Shown here: positions 1-64,000 of the stretch, one piece after another
Position numbering within the stretch: position 1 is the stretch's first letter
Layout of the letters: each line of letters starts with the position of its first letter
Assembly (NCBI GenBank): GCA_052390235.1
Contig: JBQTHB010000003.1
Span: 256,001-320,000, forward strand
From: Deltaproteobacteria bacterium
Lineage (GTDB): Bacteria > Desulfobacterota_D > UBA1144 > Nemesobacterales > CSP1-2
DNA: 64,000 nt
Direction: 5' to 3'
The notes under the pieces: generated by a model
Databases searched by the model: none
What the model was told of the DNA's origin: nothing
Seen by the model: only the letters and a program-made list of their open reading frames with translations
Position numbers and translations under genes: made by a program

Positions 1-43
1 TGTCGCGGCACTTGCGGATAATGGTCTCTCTTAGCGGATTCAT
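1..43 (-). CDS. 5' end of a gene running off the left edge (MNPLRETIIRKCRD...); probably continues the hydrogenase maturation cluster
   Basis: ATG at 43-41 with GAGGT SD upstream; open to the window edge; product not assignable from 14 codons. Confidence 0.45.
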   Translation of the reverse strand, partial: MNPLRETIIRKCRD

Positions 44-185
44 TTTCAGTGGGCTACCTCTTAGATTGATATTGTAGCAGTCAAACGCCGGGTTCGATAG
101 AGCGCGCGTCGAAGAACCCACTCCCCTCTGGCAGGCTGAGGATGCGCCCCCCCTCATCACGCATCCCGCGCATCTGGCTATTCTA

Positions 186-1292
186 TTACCCCGCCGCCGC
201 CGATTTCAAATATCTGCCGTAGTTATAATACGCGGCACAGGCCCCCTCAGACGAGACCATTGTCGCGCCAAGCGGACGCTCCGGCGTGCATTCTTTGCCG
301 AAAGCCGGGCATTCGTGCGGTTTTTTCAGTCCCCTCAGCACCTGCCCGCTTATGCAAGCCGAAGACTCCTCAGCCTCGATGTAGTCAACGCCAAAAATCC
401 TCTCGGCGTCGTGTTCGCGGTATTCATATTTGAGCTTATAACCACTCTTGGGAATTATGCCTATGCCGCGCCATTTTCTGTCGGCAATATCGAAAACATC
501 GAGAATAATTTTTTGAGCCGGCAGGTTTCCCTCCCTCTTCACTGCCCTTGCGTACTGGTTTTGGACGTCGTGCCTGCCCTCTTCGAGCTGCTTTACCGTG
601 AGATAAACCCCCTCAAGGAGATCTAGCGGCTCAAACCCCGTAACGACTATCGGCACTCTGTAGCGCGCAGAGATTGGCTCGTATTCCCACCACCCCATGA
701 CGGCGCACACATGGCCCGCTCCAAGGAATCCCTGCACTTGGTTATGCGGGGACTGCAAGATAGAAGCCATCGAAGGGGGAACGAGAACGTGCGAGACGAG
801 TATGGAGAAATTATTTATTCCGAGCCGCTTTGCCTGCCATACGGACATAGCGTTTGCAGGGGCGGTTGTCTCGAAGCCGACGGCGAAAAATACGACTTTT
901 TTCTGAGGGTTGTTCTGGGCGATTTTCAGCGCGTCAAGCGGCGAATAGACGATTCTCACGTCGCCCCCCTCGGATTTAACGGCAAAGAGGTCTCTTTTCG
1001 AGCCGGGCACTCGGAGCATATCCCCGAAGGAGGTAAAAATCACATCCGGGCTTGCGGCAATCTCAAGCGCCTTGTCAATCATCTCAAGCGGGGTTACGCA
1101 CACAGGACACCCCGGCCCATGCACGAGCGTAACGTCTTTTGGCAGAAGCTCGTCAATTCCATATTTCACTATCGTGTGAGTCTGTCCGCCGCAGACCTCC
1201 ATTATGACCCATGGATGCTTCGTCGCTCCGTGAATCCTGTCCACCATGCGCGCCGCCGCATCAGGGTCCCTGTATTCATCCAAATATTTCAT
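186..1292 (-). CDS. hypD: Hydrogenase maturation protein HypD
   Basis: [26 protein letters not shown] and C-terminal [12 protein letters not shown] motifs. Confidence 0.98.
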
Positions 1293-1399
1293 AAGCCGCC
1301 ACCTCCTTTTTTTGACAGTTAAACCCAGCCCTCAGCGCGGAGACTCGAAAACGCCGAGGACGAGAATTCTCTAAGCCCTAGCATCTCGCATCTCGATTT

Positions 1400-1663
1400 C
1401 TAGTTGCCCTCGTCCTCATCATCTCCGGCAAGCTCTCCAAGCTCGTTCATTGCATCGAGAAACTCAAAAACCTTTCGAGCCTCCTCCTCGTCAACTTTGC
1501 TAAGCGCGAACCCCACGTGAACTAGGGCGTAATCCCCAAGCTCGAGCTCCGGCACGTACTCAAAGCACGCCTTTCTCGACACGCCGTCAAAGTCAACCTT
1601 CCCCATTTTGATGCCATTTTCATAGAAAATCTCAACTACTCTTCCGGGTATCGCCAAGCACAT
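1400..1663 (-). CDS. hypC: Hydrogenase maturation chaperone HypC
   Basis: N-terminal MCLAIPG, LVHVGFAL motif; AGGAGGT SD. Confidence 0.98.
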   Translation of the reverse strand: MCLAIPGRVVEIFYENGIKMGKVDFDGVSRKACFEYVPELELGDYALVHVGFALSKVDEEEARKVFEFLDAMNELGELAGDDEDEGN

Positions 1664-1763
1664 CTCGCATCACCTCCTCAAATTTTTCTCGCGCGCGGCA
1701 GGGAGAGCGCATCATCCCATACCCCCCTCCCGCCGCTTTACGCGCCACTGCGCAATCCCTCTG

Positions 1764-2438
1764 TTAGAACCTAAATCCCGTCCTGCCGGTAAACGTATAG
1801 AAACTCCCGTTCGGACCGCTAATGAAGTTATACCGCGCCTCAGCTCCCACGAACACCTTTGGAGTGATATTCATATCCACGCCGATTCCCGTGTGAAGCC
1901 CAAGATTCACGTCTCCCTGTCCTGCGGGAAACCCCCTGCGGTCAAGCTCAGCGGGCAGGGGTGAAATTCCGCCTGCGAAATCATCTCCCAAAGCCGCGCC
2001 GTCCGTAGAGCTAAGCAGCACGTTGAACCCCGGCGCAACAACTATGTAGGGCTGAAAGAAATTCGAGAAGAGAAACTTATACTTCAGCCCCGCTATCACC
2101 GAGAGATTCGTCAAATCAACCTCGGTCGAGGTAACCGCCCCCGCAGGCGCGCCAACGACAACCAGCGGAGAGACCGCCGAAACCTCGTCGTCCGTCCTAG
2201 CAAGCCCGATGTGGACAATTCCCATCAGGATGCCGGGGCCTATTGGCACAAGGGGCAGCCCCACCTCGCCTGCAATGTAGAATCCCGCGCCCGTGTCAAA
2301 GGGCCCAATCTGAGCGCCAAGGGCGAATGCAAACTCTCCGCCAATCCCCTGAGCCTTCGATGTGTCAGCCGTATAAAGCAAACCCGCCGCTACAAAGATT
2401 AAAATCGCTAAAACCCTCCACAAATTAACTTTAGTCAT
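1764..2438 (-). CDS. Outer-membrane beta-barrel protein (OmpW/OMP_b-brl-like)
   Basis: Signal peptide (..SKA-QG), alternating amphipathic strands, PYI motif, C-terminal TGFRF with terminal Phe. Confidence 0.8.
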   Translation of the reverse strand: MTKVNLWRVLAILIFVAAGLLYTADTSKAQGIGGEFAFALGAQIGPFDTGAGFYIAGEVGLPLVPIGPGILMGIVHIGLARTDDEVSAVSPLVVVGAPAGAVTSTEVDLTNLSVIAGLKYKFLFSNFFQPYIVVAPGFNVLLSSTDGAALGDDFAGGISPLPAELDRRGFPAGQGDVNLGLHTGIGVDMNITPKVFVGAEARYNFISGPNGSFYTFTGRTGFRF

Positions 2439-2510
2439 CTTAGTTCCCCTCCGGTTAGAGTTTTGTTTAGATACAAACTAAAGCTAGTTCCACCACAATT
2501 AATTTTTAAG

Positions 2511-4901
2511 CTAAGTAGCGGCTACTTCTCGGGAATTTTTATATTCATCTCCCTTCACCTCCCCCGGAACGCCGGTTTTTATCTGTTTCCCTCCTCTCAC
2601 TTCTCCGCGCGCCAAAACGGCCGACGCCACGGCAACCTGCCCAAGAGCAATGCCGCCGTCGTTGGCAGGCACTCTCTGATGGATATAAGGTCTAAAACCT
2701 CCCTCGCACAGAATTCGGCAAACCCTCTCCGTGAGATAGCGGTTCTGAAATACGCCTCCCGACAAAACCACTCTCTCCAGATTAAATAATCGAGCCGCAT
2801 CAACGACAATCCGGGCGAGGGTGTTGTGAAACTTCGCCGACACCTGCGAGGCAGCCGCCCCCCTGCGCGCATCGTCCAAAATGGCGAGAACCGTGGGCAT
2901 CCAATCCACAATTGCGGGACTTGCCGCTTTGCGCGCAATCTCAAATGGATACGAGCGCTCAACGCCATCTGCCGCCGCGTATTCAAGCTCCGCCGCCGCC
3001 TGCCCCTCGAATCCTGCCCGAAGCCTCAATCCGGCTAAAGCTGAAACTGCGTCGAAAATCCTCCCCGCGCTCGATGTAACTGGAGAATTCACTCCCCGCT
3101 CAAGCATCCTCATAAACACTGCAAGCTCCTCGCGGCTGAAAGAGCGAATAAGCGCAATGTCTGACATCCCCAGAACACCCTCGCCGAAAATCTCGAAAAG
3201 CATCCCCAAAGCGGCGCGCCTCGGCTCTCGCACTGCCATCTCGCCCCCCGGAAGCCTAAAAGTCCTGAAATGCGCCAGACGCTCAAAGGACTCGTAATCC
3301 GCCCTGAGAAACTCCCCTCCCCACACCGTGCCGTCCCCTCCGTATCCCGTGCCATCCCAGCAGATTCCCAGAACCTCCCCCTCCAGTTCATTCTCAGCCA
3401 TGCAGGCGGCAACGTGGGCGTGATGGTGCTGAACATGGACGAGGGGAATATCCAGAGTCTTGGCGTATTTCGTCGAGAGGTAATCCGGGTGCATATCGCA
3501 GGCTACGGCTTCAGGCTCGAAATCATATAATCTCCTGAAATCCTCAATTACCCGCAGGAAAGCCGTATAAGCATCTTCGGTTTCAAGGTCTCCTATGTGC
3601 TGGCTAATGAAAACATCCCCGCCCGCAGAGATTGCAACCGTGTTTTTCAGATGCGCCCCAACGGCTAGGATTTTAGCCATGGATTCACCGGCGGGACGGC
3701 GAATAGAAACTGGAAGCGGCGCATAACCTCTGGAGCGGCGCATAACCTGCCCAACTCCAGCGACCACCCTGACAATGGAGTCATCGGCGCGTCTCACAAT
3801 GGCGCGGTCGTGAACCAAGAGCAGGTCAGGGATGCCCTGAAGCCTGATAGGGGCCTCGCGCTCGTCCGAAACTATAGGCTCGTCCGAGAGGTTCGCGCTT
3901 GTAGCCACGACGGGAAAGCCAAGCTCCCGCATCAATATTATGTGAAGGGGCGAATAGGGGAGCATCACTCCTAAGTAGGGATTCCGAGGGGCGACATTTG
4001 GAGCGATGCTGGCGGCGGCGCAGGCGCGCCTGCTGAGAATAACTATCGGGCTTTCGGCAGAGAGCAGCATCATCTGCTCTGCCGCCGACACCTCGCAGGC
4101 ATCCCTAACGGATTCCATCGAGGGGAACATCAGGGCAAACGGCTTTTCCTCTCGGCGTTTTCTCTCCCGAAGCCTAGAGACAGCCCTCTCATCCCCTGCG
4201 TTCACCATGAGATGAAATCCGCCGATTCCCTTAACGGCTATAATTTTCCCTCGCCTCAGGGCGTGTGATGCTTGGATAACAGCGTCCCTCTGTTCGGCAA
4301 TGACCTCGCCTTCGGCAGTCCAAAGCTCAACCCTAGGGCCACAGGCCGGACAGGCCACAGGCTCGGCGTGAAAGCGTCTTTCGAGAGGGTTTTCATATTC
4401 GCGGCGGCAGTCCGCGCACATCGGAAATGATTTCATCGAGGTATTTTGTCTATCGTAGGGAATCTCCTCAATGATTGTAAAGCGGGGGCCGCAGTTCGTG
4501 CAGTTCGTAAAGGGGTAATCAAACCTCCTGTCGGCGGGGTCTAATATCTCAGCCCTGCATTCGGCGCACGTCGCTATATCGGGCAGGATGAGGGCGGTTT
4601 TAGCCCCCGAATCCGCGCTCAGGCGTATCTCGAAACCGTTGTATCCGGCGGCGTCAAGAAACGAAGACTCAAGGCTCTGGATTATCGCGCGCGGAGGCTT
4701 CTGGGAGTTTAGGGCAATCAAAAAGGAATCGAGCATGGGCTTTGCCCCCTCGACCTCGATAAAAACCCCCTGAGAGGAGTTTACCACCCAGCCCGAAAGC
4801 TCCATGCGCGTTGCCAAACGATAGACAAAGGGTCTGAATCCGACCCCCTGCACCGCGCCCCTTACGACGACTTTAAGACGCATGACCGTGGCATCTGGCA
4901 T
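2511..4901 (-). CDS. hypF: Carbamoyltransferase HypF
   Basis: Acylphosphatase GAVQGVGFRPF, Zn fingers (CTNCGPRF), KGIGGFHL, QHHHAH, PANDGGIALGQ; start placed at ATG 4901 with AGGAG SD. Confidence 0.97.
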   Translation of the reverse strand: MPDATVMRLKVVVRGAVQGVGFRPFVYRLATRMELSGWVVNSSQGVFIEVEGAKPMLDSFLIALNSQKPPRAIIQSLESSFLDAAGYNGFEIRLSADSGAKTALILPDIATCAECRAEILDPADRRFDYPFTNCTNCGPRFTIIEEIPYDRQNTSMKSFPMCADCRREYENPLERRFHAEPVACPACGPRVELWTAEGEVIAEQRDAVIQASHALRRGKIIAVKGIGGFHLMVNAGDERAVSRLRERKRREEKPFALMFPSMESVRDACEVSAAEQMMLLSAESPIVILSRRACAAASIAPNVAPRNPYLGVMLPYSPLHIILMRELGFPVVATSANLSDEPIVSDEREAPIRLQGIPDLLLVHDRAIVRRADDSIVRVVAGVGQVMRRSRGYAPLPVSIRRPAGESMAKILAVGAHLKNTVAISAGGDVFISQHIGDLETEDAYTAFLRVIEDFRRLYDFEPEAVACDMHPDYLSTKYAKTLDIPLVHVQHHHAHVAACMAENELEGEVLGICWDGTGYGGDGTVWGGEFLRADYESFERLAHFRTFRLPGGEMAVREPRRAALGMLFEIFGEGVLGMSDIALIRSFSREELAVFMRMLERGVNSPVTSSAGRIFDAVSALAGLRLRAGFEGQAAAELEYAAADGVERSYPFEIARKAASPAIVDWMPTVLAILDDARRGAAASQVSAKFHNTLARIVVDAARLFNLERVVLSGGVFQNRYLTERVCRILCEGGFRPYIHQRVPANDGGIALGQVAVASAVLARGEVRGGKQIKTGVPGEVKGDEYKNSREVAAT

Positions 4902-4952
4902 GGGGATTCTCCTATCGCCGGCGCACAAATTAACTGGACAAGGCAGCGCGCC

Positions 4953-5507
4953 TCAGCCGCCCTCTGCTGCGCCGAAAATATCGAATGTGAATTTTAGCTC
5001 GTCTTTAACCTTGACCGCCCCCATTGCGGCGGAGAAGGGTTTAATCCGATAATTACTCTGTTTGAGCATAAACTCTCCGCTTGTGCGAAAGCCCTCAGGC
5101 AGAACTCTCATCTGTGTATCAACGCGCTCTTTATTCGTAACGCCGTGCAGAGATAGCTCCCCGTCAATAATCACCCGATACCAGCCATTGGCAATTTTTG
5201 TGGCGGTTACGCCGACGCTCTGGAAAACGACCTCAGGGTATCTCGACGTTTCAATCACCTGAGTGCGCATACTAGATTCAATGTCCTTGCGGTCTTTCTC
5301 GCTCATGTTGTCGGCAAGCGAGAGAGAATCGGTCATTATCACGATGCGTATGGAGGACGCTTCGGGCGCGTCGGCAGAGAAACCAGCCTCGCCCGTGAAT
5401 TCCGCTATTTTGAATATCGGATTATGGCCGAACGCAGAGAGCATCCCCCCTGCGAAAGCCTGCACTGTGAAGCGGCTCCGTTTAGCGTCCAATTTATATT
5501 GCGGCAT
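4953..5507 (-). CDS. YceI-family polyisoprenoid/lipid-binding protein, no signal peptide
   Basis: YKLD..RSRF, YPEVVF.S, GELSLHGVT, VKDEL.F.F motifs typical of the YceI barrel. Confidence 0.85.
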   Translation of the reverse strand: MPQYKLDAKRSRFTVQAFAGGMLSAFGHNPIFKIAEFTGEAGFSADAPEASSIRIVIMTDSLSLADNMSEKDRKDIESSMRTQVIETSRYPEVVFQSVGVTATKIANGWYRVIIDGELSLHGVTNKERVDTQMRVLPEGFRTSGEFMLKQSNYRIKPFSAAMGAVKVKDELKFTFDIFGAAEGG

Positions 5508-5663
5508 AAGGTTCTCCTAAGTTTCGGCATCACAGGCGGTCTCGAACGGCTATACGGAAACGGCGCTCAATATTTCTCTGGAGAGGCTCTATCCCAGATA
5601 ATTTCCCAAATCGCATAAAACGCCCGCGCTGAACTACTGCCCAATCCCCAATCCAGCGGCGGT

Positions 5664-6119
5664 TCAATCATCGTGGTCGTGTGGGTGGGGATGATGGCGG
5701 TGGTGCGGGTCATCGGCGTGATGCTCCCGAATATGCTCTTCTAATATCCCCTCGGCGTCAACGGCAAGCCGCCTCAGCACAACGCCGCTTGCAAGCTCCA
5801 CCTCATCCACCGATACTTCATCGCCCGAAATCAGCTCTAAGTCAGCCGACCCGCATTCGGCGCACACAAACGGAGGACTCGCTATCTCGGACTTTGACGA
5901 GCAAGACCGGCACGCGAAAACCGCCGGTAGTTCTTCAATTTCAATTGCCGCCTCCGCCGCCGGCGTATCAGCCGAGACGAGCTCGAAAGAAAACTTAAGG
6001 CTATCCGGCACGACCATCTGCATTCTGCCTATATGAAGCCGGATTTTAGCCACTTTCTGCTCGCCGGCAGCGTCCAAAACCACGTCCAATATACCTTCGG
6101 CTAGTCCCATCTCGTGCAT
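5664..6119 (-). CDS. hypA: Nickel metallochaperone HypA with His-rich C-terminal tail
   Basis: MHE N-terminus, CRSC...CAECG zinc site, tail with 10 His. Confidence 0.95.
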   Translation of the reverse strand: MHEMGLAEGILDVVLDAAGEQKVAKIRLHIGRMQMVVPDSLKFSFELVSADTPAAEAAIEIEELPAVFACRSCSSKSEIASPPFVCAECGSADLELISGDEVSVDEVELASGVVLRRLAVDAEGILEEHIREHHADDPHHRHHPHPHDHDD

Positions 6120-6212
6120 ATCTCATCTCCTCTTTTGAAGGGAAAGGCGTTACGCGCCGCCGTCCTTTTTACCGGAACTTCCACCTTCCGTTTGACGCAT
6201 AACGCCCTGAAA

Positions 6213-6488
6213 TTACATGGATTTTGCTTTCACATAGCGCTCTATATCGGGGAGCAGCCCCGCAAGCCCCGCGCCCATAGGGTCGTTGAGGAAACTCGCA
6301 ATATTCATCCCCGGCGGAAGCATATCGCCGAGCTTTTCCATGAGCGATTGGCGCATCTCAGGATTCGCTATCATGCGCCGCACGTCAGGGTGTCCCATTA
6401 AAAGCCCGAACCCCAGAGCCACTAACGCAAGCCCCCCAGCCACAAAGAGCATATCCTTCATATCGCTGGGAATATCGTAATTCTGCAT
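6213..6488 (-). CDS. Small membrane protein of group 1h hydrogenase clusters (DUF6893-like)
   Basis: One TM segment and C-terminal PDIERYVKAKSM resembling the PDIxRY..M motif; position after the maturation protease. Confidence 0.6.
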   Translation of the reverse strand: MQNYDIPSDMKDMLFVAGGLALVALGFGLLMGHPDVRRMIANPEMRQSLMEKLGDMLPPGMNIASFLNDPMGAGLAGLLPDIERYVKAKSM

Positions 6489-6503
6489 AACCCACCTCCT
6501 TGC

Positions 6504-7043
6504 CTAATTGGATTTTAACTCCTCTGCTTCCCTGTTATTATTGAGGATTTCTCCGACCAGCGACTCGACCAATTTCACGGCTTCGTCAACGGCAGAGCGA
6601 ACCGGCTCGCTAAGCCCGATATATCCCTCATCATCGTCCGAGCCAAAAGTAAAAGGCTCGCATCCGACAACTAAAATCCTCTTACACCCCGCCCCGCCCA
6701 TCGTCTTTACAAGCTGAAGCACCCTCGCCGGATTCATTCCATGGGTCTCAAGGCTCACCCCGCCTCCTTCGCCCCCGCCTTCTAGCTGAATCTCATCCAT
6801 ATCCGGCTCGACGACATAGAGTGTGCCGGGGACATCCCCGCGCGGCATCGCATCAACCAATATCGCGGCATCGTAAGGGTCCATAAGCGCGTACGCCAAA
6901 TCAAAACCCCTTATGCCGTAATCCGCCACTCGAACCCCTTCGGGCATAGCGCGCCCGGCGAGCCTTCCCGCCACCTCGACTCCGAACCCATCGTCGCCAA
7001 GGAAAATATTTCCTATTCCGGCAATTAGTATTCGCTCGGACAT
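6504..7043 (-). CDS. Hydrogenase maturation endopeptidase (HupD/HybD family)
   Basis: GIGNIFLGDDGFG, ILVDA, ETHGM, VVGCEP motifs. Confidence 0.95.
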   Translation of the reverse strand: MSERILIAGIGNIFLGDDGFGVEVAGRLAGRAMPEGVRVADYGIRGFDLAYALMDPYDAAILVDAMPRGDVPGTLYVVEPDMDEIQLEGGGEGGGVSLETHGMNPARVLQLVKTMGGAGCKRILVVGCEPFTFGSDDDEGYIGLSEPVRSAVDEAVKLVESLVGEILNNNREAEELKSN

Positions 7044-8500
7044 TAGCCCTCCCTCCCCGACGCCGCGCCCAGCGTCTCACGCGCAGTATCCTCGTATGGG
7101 ACACCCTCCCCGACGAGAGGACACACCTCTTCAGGAGAGAAAAAGAACCGATGCCCCGGCATTTTCTTCATATCGAAATCCCGTCCGGGGTCGTCCTCAA
7201 CCGTAACCACCAAGTAGAGCCTGTCCTCGTAGTCCTGCTCAATAGATTCTATTATCGCCGTCTTCCCAACGAGCGCGACATCGAACACGTCCCCCCTGCC
7301 TGCGGGCTTTAGGACGACTCTCGCCCCCGGCTTAAGCTCGACGCCCGCAACCACAACCGAAGACGGTTTTTCTTCGAGCGGATTCCACCCCGTGATACCG
7401 TCCGAATTGTCCCACCCGTCTTGGGGCTCGGGCGCGGAATCCTCGGCGGCGAGCGGGCGAATGTCTCTCATCGTGCCGTGGAGTTTCATCATCTCCTCCC
7501 TTGTTATGGACTCAGCCCTCTCAAGCAGGAGGCGCGCTTTATCGTCGAAAGAGCGTATCTCGTTCTTCTCCTCTTCCGAGAGGGTCAGGATTCTAAGGGT
7601 CAGAATTTCGTCAATTTCGGTTGCATCAAAGAGGTCTCCCGCGCTTTCCGGGGCGATTTGAGGGTAATCGTAGAGGATAATGGGCGATGCGAGAAGGGCG
7701 TCGTTTTCCCCCTCGCCGCTCACCAAAACAGGGAAATTGCCTATATTCCCGCATTCCGAGGCGAATTTCTGAAACTCCGTTGGCGGGTCAATTAGAGAGA
7801 TGAAACGCCCGCCTTCAATGCCGAAGACCGCGTGAGTAGAGACGAATGAGCGCCCAAGAGCGTCATTGCGGGACTGAGAGCCGCCGCCAGTGGACGTGAG
7901 ATTCAGTATCCGCGCCCTGATTTTATACACCTCTGGCGCAAGCCGCTCCGAAGAGATTTCAATCATCCCCTCTATCGCCTCGCTTTCCCGAACGATGATG
8001 CCGGCTATTGAGCCTGCGGGGGATTTTATCGGCTCAAGCGACCTGCTGGATGCAAAGGAAAAGGGGAAATTCTGGGGGGCATTAGCCAATTGGGCGAGGT
8101 CTAAATTCTCGACTATAACCTCGCGCTCCGCCGCTTCCTGCCAGCCGAGGTAGTTTTTGTCTCCAACCCGAAGCGAGCCGACAATCTTGAAGGCAGGTTC
8201 AGGGTCAAGCGCTGAGGCAGGATTTTCCATCTCCCCTATTTTTCTCTCCACAACGTGCAGGAAACGGACCCTGAGTTCAAAGCGCGGGGCAACGGGTGAA
8301 TTCTCATCCGCTACGGCTAGGCATTCGGTCTGCATAGTCCACGCGTCAAAACCGCCCCCCGACTCGCTGTAGGAGCGAGGATATATCCCGCCGAACGTCC
8401 ATCTCTGCCTGTTTTTCACGGAGGACGGGGTGTATGGATAGAGAATATACCCCTCGTACAGCACGGCGGAGGCGATTTTCTCGACAAAGGCGAGATTCAT
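7043..8500 (-). CDS. Group 1h hydrogenase-associated protein (HhaC-like)
   Basis: AVLYEGYILYPY...KNRQRWTFG, SPIILYDYPQIAPES.GDLFDATEIDEILTLR motifs; synteny. Confidence 0.8.
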   Translation of the reverse strand: MNLAFVEKIASAVLYEGYILYPYTPSSVKNRQRWTFGGIYPRSYSESGGGFDAWTMQTECLAVADENSPVAPRFELRVRFLHVVERKIGEMENPASALDPEPAFKIVGSLRVGDKNYLGWQEAAEREVIVENLDLAQLANAPQNFPFSFASSRSLEPIKSPAGSIAGIIVRESEAIEGMIEISSERLAPEVYKIRARILNLTSTGGGSQSRNDALGRSFVSTHAVFGIEGGRFISLIDPPTEFQKFASECGNIGNFPVLVSGEGENDALLASPIILYDYPQIAPESAGDLFDATEIDEILTLRILTLSEEEKNEIRSFDDKARLLLERAESITREEMMKLHGTMRDIRPLAAEDSAPEPQDGWDNSDGITGWNPLEEKPSSVVVAGVELKPGARVVLKPAGRGDVFDVALVGKTAIIESIEQDYEDRLYLVVTVEDDPGRDFDMKKMPGHRFFFSPEEVCPLVGEGVPYEDTARETLGAASGREG

Positions 8501-9216
8501 GAAGCGCCTCCCGAAAACCTCTTTTTAAGAGCATCCGAAGTGGGCAGCGTGTCAAGCGGGCTGGACAGCGAACCCGCGCCATCTTCGGGAACTAGCGTCT
8601 CTATAACCCTCTCCCAAGTGGGCAAGCCCCTGCGCATTTTATAGCGGTAGAGGCGGTCGAAGGCGTCCCTTTGAACCGTAAGCCAAGCCGAGTTGGGATA
8701 GTAAATATCCATCATCTCCTTCCACACCCGAACCGGAAGCCGGAATTTCGCCTCTTTTGACCAAGAAATCTGAGCCACTTGAAGAGAGCCGTCCTCAGCC
8801 ATATAGAAAGCCGTGCCGCTGAAAAGAAAACACAGCGGGACTTCGCCGCCTTCGAGGGCGTAGAAATACTTCGCCGCCGCGACGTTAAAATCAAAAGTGC
8901 AGGGGACCGGCAGGTCAAGCTCGGCGCTCCCAGAAAACGGGGGAACTGTCGCTATGGCGTGAGTCCATAGCATTGAGCGAAGGGTGCGCGCCCACATATC
9001 GGAGGCGCCAAAAATATCTAGCAGGCGCGCCTGCTCCTCTGGGGCGTAGCGGCGCCGTGTCGCCTCGATTTGAATCTGACACCGCAGGACGACGGTGTGA
9101 ATCCGCTCATCCGGGGGAGAATTCACAGCTCTGAGCCGGAAGATAAGCGTCGGGGAGAGGGAAAACGGCTCGGCATGGGCATCCAGAACGCTGAAATCGA
9201 GGTCAGGCATTGGCAT
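8497..9216 (-). CDS. Group 1h hydrogenase-associated protein (DUF6084/HhaB-like)
   Basis: LRCQIQIE..RRRY, PCTFDFNVAAAKYF, VPLCFLFSGT motifs; synteny. Confidence 0.8.
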   Translation of the reverse strand: MPMPDLDFSVLDAHAEPFSLSPTLIFRLRAVNSPPDERIHTVVLRCQIQIEATRRRYAPEEQARLLDIFGASDMWARTLRSMLWTHAIATVPPFSGSAELDLPVPCTFDFNVAAAKYFYALEGGEVPLCFLFSGTAFYMAEDGSLQVAQISWSKEAKFRLPVRVWKEMMDIYYPNSAWLTVQRDAFDRLYRYKMRRGLPTWERVIETLVPEDGAGSLSSPLDTLPTSDALKKRFSGGAS

Positions 9217-9853
9217 CTCCTTTGAGACCGGCGCGGGGAGTGGATTTATCTCTCAGCTCATCGAAAAACCGCTTTATCTCAGACCAGACCTCAGACCCGC
9301 CGGAAAGCCCTTTCCAGCGGGAGCGTATTATGCCGACGAGCTTGTAGCACTCGTCTATCGGGGCAATAAAGTAGTCCCTCGCGCTTCCGACGCGATTGAC
9401 AAGGAGGGCTTCAACATCTGCCTCCATTGCCTCGAGCGCGGGATTCGCGGCGACTATCTCCTCCCAAGACTCAAGAGTCAGAAGGGATTCCGTCGCTCCA
9501 GCGGGACTCGGGTACATGGCGTGAACCTTGCCCGTTTGAGAGTTATTAAAGAGAAACGCCATACTTATCGGAATTAAGAGGGTGTCCCAATCGGCATCGG
9601 ACATTTGGAAATCCGTGAGAATCAGGGGGAAGGCTGGCACTCGCTTAAATTTCACGTCTCCGCTATAGGAAAACAGCAGAGCGCAGGCGTCGCAGGCGCA
9701 CACAATCCTCCTGTTGGACAGGTCAATCAGATGCGGGTGCTGCGGGCGAATCCCCAAGCCGCACATATCGCAACGCTCCTCAGGGGACTTCTCGCGTATA
9801 AATCTCTTGAGAGTCGAAAATGGGTTTCCCTCGGATGAGCGCTTTAGAGTCAT
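9203..9853 (-). CDS. Group 1h hydrogenase-associated protein (DUF5947/HhaA-like)
   Basis: ERCDMC...H.H...CACDAC, YPSPAGATES, APIDECY.LVG..R..W.G..GG motifs. Confidence 0.82.
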   Translation of the reverse strand: MTLKRSSEGNPFSTLKRFIREKSPEERCDMCGLGIRPQHPHLIDLSNRRIVCACDACALLFSYSGDVKFKRVPAFPLILTDFQMSDADWDTLLIPISMAFLFNNSQTGKVHAMYPSPAGATESLLTLESWEEIVAANPALEAMEADVEALLVNRVGSARDYFIAPIDECYKLVGIIRSRWKGLSGGSEVWSEIKRFFDELRDKSTPRAGLKGDANA

Positions 9854-9878
9854 TTGCGGATATTCCCCCTTGGAAGAT

Positions 9879-10781
9879 TCACATTGCGGGCAACGCGATT
9901 TTCGCCTGATTTCCCTCTACTAATAGGGGAAACGGCTCGAGATGAATACCGGGCTGATCCAATCCCCGTCCGGCGCGTATAATATCAAATTGCGTGGAGC
10001 AAGCCTTACAGGTAAGCGAAGTCGTATCGAGTCTGCCCCCGGCAAGAGCCTCGCCGCATCCGGGACAGCGGCTCTCATAGGCGTAATAGGTCTCTCCCAA
10101 ACGGCAGAAAAGCACCAATCTTCCGGCGACTTCAATCACCTTGGCAGACCCGTGAGCTAGAGAATCAATCCCTCTAACCTCTTCCCACTCGCCTAACTCC
10201 TTACCCTTTGGCGCGCTCTGCTCGGACACCCGATTATTACTAATCTTCCCTTTAAATGACACGACGCCGGACGGAGACGGTCGTTCCACCACTCCTTCGG
10301 CTTCTATCGCCGTAACGTCGGGACAGTAGCCGTATATAGCTTCTTCTATTGCGAGTTTCAGCGTCATCGCCGACGACGGACAGCTCTTGCAACTCCCCTG
10401 AAGCCGAAGCCTCACCGCTCCCCTGCCCTCGTCAACGGATATGATTTCGACATTCCCGCCGTGGGATTTTAAATACGGGCGGACCTTATCGAGCGACTTC
10501 AGTACCCTCTCCTCGAGGCTCAGCGGATGAAGCCCGTAGAGGAGCAGCAAATTGTTGACTAAATCGTCCCCAGCCATGGCGTCGGCAATCCCATCGCCCC
10601 CGCCGTCCATTATAATTTCCATCATCCGCCCTATTCCCGCCCCGTGCAGATCCATTACCGACTGCACAAGCTCCTTTGCTTTCGCCCTGACGTTGGGGTC
10701 GGGAAACCGCTCGATTTCCTCCACTAAGTTCTCGATTTTTTGGATACCGCTTTGAAACCCGCTCTCGGCTGAAATCGGCAT
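9879..10781 (-). CDS. hhyE: NifU-like Fe-S protein with C-terminal Rieske-like domain (HhyE-like)
   Basis: VRPYLKSHGGNVE...GSCKSCPSS NifU-C motif; C-terminal CPGC...CKAC; directly after the large subunit. Confidence 0.85.
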   Translation of the reverse strand: MPISAESGFQSGIQKIENLVEEIERFPDPNVRAKAKELVQSVMDLHGAGIGRMMEIIMDGGGDGIADAMAGDDLVNNLLLLYGLHPLSLEERVLKSLDKVRPYLKSHGGNVEIISVDEGRGAVRLRLQGSCKSCPSSAMTLKLAIEEAIYGYCPDVTAIEAEGVVERPSPSGVVSFKGKISNNRVSEQSAPKGKELGEWEEVRGIDSLAHGSAKVIEVAGRLVLFCRLGETYYAYESRCPGCGEALAGGRLDTTSLTCKACSTQFDIIRAGRGLDQPGIHLEPFPLLVEGNQAKIALPAM

Positions 10782-10880
10782 GGGGGCTACCTCTCTTAAT
10801 TTATCGGGACAATGGGGTAAAGCTACATCGGGGAGAGGCGTAGAGATGAGTCCGCGCCCCTCTGCCCGACATAATGAGAC

Positions 10881-12689
10881 CTATTTTATATTGCCAAACG
10901 TCGGCGAATGGCGAACCTGGAGGGTTTTACCGTTGCCGAGGTACATATGGACTCCGCACGGGAGGCAGGGGTCGAAACTGCGAACCGCGCGCATGATGTC
11001 TATGCCCTTGAACTTATCGGGACCGTTTTCTTCAAATATCGGGGTGTTTTGAACCGCGTCCTCGTAAGGGCCGGGCGTGCCGTAAATGTCGCGGATGCTC
11101 CCGTTCCAAGGCGTAGGCGGATACGGATGATAATTGGCGATTTTGCCGTTTCTGATAACGACGTGATGAGAAAGCACGCCGCGGACGGCTTCGTGGAAAC
11201 CGCATCCGATGGCCTCTTCGGGAACTTTAAACTCGTTCCAAGTCTTGGTTCTTCCGGCGTGGAGTTCCTTAAAGGCTTGCTCCATAAAGTAGTAGGCGCA
11301 GGAGCAGGCATACACCTGGAAATACGTCCTTGCCCTGTCGCGCTCGATGGCGTTGCTCCATTTCGGTATATGCCATTCAAACTCGGTCTCGCCCATTGTC
11401 GCGGTTTTCGGGAGGTACATCTTCACGCTGTGTCCCGTGGCTTTTACGTAGCCGATGTCAACAAGCCCGGCAAGAGCCGTAGCCCAGAACCTGGCAATAG
11501 GGCCTCCGCCAGTGTCGAGAGCTAGGTAGTCTTTGCCGTCGAACCAGCGCGGCGACATGGTCCAGCTGTATTTATCTTTGAAATCCCTCTTCTGCGGCTT
11601 AGGAAGCGTGGTTTGATTCCACGGATGGCGTTTGTCAACGGGATTTCCAAGCGGGTCGTGCGTTACGAATGTCTCGGAGTTCTGCCAATCGTCGTAGAAT
11701 GAATGACCGAGCAGAATGCGGATACCGAGGTTAATGTCAACTAAGTTGTGCGTTACGAGCTTGCCGTCAACTACGACGCCGGGGGTAACGTACATCGCGT
11801 CTCCCCACTTAGCCATGTTTTTATAGTTGTAGTCGCAGACCTCAGGGTCTTGGAACGAACCCCAGCACCCAAGGAGCGTACGGCGGTAGCCCACTTTCTC
11901 GTAGCCCGGAAGAGCCTCATAGAAGAAATTAAACAGGTCGTCGTGGAGTGGCACGCATTTTTTCATAAATTCGGCGTATCTAGCCAAGCGCACCATATAG
12001 TCCGTAAACAGTTGCACCGTGGGTACTGTTCCCACCCCGCCCGGGTAGAGCGTCGAGGGATGAACGTGGCGTCCTTCCATCAGACAGAACATCTCGCGCG
12101 TGTAGCGGCTCACCATAAGCGTCTCGCGGTAGAAAGCGCCACTGAACGGATTGAGCGCGGTCATAATATCGCTTATTTTGCGGTAGCCGTGAATTGCGGC
12201 GTGGGGGGCATCGGTTCTCGTAGCCTTCTCCCACACGCTCGGATTGGTTTCCTTGACCATCTGCTCGCAGAAATCCACCCCCACGAGGTTGTCCTGGAAA
12301 ATGTTGTGGTCAAACATATATTCTGCCGCCTCGCCGAGGTTCACTATGCACTCAGCTATTGCGGGCGGTCTCACGCCGAACGCCATATTCTGGGCGTATG
12401 TGGCGCAAGTGGCGTGGTTATCCCCGCAGATTCCGCATATACGGCTCGTGATGAAGTGCGAGTCGCGAGGGTCTTTGCCTTTCATAAAGATGCTGTAGCC
12501 CCGGAAGATTGACGATGTGCTGTGGCACTCGGTAACCTGCCGGTTGGCAAAATCAATTTTCGTGTAAATCCCGAGACTCCCGACGATTCTAGTTATCGGG
12601 TCCCAGTTCATTTCAACAATATTGGGTGTAGCCATTTTCGTTTCACCTCCGAAAAATTTTACTACTTTGTCGAACATATCCGCCGCCAT
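10881..12689 (-). CDS. hhyL: Group 1h (high-affinity) [NiFe]-hydrogenase large subunit
   Basis: L1 TSRICGICGDNH and L2 SFDPCLPCGVH signatures, followed by a cleavable C-terminal tail; alternative start at 12635. Confidence 0.97.
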   Translation of the reverse strand: MAADMFDKVVKFFGGETKMATPNIVEMNWDPITRIVGSLGIYTKIDFANRQVTECHSTSSIFRGYSIFMKGKDPRDSHFITSRICGICGDNHATCATYAQNMAFGVRPPAIAECIVNLGEAAEYMFDHNIFQDNLVGVDFCEQMVKETNPSVWEKATRTDAPHAAIHGYRKISDIMTALNPFSGAFYRETLMVSRYTREMFCLMEGRHVHPSTLYPGGVGTVPTVQLFTDYMVRLARYAEFMKKCVPLHDDLFNFFYEALPGYEKVGYRRTLLGCWGSFQDPEVCDYNYKNMAKWGDAMYVTPGVVVDGKLVTHNLVDINLGIRILLGHSFYDDWQNSETFVTHDPLGNPVDKRHPWNQTTLPKPQKRDFKDKYSWTMSPRWFDGKDYLALDTGGGPIARFWATALAGLVDIGYVKATGHSVKMYLPKTATMGETEFEWHIPKWSNAIERDRARTYFQVYACSCAYYFMEQAFKELHAGRTKTWNEFKVPEEAIGCGFHEAVRGVLSHHVVIRNGKIANYHPYPPTPWNGSIRDIYGTPGPYEDAVQNTPIFEENGPDKFKGIDIMRAVRSFDPCLPCGVHMYLGNGKTLQVRHSPTFGNIK

Positions 12690-12730
12690 AGTTCCCTCCC
12701 CGCCGCAAAGTAATTTTCATAACCCCTCCG

Positions 12731-13786
12731 TTACTTGAACGTCGGACGATAGCCCGTCGTAATCTCAGGGCGCGGATGCCTCCATTTAGGTTCTTTGTTC
12801 AGGGTGTCATTGGTGAATTTGCGCAGCGCCCTCATCGCTCCGCCGTAGATTCCGCTCACGGAGGTGGACATCTTGCTTCCCGGAGGAGCGTCCATAAACG
12901 GCATGAATTTGTCGGGGAATCCGGGCATCGTGCATCCAATGCAGATTCCGCCCACGTTCGGACAGCCGCCTATGCCAGCCATCCATCCCCTCTTCGGGAC
13001 GTTGCAGTTGACCACGGGCCCCCAGCATCCGAGCTTCACTATGCACTTGGGCGAGCCATATTCCGTGGCAAAATCCCCTTCTTCGTAGTAACCGGCTCTA
13101 TCGCACCCGTCGTGAACGGTTTTGCCAAATAGCCACTCCGGCCTAAGAGCCTCGTCAAGTGGAATCATCGGAGCAAGCCCCGCCACCATGTAGAGCAGAT
13201 ACAGCACGGTTTCCATAAAATTATCGGGCTGCACCGGGCATCCGGGGACATTTACTATCGGGACTCCAGCTTTCGATTTCCAGTCCCACCCCAAGTAGTC
13301 GGCAACGCCCATCGCTCCCGTTGGGTTTCCCGCCATTGCGTGGATGCCGCCGTAAGTGGCGCATGTGCCGCAGCAGACCACGGCTAGAGCCTTCGGGGCA
13401 AGCCGGTCTATCCACTCATTCGTGGTTATGGGCTGTCCGGTTTCTTTATTCGTTCCCATAGCCGCCCAATAACCCTCGCTTTTTATCTTCTCGTTGGGTA
13501 TTGAGCCTTCCAAGACCAATACGAAGGGGTCAAGCTCCCCGCGTTCAGCCATATACCAATATTTCATAAAATCGTCCCCGACCTCGTACGCGAGAACCGG
13601 ATTATGTATATGCACCCTCGGAAGCCCCGGAATAGCCCCCAAGACAATGTCCTCGAGGCTGGGCTGAGTGGCGGCGGTTATCGAAACCGAATCGCCGTCG
13701 CATCCGAGACCGGTCGTCATCCAAACTATGTGAATATCCGGTACCGGGGACGGTCTCTGCGTTTTCTGTCCATAGTACTCTGCCAT
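12731..13786 (-). CDS. hhyS: Group 1h [NiFe]-hydrogenase small subunit
   Basis: GCDGDS (Asp-ligated proximal cluster), GCPVQP, HDGCDR, GCWGP, CIGCTMPGFPD; no Tat signal. Confidence 0.97.
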   Translation of the reverse strand: MAEYYGQKTQRPSPVPDIHIVWMTTGLGCDGDSVSITAATQPSLEDIVLGAIPGLPRVHIHNPVLAYEVGDDFMKYWYMAERGELDPFVLVLEGSIPNEKIKSEGYWAAMGTNKETGQPITTNEWIDRLAPKALAVVCCGTCATYGGIHAMAGNPTGAMGVADYLGWDWKSKAGVPIVNVPGCPVQPDNFMETVLYLLYMVAGLAPMIPLDEALRPEWLFGKTVHDGCDRAGYYEEGDFATEYGSPKCIVKLGCWGPVVNCNVPKRGWMAGIGGCPNVGGICIGCTMPGFPDKFMPFMDAPPGSKMSTSVSGIYGGAMRALRKFTNDTLNKEPKWRHPRPEITTGYRPTFK

Positions 13787-14097
13787 TGTAGTTCCCTCCC
13801 TTCAAAATAGATTTAAGAAACGGTTGCCTGAGCTTTAGGGGAATGAACTGCGCGTAGGAGGCGGCAGCGAAGAGAAACCTATGGCGGATTAGCCTGGCTA
13901 CGAAAAAACGGGCGGCGCGGCGTGTGAGTATGAGATTAAGAACACAATTCCAAGGCGTGAATAGCGTCGGACGCGATACAACCCGCCCACTTCACTCTCA
14001 CCTAATTTACTGCTTTCCTTCCCCGATTTTTCCTTTTTCTCTCATTTGGCTTAAGTCGAATATTTTGTAGAGATAATACCAACTGAAAGTTATTACC

Positions 14098-14127
14098 ATC
14101 TTATCAAAAACGATAATTATTTGTCAA
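14098..14127 (-). promoter_or_regulatory. Putative sigma-70 promoter of the hhy operon with an overlapping TTATC-N6-GATAA inverted repeat
   Basis: Minus strand TTGACA-N18-TAAGAT with extended TG; inverted repeat at 14101-14116. Confidence 0.55.
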
Positions 14128-14306
14128 GGGGTTTTTTAAAGTTAATACGAAATATCATACCAATGGAGTTCTCACCAATAATTAAAAATGATTTCAGCGC
14201 CGTGCCCGCACTGCAGTTCATCCCAAAGAGGGTCTGTCATGCTGAGGACATTCACTAGGTTTGTGCTAGAGAAGAAAATTTATTAAGGGGGGGGAAATCA
14301 GCGCTT

Positions 14307-15308
14307 TCAGTCAAGCGGCGTTGAGAGCTTTTTAAAAAATCGGAGTGTCTTAAGTAGCCTCATGCCTACTAGAGTGGGAGAGTATTCGACTCTAGGGGGA
14401 ATCTCGGCGTACATTTGCCGCTCTATCAGACCCCCCTCTTCGAGTTCGTCGAGCCGCTGGGACAGAGTAGAAGGGCTTATTTTAGGGAATTTATCTCTGA
14501 TTTCGCCGAATCTGAGGGTTTTATTGCTCTCAAGGAGGTTCAGTATGAATACGGCGTGTTTTTTCCCTATGATGTGGACTATGTCCCCGTTTGGGGAATC
14601 CCCGTCTTGCTCCATGTAGGGGAATTCCACCGAGGCGTGAGGGAGTTCGTAGTCGTCGAGGCGAAATTCCTTGAGACGGGCGAGCCGCCATTCAATTTCC
14701 GAGACATCGTCGGTAACGGAGGGGTGTATATAATAGGGATTCCCGCAAAAGCAGTCCCCGACTACGGCAAGGGGGTGAGTCCTAAACGCCTGATTGACAA
14801 AGGACGAGGGGAGCTTGCGGCGGTTGTACTGGCATACGATTTTCGCTGGCACGTCGGGGGTGAAAATAGAATTTATCTCGGCTTCCCAGCGCTCCAATTT
14901 TTCCGCGTCAATATCGTCTGAGCCTAGAGTCCAGGTCATCTCAACGGCGAATCGGACACCGCTAAAACCGGCGGCGAGAGAGTCATCTATGAGCCGCTTA
15001 AGCCGCGCCGCCCTTTGCGCATCCCCTACAGCGCCAAGGGCAATCCACTCGTGCTTTGTCCAAATCTCCAGCGCGCCGCGCCGGGTTTCAGCATCGGGGT
15101 CTATGCCATTCATCTTGAGAACTAAGTGAAGCTGGGCGGGAGACAGGTCGTCGGCTATATAGAAAAATCGCTCGCCTTGCTTAAGCCCCTGCTTAATAAA
15201 CGGGATGAGAGCCGGCATCTGCTCAAGCGGGTCTCTGTCGTAAATTAGACAGATATGGTCGCCCTTAGGCTCGGACATTCGATTCTCAAGCGAAGTATGG
15301 ATTTTCAT
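14307..15308 (-). CDS. MEDS sensory domain fused to a HxlR-family winged-helix regulator
   Basis: N-terminal GDHICLIY...EMTW...CQYNRR...THP (MEDS); C-terminal LRFGEI...ISPSTLSQRL.ELE..GLI.R..YAEIPPRVEYS (HxlR). Confidence 0.85.
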   Translation of the reverse strand: MKIHTSLENRMSEPKGDHICLIYDRDPLEQMPALIPFIKQGLKQGERFFYIADDLSPAQLHLVLKMNGIDPDAETRRGALEIWTKHEWIALGAVGDAQRAARLKRLIDDSLAAGFSGVRFAVEMTWTLGSDDIDAEKLERWEAEINSIFTPDVPAKIVCQYNRRKLPSSFVNQAFRTHPLAVVGDCFCGNPYYIHPSVTDDVSEIEWRLARLKEFRLDDYELPHASVEFPYMEQDGDSPNGDIVHIIGKKHAVFILNLLESNKTLRFGEIRDKFPKISPSTLSQRLDELEEGGLIERQMYAEIPPRVEYSPTLVGMRLLKTLRFFKKLSTPLD

Positions 15309-15582
15309 CGCTCATCGCTCTTAGAACTATTATTTAATTCGGGGAAAGTATAATACAAAAAATGAAAATGGGAAGGGCAAGCGCAAAGAATGAAACGGGC
15401 AATAGAAAACCGCAGGGATAAAAACCACTCAGGGCATCATCCCAAAATTACCTCCAGCCATCTCTAAAGGCTATGAGACATCTCATAATGTCATTGGGAG
15501 AGGAGGAACAGAGGGAATCTCAGTAAATATTTCTCTGTGGAGTTTCCACGATACCTCAACATAAACCCTCCTTTGAGATGGC

Positions 15583-17589
15583 TCACAGTTGCAGTCTAAG
15601 AATGCGTTTTATCTCATTTGCAATCCCTCCCGCCGAGATGCCGTAGAGGTTCAGCAGTTCTTCGGGCTTTCCCGACCTCGGCATCCCGCGCACGGCGAGC
15701 TTGAAAACCCGCACACCCTCCGCCCCAACCGCATCCAGCACGGCATCGCCCACGCCTCCCTCGGCGTAGTGGTCCTCAACTGTGAGAATCAAATTATCAG
15801 TCTCCGAAGCCGCCTTGAGGAGCGTATCGCGGTCAACGGGCTTGACCGAGTAGAGGTCTATTACGCGAACCGAGATGTTTTCTCTGCGTAGCTCCTCGTG
15901 AGCCCCAAGCGCTTCGTGAACGGTTACGCCGGCGGCGACGACGGTCAATTTGTCATAATCTCCCGCCCGTAGCGTCTTACACCCGCCTATGGCAAACACC
16001 TCGTCTGCGGGATAAATTACGGGGGTTTTCGGTCTGCTCGCGCGTATATAGACAATTCCCTTATGTGCCGCCGCAAGAGCGGTAACGCGCTCGGCTGACA
16101 CGGCGTCCGATGGATACAGCACAACCGACCCGGCTACGGCGCGCATCATCGCAATATCCTCAAGCCCCATTTGAGATGGGCCATCCTCGCCAATGGAAAC
16201 CCCGACGTGCGAGCCGCAGAGTTTTATATTTGCCCGCGACACCCCAGCCATTCGGATCTGGTCAAAGGCGCGCGTGAGGAAACAGGCAAAGCTCGAGGCA
16301 AAGGGAATTTTCCCGCGCGTCTGAAGCCCCACGGCGACTCCTATCATGTTCTGCTCGGCGATATAGCACTCGATGAAGCGCTCGGGGAACTCAAAGAGGA
16401 ATTTCTCGGAAAAAGTCGAATTCTTAACGTCGGCGTCCAGCGCAACCACGTTTTCGTTAGCGCGCCCTAATTTCGCCAAAGCGACTCCGTAAGCCTCGCG
16501 CGTTGCCGCCATGAACCCCATTTCGTAATCCGGCGGCTCTACAGATACTATTGGCGGCGGATTCGGAGTGAATGAGCGCGGCGCCCTGCCAGATGCTTCG
16601 TGCCAATAGTCCATGAGCCTGTCGTCTATGTCGCCCGCGCCGGGGATTTGCTCAAATTCTCCCTCCGAGGGCGGCGCGATTCGCAGAGTCGGCTCTTCGC
16701 CCTCAATCGCCAGTTCTCCCATCGCCTGCTCCAGCATACTCCCCTTGGGAACGGCTTTTCCGTGCCAGCCGTCCTTATCCTCGAGAAACGACACCCCTCT
16801 GCCCTTAAACGTTTTAGCGAGTATCACCGAGGGACGAGCGGGGCTGTGCTTTGCCCATTCAAAAGCCGAGACAACCTGCTCCATATCGTGTCCGTCAATT
16901 ACGGCGGCGCGCCAGCCGAACGCCTCAAATCGCCTTTTATACGATTCCACATCATGCCCGCAGGCGGTGCGCCCGCTCTGTCCGAGACCGTTTATATCCA
17001 CGAGAGCGGTCAAATTATGTAGCCTATGGTGCGAGGCGAGCGCCGCCGCTTCCCACACGCTCCCCTCCGCCGTCTCGCCGTCGCCCATAAGCACATATAC
17101 GTTATAACCCAGCGCGTCGAGCCTGCCGGCAAGCGCCATGCCGACCCCTATGGAAAGTCCCTGCCCAAGAGAGCCTGTAGCGACTTCCGACCAAGCAAGG
17201 CGTGGCGTGGGGTGTCCCTCCAGTTCGCTGTCAATTCGCCTCAGCGTCATGAGGCGTTCAAAGGGAAACGCCCCCGCCTCAGCCCACGCGGCGTAGAGTA
17301 TCGGGGCGGCGTGTCCCTTTGATAACACCACGCGGTCGTTTCGAGGGTTTAAGGGATTCGCAGTTTCATAGCGCAGGGCGTAGAAAAAGAGCGCCGCAAT
17401 TAAATCGGCAGAGGACATACAAGTTGTGGGATGCCCTGAGCCGGCTTCGCTCGTCATCCTGAGCGAATGTTGCCGCAGCCTTGCCGCCACGCCCTTGAGA
17501 CGCAGGATGAGACCCTGACGGTCGCCCCCATCGAGAGTCGCCGCCGGTTCTCCACCCCCGCCGGATTCGATTAGTATAGGCTGTCTCAT
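15583..17589 (-). CDS. tkt: Transketolase
   Basis: SGHPT, SKGHAAP, TGSLGQG, GDGE TPP motif, GEDGPSQ; start moved to ATG 17589 (GGGAGGGAG SD). Confidence 0.95.
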   Translation of the reverse strand: MRQPILIESGGGGEPAATLDGGDRQGLILRLKGVAARLRQHSLRMTSEAGSGHPTTCMSSADLIAALFFYALRYETANPLNPRNDRVVLSKGHAAPILYAAWAEAGAFPFERLMTLRRIDSELEGHPTPRLAWSEVATGSLGQGLSIGVGMALAGRLDALGYNVYVLMGDGETAEGSVWEAAALASHHRLHNLTALVDINGLGQSGRTACGHDVESYKRRFEAFGWRAAVIDGHDMEQVVSAFEWAKHSPARPSVILAKTFKGRGVSFLEDKDGWHGKAVPKGSMLEQAMGELAIEGEEPTLRIAPPSEGEFEQIPGAGDIDDRLMDYWHEASGRAPRSFTPNPPPIVSVEPPDYEMGFMAATREAYGVALAKLGRANENVVALDADVKNSTFSEKFLFEFPERFIECYIAEQNMIGVAVGLQTRGKIPFASSFACFLTRAFDQIRMAGVSRANIKLCGSHVGVSIGEDGPSQMGLEDIAMMRAVAGSVVLYPSDAVSAERVTALAAAHKGIVYIRASRPKTPVIYPADEVFAIGGCKTLRAGDYDKLTVVAAGVTVHEALGAHEELRRENISVRVIDLYSVKPVDRDTLLKAASETDNLILTVEDHYAEGGVGDAVLDAVGAEGVRVFKLAVRGMPRSGKPEELLNLYGISAGGIANEIKRILRLQL

Positions 17590-17648
17590 CGCTACTCCCT
17601 CCCTGAATTTTGTATTTTCTGAGCTAGACTCATTCCCGAATCGCGCAT

Positions 17649-17957
17649 TCAGCGCCGGCGCTGTCGGTGTGCGTCGCGCGGGCTGTCTATAGCAAGGGGA
17701 TACCTCTGCGCGCCGAAGCCCTTCTCGACCAGCTCGCATAGCTCTTTCATCCCCCCCGCGGACTCGTCGCCGTGTTTGGCGGAGCGCTCAGCCCCAGTCC
17801 ACAAACCGCAGGTATCTGAGCCGCAGGTTGCGCACGTCCAGACGCCGTAGAGTATCTTATAGCCGTTCTTACTCGTATTTGAGTCCAGCACTTCAAATGC
17901 GAGAAAGTCTCCGCATTCTTCACACCTGTCGTTCGTGCGTATTATCCTCTCGTTCAT
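17649..17957 (-). CDS. Small Cys-rich (two CxxC) Zn-ribbon-like hypothetical protein inside the cbb operon
   Basis: ATG 17957 with GAGG SD; CEECG...CATCG; fills the prk-tkt gap on the same strand. Confidence 0.55.
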   Translation of the reverse strand: MNERIIRTNDRCEECGDFLAFEVLDSNTSKNGYKILYGVWTCATCGSDTCGLWTGAERSAKHGDESAGGMKELCELVEKGFGAQRYPLAIDSPRDAHRQRRR

Positions 17958-18046
17958 TTCTGCGCCTCGTTGCAACGCGGTTTTTCGAGCGCGTATATAT
18001 AATAAAACTCCCCGCCCCAGAATTAGCCCAGCGCGCACCCGCCAAG

Positions 18047-19054
18047 TTACGCATAGACAGGTTCGTCTTGTGCCGCCTCCTTCTGCGAGCGCACCCGGCT
18101 GAGGGCGGCAACCGGTGTGGCAAACGGCACGGACGTCCCGTTGTAGGCGCGAATCACATGGTAAGTGAGTAGGAGCTGCGCTAGGGCAAGCGGGTGGCTG
18201 TGGCGCGCCTCGACGCCGTCCTGATAAGAGCCAAGCTGCCGACCGGACAACGGACGCGGCTCGGGGAAATGAGCCAAAACGGCCTCTTCGAGTATCGTCG
18301 CACTCTCAGGGGTTACGCTTCCGTCAATCTCAAGAAAATCCGCCGGACGACCGCCGTCGCGCCCAAGCCTAAGGCGCATCCCAGGGGCGCGGGAATCATC
18401 AAACAAGTAACTCAGGTCAGGATGGGGTATCGTGGGGCGTAGCACAAAGCCGACGTTAAGGTCTCCATTCGCCCGCTCGGCGCTGATGCCTTCTGGGGGA
18501 TAGAACTTCATCACAATATCGGACGATTCCCTCTGGGGGCGGATGAAATCCTGCGAGTCGCCCTCGCGCTTGTCGAGTTCCGCCAGCACCTGCTCGACCG
18601 TGTAGCCGCGCTTTGTGGTGTCGCGCTTGACCTTCCATAGCCGCCGCAGGTCTTCAGGGGGGTCTAAATACACTTTTACGTCGTAGAATCGGCGCATCAC
18701 CGGGGAGTGGAAGCCAAGCAGTCCCTCGACGATGACAAACTCCTTGGGCTGAACGTACTCAGGGCGGATAATAGAGCCTGTGGAGTGGTCATAGACGGGT
18801 TTGAGAATCGGTTGCCCGTAGTGCAGTCGCTCCAGATGAAGCTCCAGAATGTCGAGGTAGTTGCAGTCCGGGTGGAGGGCCGTGATGCCGAGTTTCGCCC
18901 GCTCACGCCGGTCATATTTATGGTAGTCGTCGGTGCAGACGTGGGTAACGCGCTCCTCGCCAAGGAGGTTAACCAGCCCCCTCGTAATTGTGGTTTTGCC
19001 GGACGCGCTGTCGCCTACAATGCCAAGTATTATCGGTCGCTGCGGTGTGGTCAT
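18047..19054 (-). CDS. prk: Phosphoribulokinase
   Basis: GDSASGKTT P-loop, DDYHKYDR, KPVYDH, KRDT..RG; lies in the cbb cluster. Confidence 0.93.
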   Translation of the reverse strand: MTTPQRPIILGIVGDSASGKTTITRGLVNLLGEERVTHVCTDDYHKYDRRERAKLGITALHPDCNYLDILELHLERLHYGQPILKPVYDHSTGSIIRPEYVQPKEFVIVEGLLGFHSPVMRRFYDVKVYLDPPEDLRRLWKVKRDTTKRGYTVEQVLAELDKREGDSQDFIRPQRESSDIVMKFYPPEGISAERANGDLNVGFVLRPTIPHPDLSYLFDDSRAPGMRLRLGRDGGRPADFLEIDGSVTPESATILEEAVLAHFPEPRPLSGRQLGSYQDGVEARHSHPLALAQLLLTYHVIRAYNGTSVPFATPVAALSRVRSQKEAAQDEPVYA

Positions 19055-19084
19055 GTTGCGTCTCCTCGCTTCTCGGCGGGATTA

Positions 19085-20032
19085 TTAATTATCCTCCGCC
19101 GACGCGTCAATTCCCCCTCGAAAAACACGGCTTTGTCGTATGTCGGCGGCGTCAATCCGCGCGAGTTCTCCTTTAGTAATCCGCCCCCCTCGGCTCACGA
19201 GGCGGCTCGCGTGCCGGAGCCTGAAGCGGTCAATTGCGTTGCGCACGCTTCGCCCGTTGGCAAAGTGGGGCTGACTAATCCTCAGCTGCAGATACTCCCG
19301 AAACGCCTCCCTCGCCTCGGCGTCGAAGCAGTACATCTGGCGCGCGAGGAGTAGCTCTCCAATGGCAGTCAGCTCGTCCATCGAGTAATCGGGAAAATCA
19401 ATGTGATGGGCGATGCGGGAGCGAAATCCTGGGTTATATTGAAAAAACGTGTCCATTCTATCTCTGTATCCGGCGAGGATTACAACTAAATCGTCGCGGC
19501 GGTTTTCCATCACCTGAAGGAGCATCTCAATGGCCTCCTGCCCGTAGTCGCGCTCGTTTTCAGGGCGGTACAGATAATACGCCTCGTCAATAAACAACAG
19601 CCCTCCGGCGGCTTTTTTGAGCGCCTCTTTGGTCTTCGGCGCAGTGTGTCCCACGTACTGCCCCACGAGGTCGTCGCGCGTTGCCACAACCAAGCGGTCG
19701 TGGCGCAGATACCCAAGGCTATGGAGAATTTTCGCCATCCTGAAGGCAACCGAGGTCTTTCCCGTGCCGGGGCGCCCTGTGAAGCTCATGTGGAGCGTCG
19801 GCGGGTCGGCGGCAAGCCCCGCCCTCTTGCGCAGGCTATCCACCAAGAGCAGAGCCGCAATCTCCCGAATGCGGGATTTCACAGGGGCAAGCCCGACTAG
19901 CTCGCGGTCTAGGTCGCCGAGAATATCGCCGATATTGGACGCGCGCCTAGTCTCGTCTATATCCAGATACAGCGTCTCGTTTTCTTCGGGCATTTCCAGC
20001 TCCGATACCGATTCCGCGTTTGTGCTTTTCAT
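19085..20032 (-). CDS. cbbX: Red-type RuBisCO activase CbbX
   Basis: ELVGLAPVK.RIREIAALL, HMSFTG.PGTGKT, GQYVGHTAPKT, NERDYGQEAIE. Confidence 0.97.
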   Translation of the reverse strand: MKSTNAESVSELEMPEENETLYLDIDETRRASNIGDILGDLDRELVGLAPVKSRIREIAALLLVDSLRKRAGLAADPPTLHMSFTGRPGTGKTSVAFRMAKILHSLGYLRHDRLVVATRDDLVGQYVGHTAPKTKEALKKAAGGLLFIDEAYYLYRPENERDYGQEAIEMLLQVMENRRDDLVVILAGYRDRMDTFFQYNPGFRSRIAHHIDFPDYSMDELTAIGELLLARQMYCFDAEAREAFREYLQLRISQPHFANGRSVRNAIDRFRLRHASRLVSRGGRITKGELARIDAADIRQSRVFRGGIDASAEDN

Positions 20033-20129
20033 AAGGCCACTCCTCAGCTATTCATTCCGTCCCTCGTGAGCCGTCGGGCGCATCCCCCTGCCCCGAATTC
20101 CCCTCGCCAGATGCGCCGACGGTATTGCA

Positions 20130-20552
20130 TTAATCCCCATAACGCCGCCCCGAGGGATTCACCGCAGCGTAGGAGCGTATCGTGTATCTGATTTGACGGT
20201 CTGCAAACTCCGTCCTCTCAACGTGAAATCCCGGCTCATCCTTCGGGCGGTTTACGATGAAACTCATCGCTGTCGTCTGCCTGCCGAGAGAGCGGTCGTA
20301 GCCGCTTACCTTTATATAGCGATTCGGGAAAGCCTCTCGACACTCGGCGATGGCGCGCATTACGGCGGCGTGGTCATTCATATCGAACATGGGCAGTCCC
20401 CACATCTCCCAGTAGGTGTTGCGCGGGTGAGGGTCGTCTGTATGCTCAATTGAAACTGGCCAGCCGTTTTTGAGGCAGTAGCGCACTTGATAGGCTATCT
20501 CCTCGTCGGAGAAATCGGGCAGATATGAAAATGTGCCTTGAGTGATTCTCAT
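20130..20552 (-). CDS. cbbS: RuBisCO small subunit (red-type)
   Basis: [30 protein letters not shown]-terminal extension; start ATG 20552 with GGAGG SD. Confidence 0.97.
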
Positions 20553-20633
20553 CGAAAGCCTCCTTAATCTATATGATTTACGCCGCAAGATTCCGAGCAG
20601 GCATCGTCTACACGCTCATCTGCGCATCCCGAA

Positions 20634-22109
<1,476 letters not shown>

Positions 22110-22307
22110 CTAGATTGGGAATGCGCATTTATGGCACTGCCCATCCTTTTTTACTAATGGCGAGCAGAGCCAAGCCATCAGACGCCTCATGATAAATTTT
22201 CATCCCCCCTTCTGCCCTTGCAAAATCCCCGGCAGCCGCGCTCCAAGCGGATTCCCCTATCCACAGAGGCGCGGCCTGCGCGGAGAGATGGAGCATAAGG
22301 AGATAAT

Positions 22308-23690
22308 TTATTCATTGTCTAAGCCTCGCGCGAATAAATGCCGGATGGGGGCTTTAATCGCCTCGTCCATCCCATCCTGAAAGTTGATAAAATCCCCGAC
22401 AGCGAGCAGGCTATAGAGGGTGTCGAGGGGGAGTTTTTGCGTCAATGGGGAGTCTAAATCCGGCAGTTTCCCCTTGCGCAACTCCCGCCACTCGGATTCG
22501 GTCGGGGCGTAGAAAAAATCCCCGAACCCTGCCTCGTCGAAACGCTTGAAGAGATTGTCGCCGTCGGTAACCTCGGCGGACTGTCGAAGTTCCGTGAGAA
22601 ACTCCACAAATTCTGGCTCGACTCTGTACAGACGCTCGATTTTCTCCATTGCCAATTTCTCCCCTCCCAATTTTTCCAGGACTCTATCGGAAACCCCAAG
22701 CCTGTCTGAATAATCCGCATCGAGGCGATTTTTTATATCCCCCGGACCCATATCGCTCTGAGCGAAAAATTCCTTCAGCGCCGGGTAAGGCACGGTATAA
22801 ACGTCGCACCCAGCGGTCAGGGGTATCGTCTGCCATCTCCTCACGCTCGCCGCCATATTCAGGGTTTTCACGCCTAGGGTATTTCTAATACGCCTGATGT
22901 GCCTCTGAGTTTTGAGAGTCGTGTGTTCGCCGAGGAGTTCAGAGTCCATGCCCTGATTTAGCCTGCCGAGAAATATATTCGCGCGGTGAACATCAGCCAG
23001 CAGGGCGGCGGCAACGACTTGCCGCGCCGAGAAAGTGGCGGTGAAATTCACTGCAATTCCCTGCCTCTCAAGGCCGCGCGCAATGAGTAGCGAGTGCGGA
23101 TAATCGGGCGTGAAAGCCACTTTGACAAAGCAGTTCGGCACGGCTTGGGCGAGACACCAGCCGGCGCGCCTCGATGCCTCCGGGTCTTTGGCAAGAGCCG
23201 TGTGAAGCTCAAGGCTTATACGCCAAGTCCTATGGGCGGCGTAGGCGTTTAGCGCTTCGAGTCCGAGCCGTCCATTGATGATGCTATAAATCAGCGCCGC
23301 CGCCTCGTCAACGGTTAAATCCGGCTTCTCCTCTAGGAGCGCGCGTGTCCATGAGACGATATTATCCCCATCGCCGCCTCCAAAAAATCTGCCGAGTACT
23401 TTCATGATTAGGGGCTGATTCGTGGTATTGCCGTCTATCTCGGTATAGAGCTTCACGCCGTCGTCATCTTCAGTGTGGACTGCGAGGTCGTGGAGTTCCT
23501 CTCGGTCGGCGGTGTCGGCGTAAATGTGAGCCGTGCCGCAGTCCCTGAGGGCGGAGAGGAGCGGATGGGAGACAAACCCTACGGGCTTTGCGGGCGGCAA
23601 TTTTGCCTGAGCCGCTTTTATCAGCTTCACTAATCGTCTGTCCAATGCCATCGCATGGGTTTTGGGTTTCAGCGTCGCTATCGCACTCAT
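22308..23690 (-). CDS. Divergent, extended transaldolase-family protein
   Basis: ADTAD, GNTTNQP, SLE (acid/base Glu), FVKV (Schiff-base Lys), NFTATFS, IFLGRL, ASVR; start ATG 23690 with GGGAG SD. Confidence 0.8.
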   Translation of the reverse strand: MSAIATLKPKTHAMALDRRLVKLIKAAQAKLPPAKPVGFVSHPLLSALRDCGTAHIYADTADREELHDLAVHTEDDDGVKLYTEIDGNTTNQPLIMKVLGRFFGGGDGDNIVSWTRALLEEKPDLTVDEAAALIYSIINGRLGLEALNAYAAHRTWRISLELHTALAKDPEASRRAGWCLAQAVPNCFVKVAFTPDYPHSLLIARGLERQGIAVNFTATFSARQVVAAALLADVHRANIFLGRLNQGMDSELLGEHTTLKTQRHIRRIRNTLGVKTLNMAASVRRWQTIPLTAGCDVYTVPYPALKEFFAQSDMGPGDIKNRLDADYSDRLGVSDRVLEKLGGEKLAMEKIERLYRVEPEFVEFLTELRQSAEVTDGDNLFKRFDEAGFGDFFYAPTESEWRELRKGKLPDLDSPLTQKLPLDTLYSLLAVGDFINFQDGMDEAIKAPIRHLFARGLDNE

Positions 23691-23733
23691 AAGTCTATCT
23701 CCCGATTCAGATGCCGTTTCAATTATATTAGGG

Positions 23734-23748
23734 GCAACTGCCGTGCCA
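23734..23748 (-). promoter_or_regulatory. Sigma-54 (-24/-12) promoter of the tal-cbbLSX-prk-tkt operon
   Basis: Minus strand TGGCAC-GGCAG-TTGC, exact consensus with GG-N10-GC, about 45 bp upstream of the transaldolase start. Confidence 0.8.
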
Positions 23749-23805
23749 AGCGTCGTGGGCAACGCTAAATTCGCAGTAAATCAAACAATTTCAATAGCTT
23801 GCGAT

Positions 23806-23885
23806 TGAGACAGAATTCTCTGCCAGATGGAGTTGCCGCACCGCTGAGACACCGCTGGCACAGCTAGTGAGACGGCGATGTCTCA
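23806..23885. promoter_or_regulatory. Candidate upstream activator sequences (TGAGAC repeats; TGAGAC-N6-GTCTCA palindrome)
   Basis: TGAGAC at 23806, 23845 and 23868; GTCTCA at 23880; 60-140 bp upstream of the -24 element. Confidence 0.5.
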
Positions 23886-23929
23886 ATTTGACCCCTTCCA
23901 GTGGAGAGGCAAGAGAGGTGAGGAATACT

Positions 23930-24150
23930 GCCTCTGTTGGACTTCATCCTGCGGCTTTCGACAAAGCTTGGAATAAACTACGTCGAAGGGAGGCGAGTGA
24001 AAACAAGGGGCAAGATTCCTCTCTGCGTTCGGAATGACAGAGGGGAGAGGCTTGGATTGGAAATGACCCTTCATACCTAGACTCCGCTCAGGGCGCGGAT
24101 GAAATGGATTCCCGCTCAGGAGACTGCGGGAATGACACCGTGGCAATATC
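23930..24150. repeat. Cluster of REP/dRS3-like palindromic repeats
   Basis: GATTCC...GGAATGAC units and GGATTCCCGCTCAGGAGACTGCGGGAATGAC, which recur at 28.6, 39.8, 43.3 and 60.6 kb. Confidence 0.8.
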
Positions 24151-24172
24151 ACGGAGGGGCAGAGAAATACCG

Positions 24173-24202
24173 TTGACATTTCGGTATTGTCCATGCGACA
24201 AT
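24173..24202 (+). promoter_or_regulatory. Putative sigma-70 promoter with an ATTGTC-N5-GACAAT operator-like palindrome
   Basis: TTGACA (24173)-N18-GACAAT; inverted repeat 24186-24202. Confidence 0.45.
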
Positions 24203-24236
24203 TGAGAATAATCTATATGTCAAGGAGGGAGTCCCC

Positions 24237-25289
24237 ATGTTAAACAACCCATATTACTCGCAGGATGTCCACGGGCCCTTTGAGCTTTACGACATCGGCA
24301 ACCACACGCTCGAAGAAGGCGGCACAATACGGGGCTGCAAGCTCGCCCACGCGACCTTCGGCGCTCTGAACGCCGCAAAAGATAACGCCATCGTCGTTCC
24401 AACGTGGTACTCAGGCACGAGCAAAATCATGGAGCAGGTCTATATCGGAGCGAATCACGCCCTAAACCCAGAGAAGTATTTCATCATCGTCATAAACCAA
24501 ATCGGCAACGGGCTATCGAGTTCGCCGCATAACACGCCTTTTCCGGGCGGCATGGGCAATTTCCCCCATGTTAGAGTCGGCGACGACGTGCGCGCGCAAC
24601 ACAAGCTGGTTACGGAGAAATACGGCATCTCTAGCCTTGCCCTCGTCGTAGGAGGCTCGATGGGCGCTCAGCAGACTTATGAATGGGCAGTGAGATTCCC
24701 CGATATGGTAAAACGCGCCGCCCCGATAGCCGGAACTGCGCAGAACACAGAACACGATTTTCTCTATACGCAGACGCTGATGGACGCAATCACATCAGAC
24801 CCCGGATACAGGAACGGGTTTTATTCATGCAACACCGAGGTTCACGACGGATTAAGACGGCACGCCAAGATGTGGGCAGTGCTGGGTTGGAGCACCGAAT
24901 TTTTCCAGCAGAGGCGATATGCGGATTTAGGCTTCTCCTCGATGGACGATTTTCTCAACAGCTTTATGTTCTACTACTTCGGCTCGATGGATCCGAATAA
25001 TCTGCTGAGAATGGCGTGGAAGTGGCAGAGGGGGGACGTCGCCCGCAACACCGGAGGCGACCTCAAGGCGGCGCTCGGACGCATCAAGGCGAAGGTCTTT
25101 ACGATGCCGATTGACGAGGATATGTTCTTCCCGCCGAGGGACTGCGAAGCGGAGCAGAAGATGATTCCGAACAGCGAATTTCACGTGATAAAGAGCATTG
25201 ACGGGCATTTGGCGCTATTCGGCACTGACCCGAATTATATAGGGCAGGTTGACGCGTGCCTCAATAAACTGCTGGCGACTGCGGTTTAA
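24237..25289 (+). CDS. MekB-like acetyl ester hydrolase (homoserine acetyltransferase-like alpha/beta hydrolase)
   Basis: GGSMG nucleophile, SIDGH; YY...HGPFEL, PTWYSGTSK and MDPNNLL.MAWKWQRGDV match my recollection of Pseudomonas veronii MekB. Confidence 0.8.
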   Translation: MLNNPYYSQDVHGPFELYDIGNHTLEEGGTIRGCKLAHATFGALNAAKDNAIVVPTWYSGTSKIMEQVYIGANHALNPEKYFIIVINQIGNGLSSSPHNTPFPGGMGNFPHVRVGDDVRAQHKLVTEKYGISSLALVVGGSMGAQQTYEWAVRFPDMVKRAAPIAGTAQNTEHDFLYTQTLMDAITSDPGYRNGFYSCNTEVHDGLRRHAKMWAVLGWSTEFFQQRRYADLGFSSMDDFLNSFMFYYFGSMDPNNLLRMAWKWQRGDVARNTGGDLKAALGRIKAKVFTMPIDEDMFFPPRDCEAEQKMIPNSEFHVIKSIDGHLALFGTDPNYIGQVDACLNKLLATAV

Positions 25290-25306
25290 ATTTGGCAATT
25301 ACAAGC

Positions 25307-25344
25307 GGGCGCGGAAGGGCAGGGTCGGCGCTCTTCCGCGCCCG
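25307..25344. terminator. GC-rich hairpin between convergent genes
   Basis: GGGCGCGGAAG...CTTCCGCGCCC stem between the two stop codons. Confidence 0.55.
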
Positions 25345-25385
25345 ATACGCCCAATGGCACATACACGATTTGGGACACCCCACAA

Positions 25386-26732
25386 TTAACTCCCGGACTT
25401 ATAATCGCGGGCTGAGAACTTGTGCTTAGCCATCAAGCGGTGAAACGTGCGGCGCGGCACTTTGGCAATTGCCGCCGCCTTGGTGATATTCCCCCTCGAT
25501 TCAATGAGATAATTTAGAATCTCCTGCCTCTCGTGGCGGTCAATGAAGCGGCCCTTATCCTCCAGAAATCCCCGTCCCGTCTCGCCGGCATCTATCGCCT
25601 GTACGTGGAACGGCAGATGCTCCGGCTCGATGGCGGAGGACACCGTCAGCACAACGGCCCTTTCTAGCACGTTTTCAAGCTCTCTGAGATTTCCGGGCCA
25701 TGAGTAGCCACGGAGATGATACATAGCCGCCGGGGATATTGCCTCGACCATCTTATTGACCTTAGCCCTAGCTTTGTCGAGAAAATGCACGGCGAGCCGG
25801 GGGACGTCCTCGATTCTCTCCCGTAGCGGGGGGAGAGCGATGGTAAAGGTATTGATGCGGTAAAAGAGGTCTTCGCGGAATTTCCCCTCGCGGATGGCGT
25901 ATTCCAAGTCCCGATTGGTGGCGGCGATGACCCTTACTGATATTCTCTTTGTGCGAACCTCGCCCACAGGGCGTATTTCGCCGGTCTGAAGGGTTCTGAG
26001 GAGTTTCGCCTGAGTGTCGGGGGACATATCGCCGATTTCATCGAGGAAAACAGTTCCGCCGTCGGCTTTTTCAAATAGCCCGATTCTATCCGAAGATGCG
26101 CCTGTGAACGCGCCGCGCTTGTAGCCGAAAAGCTCGCTCTCCAGCAGTCCGGCGGATAGGGCCGTGCAGTTGATTGTTACAAGAGGGAAGTTGCTAAGCG
26201 CGCTTCGGCGGTGAATGGCTCTTGCGGCGAGTTCCTTGCCCGTGCCGCTTTCGCCGCGAATCAGCACCGTGGTCGGAGTCGGGGCTACTTTGGCTATAAG
26301 CTCGGCGACCTGCCTCATTTTTGGATTATCGCCGATGACAAATTCCGAATCCGAGTTTTGCTCAAGCTCTCTGAGGGCGAGGCGGTAGCGCTCTTTTAGG
26401 GTTTTCGCCTGAGCCTGAGCCTCGATGAATTCCCAGAAAAGGCGCGCCCCCACGGGACCTATAAGCTCGGTTCGCTCGGATTTGAGGGAGTAAATCTCCC
26501 TGCAGGCTTCGGGGTTTCCAGTGGCATCAATTATGAGGTCGGCGGGTACGGAGGGAATGAGTTGCCTGTAGTCGGTCGTAACGGGAATCCCGAGTCCCTT
26601 TGCGATGACAAAGCCCACTGCCCGCTCGTCAATATCGGCGACCCCGACGACCTTAACCGCCGGGGCTTGGAAAAATAGATTGAGAAGCGCCTGCCCGCCC
26701 CTGCCCGCTCCAACTATTATGACTCGCTTCAT
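25386..26732 (-). CDS. Sigma-54-dependent activator with N-terminal Rossmann-like (BkdR-type) domain and Fis HTH
   Basis: IIVGAGRGG...VADID N-domain; GESGTGKE, GAFTGA, FLDEIG, FREDLFYR, WPGNLREL; C-terminal GNITKAA HTH. Confidence 0.93.
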   Translation of the reverse strand: MKRVIIVGAGRGGQALLNLFFQAPAVKVVGVADIDERAVGFVIAKGLGIPVTTDYRQLIPSVPADLIIDATGNPEACREIYSLKSERTELIGPVGARLFWEFIEAQAQAKTLKERYRLALRELEQNSDSEFVIGDNPKMRQVAELIAKVAPTPTTVLIRGESGTGKELAARAIHRRSALSNFPLVTINCTALSAGLLESELFGYKRGAFTGASSDRIGLFEKADGGTVFLDEIGDMSPDTQAKLLRTLQTGEIRPVGEVRTKRISVRVIAATNRDLEYAIREGKFREDLFYRINTFTIALPPLRERIEDVPRLAVHFLDKARAKVNKMVEAISPAAMYHLRGYSWPGNLRELENVLERAVVLTVSSAIEPEHLPFHVQAIDAGETGRGFLEDKGRFIDRHERQEILNYLIESRGNITKAAAIAKVPRRTFHRLMAKHKFSARDYKSGS

Positions 26733-26797
26733 CCGCTCTCCAAGAGAATTTATCTCGCTCTGAAATTTTCGCAGAGTAATTCCATCGAATATCAGGT

Positions 26798-27118
26798 CTA
26801 ATGCCCGCGTTGGGGCCAGGGGGCATCAAGGGGCCACCTGCAACGGTCAACCCCGCCCGACATTGACTCCATCTCGGCGAGGAGGTCGTCATAAAAGGCG
26901 CGCCACGCCGCAACCCCGGCATTCGGCGCCGGGAAATTTCCCGAAAAAAATAGCCACGCCTCTGGCATAGAATCGGTAGAAGAGGGACTAAACGGAAGCG
27001 ATTCGTCCGCCACTGCGGCGCGCCGCCAAGCGTATTCCTCGCCGCGCCGCTCGATATAGACCATCTCGCCGTCCAGATTTGAAGCCATAAGCTCGGAAAA
27101 CAGCTCTTCTCGGCTCAT
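26798..27118 (-). CDS. Hypothetical protein
   Basis: GAGGAGGGGG SD, operonic spacing, protein-like composition. Confidence 0.7.
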   Translation of the reverse strand: MSREELFSELMASNLDGEMVYIERRGEEYAWRRAAVADESLPFSPSSTDSMPEAWLFFSGNFPAPNAGVAAWRAFYDDLLAEMESMSGGVDRCRWPLDAPWPQRGH

Positions 27119-27147
27119 ACTCGCTCCCCCTCCTCAATATATTTGAT

Positions 27148-28275
27148 TTAGCGTCTGGCTTTGTCCGGCGGCATCCCCCCTCGGTCTAGGGAGAACGTAG
27201 AGCCGCCGAGGCGCCCCGGCTCGAATTCCGAATCCCCCATGCTCTTGCGGTAAAATTCCGAGAGTTGAGGGGAGGCGTCCTGCCCCTCGTTCATCGCAAT
27301 GCAGGGCTTCACAAAAGCGCAGGTGGAGCAGTTCTCCCTAGATGGGCTTGGATAAATCCGAACCTCAGGATTTGCCATCTCCATAGCCTCCATCACGATT
27401 TGCCGCCCGAAATTCTCAATTGCCGCCCGGCTCCTCGGAACGTGCGTGCGGCGAAAGGAATCCCCGCAGAACGTCTGTTTCATCGTGAAATCGGGTTCTC
27501 GTATAGCTTGCAGATAAATACGGCGCGAGGGGCTAGCTTTGGGGGCGGGGTTTGGTTTATTTGGAAAATTCGAGGGATTAGAGGGGATTTGCCCGCCCGA
27601 TGGGGATGAGTCCTTGCGAAGCTCGTTATAGACGACGCCCGCGATTTTCATTCCGGGGAAATAGCTCTCAAGCGCCCAGCAGTGAGAGAGTTCCCGCTCG
27701 TCGAGCAGGAGATTTTCCGCATACTCCCACGCGCCTTCCACGACCCTGTGTTTAATTATCCAGTAGGCGTTATATTCGTCCACCGCGAGCAGATTCACAC
27801 GCCCCCTGTAGCGTATGGGCAGAACGGGAATGGCGCCGGGAACAACCAAATCCTGCCCCGGGCGGGCGGGGTCTGGGATATTCACCTCGAAATCCGGCTC
27901 AACCTGAATCGGCGAGAAATCGTCAACCGAAGCCGCCCACTCGAAATAGCGATTCAGCATCAGCTCGCCGAAGGCTAGTTGCGCCTCATGGTCAGGGGAC
28001 TCCATCCCGCCGCCGCCGAATTTATCCCTCTGATTGCGCATAGATTTATAGAACCCCTCAATTACGAGCGGCAGGACAATTCGGCGATTCCACTCCCACA
28101 TACCGGGGAAATAATATACGGCAAGGGCGTCGCTTATAGCCCGCTGAAAGTCAAGCGCCCGTGATGTTCCGACCGGCTCGAAATTCCCCCGCTCGCCGCT
28201 TTGAAAATTCCAAGCGCGCCGACACCTCTTAAATAGCTCTCTTTCCTGAGTGCGGATGATATAAGCCCACGCCAC
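27148..28275 (-). CDS. PD-(D/E)XK/Cas4-AddB-like fold protein with 4-Cys Fe-S motif and degenerate active site
   Basis: FKRCRRAW...CSTCAFVKPC; GRVNLL and IIKHR replace G.ID and (D/E)xK; likely GTG start at 28275 (AAGGGG SD). Confidence 0.7.
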   Translation of the reverse strand: MAWAYIIRTQERELFKRCRRAWNFQSGERGNFEPVGTSRALDFQRAISDALAVYYFPGMWEWNRRIVLPLVIEGFYKSMRNQRDKFGGGGMESPDHEAQLAFGELMLNRYFEWAASVDDFSPIQVEPDFEVNIPDPARPGQDLVVPGAIPVLPIRYRGRVNLLAVDEYNAYWIIKHRVVEGAWEYAENLLLDERELSHCWALESYFPGMKIAGVVYNELRKDSSPSGGQIPSNPSNFPNKPNPAPKASPSRRIYLQAIREPDFTMKQTFCGDSFRRTHVPRSRAAIENFGRQIVMEAMEMANPEVRIYPSPSRENCSTCAFVKPCIAMNEGQDASPQLSEFYRKSMGDSEFEPGRLGGSTFSLDRGGMPPDKARR

Positions 28276-28499
28276 CGAGGTTTTCCCCTTTTTTGGGTGT
28301 GATGATTCGGCAGGGAGCGGCTCGATTTGCGCCGCCGGGCGGCTACTGTTGGGAGCGCGTGGAGGGGTCGAAATCAGCAGAGGGGGAGATTGAGCGTCCG
28401 GCGCGTCGGATGAAAAAAAGCCGCCATCGCCATAGTTCAATTTCAACCTAAGGGCGCGGGTTTGTCAAGGATTTAAGCGAAAAATTCACGATGCAGAGG

Positions 28500-28900
28500 G
28501 TGTAGAATAAATAATCCTGCCCACGTCCCGTACTTTGCTTTGGCAGGCTCAGGATACACTGCGTCGAAGGGCGCAAATGAAAATAAAAGGCAATCAGATT
28601 CCTCTGTGCGTTCGGAATGACAGAGGTGAGAGTCTCTGAGAGATAGGGGCGAGGCGTTCGCAGTGGTAGTCTTTTGATCATTTCGCCCTTTCGCTACTTG
28701 TCATTTCGAGTGAAACGAGAAATCCCGAAAAAGATACCGGTTTGAGCTAACACGCCCCGTCTCCTTGAGATACCCCCTCCTTGAGAAGTGGAGAAAAGCT
28801 ATCCTCATAGGCGATTTCTTCTCCCATGAGAACAGAAATCCTGAGCCCTTCGGCAGAGCCTGTACTGAGGGATGGATTCCCGCACAACAGACGCCGTAAG
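28500..28900. repeat. Cluster of REP-like palindromic repeats
   Basis: AGATTCCTCTGTGCGTTCGGAATGACAGAGG nearly identical to 24012-24043; GTCATTTCGAGTG...GAGAAATCCCG also at about 60686. Confidence 0.75.
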
Positions 28901-28947
28901 AACAACATCTCACATCCTGTTCGCCCGCGCCCGCGCAGTTCGGAGCG

Positions 28948-29808
28948 TTAGAGCAGCAGAACCCCTTTGAGCCGGTAATAAAATAGGATTAGATAGTAGA
29001 ATACGGGGAAAACCAGTATGAGGCTGTCGAAGCGGTCAAGCGCGCCGCCGTGTCCGGGCAGTAGCGCGCCCGAATCCTTCGCCCCGACGCTCCGCTTGAT
29101 TAGGGATTCGATGAGGTCTCCGACGACGGCGACTCCCCCGACGGCGACCCCGAGAAATAGCGCCCAGGCGTAGGGCAGAGGGGATGCGAAAATGAGATTG
29201 ACGACCGCTCCTGTTAGAGCCGAAGCCGCCAGCCCTCCGACAGCGCCTTCGAGCGTTTTTCCGGGGCTAATGGCGGGGATGAGTTTCCGCCTCCCCTTCC
29301 ATTTCCCGGCGAAATACGCTCCGGCGTCGTTTAGAAACGTGCAGGCGACGGCAAAAACTATATAAAAAAATCCGGCGTCCCTCATGCCCCCGAGCGCATC
29401 CGACTGAGCCTGCGCAGCGCCGATATTTCTAATGAGAACGGCGTGGCTCAGGAATAATCCTATATAGACCACTCCGAGTAGAGCCGCAGCAGGCTCTGCG
29501 ACTGCGCTGGAGAAATCCCGCCGCCGAAGCTGTAGGGAGAGTATTGCCGCCGCCGCTAACGTAAATCCGGCAAGGAGCGGAATGTATCCGAAGTACGCCG
29601 CTACCGGAAGGACGAGACTCGCCACAAGCCCCGCCCGCGCCTCTGCCGATACTCGAGCGGATTTAAATAAATTCGATAATTCGAGATGGCACGCGAGGGC
29701 AACAATGAGTATGAACGCGAGAAACCACGCCCCGCCCCGATGGAATAGGAACAGCAATACGGGAACTCCAAAGGCGGCGGTAAGCACTCGCTGAAGTAGG
29801 TTGCTCAT
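28948..29808 (-). CDS. cdsA: Phosphatidate cytidylyltransferase
   Basis: ND.GAYF.G, ISPGKTLEG, GDLIES.IKR..G.KDSG..LPGHGG.LDRFDS; start at MSNLLQR. Confidence 0.95.
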   Translation of the reverse strand: MSNLLQRVLTAAFGVPVLLFLFHRGGAWFLAFILIVALACHLELSNLFKSARVSAEARAGLVASLVLPVAAYFGYIPLLAGFTLAAAAILSLQLRRRDFSSAVAEPAAALLGVVYIGLFLSHAVLIRNIGAAQAQSDALGGMRDAGFFYIVFAVACTFLNDAGAYFAGKWKGRRKLIPAISPGKTLEGAVGGLAASALTGAVVNLIFASPLPYAWALFLGVAVGGVAVVGDLIESLIKRSVGAKDSGALLPGHGGALDRFDSLILVFPVFYYLILFYYRLKGVLLL

Positions 29809-29872
29809 GAGAGTTATCGGGATATAATTTCCATGAAATGGGCATTTATGCAAATCCGAGGACGGAGGGGAA

Positions 29873-30643
29873 ATGACAGCGATAGAGCCGATATACCGCC
29901 CCAAGCCGGGGGGCGAGCCAATGAGCATAGCGGTTTTCCTCTCAGGCGAGGGGAGCAATCTCATCGCCCTGTATGAAGAGCAGAGGAGATTCGAGCGGGC
30001 GGGCAGGAGATTAGCCGGAATTGACGCCGTCTTTACAAACGCCCCCGACTGCCGCGGAGCGGCTAGGGCAAGGGAGCTTGGGATTCCCGTCGCAAGCCTC
30101 TCATCAAAATCCTATTTCGATATTCTGGGAATCAGCCCCGACGACGATGCCGCAAGGGATTATTTCGACGCCGCTTCCATTGCCATGGTTCAGAGCCTCT
30201 GCCGCCCGGATTTAATTGTTCTCGCCGGATACAGGAGGAAGGTCGGCAGGCTCTTTTGCAGGCGATACGAGAATAGAATTGTCAATCTCTACCCCGGGGA
30301 CATCACAAAGCCGTATCTCGTCAGAGGCGTTGACGCGGGGATTCAAGCCCTCAGAGCGGGGGAGGACTCAATTAAATGCACGGTCTATCTCCAAGGCGAG
30401 GCGGAGCGTTTCGGGAGGGCAATAGCGCAGTCCCCTCCGGTATCGCTCCGAGGGTTCTTGGAGCAGGATGCGGCGCGGATTCAGGAGAAAATCAGAGCCG
30501 AGGGGGAGTGGAAGGTGTTTGCTTTCGCCGTTTTCGAGCTTATCGCGGCAGGCAGAGCGGGCGCGGACACAGAGGGGAATATCTACATTGACGGCGAGAG
30601 GGTAGAGGGCGGGGGATGGCAATTTAATAAAAGCGGCGTTTAA
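29873..30643 (+). CDS. PurN-like formyltransferase-fold protein with substituted catalytic residues
   Basis: AVFLSGEGSNL, PDLIVLAGY; NLYP in place of NIHP. Confidence 0.75.
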   Translation: MTAIEPIYRPKPGGEPMSIAVFLSGEGSNLIALYEEQRRFERAGRRLAGIDAVFTNAPDCRGAARARELGIPVASLSSKSYFDILGISPDDDAARDYFDAASIAMVQSLCRPDLIVLAGYRRKVGRLFCRRYENRIVNLYPGDITKPYLVRGVDAGIQALRAGEDSIKCTVYLQGEAERFGRAIAQSPPVSLRGFLEQDAARIQEKIRAEGEWKVFAFAVFELIAAGRAGADTEGNIYIDGERVEGGGWQFNKSGV

Positions 30644-30730
30644 TGGCTGGCGGCTAGTTTTTTTTTGGTCTCGAAACTAAAAACTCGAAACTCTATTTCC
30701 ATTCCAGAGAATTGACCCCGCCCCCCATAA

Positions 30731-31729
30731 TCACTTAAGCGCCGTTATCACGCTAGAGGGAATGGCTTCTATCTCGTAGAATCTGATATTTCTAAAGCCG
30801 AGCTTCTGAAGCCATTTTATTATATCGCTTCTCTTATAAGCGTCTCCCTCAGGGGTTACCGACATAACGCTGAGGGCGAAAACGGCGGACGGCAGAGGGC
30901 GATACTCTTTCTCATCCATAGCGAAGCCGTGAATGACGACCATGCCTCCGACCTCGAGCGCGTCGTGGACTTTTTTAAGGAGTTTCATGTTTTCATCCGG
31001 GCTGAACATCTGGAGGATATTGGCGAGGAGAATTAAATCGTAGTTGAGTTTATCGAAATCGAGCGCTGCGAAATCCCCGGCTATGCAGGATACGCGGTCT
31101 TCAAGGTCGTATTTTTTGATATACTCCCTTGCCACGTCAAGCGCCTTGGGCAGGTCAAAGACCATTGCGCGCAGGAGGGGGTATCTCTTAGCCCACTCAA
31201 GCGAATACGTGCCTGCGCCGCCGCCTACGTCGAGCATCCTCCTGCGGGAGGAAATATCCACGGATTTGAGTATCGCCCGGCTTGCCTCTCTGGCTATCTC
31301 GTGCATCCCCCGCGCGAAGGTTTTAAATTCGGCCTCGTCGTGGGAGTATAGCTCCTTCATGGTTACGACGGGCTTGCCGCTTCTGACGACTTTTGAGGCG
31401 TCCGACCATACATACCAGAAATAGTGCAGAAGCTCCATGTAGTTGCGAAGGGAGGAGTCGCCCCCCGAAAGCAGAGCGCCCCTGAGATTGTCGGGAAGCT
31501 CGTATTTGTCCCCCTCTTTCACAAGCGCGCCCATAGCGGCAAGGGCGTTTGCGAGCGCTCTTACCCCCCTTTCACTCGCCCTCAGCTCCCAGGCAAGCTC
31601 CGTAACCGTCTTAGCGCCCTTCTCCAGAGCGTCGAAAAGCCCCATCTCGTGGGCGGTAAAGAGGGTTTTCGATTCCATAAATCCGCGCATGATTTTAATC
31701 AAATCCCTAGGGTCGGTAGCGGTGTTCAT
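30731..31729 (-). CDS. SAM-dependent O-methyltransferase with dimerisation domain
   Basis: LDVGGGAG, VFDLP, GDF; N-terminal wHTH dimerisation region. Confidence 0.9.
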   Translation of the reverse strand: MNTATDPRDLIKIMRGFMESKTLFTAHEMGLFDALEKGAKTVTELAWELRASERGVRALANALAAMGALVKEGDKYELPDNLRGALLSGGDSSLRNYMELLHYFWYVWSDASKVVRSGKPVVTMKELYSHDEAEFKTFARGMHEIAREASRAILKSVDISSRRRMLDVGGGAGTYSLEWAKRYPLLRAMVFDLPKALDVAREYIKKYDLEDRVSCIAGDFAALDFDKLNYDLILLANILQMFSPDENMKLLKKVHDALEVGGMVVIHGFAMDEKEYRPLPSAVFALSVMSVTPEGDAYKRSDIIKWLQKLGFRNIRFYEIEAIPSSVITALK

Positions 31730-31749
31730 TAAATTTGGAACTCCATAGG

Positions 31750-32094
31750 TTAAGTTTCGATTTTTACGTCCGCGCCTTCAATCACGATTCTATAAGTCTT
31801 GAGCGGATAAGAAGCGTCTCTGAGGCATACGCCGGTTTTTACCTCGAACATCCAGCCGTGATTGGGGCAGAGGATTCTGCCCTGATAGACCGGGGCGTAG
31901 GTAAGCGGGAATCCCTCATGGGGGCAGGCATTGCGCACCGCGCACAGCTCGCCGCCGAGGTTGATTACGGCGACTTCCCTGCCGTTGATGATGACAATTT
32001 TCCTTTTGCCCTGCTCGATTTCCCCCACTTTGGCGACGGATATAAGGGATGTGCCGGATTTGAAATCTGCTTTCGCTTGATTGGCGCGCTTCAT
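31750..32094 (-). CDS. Rieske [2Fe-2S] ferredoxin
   Basis: CPHEG...CPNHGWMF; start uncertain. Confidence 0.85.
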   Translation of the reverse strand: MKRANQAKADFKSGTSLISVAKVGEIEQGKRKIVIINGREVAVINLGGELCAVRNACPHEGFPLTYAPVYQGRILCPNHGWMFEVKTGVCLRDASYPLKTYRIVIEGADVKIET

Positions 32095-32238
32095 TGGGAG
32101 AGTTATTTTAACACAACATTGCGCCGAGTTTTGCAACGGGGCGGGAGGGATAATTATCTGGCGGCTGGGGGCGCAAACCGCAGACTCAATACGGGGTTGA
32201 GTTCCATTTTATGGCGCCGAGGGGAGGTTCTCGGAAAT

Positions 32239-32265
32239 TTAATCGTTTTTTAACACTGGCTTAAC
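32239..32265 (+). promoter_or_regulatory. 11-bp-periodic TTAA(C/T) direct repeats (OmpR/PhoB-type box)
   Basis: TTAAT 32239, TTAAC 32250, TTAAC 32261. Confidence 0.6.
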
Positions 32266-32316
32266 ATTCGAGATTCAAAGTAATATAGAGAATAAAAAAC
32301 GGAGACCTGATTTAAT

Positions 32317-32526
32317 ATGAGCGAAAACGACATTGCCGCCCTAGAGAAGAAAATCCAAGAGACCAAGAAGAGATACACGAAATTTATCTACGAGAGAGAA
32401 AAAAAGAGAAAGCGTGAGCACGACGTTCACTTCACCAAAAAAGACCAAGAGGTCCTCATAAAATCCTTTGTCATCGCCGGCGTGCTGGAAAACGGCATCA
32501 GAAAAATTTTAACCGGCATTTTCTAA
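32317..32526 (+). CDS. Small basic hypothetical protein
   Basis: GGAG SD; charged helical sequence; no overlapping larger gene. Confidence 0.6.
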   Translation: MSENDIAALEKKIQETKKRYTKFIYEREKKRKREHDVHFTKKDQEVLIKSFVIAGVLENGIRKILTGIF

Positions 32527-32726
32527 GCGACTTCAATCATTAGAGTCGCCGCCCCTCCAAGATGTGCTGGGTGGGGAGAGAGAATGCCCGCTCATGGCAC
32601 ACTACGAGATTGGAATATCACTTCCAGCTCAAACTAAAGCTACAATCAGATGAGATAGAGATTTATTTCATCGGCAACGGCGAGCCTCTGCCAGATTCCA
32701 GAGAATCTTGAGCGCAGGAGAAATCC

Positions 32727-32987
32727 CTAGATGTGGCTGTCTAGCCCGATGACCCCCCTATCTAAGCCCACGAGACCGTCCATAAACGCTTGAAGCTCCC
32801 GCTCAGCCGTATGTTCGTCGTAAAACACGCCGAGTATCGCCGGATACAGCGGGTCGGGAAGATAGGCTATGACATTGAAAATTTTAACCCTCTGCCCCTC
32901 TAGCTCCGTCGTCTGCTCCTCGATAGCGAATCCCGCAATATGGGCGAGCGATAGAAATCTGCCGCTTCTCGACCTTATGAATATCAT
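32727..32987 (-). CDS. Hypothetical protein
   Basis: GGAGG SD before ATG 32987 (MIFIRSRSG...). Confidence 0.65.
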   Translation of the reverse strand: MIFIRSRSGRFLSLAHIAGFAIEEQTTELEGQRVKIFNVIAYLPDPLYPAILGVFYDEHTAERELQAFMDGLVGLDRGVIGLDSHI

Positions 32988-33242
32988 TGATCCTCCCAAT
33001 AGACCTCTACAGAAACCCCATAGATGCCAAATTTATTCTCGATGGGTTTGTGAAACGCCTCGATTTTATCCCCGTCGAATAATCCGCCGAAGAAGCTCGA
33101 GAGGATTGAGGAGATTTTCATAGAGGGGCATCCGATGGATATTGCGATTCCCCCTCCTCCCCCCAGAGCATGGGACAGCAGACTCCCCCCTGGGGCGGCA
33201 TAGCCGGGCTTAATTGAACCTTACAGTGGGAAATGGCTGATT

Positions 33243-33569
33243 TTAAGACTTCTTGGATTTCTTTTGTCTTACTTCTTCTTTGAGCGCTTTCTTTCCGCCC
33301 TCGACCGCTCCAACTGCGGCGTACTGAACGACCTTTAGCGCCTTCTCGACGACGTCGGAGGCGGTTTTAATGATTTCCGATGCCGTATCGCCCACTTTCC
33401 GCGCGGCGTCCATTGGGAGCTTTGTAAGGTCGCTCCTCTTGGTTAAGCCGAGCTTAGACCTCAGGTCTTCGAGTTCTCTTTTTATCGTCTGAAATTCCTC
33501 TTCGAGCTTACTGCTCTGGGCTAATACCTCTCCGGTTGAATCTGCTTTCTTGGTTTTCTTCGACGGCAT
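33243..33569 (-). CDS. Coiled-coil/amphipathic hypothetical protein, last gene of the fez-like operon
   Basis: AAGGAGG SD 16 bp after the ATPase stop; C-terminal AAVGAVEGG. Confidence 0.75.
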   Translation of the reverse strand: MPSKKTKKADSTGEVLAQSSKLEEEFQTIKRELEDLRSKLGLTKRSDLTKLPMDAARKVGDTASEIIKTASDVVEKALKVVQYAAVGAVEGGKKALKEEVRQKKSKKS

Positions 33570-33585
33570 TTTATGCGTCCTCCTT

Positions 33586-35724
33586 CTAGCTTAAGATTTC
33601 CCTCTTTATCTCCGCCTCCGAACCGTTCCAAAGCGGCTTTATTGCGTTGATTCCGATGAGTATGGTTATCCCGTTGTTTATAACGGTTGAGACCACGGGA
33701 TTGAGCGCCCCGCCTACAGCCCCTACCATGCCGATGGAGTTTGCAAGGGTGTTGATTCTGTAATTCTGCTTAATGTTGCGAAGGGCCATGTCGGAGATTT
33801 GGATTGCCTCGATGAGGTTGTTCAGGTCGCTGTTGATGACCACGTCGGCGACTTCGATGGCGATGTCGGCGCCGCTGTTAATGGATATTCCGATGTCGGC
33901 AACCGAAAGCGCGGGAGAGTCATTTACGCCGTCTCCGAGGAAAGCTACTCGTCTGCCCCTTGCCTTGAGGGATTTTATAATTGCCGCCTTTTCATCGGGG
34001 AAGGCCCTTGCGTGAAATTTCTTGATGCCGAGCTTTTTGGCGACTACCTCAGCCGCCCCCTCGTTGTCCCCAGTGCAGAGGATAACATCCCTTCCGAGCT
34101 TGTGGAGAGCGCCTACCACAGCCTTTGATTCGGGGCGGAGCGGGTCTGCAACGCCGATGAGAGCAACAATGGAGGTGTTATCAACCAAATAGAGCGCCGA
34201 TACCCCTCCTTCGTGGAGTCTGTCCACGTCTTCTTGCACCTTTTTGGAGATTTTAATATGCTCTTTCTCCATGAATTTCGTGCTTCCAATGAGGAACTTG
34301 CCGCCGTTTATCTGCGCCTCGACCCCTAGCCCTCTGTGATATTTCGACTCCCTCCTCTGGAGAATTTCAAGCCCTTTATCCGCCGCCCTCTGCACGATGG
34401 ATTTCGCCACCGGGTGCGTGAGCCTCTGCTCTAGCGACGCCGCCAAGGCAAGGGCTTCGTCCGCCGAGACCTTGTAAGAGACAATTTCTGTGATTTCGGG
34501 GTATCCGACGGTGAGCGTGCCGGTTTTATCAAACACGATGGTGTCAACGTTGTGGAGAATTTCAAGGTGCCGCCCGCTCTTGATGAGAATCCCGCGCCGC
34601 GCCGCAAGCGCCATGTGAGACATAATGGCGGCGGGGGTGGAGACGTGAATCCCCGTGTGGTAATCGAATGTGAGCGTGGATATGGTGCTGTTGATGTTTC
34701 CCGTGAGGGCGTAGAGGGTTCCAGAGGTGAGAAATGTCGGGATAACAAATTTATTGGCTAGGTCTTCGGCGCTTTTTTGGGTTTCGATAGGCTCGTTGAT
34801 GCTCTCTTGGATGATGCTCACGATTTTGGCAAGGGCGGTCTCGTCGCCTATTTTATCGGCCGTGATGTAGAGCTTGCCGTCTTCGATAAAAGTTCCGGCA
34901 TAGACCCTCTCGCCCTTAGCCTTCAGCGCGGGGTTTGACTCGCCCGTGAGCGACGCCTGATTCACAAGCGCCTCGCCTTCATCAATTAGCCCGTCAATTG
35001 AGATTTTCTCCCCCGTATAGACGACGACGCGGTCTCCTTTTTGTATCTGATTGACGGGAACTTCAATGGCGTTGCCGTCTCCGCGCACGAGCCAAGCCCG
35101 CTCGTCTTTATAGCTGAGGAGTTTTTCGATTTCCTTCTTCGCCCTGCCTTGAGTCTTCTCCTCAATATAATCCCCTAGCGACAGGAGCCATACCATGAGC
35201 ATGGAGGCAAAAGGGCTGCCGCGAAGCGTCGCAATAGCCAGCGCGGATGAATCCAAGAGGTGAACGTCAATTTTCCTATTGCGGATGGAATTGATGGCTT
35301 TTCTGAATATCGGCAGGGCGAGGGCGAGAGTCATTACCGTCAGCGCCCCTCCCGAAACCGCCGCCCCTAGGGCAAAAGGCACGAGTCCCAGCGTCGTGGA
35401 TGCGAACCACCGCTTCGCCCCTCCCTCTGACTCGGCTTTGGGCTTTTTACCGTTTCCGTTTTTTGTTTGGGCAAGCGCGAAGGAAATCATCTGAGGCGTG
35501 GCAGTATCGAGCAGGCTGAGCAGCGCGCCGACGCTGAATTTCTTTGGGTCGTACTCGATGGTGAGCGTGCCGGTTCTCGTGCTTGCCTTAACCCGGCTCA
35601 CTCCCTCATTTTGAGCGATGAACTGCTCCAATGCGCTATCCTCAACGCCCGCGTATCTGAGGAAAATGCTCTTTATCTGTATCCTTCCCGGAAGGAATCG
35701 GCTGACTGTGTATGGTATCGGCAT
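33586..35724 (-). CDS. Heavy-metal P1B-type ATPase, P1B-6/FezB-like
   Basis: TGES, DKTGT, HP, TGD, GDGVND; N-terminal PGRI (HMA_2-like) domain; DYHTG...STP instead of CPC. Confidence 0.85.
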   Translation of the reverse strand: MPIPYTVSRFLPGRIQIKSIFLRYAGVEDSALEQFIAQNEGVSRVKASTRTGTLTIEYDPKKFSVGALLSLLDTATPQMISFALAQTKNGNGKKPKAESEGGAKRWFASTTLGLVPFALGAAVSGGALTVMTLALALPIFRKAINSIRNRKIDVHLLDSSALAIATLRGSPFASMLMVWLLSLGDYIEEKTQGRAKKEIEKLLSYKDERAWLVRGDGNAIEVPVNQIQKGDRVVVYTGEKISIDGLIDEGEALVNQASLTGESNPALKAKGERVYAGTFIEDGKLYITADKIGDETALAKIVSIIQESINEPIETQKSAEDLANKFVIPTFLTSGTLYALTGNINSTISTLTFDYHTGIHVSTPAAIMSHMALAARRGILIKSGRHLEILHNVDTIVFDKTGTLTVGYPEITEIVSYKVSADEALALAASLEQRLTHPVAKSIVQRAADKGLEILQRRESKYHRGLGVEAQINGGKFLIGSTKFMEKEHIKISKKVQEDVDRLHEGGVSALYLVDNTSIVALIGVADPLRPESKAVVGALHKLGRDVILCTGDNEGAAEVVAKKLGIKKFHARAFPDEKAAIIKSLKARGRRVAFLGDGVNDSPALSVADIGISINSGADIAIEVADVVINSDLNNLIEAIQISDMALRNIKQNYRINTLANSIGMVGAVGGALNPVVSTVINNGITILIGINAIKPLWNGSEAEIKREILS

Positions 35725-35759
35725 TTTTATTCTTTGAGTGATGAAACACTGCGCTGAAA

Positions 35760-35969
35760 TTATTTCTTGAGCTTCTCGGCTTCCATCTCGACTAGGGCGA
35801 GCTTTCTAGTTTCAATAGCGTGAAGGGCGGTTTCTATCTCCCTCTGCATCCCTTCGAGCTTTCTGCGCTCGTCAATTTTGTGAACTAGGTAGAAGCCAAG
35901 CAGGCCCGCTCCAATGCCGATGGCAAAAGAAAAGGGGTTTGAACAAAAAATTCTCGATAACAAATTCAT
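35760..35969 (-). CDS. Small GxxxG membrane protein (Fez accessory-like)
   Basis: FAIGIGAGLLGFYL followed by a coiled coil; AAGGAG SD. Confidence 0.7.
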   Translation of the reverse strand: MNLLSRIFCSNPFSFAIGIGAGLLGFYLVHKIDERRKLEGMQREIETALHAIETRKLALVEMEAEKLKK

Positions 35970-35989
35970 CTTCGTCTCTCCTTTAATGT

Positions 35990-36316
35990 TTACAGGGTCG
36001 CTTTGATTTTCTGTAGAACTTCCTGCTGTTTCTGCAGGATTTCGAGCTTTTTTTCCACGTCCAGCTTATAGAGATGCTTCGCCTCGGCGCTAACGTCAGC
36101 CCAGAACTCCTGCCCCTCTCCGACGGACGCCCCAAGCCAGTCCTTAAAAGCTATGACCTCTTTTGACGCCCCCACCCACAACGGCCTCGACTGCTTCAGG
36201 GCGATGCCTAATAAAAACACTCCGGCGACAGTTCCCACTCCCGCCAGAAAATATCGAGACGCAATACATCCGCCAATTGTCTCTCCCAACGCCTCCAAAC
36301 CTAGCAATTTAAGCAC
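35990..36316 (-). CDS. Small GxxxG membrane protein (FezA/DUF5132-like)
   Basis: FLAGVGTVAGVFLLG TM segment; E.W.DV.AEAK helix; AGGAGGT SD before GTG. Confidence 0.7.
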   Translation of the reverse strand: MLKLLGLEALGETIGGCIASRYFLAGVGTVAGVFLLGIALKQSRPLWVGASKEVIAFKDWLGASVGEGQEFWADVSAEAKHLYKLDVEKKLEILQKQQEVLQKIKATL

Positions 36317-36336
36317 ACTACACCTCCTCTATAAAA

Positions 36337-36714
36337 TTATCGGAATTGAGCTTTAATAAACCTGTTTACTATCATCGAACTTATTCCCCACTCCAGAAAT
36401 CCAACCTTCGGACCAAGCACCGTCATGAGCCAAAACGCCTTCGCCGCCGGGTCTGCGATAAGCGGGGCAATGAAGGAGCTAATGTCGTCCCTCGTAGCCA
36501 TCGGTTCCGGCTCTTTGGATATGATTTTATCTATCACATATGCGAATGGAGACGGGGTTTCATACTTAACCAGCGCCGTGAGGGAGTTGCCGCTAGAATC
36601 CACCTCAAGCAGACCGGGGACGCTTTGCATATTTTTGATGAACGCCTCTTTTTCATAGAGGTTTGAGAACTTGAGTCTAGTTCTCCCGTCAATATGGGAT
36701 ACGGGATAAACCAT
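36337..36714 (-). CDS. HMA_2-like domain membrane protein (FezC-like)
   Basis: N-terminal SHIDGRTRLK ferredoxin-like fold and a hydrophobic C-terminus; GGAGGT SD. Confidence 0.7.
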   Translation of the reverse strand: MVYPVSHIDGRTRLKFSNLYEKEAFIKNMQSVPGLLEVDSSGNSLTALVKYETPSPFAYVIDKIISKEPEPMATRDDISSFIAPLIADPAAKAFWLMTVLGPKVGFLEWGISSMIVNRFIKAQFR

Positions 36715-36784
36715 CGGGCGACCTCCGGTGTGCGGGCGCTAAATCGGGCAATAGTAGATTAAAGAGTTACTGTATATGGGAATT

Positions 36785-36812
36785 GTTAAGGAATTATTAA
36801 GGCTGTGTTAAG
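36785..36812 (-). promoter_or_regulatory. 11-bp-periodic CTTAA(C/T) repeats upstream of the fez-like operon
   Basis: Minus strand CTTAAC-N5-CTTAAT-N5-CTTAAC. Confidence 0.65.
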
Positions 36813-36917
36813 ACGGGAAATCCGAGCCGTTTATTTGGGGCGGCTATCCAAGTTTGAGGGGGGAGGCGACAAGGGGCTAATAATTGCTTATTCCGAAGCA
36901 CGAGAATCCCGACTTCG

Positions 36918-37061
36918 CTAGGAGCGGAGCATCCGAGCCCCGCGCGCCGCGATACGAACCGCCGCCGCCCCGATTTTCACTCCGATGACAAGCCCGACTC
37001 CGAGCATTACCCCCGCAAAGATGATTCGGCTATACGGCATGACGAGTATGAATTTACCCAT
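36918..37061 (-). CDS. 47-aa glycine-zipper membrane peptide (not in the ORF track)
   Basis: AAGGAG SD; MGKFILVMPYSRIIFAGVMLGVGLVIGVKIGAAAVRIAARGARMLRS*. Confidence 0.6.
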   Translation of the reverse strand: MGKFILVMPYSRIIFAGVMLGVGLVIGVKIGAAAVRIAARGARMLRS

Positions 37062-37085
37062 AACGCATCTCCTTCGCTGAAGTTT

Positions 37086-37487
37086 CTAAGTAACCCGCCT
37101 TGATATTGCCCTTCTCTCAGCGAGACGCTTCATGACCTCTTCGATAATCCGCTCCTTGGAGGCCCTTCGGGCGTCTATCGAGAGATTGTTCACTTTTGCA
37201 AACTCCGCGAGATAGGTTTTATCCCTACCAGCGATAAATTCTCTGATGGAATCAAAATTTTTAGCGGCGAAATCGGCGTAGAGCGACTCGTAGCTGCGGC
37301 GCAGGCTCTGCGGCGCGCGCTCGTCTTCAATCGGGGGTTCGCCTCCCAAGATGGCAGAGACATCATAAGCCGGCTTTTCCGCCTCGACTCTCCCCCGCCG
37401 CGCTAGGGTTCTAATCCCCGATTTGACCTCGTCGAGGAGTTTTCTCACCTCTCTCATCTTAGCTCCCGCACTGGTATGTCGGCTCAC
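37086..37487 (-). CDS. Hypothetical protein coupled to the ParA-like gene
   Basis: GTG overlaps the upstream TGA (alternative ATG at 37457); helical, basic C-terminus. Confidence 0.65.
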   Translation of the reverse strand: MSRHTSAGAKMREVRKLLDEVKSGIRTLARRGRVEAEKPAYDVSAILGGEPPIEDERAPQSLRRSYESLYADFAAKNFDSIREFIAGRDKTYLAEFAKVNNLSIDARRASKERIIEEVMKRLAERRAISRRVT

Positions 37488-38347
37488 GGCGCACCTCCTA
37501 AGTCGCTTTCAATGTTTATCCACAAATCCCCGAACCGCGCCGCGAAAGCCGCGGGAAAGCGCCTATCGGGAATCGCGCGTTTAATGTCCTCGCGCTCTGG
37601 GATTTGACACTCCCAAGCCCTGATGGAAACCCCCTGTCCGCGTTTTTTTGCGCATACGAATTTAACGTCCTCCCAGAGTCTCTGGGTCTCGCGCGTGGGC
37701 TTGTCGCCGCGGAGTTTCGCCTTGTTCATAAACACGCCGAATCCGGGACTTTGGGATGGTTTTATCCGCTCGGCGAGTCCGTCAATCATAATCTCGACGC
37801 CGCGCGAGGCGAAAACGTCCGGGTTCACGGGGACGACTACGAGGTCAGCGGCGCAAAGCACTGAGTAGGCAAGAGGGGTGAAATACGCGGGGCAGTCAAA
37901 TAAAACGTAGTCGTAGCCGAAGCCCGCCCTCGAAACCGCGCCGAGGAGGTCTGGGATAAATCTCGTCAATTTATCTCTCTGATAGCCCTCCCCTTCGAGG
38001 CGGTACAAATCAATCGCAGACGGGACAAAGTGCAGATTCGGCGCGATTTGATATACGAATGAGGAGTCGGCGGCGAAATCGAATTTTCGGGAATTGGCGT
38101 GGATTCTGAGGGCGTCGGAGAGGGTTTTTTTATTTTTCAGATGGGCAGTGTCGTACCAAGTCTCAAAGTGGCCGTATCTGTCCCCGCTTTCCTGAAGCTG
38201 TACGGCAAGGGTTAGACTCATCTGAGCATCAGCGTCAACGAGGAGAATCCGCCTGTCCGCCTTCTCCGCCGCGTATTTAGCGAGAAGCCAGCAGATGGTC
38301 GTCTTGCCGACTCCGCCTTTGAAATTTATTACCGCTATCGTTTTCAT
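37484..38347 (-). CDS. ParA/Soj-family ATPase
   Basis: NFKGGVGKTT deviant Walker A, DADAQMSLT, FDCP; start at MKTIAV. Confidence 0.9.
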   Translation of the reverse strand: MKTIAVINFKGGVGKTTICWLLAKYAAEKADRRILLVDADAQMSLTLAVQLQESGDRYGHFETWYDTAHLKNKKTLSDALRIHANSRKFDFAADSSFVYQIAPNLHFVPSAIDLYRLEGEGYQRDKLTRFIPDLLGAVSRAGFGYDYVLFDCPAYFTPLAYSVLCAADLVVVPVNPDVFASRGVEIMIDGLAERIKPSQSPGFGVFMNKAKLRGDKPTRETQRLWEDVKFVCAKKRGQGVSIRAWECQIPEREDIKRAIPDRRFPAAFAARFGDLWINIESDLGGAP

Positions 38348-38485
38348 AGTTTTGAGCCTCGGCTTAAATTGCGCTGCGGGGGGAGTGGCGCAATCCCCGC
38401 GAGCCGGATAATCCAATTTTGCACTATAGGGGATTTGAACGCAAGTGGGTAGCGTTTCACACCGCCTCAAATTTGGGTAATCTCA

Positions 38486-39400
38486 TTGCCGCCGATGAGC
38501 CGATTATCCTGCAGCAGAGAGTCCATTAATTCGGGGGAGCAGATGTTCGGAACTGCGCCTAGGGTGGATGTTTGGCTTCTCATCGAATACGGCGGGGTGT
38601 GGGGGAGGAAGGCTTTTCCCGCAAGCTCCATACCGGATGCGGCAAAGAATCTGTTGGGCGGCTGGCTCAATGCCATCCCAAATAGCAGGCTGCAGCTCAT
38701 AAAACGCCGCAGGAATTCAGAAGAAGGGCTAAAATTCTACGTCGCCGCCTCATCCGAGCGCGAGCCGAAATTATTTGAATTCACCATCGCCGGCTACGCA
38801 GACCTCCTCGGCTTCGACATCGGCAAAATCCTCTGCGGCGTCCCTACTCCCGCCACGACCGGCGAGGGGGGAAATATTTTTGCCGTCTGCGCTCACGGCT
38901 CGCACGACGCCTGCTGCGGCACGCTTGGGGCGCCCGTGTATCTCGAAGCCGAGAGGGGCGGAAATCCGGTGTGGCAGTCAACGCACTTAGGAGGGCATCG
39001 GTTCGCCCCGACGCTCGTGTGCCTGCCGGAGGGGATTTACCATGGCAGAGTCTCACAAGACGGCGTTTGCTCGCTAATGAGCCGCCATAAAAAGGGACTT
39101 ATCACGCCGCAGAGCTATAGGGGGCGCTCCTGCTACAGCGCTGAAGCCCAAGCCGCCGAGTTTTTCCTAAGGCGCGAGACCGGGCTTATGGGGCTTTCAG
39201 AGTTTCGCTTGATAAAATCCCAGAGGGCTGGGGATTCGGAGTGGACGATGGAATTCGGCGCATCGGGCGGGGGGATTTATAACATCCGCATCGGTAGGAA
39301 TTCATCGGCTCTGAAACTCATCACGAGCTGCGGCGACGATGAAAAATCTCCGGTTGCGCAATTTGAACTGCTGGATTTCAGGATAGGGAATTCACTATGA
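38486..39400 (+). CDS. Sucrase/ferredoxin-like (Apd1/Aim32-type) [2Fe-2S] protein
   Basis: WLLIEY.G.WG, CAHGSHDACCG, HLGGHRFAP, YRGR. Confidence 0.88.
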   Translation: MPPMSRLSCSRESINSGEQMFGTAPRVDVWLLIEYGGVWGRKAFPASSIPDAAKNLLGGWLNAIPNSRLQLIKRRRNSEEGLKFYVAASSEREPKLFEFTIAGYADLLGFDIGKILCGVPTPATTGEGGNIFAVCAHGSHDACCGTLGAPVYLEAERGGNPVWQSTHLGGHRFAPTLVCLPEGIYHGRVSQDGVCSLMSRHKKGLITPQSYRGRSCYSAEAQAAEFFLRRETGLMGLSEFRLIKSQRAGDSEWTMEFGASGGGIYNIRIGRNSSALKLITSCGDDEKSPVAQFELLDFRIGNSL

Positions 39401-39870
39401 TAGCCTCAGTCGCTTTCGCTGGCTCACAGCGACACTTCATACCGAGCCTTATTCTTGTCATTCTCACGAAAGTGGGAATCCCTAGTTCGACTCCGCTCCC
39501 TTCGACTCCGCTCAGTCTGTAAAAAGCACTGTCATTCCCGTAGAATTGGGCGGGAATCCAGTATTTATCAACACAGCATGGATGCCCGATTACTCTTTCG
39601 GGCATGACAAATCACAAAAATGCGTAACATGAGCCCTTAGACTCCGCTCAGGGTGAAGACTCCACTCCTCGAAATGACACTTCATACCGAGTCTTATTCT
39701 TGTCATTCTCACGAAAGTGGGAATCCATAGCTCGACTGCTCTCCCCTCGACGTAGTTTATTTATAGTGAGCTTAGCCGAACTACTTAGGGTGAAGAGGAG
39801 TGGATTCCCGCTCAGAAGACTGCGGGAATGACAGAAGGGGGAGCGGCTCGCAATGATAGCCTAAGCCCCT
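39397..39870. repeat. Cluster of dRS3/REP-like repeats; a roughly 65-bp unit occurs twice
   Basis: GACACTTCATACCGAG.CTTATTCTTGTCATTCTCACGAAAGTGGGAATCC at about 39431 and about 39677. Confidence 0.85.
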
Positions 39871-39973
39871 TCGAGTGTGGCAAAAAAATCCTGAGAGTGA
39901 AATTTTCCTCCTCCCCGCTCCCCGCCAAAGCCAAAGCGGAGAGGGAGAGGAGACCTAAGGGGGGAGGGATTAG

Positions 39974-41809
39974 TTATCTGACTCTTATCTGAAGTACGTT
40001 CGAATACGCCGAGGATATCCCCGAGCCAACCGCTTTGACTCTGTATAAGTAAGTTCCCAGCGGCACTGAGGAGTTAGTAAAATTGGTAACGTTGCTCCCG
40101 ACCAAGCCGATTTGACTATAGACCGGGGTTTTGCCGAAGCTCGGCTTAAGGGCGCGCTCGATGATAAATCCGCTCTCGGTTTGGGAATTATCCGCCCATC
40201 TGAGCGATACGATTCTGCCGATGACCGACGCCGTAAGCCCGGATGGGGCGTTAATTGTCGCCGTTGAAGCCACTACCTCAACCGTGATTGAGTCAACGTT
40301 GGTTTTATTGCCGCTGTCCGTAACCGAAGCACTAATTGTGTGGATTCCGACTTTAAGCGCTTTACCTGCCGATGGGCCGACTCCGAGAGCGCCCTCCAAA
40401 TTGGACTCCCAGTAAATCTCGGATGATAAATTGCCGTCTTCCGCGTCCAACGCCGCCGCGCTCATCTGAACTACCGCGCCCAATGTGTATTTAGCCCCAT
40501 TCAGCGGCAATGAAATATCCACCACCGGAGGCTCGTTGACGACTCCCTGCGCCGCCGTCTCTACAGCGCGTCTCGCGTTTACCCGTCCCGCTCCAAAGTA
40601 AATGTCCTCGCCCACAGCGCCAATGTCATCGACCGTAGCGAGCAATATCCCCTCTGCCTCGGCTGGGCTAAGCGATGGGTCTGCGGAGAAAATCAGGGCT
40701 AACACTCCTGCAACTGCAGGGGCTGAAAAAGACGTTCCGCTTGCGTTGGCGTAGCTCCCGTTTGAATTTGTCGTGTAGAGTCCGACTCCCGGCGCGGCTA
40801 GGTCAACGTAAGTTCCAAAGCTGGAGAACGAGGCGAGGGTGTCGGTGTTGGTTGTCGCCGATATGGATAGGAAATTCTGCCAGTCGGTGTGAGTTTGCTG
40901 CGCTCCCTGATTGCCGGCTGAGAGAACCGTAACCGCTCCCCTAGCGCGGGCATAAGCCGCCGCGTCGTTAATAGCCTGATAGCTCGCCATCTGGAAGCTC
41001 AGGTTAATGACCCTCGCCCCGTTGTCAGCCGCCCACCTGATGCCTTCGGCGGCATCCGACACATAAGCGCAGCAGGAGCAGTCGGCAACCTGATTGTTCG
41101 TGATTCTGATGGGCAGGATTTTGCTTGCCCAACTCACTCCCGCGCCGCCCACCCCGTTGTTGCCCCAAGCGGCGGCAACCCCTGAGACGAGGGTCCCGTG
41201 GTTGCACACGGCGGAGGTGTTAGTTGTTCCGTCAACGGTGTTAAATCCGGCAAGCACTTTCCCGTTTAGGTCGGCGTGGGTTGATAATACTCCCGTGTCG
41301 CAGACGGCAATTGTTACATCAGGCGAGCCTGTAGTGCTGTTCCAAGCCGCCAGAGATTCGATTTTCGTGTGAACCCACTGACTCCCATAAGAGGGGTCGT
41401 TGGGGATAAGGTCGGGAGGCACGGCTAGGTCAGCCTCGGCGAACTCCACAAGGGGGCTTTGCTTGATGCTGGCTATGAACTCAGCTTCCCGTCCCCTGCC
41501 CACTGACAAGACTTCCATATTGAGCTTCTCAAGAGCGCGCACCCGCAGAGCGCCGACTCTACCCAGGAGATTTAATTTCTCTTCTTCGGATGCCGCTTTA
41601 ATCTCCGGCACTCCCAGTTTGTCAACTGCGTTGCCTCTGAGAGTCCTAAGGGCGCCTCTTGCCTCGACTCCAGATTTGAATTTGACGATGACTCTGCCGC
41701 TCGATACCGGCTCTTGAGCCGCCGCCGATGGGGTGGGGGTGAAACAGGCGAGAAATAAAACAAGCATGGCAGCCGCGGTAACCGCCATGCTTGTGGTAAT
41801 GTGTCTCAT
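39974..41809 (-). CDS. Secreted S8 (subtilisin-like) serine peptidase with Ig-like and FN3 domains
   Basis: Signal peptide; DTG, HGT and GTSFSAP catalytic triad; C-terminal APSGL...W.DNS..E.GF.IER...Y.YRV.A (FN3). Confidence 0.93.
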   Translation of the reverse strand: MRHITTSMAVTAAAMLVLFLACFTPTPSAAAQEPVSSGRVIVKFKSGVEARGALRTLRGNAVDKLGVPEIKAASEEEKLNLLGRVGALRVRALEKLNMEVLSVGRGREAEFIASIKQSPLVEFAEADLAVPPDLIPNDPSYGSQWVHTKIESLAAWNSTTGSPDVTIAVCDTGVLSTHADLNGKVLAGFNTVDGTTNTSAVCNHGTLVSGVAAAWGNNGVGGAGVSWASKILPIRITNNQVADCSCCAYVSDAAEGIRWAADNGARVINLSFQMASYQAINDAAAYARARGAVTVLSAGNQGAQQTHTDWQNFLSISATTNTDTLASFSSFGTYVDLAAPGVGLYTTNSNGSYANASGTSFSAPAVAGVLALIFSADPSLSPAEAEGILLATVDDIGAVGEDIYFGAGRVNARRAVETAAQGVVNEPPVVDISLPLNGAKYTLGAVVQMSAAALDAEDGNLSSEIYWESNLEGALGVGPSAGKALKVGIHTISASVTDSGNKTNVDSITVEVVASTATINAPSGLTASVIGRIVSLRWADNSQTESGFIIERALKPSFGKTPVYSQIGLVGSNVTNFTNSSVPLGTYLYRVKAVGSGISSAYSNVLQIRVR

Positions 41810-41929
41810 AGGAATGCCTCCTTAAAGTGGTTTTTATGGCCACCCTAGGAATGGAAGCACCCTTCAGACCCTAATGAAGGAGGTAGTAAACCAAATCTTA
41901 GGCAATTTTTTGTAAATCAACAGCGAACC

Positions 41930-42060
41930 GCCTATCTTCGGCAACCCGGCCACCTTGGCTGTGCGCCGCTCATCGGTAATCTGATTTGCGCCTGACACCA
42001 GCGTTAGGTCGAAGGCTTTGCGTCCCATTCTTTCAAATGGTTTGCCCTTTCGGTTAGGTA
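41930..42060 (-). ncRNA. c-di-GMP-I (GEMM-I) riboswitch
   Basis: AAAGGGCAAACCAUUUGAAAGAAUGGGACGCAAAGCCUUCGACCUAAC...GGUGGCCGGGUUGCCGAA matches the Vc2-type aptamer; in the 5' UTR of the S8 peptidase. Confidence 0.92.
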
Positions 42061-42097
42061 AAAATGATTCTAACTCGAACATTTCACAGGTAATGAG

Positions 42098-42113
42098 TGC
42101 AATATTTGTGCCG
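42098..42113 (-). promoter_or_regulatory. Sigma-54 promoter upstream of the riboswitch
   Basis: CGGCAC-AAATA-TTGCA, GG-N10-GC; predicted +1 about 25-30 nt before the aptamer. Confidence 0.7.
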
Positions 42114-42353
42114 CGCGAGTCCGCCTGCCCAAATTCAAGATAATTCCCAATAATTGCGCCGAATTCGAGGGATTTACCGGTTCATAGCTGAACAGAGCAT
42201 CAATTAATATTAACAAATATTGACTACTTTCGGACGATAATTGTCATCCGGCGGCGCGCTCATAGCCCCATGATTTAACAGACCTGTCTTCTCGAACCAT
42301 TCTGTGATAGAATCCGCGAGTGCAATCGCTCTTGTCAGAGAGGAGTTGATCAA

Positions 42354-42857
42354 ATGGCAGAGGAAGCCGGGAAAAAAGGCAAGGCAAAAATTCTGCGCGG
42401 TATTAAGAGCAGGGAAATTATTGAGCTTATCGAGGCTACCGAGGGCATCAAGTTCGATTCCGACCGCCTTTACTACTACGAGCGAACGGGGCTAATAGTG
42501 CCGAGCGTAAGGCGCGCTGAGGGGCGTGGCGTGCCGAAACTCTATTCCGTAGAGGATTTTATAATGCTTCGGTGGCTCGTGTCGCTTCGCAAGCAGGGAA
42601 TCTCGATTCAGCGTTTCCGGGACGTTATTGAATTTCTCAAGCAAAAAATGCCGGAAGCCATAAAAAACCCCCGGAACTGCGTTCTCATCACCGATGGCAA
42701 GTCGATAAAATTCTTCGATAAAGTCTCCTCGCAAGCCCTCGACGTGCTGAGAGATACGGGACAGTACCTGCTAGTTTTCCCAGTCGGCAGGATGATGGAG
42801 CAGGGCGAAGAGGCAATTAAAAAGCTGAGGACATCGGGCAAACCCAGAGGCGGTTGA
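42354..42857 (+). CDS. MerR-family transcriptional regulator
   Basis: RLYYYERTGLIVPS...KLYSVEDF..L.....LRKQGIS HTH. Confidence 0.85.
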   Translation: MAEEAGKKGKAKILRGIKSREIIELIEATEGIKFDSDRLYYYERTGLIVPSVRRAEGRGVPKLYSVEDFIMLRWLVSLRKQGISIQRFRDVIEFLKQKMPEAIKNPRNCVLITDGKSIKFFDKVSSQALDVLRDTGQYLLVFPVGRMMEQGEEAIKKLRTSGKPRGG

Positions 42858-42872
42858 ACTTCGGAGGGAACC

Positions 42873-43298
42873 ATGTCGGTACACGGAATTTTATCCGGCG
42901 CAAAGCAGATTATTTACTCGGATTTGGTCTCGATAACACTGCCTCGCAGCAAATCCCGAATTGTCAGGAATAACGGCGACCAAGTCCACTGCGCGCTCTA
43001 TCGGGGAATCAAAGGGCTGTTCCGAAAAGATGTGGGAGAGACCAGAGCCTTCGGGCGGGGTATCTGCGACAAAGTAGCGGCGGCGATGAATAATCGGGGT
43101 TTTTTCACATCGGACGAACTGCCCAATTACGGGATTTCCGAGAGCGAAAGGGACGCAATAGTGAACCGACTCGCCGCCGACCCTGAGGAGGATTTGATTC
43201 TCATCTTTGCATACGGCGGAGAAGAGGCTAGGGCGTCTCTGAGGCTGTGCGAGGATTTAATCCGCGAGGCTAAATACACCTGGATTTATAGCCCCTGA
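42873..43298 (+). CDS. Stand-alone GAD domain resembling the AspRS-like insertion of archaeal GatE
   Basis: GFFTSDELPNYGISESE...DLILIFA resembles GatE GIFH.DELP.YGITEEE...DAVV.VA. Confidence 0.65.
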   Translation: MSVHGILSGAKQIIYSDLVSITLPRSKSRIVRNNGDQVHCALYRGIKGLFRKDVGETRAFGRGICDKVAAAMNNRGFFTSDELPNYGISESERDAIVNRLAADPEEDLILIFAYGGEEARASLRLCEDLIREAKYTWIYSP

Positions 43299-43313
43299 GA
43301 ATTTCCGGCGCGA

Positions 43314-43630
43314 GGGAGCGGAGTCGAACTAGGGATTCCCACTTTCGTGAGAATGACAAGAATAAGGCTCGGTATGAAGCGTCGCGGCGAGCCAGCGGAA
43401 GCAACTTAGGCTGTCATCCCCGCAACTCCTCCGAGCGGGAATCCATTCATCTTCACCCTGAGCGGAGTCGAACTGCGGATTCCCACTTTCGTGGGAATGA
43501 CAAGAATAAGGCCCGGTATGAAGTGTCGCGGCGAACCAGCGGAAGCAACTTAGGCTGTCATTCCCGCAACTCCTCCTTCTGTCATTCCGAGCGCGGAGAG
43601 GAATCTCACTGAGGATTTCTCTTGTGAGTT
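43314..43630. repeat. dRS3/REP-like tandem repeat (144-bp period), inverted relative to the 39.4 kb cluster
   Basis: GATTCCCACTTTCGTG(A/G)GAATGACAAGAATAAGGC... at 43334 and 43478. Confidence 0.88.
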
Positions 43631-43746
43631 TGCGCGTTTTCGCATGACTCTTGCATTTCACTGCGAAGAGTTGTTTTTCATCCTGCTTGGCGCATTCTGT
43701 GCGGGCTTGAACGTTGCCCCTCGGCGTTATAGAATTCTAGGCGATT

Positions 43747-45105
43747 ATGTCAGTAAATTTATCGAGACCACTTCCTCAAAACATCGAAGCAGAGCAAGCC
43801 GTGCTTGGCGCCGTGCTTATCGAAGGCGGCGTTATCAATCAGGTTATGGACGTCCTCACGGCGGAGGATTTCTATAGAGATGCGCACAGAAAAATCTTCG
43901 ACGCCATGATAGAGCTTGATAAGAAAAACAAGCCCATAGACATACTCACTCTATTCGATTATCTGAAATCCGGCGGGAAATTAATCGAAGAGGTTGGCGG
44001 CAGCGGCTATCTCACTTACCTCACCGAACTCGTCCCCTCCACCGTGAACGTGGCGTACTATGCGAGGCTCGTCAAGGAAAAATCGGTGCTGAGACGGCTC
44101 GTCGTCGTCGCTACGGACATCGCAACCCGCGGACAAGAGGAATCAATTGACCTCGATGATTTTATAGACCAAGCCGAGCATTCTATATTTGACGTAGCCC
44201 AGAACAAGATAAAACCGAGCTTCTACAGCACGAGGGAACTCGCGGCGCAGGCTCTTGAAATCATCGAGAAACTCCACTCGAGAAAAGAAAACATTACCGG
44301 AGTGCCAACCGGCTTCGAGAAATTGGACTCCATGACCTCCGGGCTTCAAGGCTCGGACCTGGTCATAGTCGCCGCGAGGCCTGGGCTTGGGAAAACCTCG
44401 TTTTGCCTCGACATTGCCGCCCATGCCGCCGTGGAACACGCCCTCAGCATAGGGATATTCTCTCTTGAGATGACAAAAGAGCAGCTCATGCTGAGGATGA
44501 TTTCGAGCAGGGCAAAGGTGAGCTACTCGAACATTAGGAGCGGATATATTAAAAACTCCGAGCTTGAGAAACTAGTAGCCGCCGCCGACACCTTCAGCCA
44601 AGCGAAAATCTATATTGATGACACCGCCGCTATAAGCGTGCTGGAGCTTCGGGCGAAGGCGAGACGGCAGAAGAAGGAAAAAGGACTCGACCTCATCATT
44701 GTTGATTATCTTCAGCTCATGAGGGGAAGCTCTAGAACCGAGACCAGAGAGAGAGAAATTGCCGAGATTTCAGGCTCTCTAAAGGCGCTGGCGAAGGAGC
44801 TGAAAGTGCCGGTCATTGCGGTGTCTCAGCTCAGCCGCCAGACCGAAACCCGCTCGGACAAACGCCCCCAACTGTCGGATTTGCGAGAGAGCGGCGCGCT
44901 TGAGCAGGACGCCGACGTCGTAATGTTCATCCACCGCGCCGACGCCTATAAAAAACCCGAAGAACGGGACGGCATAGCCGAACTCATCATTGGCAAGCAG
45001 AGAAATGGCCCCACGGGGATAATAAAGCTCGCCTTCCTAGATAAATTGGGCGTGCCGAGCTTCGAGAACCTCGCCCCCGAGTACGAGGATATGGGCGTGA
45101 TTTAG
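43747..45105 (+). CDS. dnaB: Replicative DNA helicase DnaB
   Basis: PQNIEAEQAVLG, AARPGLGKT, DYLQLM, SQLSR, SDLRESGALEQDAD, KQRNGP; no intein. Confidence 0.98.
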   Translation: MSVNLSRPLPQNIEAEQAVLGAVLIEGGVINQVMDVLTAEDFYRDAHRKIFDAMIELDKKNKPIDILTLFDYLKSGGKLIEEVGGSGYLTYLTELVPSTVNVAYYARLVKEKSVLRRLVVVATDIATRGQEESIDLDDFIDQAEHSIFDVAQNKIKPSFYSTRELAAQALEIIEKLHSRKENITGVPTGFEKLDSMTSGLQGSDLVIVAARPGLGKTSFCLDIAAHAAVEHALSIGIFSLEMTKEQLMLRMISSRAKVSYSNIRSGYIKNSELEKLVAAADTFSQAKIYIDDTAAISVLELRAKARRQKKEKGLDLIIVDYLQLMRGSSRTETREREIAEISGSLKALAKELKVPVIAVSQLSRQTETRSDKRPQLSDLRESGALEQDADVVMFIHRADAYKKPEERDGIAELIIGKQRNGPTGIIKLAFLDKLGVPSFENLAPEYEDMGVI

Positions 45106-45296
45106 GCTCCTCGAACTATTCGGGCTGAGCCGCCCCCCCCCCCGCCTGATAAGCCAGAGGCTCGTCCTCTACAGATATTTGCCCATCATCCTCAGCAGAG
45201 CGAAAGCAATAGATTCTAGTGCGGGGACTCAGAAGGGCGCGGCTCTATAAAAATGAGCTATACGCCCCCCAATCCCCTAACGCCCCTATCGGCAGA

Positions 45297-45334
45297 TTAA
45301 CCCCACTCTAACCCGATGTTCACGCCGTATTAAC
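45297..45334 (+). promoter_or_regulatory. Pho-box-like 11-bp-periodic repeats
   Basis: TTAAC 45297, CTAAC 45308, TTCAC 45319, TTAAC 45330. Confidence 0.7.
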
Positions 45335-45383
45335 ATTTCCGGTTTTAACTTGGCGGGTACACACAGGACAAACGGAGGGGATT

Positions 45384-46949
45384 ATGATTATCAGAGCGGC
45401 ACTTTCAATATTGGCGATGGCGGCGATGCTCGCAGGGAGCGCGTCGGCCGAGATACGCCTCACACAAATAGGGACTTACTCAAGCGGGGTTTTTGACGGC
45501 GGAGGGGCAGAGATTGTGGCTCACGACCCCGGAACGCAGAGAATTTTCATCGTAAACCTAGACGCCAGAGGAATTGACGTGGTGAGCATTGCAAACCCCG
45601 CAAGTCCGACTCTTCTATTCACAATTGACGTTACGCCTTATGGGGAGGCGGCAAACAGCGTAGCCGTCCACGGAGGGATTGTCGCCGCCGCTGTGCAGAA
45701 TAACCCCAGCACCGACCCCGGACGAGCGGTGTTTTTCGATACTAACGGCAACTTTCTGGGCTCCGTCGTTGTGGGCGCGCTCCCGGACATGATTACATTT
45801 ACCCCGAACGGCAGGAGAGCGCTTGTCGCTAACGAGGGCGAGCCGAACGACTCCTACACGATAGACCCCGAAGGCTCGGTCAGCATAATTGACATCTCAA
45901 AAGGTATATCCAACCTCACTCAGGCAAATGTTGTAACAGCCGGATTTACTCAGTTTAGCCCAGATTCTCTCGATGCAAGCGTGAGAATTTTTGGTCCTAA
46001 CGCCTCCGTCGCCCAAGACCTTGAGCCTGAATATATCACCGTTTCGCCGGATTCAAAGAGGGCGTGGGTTACCCTTCAGGAAGCCAACGCCCTGGGCATA
46101 TTAGACATTAACGCGGGGAAATTCACGCAAATCGTCGGGTTTGGATTCAAAAATCACAACGCCCGGCAAAACGCCCTCGATGCAAGCGACCGCGACAGCG
46201 CAATCAACATCGCCCCCTGGCCCGTGCTTGGGATGTATCAGCCGGACTCCATTGCGAGCTATGAATTTTTCGGCAAAACCTATCTCGTAACCGCCAACGA
46301 AGGAGACGCGAGAGACTACGAGGGATTCGCCGAAGAGGTGCGCGTGGGGAGCGTTACGCTTGATGCGGCAATCTTCCCCAACGCGTCAGTTCTCCGCATG
46401 AACGCCAACCTCGGGCGGCTCACGGTATCGAGGGTCAACGCCGATACGGACGGCGACGGGGACTTTGACAGATTATTTGTAACCGGAGCGCGATCACTGT
46501 CAATCTGGACTGCGGACGGTAAAAGGGTATTCGACAGCGGGGACGATTTCGAGCAGATAACAGCCGCCCTTCTGCCCGATAATTTCAACGCCAATAACGA
46601 CAACAACGACTCCTTCGACACGAGAAGCGACAACAAGGGTCCTGAGCCGGAAGGGGTTGTCGTAGGCAAAATCCTCCTCAGCACCTACGCCTTCATCGGG
46701 CTTGAGAGAATCGGCGGAGTGATGGTTTATAACATCACAAACCCCTTTAGCCCGAAATTCGTCGAGTACGTGAATAACCGCAATTTCTCGGTTGAAGCCG
46801 AAGACCCATTGGCGGGGGATTTGGGACCAGAAGGACTCATTTTCATATCCGCGCTCAATAGCCCAATTGCAAGACCGCTCCTCATAGTGGCAAACGAGGT
46901 AAGCGGCACGACGACGATATATCGCATTGACCTCGACATCCTGCCCTAG
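45384..46949 (+). CDS. Secreted choice-of-anchor I family beta-propeller (alkaline phosphatase-associated)
   Basis: Signal peptide; GALPDM..FTP, ANEGEP, DLEPEY, RSDNKGPEPEG, DLGPEG, NEVSGTT. Confidence 0.88.
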   Translation: MIIRAALSILAMAAMLAGSASAEIRLTQIGTYSSGVFDGGGAEIVAHDPGTQRIFIVNLDARGIDVVSIANPASPTLLFTIDVTPYGEAANSVAVHGGIVAAAVQNNPSTDPGRAVFFDTNGNFLGSVVVGALPDMITFTPNGRRALVANEGEPNDSYTIDPEGSVSIIDISKGISNLTQANVVTAGFTQFSPDSLDASVRIFGPNASVAQDLEPEYITVSPDSKRAWVTLQEANALGILDINAGKFTQIVGFGFKNHNARQNALDASDRDSAINIAPWPVLGMYQPDSIASYEFFGKTYLVTANEGDARDYEGFAEEVRVGSVTLDAAIFPNASVLRMNANLGRLTVSRVNADTDGDGDFDRLFVTGARSLSIWTADGKRVFDSGDDFEQITAALLPDNFNANNDNNDSFDTRSDNKGPEPEGVVVGKILLSTYAFIGLERIGGVMVYNITNPFSPKFVEYVNNRNFSVEAEDPLAGDLGPEGLIFISALNSPIARPLLIVANEVSGTTTIYRIDLDILP

Positions 46950-47068
46950 AGCCGGGTTAAGAGGGGGCGGATATGTTCCCACAAAGCCGAGAAATTATTC
47001 GCCCCGAGTATCTATGCCGGAGAATAGCGCCGCCGGGACTGAGACAGAGCGATGGGTTCTGGCGGCAT

Positions 47069-47314
47069 TTACCTATCCTCTGCTCTCTTGTCCGACAAGG
47101 CTTTTGCCGAGGAGTAGGAGGATACGCTGTAGGGAACAAAAAAGGTCAGAAGGGATTTAATGCACAGAGCCGAGGTAATTTTCAGCGCGGCAAGCTCGTC
47201 GCAGTGGTTTATTAATATGACTATCGGGGCGACGATTGCCGCCACTTTGACGGCTCTTTTGCGGGTTTCGGGCTTGAAAAAATCCATCCAAAAGAGTTTT
47301 CTCTCTTCTCTCAT
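47069..47314 (-). CDS. NrtS-like small membrane protein
   Basis: RAVKVA.IV..I.ILINH.D...LTF.VPY.VSSYS. Confidence 0.7.
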   Translation of the reverse strand: MREERKLFWMDFFKPETRKRAVKVAAIVAPIVILINHCDELAALKITSALCIKSLLTFFVPYSVSSYSSAKALSDKRAEDR

Positions 47315-47373
47315 CGTCTTCCCGCCGTCTGTAGTGGGTAGTGCGCTGGCGCGTGGGCAGGGGGGCGCGAGGC

Positions 47374-47856
47374 TCAATCGCGGAAATTATTAAACTGAAG
47401 CGGCAGGTCGAAATCCGTCCCCCGGAGCAGGGCGATAGCCTCCTGGAGGTCGTCTTTTTTCTTCCCCGACACGCGCACCTTTTCGTCCTGAATCGAAGCC
47501 TGCACCTTGAGCTTTGCGTCTTTTACCATCTGGACAATCTTCTTGCCGAGAGTGGTTTCGATTCCCTTTCGCAGAGTGATAACCTGACGCGCCTTAGCCC
47601 CGGCAACCTCAGGCTTATCCTCTTTGAGGCAGATTAAATCAATCCCCCTCTTGGCGAGCTTCGAGCGCAGGATGTCAACCATCTGATTCAACTGAAATTC
47701 GCTCTGGGTGTTAAGCGTAACGACGTTGTCCTTAAGCTCATATAGCGAATTCGTGCCTTTGAAATCGAAGCGCGTCGTAATTTCGCGGTTCGCCTGATCC
47801 ACGCCGTTTACGACCTCGTGCATATTTAGCTCGGAAACCACGTCAAAAGAAGGCAT
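47374..47856 (-). CDS. yajQ: YajQ-family (c-di-GMP/nucleotide-binding) protein
   Basis: MPSFDVVSE, RFDFKG, RVSGKKKDDLQ, PLQFNNFRD. Confidence 0.97.
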   Translation of the reverse strand: MPSFDVVSELNMHEVVNGVDQANREITTRFDFKGTNSLYELKDNVVTLNTQSEFQLNQMVDILRSKLAKRGIDLICLKEDKPEVAGAKARQVITLRKGIETTLGKKIVQMVKDAKLKVQASIQDEKVRVSGKKKDDLQEAIALLRGTDFDLPLQFNNFRD

Positions 47857-47941
47857 TTTGCCACACTCCCCTTACATTTATTTATTAGCGCGAACTGCCC
47901 ACCCCCGAATATCCGAGCCAGACTGCCGCGCCGAGGGTATT

Positions 47942-48646
47942 TTATTTGAGAATCTCTAACGCCGCCGGAGCGATTACATCCACCCACTCGGAGTACATCT
48001 TTTGGGAGGGATGCAAGCCATCCGAGGCGATAAGCGCCGAATCCCCCTCGGCTTTTCTGGATATTCCAGTAACGTCAACGTAGGCAACTCCATTCCTGCC
48101 AGATGCGGCTCTGTTGATTGCGTTGAACTGGTCAATCGCCGCCCCTATTTTCGCCCCGCCAAGCCGCCTGCCTAGAGGGGTCGCTCCGTAGTCGGGAATT
48201 GAAATCACAATTACGCGGGAGGGATTTCCCCCGGTAAGAGCGATGGATTTAGCCAAGAGTATATCGAACTCTGGGGCGTAGCTCTCGGCGGAGTAGCCCT
48301 GAAACTGATTATTGACACCTATGAGGAGCAGAACCAGGTCGTAGGGCGGGGCGAGGCTTGCCGAAGAGATAGCCGCCCGCAGATTTTCTGTAGTCCAACC
48401 GGTGCGCGCAATTATTAGAGGAGGAGAGACGCTGAGCCCCTCGGACTTTAATTCTCTGGCTAGTAGCGCCGGATAGGAGTCCTCATGGGCTACGCCTTGG
48501 CCTATGGTGTAGGAGTCGCCGAGGGCTAGGATTTTGAGCATCGCAGTATCGGTTTCGGCTGATATGCCGGGGGATTCAGCGGGCTGATTCCGACAGGAAA
48601 GAGCCATGAGTAAAACGCATATCGCCGTGATAATCCGCCGCCGCAT
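47942..48646 (-). CDS. SGNH/GDSL hydrolase lipoprotein
   Basis: Lipobox ALSC; LGDSYT, GVNN, DGLHPS. Confidence 0.92.
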   Translation of the reverse strand: MRRRIITAICVLLMALSCRNQPAESPGISAETDTAMLKILALGDSYTIGQGVAHEDSYPALLARELKSEGLSVSPPLIIARTGWTTENLRAAISSASLAPPYDLVLLLIGVNNQFQGYSAESYAPEFDILLAKSIALTGGNPSRVIVISIPDYGATPLGRRLGGAKIGAAIDQFNAINRAASGRNGVAYVDVTGISRKAEGDSALIASDGLHPSQKMYSEWVDVIAPAALEILK

Positions 48647-48804
48647 TGGGGTTTTAGGTTACAGGAGCGCCCGCCCGATGTCAAAATTGCGGGGGTTGCT
48701 CCATGGCTTAATTAAATATTCACGGGAAACGATTGTTTTTTGGAAACTCGTTTTGGTATAATCATCTGCGGCAACGGTAAAGGCGAAGTTCCACGCAGAG
48801 AGTC

Positions 48805-51108
48805 ATGAATAAGACAGCCCCTTTCGAGAGAGCGGATTTTCATCTGAAAGTCATCCACGAGATAAGCGAACTTGTGAATCAGTCCACGGGGCTTGACAAC
48901 ATCCTAAGGGGCGTGGTCAATAAAATCGGCGACTCCCTTCATTTCGACGTCGTGTCAATCTACATCTGGGACAAAGAGAGCCGCGAGCTTACCCTCAAAT
49001 CCACTCGGGGGCTGAGCGTTGACCCCATGAATCCCATCCGCCTCAAACCCGAAGAGGGGCTCACCGGACTCGTTTTCCAAACCCTAAGACCGCTCACCGC
49101 GATGCCCGCATCCCTGCATCCGCGCTACAAATACTTCGCCGAAACGGGCGAAGAGAAATACGAGAGCTACATCGGAATTCCAATACTCCTTCGCAACACC
49201 TGCGTCGGCGTCCTAGTGGGGCAGACCAAAGAGCGGAGACACATAAACCCAGCCGAGGAGTCCATTTTTCAGATAATAGCCTCGCGCCTTGCGGGACTTC
49301 TGGAGGTTGCCGACAGGCTTGAACGTCTTAAAACCGAATCCATCGCCAAGCGTGAGACGAGAACCTACCAAGGCAAAGGCGTTTCCGGCGGATTCGCCGT
49401 CGGCACGGTGCATCTGTCCCGCGGGATGTTCGAGCAACTCAAATCCGATGAAATAGAAGCGCAAAGCCCCGAGGAGGAAATCCTGAGGCTCTCGAAAGCC
49501 ATGGAAGACACCGAGCGCGAGTTTCAGGCGACGATTCACGCGCTTGAAGCCGAGGGTACGCTGTCCGAGAGCGAGATAAATATATTTCAGGTGCATCTGC
49601 TCATCGTCAGAGACCCGACATTCAAAAACCCGATAGTCGAGCAAATTCGGCATAAACGCCTCGCCGCTGAAATCGCCGTCATCGAGGGCATCGAGACCAT
49701 AGCGCGCCATTTCGAGAACCTAAGCGACCGCTACATGAAAGAGCGCGCGGCGGACTTCCGCGACATTGGGGAGAAAATCCTGCATCACTTAGTCTCCATG
49801 CGCGGGGAATCATCGCCGTCCTCGCCGCCGAAAGAAGGCTCGATACTCGTTGCCTACGACGTGGGCCCGTCTTTTTTAGCCATGCTCAATAAAAGCAAAG
49901 TTGCCGCGATGGTAACAGAAAAGGGGGGCGAGACCTCTCATACGGCAATCTTGGCGAAATCCCTCGGAATTCCCGCCGTCGTTGGCATCGAGGACATCTG
50001 CGACATGGTCGAATTCGGAACGAAACTGCTCGTGGATGGTAAAACCGGTTTTGTCTTCTCAAATCCAGACGAGAGCCTAATCTCCGAGTATCAAAACACC
50101 TACAGCCGCCTAGCCAAGCTCCAAGAGGTCATCGAGAGACAGTCCGAAGAGGCGTCCGACAACGAGGGGACGAGGATTTCGCTCTCGGCAAACATCGGTT
50201 TTCCCGTTGACGTTGGCATGGCAAAGCAGTATCGGCTTAGGGACGTGGGGCTGTTCAGGACGGAGTTTGCCTTTACGCAGTACGACTCATGGCCCAACGT
50301 AGAGGCGCAGACGAAAATCTACGAGGAAGTGGGCAGTCGGTTCGAGGGCTACGTTACGGTGAGGACGCTGGATGTGGGGGCTGATAAAATTCTGCCCTAT
50401 TTCTCGTTCCCCAAGGAAGAAAACCCGCTTCTTGGGCTTCGGGCGATTCGTTTTTCAATGGAGTATTTAGAGCTTTTCAGGGACCAGATAAGGGCGATTT
50501 TAATCGCCGGACAGAGGGGCGGATGCCGATTTAGAATTTTGCTTCCGATGGTGTCGAATGTGTGGGAAGTGGAAACGGCGAGGGAAATCATGGAGGAAGC
50601 CGGAGAGGGGCTTGGAATCCCGAAAGAGGGTCTGCCGCCGCTGGGACTAATGATGGAAGTGCCGGCGATAGTATATCAGCTTGAGGACTATAGAGACCTG
50701 ATTGATTTTCTCTCCATTGGGACGAACGACCTCATTCAGTACATCCTCGCGATAGATAGAAATTCCAACGTCGTAGGGCATCTGTATTCGGGATTTCATC
50801 CGGCGGTGCTGAGGGCGCTAAACGAGATATTCGTCAAGTCTAGCTCGCTTGGGAAGGAGATATCCATCTGCGGCGAGATGGCGGGGTCTCCGTCCGGGGC
50901 TTTGGCTCTAATGTCCATTGGGTATAGGAATTTAAGCGTCTCTCCTCAGCGCGCGCCTGTCTTGAGGTATCTGGCAAAGAAAATCACCGGAGACGTTCTC
51001 GGGATTGTGCGCAACAGGATTCTAAACGAGAGAAAAGAGAGCGAAATCCGAAGATATATTATCGAGGTGCTTGAATCGCTGGACTCGGCTTTTGTGGAGC
51101 TTGAGTAA
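48805..51108 (+). CDS. ptsP: GAF-containing PEP-protein phosphotransferase (EI-Ntr)
   Basis: N-terminal GAF; TSHTAI phospho-His, GLFRTEF, RTLD.G.DK, IGTNDL.QY, ICGEMA. Confidence 0.93.
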   Translation: MNKTAPFERADFHLKVIHEISELVNQSTGLDNILRGVVNKIGDSLHFDVVSIYIWDKESRELTLKSTRGLSVDPMNPIRLKPEEGLTGLVFQTLRPLTAMPASLHPRYKYFAETGEEKYESYIGIPILLRNTCVGVLVGQTKERRHINPAEESIFQIIASRLAGLLEVADRLERLKTESIAKRETRTYQGKGVSGGFAVGTVHLSRGMFEQLKSDEIEAQSPEEEILRLSKAMEDTEREFQATIHALEAEGTLSESEINIFQVHLLIVRDPTFKNPIVEQIRHKRLAAEIAVIEGIETIARHFENLSDRYMKERAADFRDIGEKILHHLVSMRGESSPSSPPKEGSILVAYDVGPSFLAMLNKSKVAAMVTEKGGETSHTAILAKSLGIPAVVGIEDICDMVEFGTKLLVDGKTGFVFSNPDESLISEYQNTYSRLAKLQEVIERQSEEASDNEGTRISLSANIGFPVDVGMAKQYRLRDVGLFRTEFAFTQYDSWPNVEAQTKIYEEVGSRFEGYVTVRTLDVGADKILPYFSFPKEENPLLGLRAIRFSMEYLELFRDQIRAILIAGQRGGCRFRILLPMVSNVWEVETAREIMEEAGEGLGIPKEGLPPLGLMMEVPAIVYQLEDYRDLIDFLSIGTNDLIQYILAIDRNSNVVGHLYSGFHPAVLRALNEIFVKSSSLGKEISICGEMAGSPSGALALMSIGYRNLSVSPQRAPVLRYLAKKITGDVLGIVRNRILNERKESEIRRYIIEVLESLDSAFVELE

Positions 51109-51168
51109 CCCACCCTCGTCTCCCCGGCTCAAAGCTACTATTAGATATTTGCGCGGACTGAAATCGCA

Positions 51169-52056
51169 ATGACCAGAAACCATATTATTCTCTTTATCGG
51201 CACTCTATTTACGACGTTCGTAGCCGGATACCTCCAGGGCGGGGGCGTTGCCGGAGGGATTTCCTTCTCGGCGACACTAGTTTTCATACTCGGCTCTCAT
51301 GAAATGGGGCATTATCTCTACGGCAGAAAGTACGGGGTGGACATCTCGCCGCCGTATTTTATTCCCGCGCCGCCGATAATCTCTCCCATCGGGACGTTCG
51401 GGGCGTTCATAAAAATCAAATCCCAGATTACGACAAAACAAGCGCTGTTCGACATCGGAATCGCGGGCCCAATAGCGGGAGTGGCGGCGGCGATACCGGC
51501 GCTTATCGTCGGAATGAGCCTGTCCAAAGTCGTGGCGACTCAGGGGGCGGAGGCGCAAAAGGGAATCATCCTGGGCTCTCCCCTGATATTTTCATATCTG
51601 TCGGATGCAATTTGGGGCCCCATCCTGGAGGGCTACGACCTGCTCCTGCACCCCGTGGCGTTCGCCGGATGGATAGGGCTGTTTATTACGGCGCTCAATC
51701 TCATCCCCGCGGGACAGCTCGATGGGGGGCATATCATCTACTCGCTTCTGCCTCGCAGGTGGTATCGGCGCATCTCAATCGCCATAGTGTGCGCGCTGCT
51801 CATTTTGGGCATAGGCACAAGCCCCATCGCGGCTGGGCTTGAGATGCTATCCATAGCAAATCCATTCGGGCAGAGCCTCGCCTTCGACGGGTGGCCCGGA
51901 TGGGCAATGTGGGCGGTACTGCTCTGCGTTATGGGAATTAAACACCCGCCGACGCTCCACGATGAGCTTCCCTTGGGCAGGGGACGGCGAATTCTAGGGG
52001 GTATCGCCCTGCTGCTCTTCATCGGATGCTTTACGCCCATGCCGATAAGACTGTGA
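51169..52056 (+). CDS. Site-2 protease (M50 family)
   Basis: HEMGH, GIAGP, NLIPAGQLDGGH, multiple TM segments. Confidence 0.93.
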   Translation: MTRNHIILFIGTLFTTFVAGYLQGGGVAGGISFSATLVFILGSHEMGHYLYGRKYGVDISPPYFIPAPPIISPIGTFGAFIKIKSQITTKQALFDIGIAGPIAGVAAAIPALIVGMSLSKVVATQGAEAQKGIILGSPLIFSYLSDAIWGPILEGYDLLLHPVAFAGWIGLFITALNLIPAGQLDGGHIIYSLLPRRWYRRISIAIVCALLILGIGTSPIAAGLEMLSIANPFGQSLAFDGWPGWAMWAVLLCVMGIKHPPTLHDELPLGRGRRILGGIALLLFIGCFTPMPIRL

Positions 52057-52165
52057 TGATTCACGATGGCAGTCGGGACACTATCGCAACGGCGCTTTCG
52101 AGATGGCGCTTGGTCTCGCAACTCAAAACTAAAAACTCCCATCTACCGTTCTAATTTGTAGATTC

Positions 52166-52750
52166 TCAGCACCACCCGACCGGGGCGTCCATTGTCATGG
52201 TCAATCCCAGCCAGAGCGGGGCGAGCGTGTGCTTATAGGAGATAAAATCCTCGATTCTGCTGTCAGGGTTGCACTGCCACATATTAAATTTATCGAATAT
52301 GAGCTTTAGCCTCGCCTTCACGGGCGGGGAGTCAAAGCCCCAGATGAAATCCCCCTCCGTCGAGGGGAAAAAGAGCCTGAAGAAAAGCACTTGGTTGACC
52401 ACGTGGTCTTTAATGCGGAGCTTGCCGGCGGCGTTGAGCCATCTTAAATCAACCCAGCCTGTACGCACCCAGCTGTAGCCGCTTCCAAAGGTCTTGGCGA
52501 GATTTCTCGATAGCCCAAGACGCTCTGCCGCCTTCGAGGCGAGTTCCGCGAAGACGTAAGCCGCCTCAAGCGTGAGATAGTCGTGTACGGGGATTTTCCT
52601 CTCCATATCCATCAGGCTGTTGGTTAGGTAGAGATTTCCGTTTACCTGTCGTTTGAGGCTAAATTCGCCTGTATCGCCGCACAGTTGGAGCGATATTTGA
52701 ATGTTTTCCCACTCGCGTCTGGCTATTTGAACGGCTGATTGAATTTCCAT
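52166..52750 (-). CDS. Hypothetical protein
   Basis: GAGGG SD; 194-aa ORF with no competing gene. Confidence 0.7.
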   Translation of the reverse strand: MEIQSAVQIARREWENIQISLQLCGDTGEFSLKRQVNGNLYLTNSLMDMERKIPVHDYLTLEAAYVFAELASKAAERLGLSRNLAKTFGSGYSWVRTGWVDLRWLNAAGKLRIKDHVVNQVLFFRLFFPSTEGDFIWGFDSPPVKARLKLIFDKFNMWQCNPDSRIEDFISYKHTLAPLWLGLTMTMDAPVGWC

Positions 52751-52809
52751 TTACCCTCTGAATTATCTTAATTTTCAACCTCATTCACGGTGAATGATAG
52801 AGAGGGTAA

Positions 52810-52847
52810 ATTAAACGGGCGTGAAAGGGGGATTAAACGCGTGTTAA
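52810..52847 (-). promoter_or_regulatory. 11-bp-periodic repeats (Pho-box-like)
   Basis: Minus strand TTAAC/TTAAT/TTCAC/TTAAT at 11-bp spacing, about 60 bp before the 52750 start. Confidence 0.65.
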
Positions 52848-52870
52848 TATGGCAGGATTAGCGCAGAGCA

Positions 52871-53872
52871 TCAGGGCATCCGCGCCGGGGATTTTATCAG
52901 CCCCTCTCCCGCGCACCAGTCAATAATGCTCGCTATTGCCTCGCGCGGGGTGTGGAATTTCACTCCAAGCTCTTGGCAGGCTTTGCGGTTCAATCCTGCC
53001 CCTCCGTACTGCATCGCCCTCACAGCATCGAGAGAGAATTCAGGCGGCGCACCCGTGAAAAACGCTTTTATCTCCGAGGCGGCGGCAATGAGCTTCATCA
53101 CGAAAGGAGGAACGCTCATTTGTGGTAGGGGGGCTCCGGTCATTTCGGCAACGAGCTTATATAAATCCCGAACCCTGATGTTCTCCCCCACGATGATATA
53201 TCTGTGCCCCGTCCGCCCCCAGCGCGCCGCCCTGATGTGAGCGTCAACCACGTCATCAATATAGACTATCGGGGCTAGGCTGTCTTCAAATGCCGCCGCT
53301 TTGAGTTCGCCGTTTAGGAGTTTTATGAGAGTCTTGGCGAATGTTTTCACGTCGCCAGGGCCTATGACGACGCCGGGGTTGAGAATCACCACCGGAAGCC
53401 CCCTTTCGGAGTGGAGTTTTAGTAGCTCCCGTTCGGCGAGGAATTTCGACCTCCCGTACGCGCTCTCGAAATCTCCGGGATGCGCCATATCCTCGGTTGT
53501 CATCGCCCCGCCCGGCTGTCTTATGGCGGCAAGAGAGCTGGTGAAAACCGCCCTGCCGACTCCCTCCTCAAGGGCGAGTTCCATGAGCTTTCTCGTCCCC
53601 TCGACGTTGACCCTCTGGTAGAGACTCTTATCGGGAATCCACCACTTGCAGACGTTTCCGAGATGAAACAGCACGTCCGCCCCCACGAGCGCGCCCCGCA
53701 GGGATTCAATATCGAGAATATCGCCGACTATGGTCTCGACGCCGCGGCGATTAAGCTCTGCCGCCTTGCGTTCATCCCTGGCTAGAGCTTTCACCGAGTC
53801 GCCATCCCGAAGGAGACGGTCAATCAAACGCCCGCCGATAAACCCCGTGCCTCCGGTTACAAAAGCCCTCAT
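52871..53872 (-). CDS. NAD-dependent epimerase/dehydratase (HpnA/DFR-like extended SDR)
   Basis: TGGTGFIG, YGRSK. Confidence 0.9.
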   Translation of the reverse strand: MRAFVTGGTGFIGGRLIDRLLRDGDSVKALARDERKAAELNRRGVETIVGDILDIESLRGALVGADVLFHLGNVCKWWIPDKSLYQRVNVEGTRKLMELALEEGVGRAVFTSSLAAIRQPGGAMTTEDMAHPGDFESAYGRSKFLAERELLKLHSERGLPVVILNPGVVIGPGDVKTFAKTLIKLLNGELKAAAFEDSLAPIVYIDDVVDAHIRAARWGRTGHRYIIVGENIRVRDLYKLVAEMTGAPLPQMSVPPFVMKLIAAASEIKAFFTGAPPEFSLDAVRAMQYGGAGLNRKACQELGVKFHTPREAIASIIDWCAGEGLIKSPARMP

Positions 53873-54051
53873 GAGAAACTCTGCCTCGTCATTTAGAGCG
53901 GACCTGCCCGCCGCTACAGGGGCGGGAGAAAATTAGAAAAAGCTACGGAATATCTGGGAACGGAACAGGGCCGCAGCACGCGGCTTATTTATATGGTGGG
54001 ATTCTGGTACAGCGATGCGTCCCGGGTAGATTGGGAGCAAGGCGCGCGAGT

Positions 54052-54282
54052 TCAAGAAATCGCCCTGCCCGCCCTTGCCGCGGTGGGCGCTTGAGATTTT
54101 ACCGAGAAATAAATGCGCTCAAACTCCTCCCGCGGGATGACGCCTCTATCAAACAACGCCCCTACCAGAGTCCAAGTAAAGCTCTTTTCGTCTATCTCGA
54201 AGCCGTTTTGCTTTAGTATGACTAGTATCGAATCCAGAGCCTCTTGAGCCGAGTAATCCCCATATTCCTGCCTGAAATTCAT
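54052..54282 (-). CDS. Small hypothetical protein
   Basis: AAGGGGG SD before ATG 54282; near-consensus promoter upstream. Confidence 0.6.
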   Translation of the reverse strand: MNFRQEYGDYSAQEALDSILVILKQNGFEIDEKSFTWTLVGALFDRGVIPREEFERIYFSVKSQAPTAARAGRAIS

Positions 54283-54353
54283 CTCTATATCCCCCTTTGA
54301 TATGCGAGCAAGTCGAAACGCCATCCGTAGCCAGTGAGCGCCTTAACACAGGA

Positions 54354-54382
54354 TTTATATAATTTATCGAGATAATTGTCAA
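54354..54382 (-). promoter_or_regulatory. Sigma-70 promoter
   Basis: TTGACA-N17-TATAAA; TTATC-TC-GATAA palindrome in the spacer. Confidence 0.6.
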
Positions 54383-54485
54383 GCGTTTCTTTCGGACTCA
54401 AAATCGGCGGAGAGTGGCTTGACACAGAGACGAGCGGGAATTGATAATTAGCCAGACAAATACTTGCAGGAGGATATTTTTGGCC

Positions 54486-55472
54486 ATGAAATACAGGAAA
54501 CTCGGCAGTTCGGATTTGACCGTCTCCGAAATCGGATTCGGCTGTTGGGCAATGGGAGGCGGCTGGGGCGAGGTCAGCGACCGAGATTCCGTCTCAAGCG
54601 TCGTGAGGGCGATTGATTTGGGAATCAATTTCTTCGACACCGCCGACATCTACGGTTTCGGACACTCGGAGGAGGTATTAGCCGGCGCGCTCGGCTCAAG
54701 GAGAGGGGACGTCGTCATTGCCACAAAGGGCGGGCTCGTTTGGGACGACGCCGGACGCATCATCGCGCGCTCAGGGGCAAGGGATTATCTCGCAAAGGCG
54801 CTGGAGGCGAGCCTGCGCCGTCTCAATACTGACTACGTTGACCTCTATCAGATTCACTGGCCCGACTCGAATACCCCGCTTGAAGAGACGATGAGAGCGC
54901 TGGAGGAGTTTCAAAAATCCGGCAAAGCGCGCTACGTTGGCGTGTCCAATTTCACCGCCGCTCAGATGAGAGACTGCCTTGGAGCGGGGCAGATTCACTC
55001 CCTTCAGCCCCCGTACAATATGCTTATGAGAGAAGCAGAAAGAGAGCTTTTCCCGTTCTGTTCAGAGCGCGGCATTGGGGTTTTGGCTTACGGCCCCCTT
55101 GCCTACGGGCTTCTCACGGGAAAATACACGGAAAAATCCGAATTCCCAGCCACGGACTGGCGCGGGGGGAAGCTGTTTCCAGACCCCGGCGAGTGGAAGA
55201 GGCATATCGACCTCTTTCACGGGGATGGGTTCAGGCGGAATCTCGAAATCGTAGCTCTCATAAAGGGCATAGCCCAGAAGCGCGGCAAAACCCCGGGGCA
55301 GGTAGCCATCGCATGGGCGCTCGCTCATCCTGCCGTATCGTGCGCCCTTGTGGGGGCGAGACGCCCATCGCAGGTTGAGGATAACGCCGCCGCTTCCGGG
55401 TGGACGCTTCCCCCAGAGGACATGGCGAAAATCAATGATGCGACGGGCGGGGGAATAAAATACAGTGATTAG
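54486..55472 (+). CDS. Aldo/keto reductase
   Basis: GINFFDTADIYG, ATKGG, DLYQIHWP, GVSNF; start at MKYRKLG. Confidence 0.94.
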   Translation: MKYRKLGSSDLTVSEIGFGCWAMGGGWGEVSDRDSVSSVVRAIDLGINFFDTADIYGFGHSEEVLAGALGSRRGDVVIATKGGLVWDDAGRIIARSGARDYLAKALEASLRRLNTDYVDLYQIHWPDSNTPLEETMRALEEFQKSGKARYVGVSNFTAAQMRDCLGAGQIHSLQPPYNMLMREAERELFPFCSERGIGVLAYGPLAYGLLTGKYTEKSEFPATDWRGGKLFPDPGEWKRHIDLFHGDGFRRNLEIVALIKGIAQKRGKTPGQVAIAWALAHPAVSCALVGARRPSQVEDNAAASGWTLPPEDMAKINDATGGGIKYSD

Positions 55473-55569
55473 TTTTGAGTTTTTAGTTTCTAGTTTTGAG
55501 ACTAAAAAATAACCACCAACCACTAAAAACTAATCACTGCGTTTCTCCATATCTTCGAGCCTTGTAGCG

Positions 55570-57408
55570 TTAAGCCCCTTTCGCCGCGGCATCCGAGCCG
55601 TTTTCGGAGTTGGAGTTTCTCTTGAGTCTCCTGTTCCAGGGCGGATATTTGAGCAGTCCCGCAAGGGCGGATCTGAGCTGCGCTCGCTCTAGGATGAGGT
55701 GAATCCCCCCGTGCTTGGCGTAGAATTCCGAGTTCATTACGTTGGGCGACACCCCTCTTCCGCCGCTCGTCAGCTTCACGACCCTGTCGCCAGCAAAGGC
55801 GATGGTGGCTTTTTTCTCTGCAATAATGAAATCCCCTTGGACGGCGTAGCTCGCAAGCGCGCCTCCGGTTGTGGGGTGTCCGAGAATGGAGATATAGGGA
55901 AGCCCTGACTCCTTGAGCCTCAGCAGGGCTGATATGGTTTTGGCCATTTGATAAAGCGCGATGGTGCCTTCCTGCATCCTCGCCCCTCCAGTTGCCGACA
56001 CGGAAACGAGGGGAAGCCTCTTTTTTATGGCGTACTCCACGATAAGTTTCATTTTCTCGCCGAAAACTGCCCCCATAGAGCCGCCCATAAACCGGAAATC
56101 GCAGACGGCTATTGCAAGCGGTACGTCGGCTATAGTTCCATAGCCGGTAACCAGAGAGTCTTTCGAGTCGGTTTGATTGGCAAATTTGAGTCGGCTCTCG
56201 GAGTAGTCGAAGAAATCAAATCGGGATTCGATGTTCTCGGCGCTTAGGTCGGGGTTTAGCTCGTGGAAAGAGCCGCCGTCGAGCAGGAGATTGAGATAAT
56301 AATCCGACCCTAGGGATATTGGGCGCTGGCAGAACGGGCAGGAGTAGAAATTCTCCTGAAACTCCTTTTGAGTCGTGCGCTCACGGCATCCGTGGCGAAT
56401 CACCTTGCCGTCGGAATCCTTTTCGTCGTTGCAGACATAAGGCTCTGCGCCGTAGAGGGCGATTTGCATCTGCTTTACCTCTGGGGTTACAGTTCGCCGG
56501 AGCGAGGGAAACCACAGCTTCAGTTTCTTGGCAAATGCCTTATAGCGGCGCGGCTTGTTTTCGAGCTGTCCGCATTCCTCTATGCGCTCTCTGAGCTTTT
56601 TCTGGAGGTAGCCGATGTCGGTCTGCTCAAGCTCCTCCATAGCCTGAGCAATTCCCTTTTGCACGTTTTCGAGAATCTTTGGGAGGTAATCGTAGTCGTC
56701 TAGGGACGGCTCTTTAATGATTCTGTCCACGATTTTGTATTTAAGCATATAATCCGCCGTCGGCTGAAGCACCTTCAGGGCTTCTTCAACGCTCGATGCG
56801 TTTCTGAAGAGGATGGCGGAGCAACCCTCTGCCGTTATTACCGAATATTCAGCCATCGAGAGCATAAGTCGTTTATGAGCCAGTTGAAGGGCGATGGCAC
56901 CGCCGCTTCCGCCCAGCCCAAGCACGGTGGATATGCTCTTTGCGCCGAGGGAGATCATCTTCGCCTGACAGTACGAAATGAGCCACGACTGGAGCTTTTC
57001 AGCCGAGTACTCAAAGGGGTCTCCGCCGATGGTGTCAATGAACGTGTGCAGCATGAGAGCGTTTCGCTCAGCGTACTGCATCATGTTCAGTGAAAGCCCG
57101 TAGCCGTCGGCTTTGACGAGACCGTAGTTGAGCTTTGCCCGCTCGGCGTCGCTTGAGGGAGTCCTCTGGGCGATGATTGCGACTTTTTTCTTCTTGCTCT
57201 TAAACGTAGCCGTGCCGATAATAACCGCCGGGTCGTCGGCAAATTCTATTATTTTGCCAGAAGGAGTCGCGAGTTTATTCGAGAAATCTCTGATTTCCGT
57301 CCAAGGAACGAAATCCGAATACTCGGATTCAATCACATGGGTCGCTTTTACCCGCGCATAGGATTTTGCCTGTTCGTGAACCGCCAGCATAGAAGAGATA
57401 CTTCCCAT
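55570..57408 (-). CDS. Fused acetyl-CoA carboxylase carboxyltransferase, alpha (AccA-like) then beta (AccD-like)
   Basis: N-half FIDT.G, GGSGGA, YSVI..EGC.AIL; C-half Zn-finger, DFRFMGGSMG..GEK, GGARMQEG, PTTGG. Confidence 0.85.
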   Translation of the reverse strand: MGSISSMLAVHEQAKSYARVKATHVIESEYSDFVPWTEIRDFSNKLATPSGKIIEFADDPAVIIGTATFKSKKKKVAIIAQRTPSSDAERAKLNYGLVKADGYGLSLNMMQYAERNALMLHTFIDTIGGDPFEYSAEKLQSWLISYCQAKMISLGAKSISTVLGLGGSGGAIALQLAHKRLMLSMAEYSVITAEGCSAILFRNASSVEEALKVLQPTADYMLKYKIVDRIIKEPSLDDYDYLPKILENVQKGIAQAMEELEQTDIGYLQKKLRERIEECGQLENKPRRYKAFAKKLKLWFPSLRRTVTPEVKQMQIALYGAEPYVCNDEKDSDGKVIRHGCRERTTQKEFQENFYSCPFCQRPISLGSDYYLNLLLDGGSFHELNPDLSAENIESRFDFFDYSESRLKFANQTDSKDSLVTGYGTIADVPLAIAVCDFRFMGGSMGAVFGEKMKLIVEYAIKKRLPLVSVSATGGARMQEGTIALYQMAKTISALLRLKESGLPYISILGHPTTGGALASYAVQGDFIIAEKKATIAFAGDRVVKLTSGGRGVSPNVMNSEFYAKHGGIHLILERAQLRSALAGLLKYPPWNRRLKRNSNSENGSDAAAKGA

Positions 57409-57646
57409 TTCCGAGTCGAAACCTCATTGTTTTCAATTTTGACAGCAAGGGCTTAATGATAACCGCCCTTCGATAAAAAATAAACGCCGGGTGGACGGGA
57501 CGACCTTTTGCCGGGACAGGGAGCGTTTGCGAAGCCCCGATGTAACTCCTCGCTTTTTGCGCCCGATTTTATGCTATCATATCGAAAATAAATCGCCCCG
57601 CTTTACCGGCGAAATCAGAGGAATAATAATTCAAGGAGGAGATAAA

Positions 57647-58375
57647 ATGTCAAATAAAATAGCCTTAGCGCTTGCCGCTCTGCTTTTGTGCGCAGGCATC
57701 GTCGCCCCTAGAGCGCACGCCGAGTGCGACAAATGCGAGAGAAGCACCGTTGAAGTTACCGGGCGCGGAGAGGTCAAAGCCAAGCCCGATGTGGCATATC
57801 TGTCCCTCGCCGTGGAGACGACGGCAAAAAAAGCGTCCGACGCCGCGAGAACCAACGCCGAGAAAATGAAAAAAGTCATAGATAACCTCAAAGCCCTCAT
57901 TGGGAGCGAGGATAAAATCTCAACCTCCGGCTATCAGCTGTACCCCATCTACGAGTACAACGATAAGACCAAGAAAACAGACCTCACCGGCTACAGGGCT
58001 ACCAATCAGGCGGTCGTCGAGAGCAGGGATTTAAACAACCTCGGCAAGCTGATTGACGCCGCGACCCAAGTCGGCGCGAACAGAGTGGACGGACTGAGCT
58101 TCGGCACGAATAAAGGTAACGAATTCAAGAACGAGGCTTTGGTCAAAGCAACCGAAAACGCCCGCGAGACCGCAACAGTCGTGGCAAAAGCCGCTGGGGT
58201 GAAGCTGGTTAAAATCATAAGGATTTTCCCGTCATACGACGTGCCTGTCCCCCTTTACAAGCGCGCCGCCGTCGAACAGGTAGCTTACGACTCCGCATCT
58301 GCCGCGCCGACGCCCATTGAACCGGGAGAGATTAACGTCTCGGCTACGGTCAATATCACATTCGAGATAGAGTGA
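57647..58375 (+). CDS. SIMPL (DUF541/YggE-like) periplasmic protein
   Basis: Signal peptide; VTGRGEV...PD, GY.A.N, PIEPGE..V...V...F; AGGAGG SD. Confidence 0.92.
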   Translation: MSNKIALALAALLLCAGIVAPRAHAECDKCERSTVEVTGRGEVKAKPDVAYLSLAVETTAKKASDAARTNAEKMKKVIDNLKALIGSEDKISTSGYQLYPIYEYNDKTKKTDLTGYRATNQAVVESRDLNNLGKLIDAATQVGANRVDGLSFGTNKGNEFKNEALVKATENARETATVVAKAAGVKLVKIIRIFPSYDVPVPLYKRAAVEQVAYDSASAAPTPIEPGEINVSATVNITFEIE

Positions 58376-58545
58376 GCGGGCAAGCGATTGCGACGGTTTA
58401 TTTGGCAATACGCCGACTTCAAGAATTTTAAGCGCAAGATAAAAGTCTCCATCGGAGAACGAGAATCTATACCTTCGACAAGCTCAGGATGAACGGATTA
58501 GCGACACACTCGGAGCTATGAGAGCAATCATAAAATGATGAAACC

Positions 58546-60444
58546 ATGACATTGAAGCGCGGGGAGACTCCGACGGGATTAGGACAAAAAATCTCGGACT
58601 TTTTTGAGAATTCTCAGGATTCTTGGGCGGTGATTGCTCAAGCATGGCTCGCCGCTCTAGCCGCCGCGCTTACGTGCCTCGCGCTGGCTAATCTGATTTT
58701 CCCTGACCTTTTTCCGAGATATGAGAAAGCAATTGTCATCTTCGAGTGGGTTGCTTTCTCCTCATTTGCCGTGGAGTACGCAGTGAGGTTTCTCGCGTCT
58801 TGGAAGCAGGCGGGCTACATACGGCGCTTCTCCTCGGTTGCCGATGCGCTGTCGTTTTTCCCATCGCTTGTTTTATTAACAATGGGATATTCAGCCGCCG
58901 CGCTGACACTGGGGTTCGTCCGCCTATTTTGGCTTGTTAGAACCCTCAAGCTGTTCGAGAATTTGAGAACCCGGATTAGAACCAAAATATTTATCGCCTT
59001 CGCCGGCTCGACCCTTATCATCCTGGCGCCGACACTCATATTTATATATTCCTATTTCACGAAAATCAAAGAAAATGACATCCGCCATACAATGATAGGA
59101 ATAGTTGTTTCGCTTTCAAAGGTTTTCACGGCGGAGGATTTTCTGGAAATTCAATCTGAGACCGACGCCGCCTATCTAAAACTCCAAGAAACACTTCAGC
59201 TCGTCAGAGATGAACTCCGGCAATCCGGCATCCCCGTACGCTATGTCTATACCATGCGCAAGGACGCCTCAAACCCTGCCAAGCTCATCTATATCGTGGA
59301 CGCTGAGCAAGACCCTAGAAAACACTCCCCGCTAGGCTCCATCTGGGACAGTGTGGCGAACGACTCCCCTTGGTCAACCAATTTTTCCAAAGCCCAGGTC
59401 GCCCCGACCTTTGATTTTGATGACGACGGCAAGACGCTTATCCTCTCGGCTTGGGGGCCGCTTCCCTATAACCGCGAGGCATGGGAGGAAAGCCCTGTGA
59501 TAATTGTGGTAGATCTGCTTGCCCAAGACGTTCAGGAGCAAAAACGCACGATAGGAGCGCTAGTGCTGGTTCTTCTCGGTTCGGCTACTCTGATCGTATC
59601 GGTTATTTCGGTTCTAATCTCAATCTATTTCAACCGCCCGATAGTAGAGTTGACAAAAGGGATAGAGGCATTCGAGAAATGCGATTTCGGATACAGGGTA
59701 AAGGTGCTGAGCGGAGACGAGCTAGGCAGGCTCGGAGAGATGTTCAATAGCCGCCTGTTTCTCATGATGCGCGATTTCTTTCAATTCATGTACGCCCCCG
59801 TGGCGCAAATGCTGATGGGTGCGCAGAGGCAGTCGCTCCTTGAAGGGAAATACGAGCATGTGTCGGTTTTATATACGGATTTCAAGGGTTTTACCTCAAA
59901 ATCCTCGCTCTATTCGCCCCGTCAGGTGGTCGAGTTCCTAAACACTGCGTTCGCTATTCTCGAAGGAGCGGTTTCGGATTATGAAGGGGTAATTGATAAG
60001 CACATTGGCGACGCTCTGATGGTTTATTTCATCCCACTGGAGGGCGAGAGCAACACGGCTCGGCGCGCCGTGGAGTGCGCAATGACGATGCAGGAGCGCT
60101 ATGAGGGGCTATATAAAGGCCGAATCTCCTCAGGGGAGCTTGTCTGCGAGCTGAGAGTAGGCGTAAATTCCGGGGACGCCATCTTGGGAGCGCTCGGCTC
60201 GCTTAAGCTGGAGGTAACAGTTATTGGGAATACAGTCAATATGGCAAATCGAATGGAGTCAGCCGCTCCCATTGGCGGTGTTGGGCTTTCGGTTGCAACG
60301 TTCACTCAATCTCTCCTCTCGCATTGGATAGGCGAGAGGGCGGGCTGGAGTGTCAAGGAAACGAAGCAGGAAGTCAAACACATCAGCTCGATTCAGGTCT
60401 ATTGGCTCACAAACGAGCATAGCGCCCAAAAACAGTTGAGCTAG
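58546..60444 (+). CDS. Membrane class III adenylate cyclase with N-terminal ion-transport (S1-S4-like) domain, extracytoplasmic sensor and HAMP
   Basis: F.VEY.VR, D.L, RLFWLVRTLK (S4-like); GDELGRL..MFN (HAMP); TDFKGFT, DKHIGDA, TVIGNTVN.ANR.ES. Confidence 0.85.
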   Translation: MTLKRGETPTGLGQKISDFFENSQDSWAVIAQAWLAALAAALTCLALANLIFPDLFPRYEKAIVIFEWVAFSSFAVEYAVRFLASWKQAGYIRRFSSVADALSFFPSLVLLTMGYSAAALTLGFVRLFWLVRTLKLFENLRTRIRTKIFIAFAGSTLIILAPTLIFIYSYFTKIKENDIRHTMIGIVVSLSKVFTAEDFLEIQSETDAAYLKLQETLQLVRDELRQSGIPVRYVYTMRKDASNPAKLIYIVDAEQDPRKHSPLGSIWDSVANDSPWSTNFSKAQVAPTFDFDDDGKTLILSAWGPLPYNREAWEESPVIIVVDLLAQDVQEQKRTIGALVLVLLGSATLIVSVISVLISIYFNRPIVELTKGIEAFEKCDFGYRVKVLSGDELGRLGEMFNSRLFLMMRDFFQFMYAPVAQMLMGAQRQSLLEGKYEHVSVLYTDFKGFTSKSSLYSPRQVVEFLNTAFAILEGAVSDYEGVIDKHIGDALMVYFIPLEGESNTARRAVECAMTMQERYEGLYKGRISSGELVCELRVGVNSGDAILGALGSLKLEVTVIGNTVNMANRMESAAPIGGVGLSVATFTQSLLSHWIGERAGWSVKETKQEVKHISSIQVYWLTNEHSAQKQLS

Positions 60445-60459
60445 CCGGGACTCCGCGCT

Positions 60460-60715
60460 GACCCCATGCGAGATGAAGGATTTCGTCATTTCCACAGTCT
60501 CTCGGTTAGATTCCTCTCTTTGTTCGCAATGACCGTGAACCATTTGGAATGAAGGCTTTGCCCACTATGAAGAGAAATGGATTCCCGCTCGGAAGATTAG
60601 CGGGAATGACACTCGCCCACATCGTTTCTCTCATCCGCCTCCTGTCTTATTTCGACACTCATGCTGTCATCTTGGCACCCGCGATGTCATTTCGAGTGTA
60701 GCGAGAAATCCCGCT
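60460..60715. repeat. Cluster of REP/dRS3-like repeats
   Basis: GGATTCCCGCTCGGAAGATTAGCGGGAATGAC and GTCATTTCGAGTG..GAGAAATCCCG. Confidence 0.75.
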
Positions 60716-60761
60716 TTTTTAATCTCAGCTCGCTTGCAACGGCTCTGAAGGTATTTTTCGA

Positions 60762-61097
60762 CTAGCCCTTAGGGGGCTGGCACTCGTTGCAGGGACAGAG
60801 CCGCCTTAGCAACTCGAACGAATATATCCCGGTTGAGTGTCCGTCGCTCCATACGAACTTAAGGGCGTAGCGTCCTACGCGCTCCATGTCGAGAGGCTTT
60901 ATCCCATCGGATGAGGTTTGAATCGGAATCATGCGCCTGAGTCCGAGCTTCGGCAGAGGTTTCTCCCTGGCGTCGGCGCAAACGGCGCAGGGGCAGGCGC
61001 GCCTTAAATCCTCATAAATGTACAGGCTCTCGTGCCCGTCCTCCCAGAGAATCATTAAAGCCAAATCGCTGAATTCGCTAATCTCCAGTGGTTTCAT
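60762..61097 (-). CDS. DUF971 / GBBH-like N-terminal domain protein
   Basis: W.DGH.S, LR.ACPCA.C, VG.YA..F.WSDGHSTGIY. Confidence 0.9.
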   Translation of the reverse strand: MKPLEISEFSDLALMILWEDGHESLYIYEDLRRACPCAVCADAREKPLPKLGLRRMIPIQTSSDGIKPLDMERVGRYALKFVWSDGHSTGIYSFELLRRLCPCNECQPPKG

Positions 61098-61255
61098 AAG
61101 CGCCGCCTAATTGAGCCTATATCCACGCCGCCGAAGAGCTTTGAGCCGCTCCCCGGCGCATGGGACGAGACGAGATTGAACACAAATCTCTACATTATCG
61201 GATGACGAAATATCCATGCGGCGGAATTGTGGTATAAACTCTGGATTCCGCAGGG

Positions 61256-61801
61256 CTACATCACGAACACTAGAGCCGCAACCACGGTTGACCACAGCCC
61301 AGTCTTATCGCCCACGGCTGACTGGGTAACGTTTCTCGTTTCGACGGCGTGTCCGCTGATTTCCCAGATATTTTTCTGCTCGTCGTAGCTTTTATCGGGG
61401 TCAAAGGGCGCGCCGATGATTGTGGCGAGCATATAGGCGGCGAGGTCTTCGGCATAATCTCCGGCGACGCTGTCGGTCTGCCCGTAGCTGTGATGTTCGG
61501 AGAGATAGCCGTGTTGTTCGGTCTTTTTCGGGATTGCGATGCCGACGGAAGCGGCGATGAGCCGGTGCGGCTCCTGGGTTGCGTTCTCGCTCATCACGAC
61601 AAAGACTATCTGCCCCGGACTGAGGCGTTTAAGCCCTGTGGCGGGGGATATTAACTTGCATCCGGGGGGGAAAATGCTGGATACCCTAACCAAATTGTAC
61701 TCGGCTATCTTCGCGTCCCGAAGAGCCATTTCAAAACTCGTGAGCTTCTCTTTGTGCTTCCCAACTCCTTTTGTTAGAAACGCCTGTTTAGGTACGAACA
61801 A
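61256..61801 (-). CDS. Pyruvoyl-dependent arginine decarboxylase
   Basis: SFE.ALRDA.I..YNLVRVSSI.PP self-cleavage site; GYLSEH. Confidence 0.92.
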   Translation of the reverse strand: MFVPKQAFLTKGVGKHKEKLTSFEMALRDAKIAEYNLVRVSSIFPPGCKLISPATGLKRLSPGQIVFVVMSENATQEPHRLIAASVGIAIPKKTEQHGYLSEHHSYGQTDSVAGDYAEDLAAYMLATIIGAPFDPDKSYDEQKNIWEISGHAVETRNVTQSAVGDKTGLWSTVVAALVFVM

Positions 61802-61988
61802 TTTTCCCTCCTGCGTAGAATTTTCAAATTTTTATACGAAATATCGGGCTTTGTCAACATTAGGGGGAGGGAGATAGAGCGCCGAGGCGAGAGAATGCGA
61901 GGCGCGCCCGGCGGGGCTTGATGCCGAGGGTTTAGGCAATTAAAATTACCGCGCCCAATAAATTTCCCCATTTCAAGGAGGCAGCGCA

Positions 61989-62858
61989 ATGACTCAAGCC
62001 CAGAACCTGCACAAAATTCTCTCTCTGCCCGGAATTTTGACTCTCCCCGGGGTCTATGATTGCATCGGGGCGAAGCTCGCCGAACGGGCAGGTTTTCCGG
62101 CGGCGTTCACAAGCGGATTCGGCATATCAGCCTCAACCCTTGGGTATCCCGATTACGGACTCATGACGGCAACCGAGATGCTCTGGAGCGTCGAGAGAAT
62201 CGCGCGCTCGGTAAATATCCCAATCGTAGCCGATATTGACACGGGGTACGGCAACGCCCTCAACGTCATCAGAACTGTCGAAGACGTAATCAAAGCGGGA
62301 GTCGCGGGGATTATCCTCGAAGACCAGGAATGGCCCAAAAAATGCGGACATTTCGAGGGGAAAAGGGTCATTCCAGCGCAGGAGCATACGGAGAAAATCA
62401 GAGCCGCAAGGCACGCCGGAGGGGACTCTGGGCTTGTGATTATCGCAAGAACGGACGCGCTCGCCGTTTTGGGACTCGCCGAAGCTATCGAACGCGGGAG
62501 GGCGTACTTTGAAGCGGGGGCGGATGTGATTTTCGTTGAAGCCCCGCGCTCCGTGGATGAGCTGCAAATAATTGCCTCAGAGCTTCGGGGAGCGCCCCTT
62601 TTTGCCAACATGGTCGAGGGGGGCAAGACTCCAGTTCTCACGGCGGCGGAGCTTGAGGGGCTTGGGTATAAAATCGCGGTGTTTCCACTCTCAGGTCTGT
62701 TTTCGGCGACATTGGCGATGGAGGAGTGCCTGGGGCATCTGCGGGAGCGCGGCACAACGGCCGGATTTGGGAGGATGCGCTCGTTCGGCGAGTTCGAGGA
62801 GATAATACAAACGCCGAGGCACAGGGAGCTTGAGAAGAAATTCTCGCCTACCGGATAG
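61989..62858 (+). CDS. Isocitrate lyase/PEP mutase family enzyme (PrpB/CPEP-mutase-like)
   Basis: DIDTGYG, EDQ..PKKCGH, ARTDA, NMVEGGKTP. Confidence 0.9.
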   Translation: MTQAQNLHKILSLPGILTLPGVYDCIGAKLAERAGFPAAFTSGFGISASTLGYPDYGLMTATEMLWSVERIARSVNIPIVADIDTGYGNALNVIRTVEDVIKAGVAGIILEDQEWPKKCGHFEGKRVIPAQEHTEKIRAARHAGGDSGLVIIARTDALAVLGLAEAIERGRAYFEAGADVIFVEAPRSVDELQIIASELRGAPLFANMVEGGKTPVLTAAELEGLGYKIAVFPLSGLFSATLAMEECLGHLRERGTTAGFGRMRSFGEFEEIIQTPRHRELEKKFSPTG

Positions 62859-62998
62859 CCGCCAATTAAGCAAACGATTTTTGTGAGGGGCTGGGGCATT
62901 ACAGCCGCACTAAACGGAGAATGCGTAATTCCCCGAGCCTGAGGCAGGGAATTTATCTGATGGATAAGTGTGGCGTTAGGATGAGTCCTAGCCGCTAA

Positions 62999-63352
62999 TC
63001 ACTGCTTTTCAATGTCAATCACGGTCAGATTTACGTCCGTTTCTCGGATTTTAAACTTTACCTTGTCCCCTTCTTTCAAATTTGTGAGTTGCTCGGGTTT
63101 TTCCACGTCGTAGCTCATGACCATCGCCTCCATGAACCCCGCGATCTCGTCCTCGTCAATGACGATTCTACTGCCTTTGACGGATTTTACGACTCCCGTA
63201 GCGTCGTGGAATTTCTCAGAAGCGCCGCCGTGAACGACAGGGTTCGGGTGCGCGCCCGCGTGTTTCATCTCGTGGATTTGTTTATATGTCGAGTAGGATA
63301 GCCCAAGCGAGGCAATCGCTATCACGAGCGCGAGAGCCGATATTATCTTCAT
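62999..63352 (-). CDS. CusF-like copper-binding OB-fold protein
   Basis: N-terminal TM/signal segment; I.GFM.AM.M.Y...L..LK.GDKV.F. Confidence 0.75.
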   Translation of the reverse strand: MKIISALALVIAIASLGLSYSTYKQIHEMKHAGAHPNPVVHGGASEKFHDATGVVKSVKGSRIVIDEDEIAGFMEAMVMSYDVEKPEQLTNLKEGDKVKFKIRETDVNLTVIDIEKQ

Positions 63353-63373
63353 ATTGGTTAATCCCTCCGTTAG

Positions 63374-64000
63374 CTAGATTATAGCCGAATCTCTGAGCTT
63401 TTTAAGTGTCTCCACGTCCGCCGCCGCCCCTTCGATGGGGGTTTCGGCTATGAGGTCAATATGCCGAATCCTAGGGTTATTGACGAGGGCGGCAAACCCG
63501 CCGATGCCGATTTTTCCATATCCTATGTGTTCATGGCGGTCTTTCCTCTCGCCGAGAGAGGCTTTGGAATCGTTGCCGTGTATGAGTTTTAGCCTATCAA
63601 TTCCGATAATCGCGCAGAATTCGTCGAGAAGGGCGTCGAGCCCGCCGGGAGTGCGAATATCGTATCCGAAGCCGAATAGATGCGCCGTATCGAGGCAGAC
63701 GCCTACGTCGGGATTTCCGGCGAGCGCGAGGATTTCAGCCAATTCCTCGAGCGAACTGCCTAAGATTGCGCCCTGCCCTGCTGAGTTTTCGAGCAGAAGC
63801 CGCGTTGTATAATCAGAGTCAAGCGCCCTTTTAAGAGCCTGTGCCGCCCGCGTTACTGCCTCAGGTTTAGTAGCCCCCTTAGCGCTCCCGATGTGGGTTA
63901 CGACGTATTTTGCTTGGATGAGGCTTGCCCGCCTAAGCTCTTCGACGAGCATGGAGACGGAGTTTCGGCTGACGCGCTCGTCCGCTGAGGCGAGGTTTAT
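63374..64000 (-). CDS. nfo: Endonuclease IV (5' truncated by the window edge)
   Basis: H.GS, LLENSAGQG, CLDTAH, H.NDSK...DRH..IG.G.IG, ETP. Confidence 0.93.
   Translation of the reverse strand: MNLASADERVSRNSVSMLVEELRRASLIQAKYVVTHIGSAKGATKPEAVTRAAQALKRALDSDYTTRLLLENSAGQGAILGSSLEELAEILALAGNPDVGVCLDTAHLFGFGYDIRTPGGLDALLDEFCAIIGIDRLKLIHGNDSKASLGERKDRHEHIGYGKIGIGGFAALVNNPRIRHIDLIAETPIEGAAADVETLKKLRDSAII

Follow-up and report, generated by a model that had tools for sequence, protein, structure and literature searches.

The window studied here, a stretch of 64,000 nucleotides from a deltaproteobacterial genome of 2.29 Mb (G000; 99.8% complete), carries a Calvin cycle operon that is very probably governed by a sigma-54 enhancer-binding protein. 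Judging from the sequence, this activator would bind both TGAGAC-type sites upstream of the operon and open the -24/-12 promoter of tal-cbbLSX-prk, thereby filling the role of CbbR; a nucleotide likely controls its activity. Sigma-54 control in place of CbbR is a prediction with strong support, since the order of the genes is conserved in related loci, the palindromes lie at a fixed spacing and no LysR gene was found. The component parts are of known kinds, the novelty residing in the wiring and the sensor.

The cbb operon and its genomic setting

Downstream of the predicted promoter, the genes follow in the order tal-cbbL-cbbS-cbbX-prk (table 1). The start of tal is the ATG at 23687, as its homologues begin at the equivalent position; the 484-aa reading frame initially listed for it, beginning with TTG at 23762, is over-extended, and the promoter thus falls 5' of tal. 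Relatives of tal adjoin cbbL in several phyla. The best named PDB matches of the cbbL product are red-type enzymes and cbbX is present alongside, both points being relevant to its possible grouping with form IE, the red-type large subunits of verrucomicrobial and actinobacterial kind. The transketolase gene is separated from prk by a gap of about 460 bp and may therefore have its own promoter. A Calvin cycle variant forced to rely on transaldolase was considered and dropped, as the genome encodes two class I FBPases and DeoC/LacD-family aldolases (one of the aldolase genes lies next to that of an FBPase); elsewhere the genome has tal-pgi, rpe, rpiB and tkt, and neither GlpX nor a class II aldolase was found in it.

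Table 1. Coordinates of the genes and predicted regulatory elements in the window.
Feature	Position	Strand	Remark
Transketolase	15583..17586	-	start 17586 is a chosen ATG
prk, phosphoribulokinase	18047..19054	-	in the predicted transcript
cbbX, RuBisCO activase	19085..20032	-	TIGR02880 above cut-off
cbbS	20130..20588	-	in the predicted transcript
cbbL, red-type form I RuBisCO large subunit	20634..22085	-	sequence comparison
tal, long transaldolase-family protein, 459 aa	22308..23687	-	first gene of the predicted transcript
Sigma-70-like match TTGGCA-16-TATAAT, 11/12	23722..23749	-	overlaps the sigma-54 site; rival promoter
Predicted sigma-54 -24/-12 promoter TGGCAC-N5-TTGC	23734..23748	-	sequence pattern
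Lone TGAGAC half-site	23806..23811	+	18-mer scores below 7
Predicted enhancer site 2, imperfect, score 12.9	23845..23862	.	114 bp above -24
Predicted enhancer site 1, perfect palindrome TGAGAC-N6-GTCTCA	23868..23885	.	137 bp above -24
MetX-like alpha/beta hydrolase (PRK07581)	24237..25289	+	between activator and predicted sites
GTCCCA half-site	25371..25376	-	just past the activator stop codon
Sigma-54 enhancer-binding protein, 448 aa	25386..26732	-	PF00158, GAFTGA

The activator and RuBisCO are present in one of 120 genomes of the phylum, a distribution that points to horizontal gain; a relative (genome G001) has the hydrogenase considered below and lacks both RuBisCO and the activator. The activator lies 1.5 kb from the predicted sites with one other gene in between, unlike in most homologues, which counts against the assignment. 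This gene, encoding a MetX-like protein, is missing from every related locus and was thus likely inserted later. The module would have arrived as a block before the insertion occurred.

Promoter and predicted enhancer sites

The first-pass annotation had proposed an exact sigma-54 promoter ahead of the cbb operon, with TGAGAC repeats and a palindrome upstream, and these elements are all in place: the predicted +1 lies near 23722 and TGAGAC occurs at 23806, 23845 and 23868. When the 549-bp intergenic region was subjected to 20,000 mononucleotide shuffles, the strict promoter pattern arose 23 times and the palindrome never. The strict promoter pattern has 16 matches in the whole genome, ten of them outside called ORFs, and the perfect palindrome exists there as a single copy, ranking first with a score of 17.2 under a matrix trained without the window. 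The second predicted site is located 23 bp from the first, and the same -136/-114 pair recurs in one related locus (L029). The GTCCCA half-site next to the activator gene is possibly a remnant of a full site, as most homologues have a full site over the activator stop codon.

The only pair of a TGAGAC-type site and a TGG[CA]-type promoter in the genome is that of the window. Relaxing the search to a looser core and a score of 9 yielded nine more pairs at chance level, and no wider regulon of such pairs was found in this genome. Of 38 segments between enhancer and promoter, 8 contain a match within one mismatch of the IHF consensus (shuffle mean 4.0, maximum 9), and in six the match has the same location; the segment in the window has a single site of this kind, with one mismatch. 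The gene pair tal and cbbL is separated by DNA that includes a TGA-N7-TCA palindrome resembling a CbbR box; it was rejected as such, the pattern being weak with six similar places in the genome, and no LysR gene being found.

The absence of a LysR-type cbbR, first remarked on for the window, extends to the entire genome, where PF00126 has no matches and tblastn with nine LysR proteins returned nothing. The single PF03466 match reads as a phosphate-binding-type protein, adjoins a permease gene and was discarded as a LysR candidate. No LysR match was found in any of the fetched related loci either; four activator-bearing genomes tested have one to seven LysR genes on other contigs, any of which may encode CbbR.

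Conservation in related loci

The association of promoter and activator, for which conservation in homologous loci had been suggested as a check, is widely retained. The loci compared are not independent, for the source metagenomes of many are alike, and two pairs (L025/L026 and L027/L073) hardly differ in sequence. Of 80 metagenome loci, 40 have an activator orthologue immediately ahead of cbbL in the same orientation; the other 40 comprise 25 that are too short, 11 with the activator before an ICL/PEP-mutase-family gene and four of other kinds. Restricting the count to loci with more than 1.1 kb of downstream sequence gives 40 of 55. An activator orthologue precedes tal in L024-L027, L029 and L035, the contig of the last beginning inside the codons of the activator HTH. 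In five loci an FNR/TrxB-like gene is found inside the operon.

Relative to the stop codon of the activator gene, most of the 46 cbb-linked loci have sites resembling TGWGAC-N6-GTCYCA near -3, +20 and +80 to +114. A GG-N9-TG core is found 134-141 bp from the site in 38 of 40 distinct site-anchored loci, as against 0-5 of 40 in each of 15 other intervals of equal width, and the spacing of 137 bp at our locus is inside this range. The site matrix was trained on the related loci, so the independent tests are the window, L035 and the promoter spacing. No sense-oriented site-promoter pair is present in eight tal loci without a nearby activator (L022, L023, L028, L030, L031, L032, L036 and L038), which have cbbL and/or prk or come from MAGs that do. 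The motif counts exclude L152, where cbbL is divergent and lies at a distance of 4.9 kb.

The homologues linked to the ICL/PEP-mutase-family gene (from Rokubacteria/Methylomirabilota) form a separate sister clade in the tree with support of 1.0; L136 was grouped with them as 'icl' in both the motif alignment and the tree without evidence, its contig ending 156 bp after the gene. Their domain layout, motif and palindrome are the same, the TGAGAC-type palindrome thus accompanying the activator family in cbb and ICL loci alike, but the target is different and the site-promoter distance is about 70-85 bp rather than the 134-141 bp of the cbb-linked loci.

The activator and its putative sensor domain

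The activator has a strong match to the AAA+ domain of sigma-54 activators (PF00158, E 3e-68), with Walker motifs GESGTGKE and VFLDEI, and the genome contains rpoN. As initially described, its GAFTGA loop is intact, an N-terminal Rossmann-type domain is present and profile searches gave no PAS or REC match. The Rossmann-type domain (residues 1-95; domain match over residues 3-83) is followed by a long helix (93-126), the AAA+ domain and a putative Fis-type HTH with the recognition helix PRRTFHRL, which is nearly invariant across the family; the HTH_8 score of 21.6 bits falls just short of the cut-off (22), and PF02954 is present in many orthologues.

Residues 1-95 are modelled as a Rossmann fold, and GAGxGG, D33, G40 and TG show no variation among 55 proteins of the family, 41 of them cbb-linked. 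The predicted fold together with the invariant GAGxGG/D33 motif makes a dinucleotide-type ligand plausible. To this extent the NAD(P)H or dinucleotide signal of the first-pass annotation remains plausible; D33 at the end of strand 2, which fits the ribose fingerprint of NAD-binding Rossmann domains, would favour NAD(H) over NADP(H). We put NAD(H) at slightly below an even chance, consider ATP/ADP/AMP unlikely and CoA or acyl-CoA unlikely as well, and regard any other ligand as less probable still.

With the same wiring, the sensor may instead read CoA/acyl-CoA or adenylate charge, so that CO2 fixation would follow carbon or energy status rather than redox. We hold this to be possible but doubtful. 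Both sequence and Foldseek comparisons place acylating acetaldehyde dehydrogenases nearest among solved structures, enzymes in which NAD and CoA share a single Rossmann site, and the activator has a PF02629 (CoA_binding) match; the sister clade with its ICL/PEP-mutase-family target and a BkdR orthologue preceding an acyl-CoA-forming operon likewise argue in this direction. In the fold comparison, dehydrogenase, KTN/RCK (NAD- and AMP-bound), formyltransferase and Rex domains all fall within Z 9.6-11.8, the AMP-binding KTN/Kef domains scoring similarly to the rest, yet most of the top matches are NAD(P) dehydrogenase domains. This, the fit of D33 to the ribose fingerprint and the FNR/TrxB-like gene riding in some of the operons speak rather for NAD(H).

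Under the preferred reading, the activator would occupy both predicted enhancer sites, at 137 and 114 bp from the -24 element, and use ATP to open the -24/-12 promoter, yielding a transcript predicted to span tal-cbbLSX-prk. A nucleotide bound by the Rossmann domain, with NADH/NAD+ as our best guess, would control the activator, and high NADH might relieve inhibition of the AAA+ domain via helix 93-126; this last step and the ligand identity are the most speculative.

Is the hydrogenase part of the system?

Beyond the cbb genes lies a hydrogenase cluster of like orientation; HofG (5aa5) is the one solved relative of its large subunit. The original proposal that H2 oxidation generates the NAD(P)H signal, taken here to mean that the adjacent hydrogenase is the source and that the two clusters are one co-regulated unit, is in our judgement unlikely and is not supported as a conserved module. 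The small subunit gene hhyS is near the activator in one of 80 loci (within the fetched flanks), and G001 keeps the hydrogenase without the cbb module. Upstream of hhyS there is no sigma-54 core or TGAGAC-family site, but there is a match of sigma-70 type at 14127, and a hairpin resembling a terminator lies at 14213. Group 1h hydrogenases are not known to reduce NAD directly.

A rival promoter and rival activators

The sigma-70-like sequence overlapping the sigma-54 site, which the first-pass annotation had overlooked, is the best such match across 14.7 kb and would place +1 near 23715. The operon might thus now be read mainly from this promoter, with the activator being a leftover, a repressor or a modulator in this genome; displacement of the activator by the inserted gene, the long branch on which it falls and certain differences between it and the family consensus would fit this reading. 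We give this little credence. A TATAAT match reaching 5/6 is seen in only one of 38 homologous promoters, all the while the -24/-12 core is kept, and TATA-rich DNA also lies 3' of other sigma-54 sites of the genome. The activator retains GAFTGA, the Walker motifs and the recognition helix, and the two sites are likewise undamaged and spaced as elsewhere in the family.

It is hardly credible that the sigma-54 promoter is driven by another activator, for example a two-component regulator: the genome does have ten strong PF00158 proteins, this one and nine other GAFTGA/GSFTGA activators, and enhancer-binding proteins work at a distance, but the palindrome travels with this activator family, has no second perfect copy in the genome, and none of the other nine ends in a domain with the PRRTFHRL helix.

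Comparison with known systems

In the available portions of the papers concerned, CbbR is the primary regulator of form I RuBisCO operons (PMC9833100, PMC3404531, PMC13725076), and a title cited in PMC9833100 refers to NADPH sensing in Xanthobacter. The system described here is like CbbR/RbcR (with RegA) in having a dedicated activator beside the operon and a presumed metabolite or redox input. It differs in that CbbR is of the LysR type, with a LysR HTH and substrate domains that this AAA+ sigma-54 activator does not have, and in the position of the sites, about 137 bp upstream.

The label 'BkdR-like' given to the activator at first is apt for the sensor domain only. Among BkdR proteins of Bacillales, the orthologue from Brevibacillus laterosporus (NZ_CP011075.1, assigned by gene order) has a homologous N-terminal domain, with 43% identity in tblastn (91 aa) and 34% in BLASTP (140 aa), and shares the AAA+ domain and a -24/-12 site before its operon; the sensor domain is also found on histidine kinases. 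BkdR, however, is a protein of 692 aa with PAS/PAC domains according to the part of PMC4428206 available, well above the length of our activator, and it has a different HTH and targets branched-chain keto-acid genes; the TGAGAC matrix found no match at the BkdR locus.

Another transcription regulator with a Rossmann domain is Rex, a repressor of the winged-helix type whose NADH domain is C-terminal. Its sequence matches are weak (E 0.19-0.36), its structural match (Z 9.7, rmsd 5.0, 108 aligned) ranks below many dehydrogenase domains, and the activator has its Rossmann domain at the N-terminus and no winged helix there.

The tal-cbbLSX-prk-tkt operon of Methylacidiphilum has the same gene order, with 84% identity for cbbL and 57% for tal, but Methylacidiphilum genomes have no activator orthologue and no site-promoter pair before tal. 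Their cbb expression is constitutive and cbbR low, as far as the available text of PMC3404531 goes. In a literature search covering mostly open-access texts, we found no report of sigma-54 control of a cbb operon or of the sensor domain.

Implications

The literature, in the portions available, describes form I RuBisCO operons as CbbR-controlled; the sigma-54 system, if true, would be a second mode of Calvin cycle control, tightly off until triggered. The present genome offers a clean test case, being nearly complete and having a single site-promoter pair, while searches for LysR genes found none. The sensor could also supply a nucleotide-responsive switch for engineered CO2 fixation, and the identity of its ligand would annotate many proteins sharing the domain. 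Going further, we tentatively entertain the idea that the activators represent an undescribed, widespread class in which a stand-alone Rossmann domain acts as a direct NADH/NAD+ sensor, that these proteins serve as the master switch for the Calvin cycle among uncultured bacteria of soil and peat, and that activator, enhancer, promoter and cbb genes move between phyla as a module, which may have given autotrophy to the host of the window. The system appears common in Acidobacteria-type loci from soil and peat, habitats whose dark CO2 fixation is little understood.

Organization of the cbb locus and its predicted promoter

The locus lies in a 99.8% complete genome of 2.29 Mb, assembled into 9 contigs. 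The gene for the sigma-54 activator is followed on the minus strand by tal, cbbL, cbbS, cbbX, prk, tkt, a gene for a MEDS-HxlR fusion regulator and a [NiFe]-hydrogenase cluster, with a MetX-like hydrolase gene lying between the activator and tal; all parts named in the first-pass annotation are present in the window. The CbbL protein is red-type and shares 84% identity with that of Methylacidiphilum, and the RuBisCO is a candidate for form IE. Because Calvin regeneration enzymes are encoded in a pentose-phosphate cluster on contig C5, the full cycle is feasible.

Several features of the locus deserve a separate mention. The tal protein (450-460 aa) is far longer than FSA/TalC and has 431 relatives among 8,000 candidates scored (in Acidobacteria, Methylacidiphilum, Armatimonadota, KSB1, Nitrospira and Binatia); its gene adjoins cbbL in several phyla, and it could be a cbb-specific regeneration enzyme. 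A second tal in the genome is a tal-pgi fusion. No terminator-like site was called in the 222-bp tal-cbbL gap, where a GC-rich stretch resembles a hairpin and ATGA-N7-TCAT forms a palindrome. The two ORFs upstream of the activator have no Pfam or NCBIfam matches and were not found in related loci. The REP-like patterns upstream of the MetX-like gene have 38 and 72 matches genome-wide.

Features of the cbb locus, in window coordinates
Feature	Position	Strand	Remark
MEDS-HxlR fusion regulator	14307-15308	minus	between tkt and hydrogenase genes
Perfect palindrome TATGAGATGTCTCATA	about 15460-15490		upstream of MEDS-HxlR gene
tal-cbbL gap	22086-22307		222 bp
tal	22308-23687	minus	likely start 23687
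-24/-12 match	23748-23734		5' of likely tal start
Second predicted site	23845-23862		matrix score 12.9
Palindrome (top-ranked site)	23868-23885		matrix score 17.2
REP-like palindromic repeats	24010-24140		GGATTCCCGC...GCGGGAAT type
MetX-like hydrolase	24237-25289	plus	opposite to activator and cbb genes
Sigma-54 activator	25386-26732	minus	
ORF, 106 aa	26798-27118	minus	upstream of activator
ORF, 432 aa	27148-28446	minus	upstream of activator

The exact match to a sigma-54 promoter proposed for the cbb operon was recovered upstream of the position where tal homologues begin. The palindrome noted further upstream likewise proved to be perfect, unique in the genome and ranked first genome-wide by a matrix of TGAGAC-N6-GTCTCA-type sites built without the window. 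Shuffling the intergenic region 20,000 times reproduced the promoter pattern in 23 instances and the palindrome in none. The two elements, spaced by 137 bp, form the only site-plus-promoter pair in the genome with a TGG[CA]-type core; a looser core yields nine further weak pairs. A sigma-70-like TTGGCA-16-TATAAT sequence, not remarked in the first reading, overlaps the -24/-12 site. A TATAAT at 5/6 identity or better occurs in just one of 38 homologous promoters, and the conserved promoter is therefore of the sigma-54 type.

Conservation of the arrangement in related loci

Of the 39 loci returned by scanning genomes with the tal alignment, five (L024, L025, L026, L027 and L029) have an activator orthologue on the strand of tal and upstream of it, and in the first four of these cbbL comes after tal; the contig of another (L035) begins within the HTH codons of the activator. 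The reciprocal scan with activator residues 1-160 confirmed at least 276 metagenome stretches, and among the best 80, which were analysed, cbbL lies downstream in 40 and an ICL/PEP-mutase-family gene in 11, while 25 stop within 1.1 kb and 4 have other content, including L109, whose CBS and FNR-like genes are those that stand ahead of cbbL in L083, L104 and L120. The activator-bearing loci are interrelated and do not represent independent events.

In the 46 cbb-linked loci, TGWGAC-N6-GTCYCA-like sites recur near -3, near +20 and between roughly +80 and +114 relative to the stop codon of the activator. After removal of identical loci and of those without a site 75-120 bp past the stop, 40 remained: a GG-N9-TG core lies 134-141 bp from the anchored site in 38 of these, as against 0-5 of 40 in 15 control windows of equal width. 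In L029, where an rpe gene separates the activator from the sites, the site pair stands at -136/-114, as in the window. No sense-direction site-promoter pair was found in eight tal loci where no activator lies close by, both Methylacidiphilum loci included, although a match to rpoN was obtained in all 17 genomes tested. The missing activator in two genomes of this group (G061 and G062) is weak evidence, as both are small MAGs.

Six loci (L024, L035, L083, L104, L109 and L120) encode a CBS-pair protein in the predicted cbb transcript, accompanied in five by an FNR/TrxB-like oxidoreductase; FGGY kinase and histidine-phosphatase genes are frequent upstream of the activator. L025 and L026 are near-identical, yet labelled Acidobacteriota and 'uncultured Clostridia', respectively; the latter label may be wrong. 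A sister-clade activator (L134, L137, L138, L141-L149) follows rpsF-ssb-rplI-dnaB and precedes a small Cys-rich peptide and the ICL/PEP-mutase-family gene; these loci have the palindrome of the cbb loci at a spacing of ~70-85 bp.

Regulators encoded in the genome

A CbbR-type regulator, first remarked as lacking from the window, was not found in the whole genome either: PF00126 has 0 matches, and tblastn with nine LysR proteins gave none. The lone PF03466 match reads as a phosphate-binding-type protein. Against no LysR-type regulator found, the genome encodes ten strong sigma-54 activators, and rpoN is present. CbbR, with RegA, is described as the regulator of cbb genes in passages of PMC9833100, PMC3404531 and PMC13725076, and those of PMC2621215 and PMC7895386 show no sigma-54 link to cbb. 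A survey of mostly open-access main texts turned up no paper that reports sigma-54 control of RuBisCO genes or describes this Rossmann-type sensor domain.

The activator and its sensor domain

The GAFTGA motif of the activator is unbroken, as first read, and so are its Walker motifs. Its helix PRRTFHRL is nearly invariant in 55 family members and absent from the C-termini of the nine other activators of the genome, which fits a common, private DNA site. A model from an alignment of 4 gives residues 1-95 a Rossmann fold, with block pLDDT 88-96, and predicts a long helix (93-126) after it. Acylating acetaldehyde dehydrogenases and Gfo/Idh/MocA domains came first in Foldseek and sequence searches, and a wide structural search left many nucleotide-binding domains tied at Z 9.6-11.8, including KTN/RCK, Kef and Rex. 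The family-wide invariance of GAGxGG, D33, G40 and TG suggests a pocket in use. By the Rossmann fingerprint, D33 (Asp) presumably favours NAD over NADP, and NAD(H) is a candidate ligand, if a tentative one.

A profile search found the domain in 666 proteins among 7,999 candidates scored, under names including Ca. Sulfotelmatobacter, Terriglobales, Rokubacteria and Methylomirabilota. It also occurs in histidine kinases with PAS domains and in an HD/GGDEF protein (P0125-P0134), and is thus a mobile sensor module. The designation 'BkdR-like' holds for the sensor domain, which the activator has in common with a Brevibacillus regulator identified as a BkdR orthologue by the Glu/Leu/Phe/Val dehydrogenase, lpdA and keto-acid dehydrogenase genes that it precedes, but not for the rest: the orthologue has 692 aa, another HTH and no match to the site matrix. 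Passages of PMC4428206 mention only PAS/PAC domains when describing BkdR.

History of the module

Among 120 genomes of the phylum, the activator and RuBisCO were each found in this one alone, and the hydrogenase in it and one other (G001). A midpoint-rooted tree built from 70 proteins, weak at its deep nodes, groups the window activator with that of L024 (support 0.89) and places it outside the ICL clade (support 1.0). The MetX-like gene is missing from all of the related loci; after the stop codon of the window activator comes a GTCCCA half-site, where homologues carry a full site, and despite the displaced activator the window sites keep the family spacing. We infer from these comparisons that the module was probably gained horizontally and the MetX-like gene inserted later, leaving activator and enhancer intact.

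Hydrogenase and the control of CO2 fixation

The hydrogenase, which we take to be of group 1h, has one close solved relative of its large subunit, HofG (5aa5). The suggestion that H2 oxidation generates the signal for cbb expression fared poorly: the small-subunit gene hhyS lies near the activator in one of the 80 best-ranked loci (flanks being short in many), and neither a sigma-54 core nor a family site was found upstream of hhyS, where a sigma-70-like match occurs. Such an H2-specific chain is unlikely. The palindrome upstream of the MEDS-HxlR gene has half-sites in common with the activator motif, with no spacer, and is possibly an operator.

H2 may feed the reductant pool of the cell, and the cbb and hydrogenase clusters do not look like a single regulatory unit. 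Conserved gene order, sites and spacing, together with the lack of any LysR found, make it likely that the activator controls the cbb operon through its predicted sigma-54 promoter, as first proposed.
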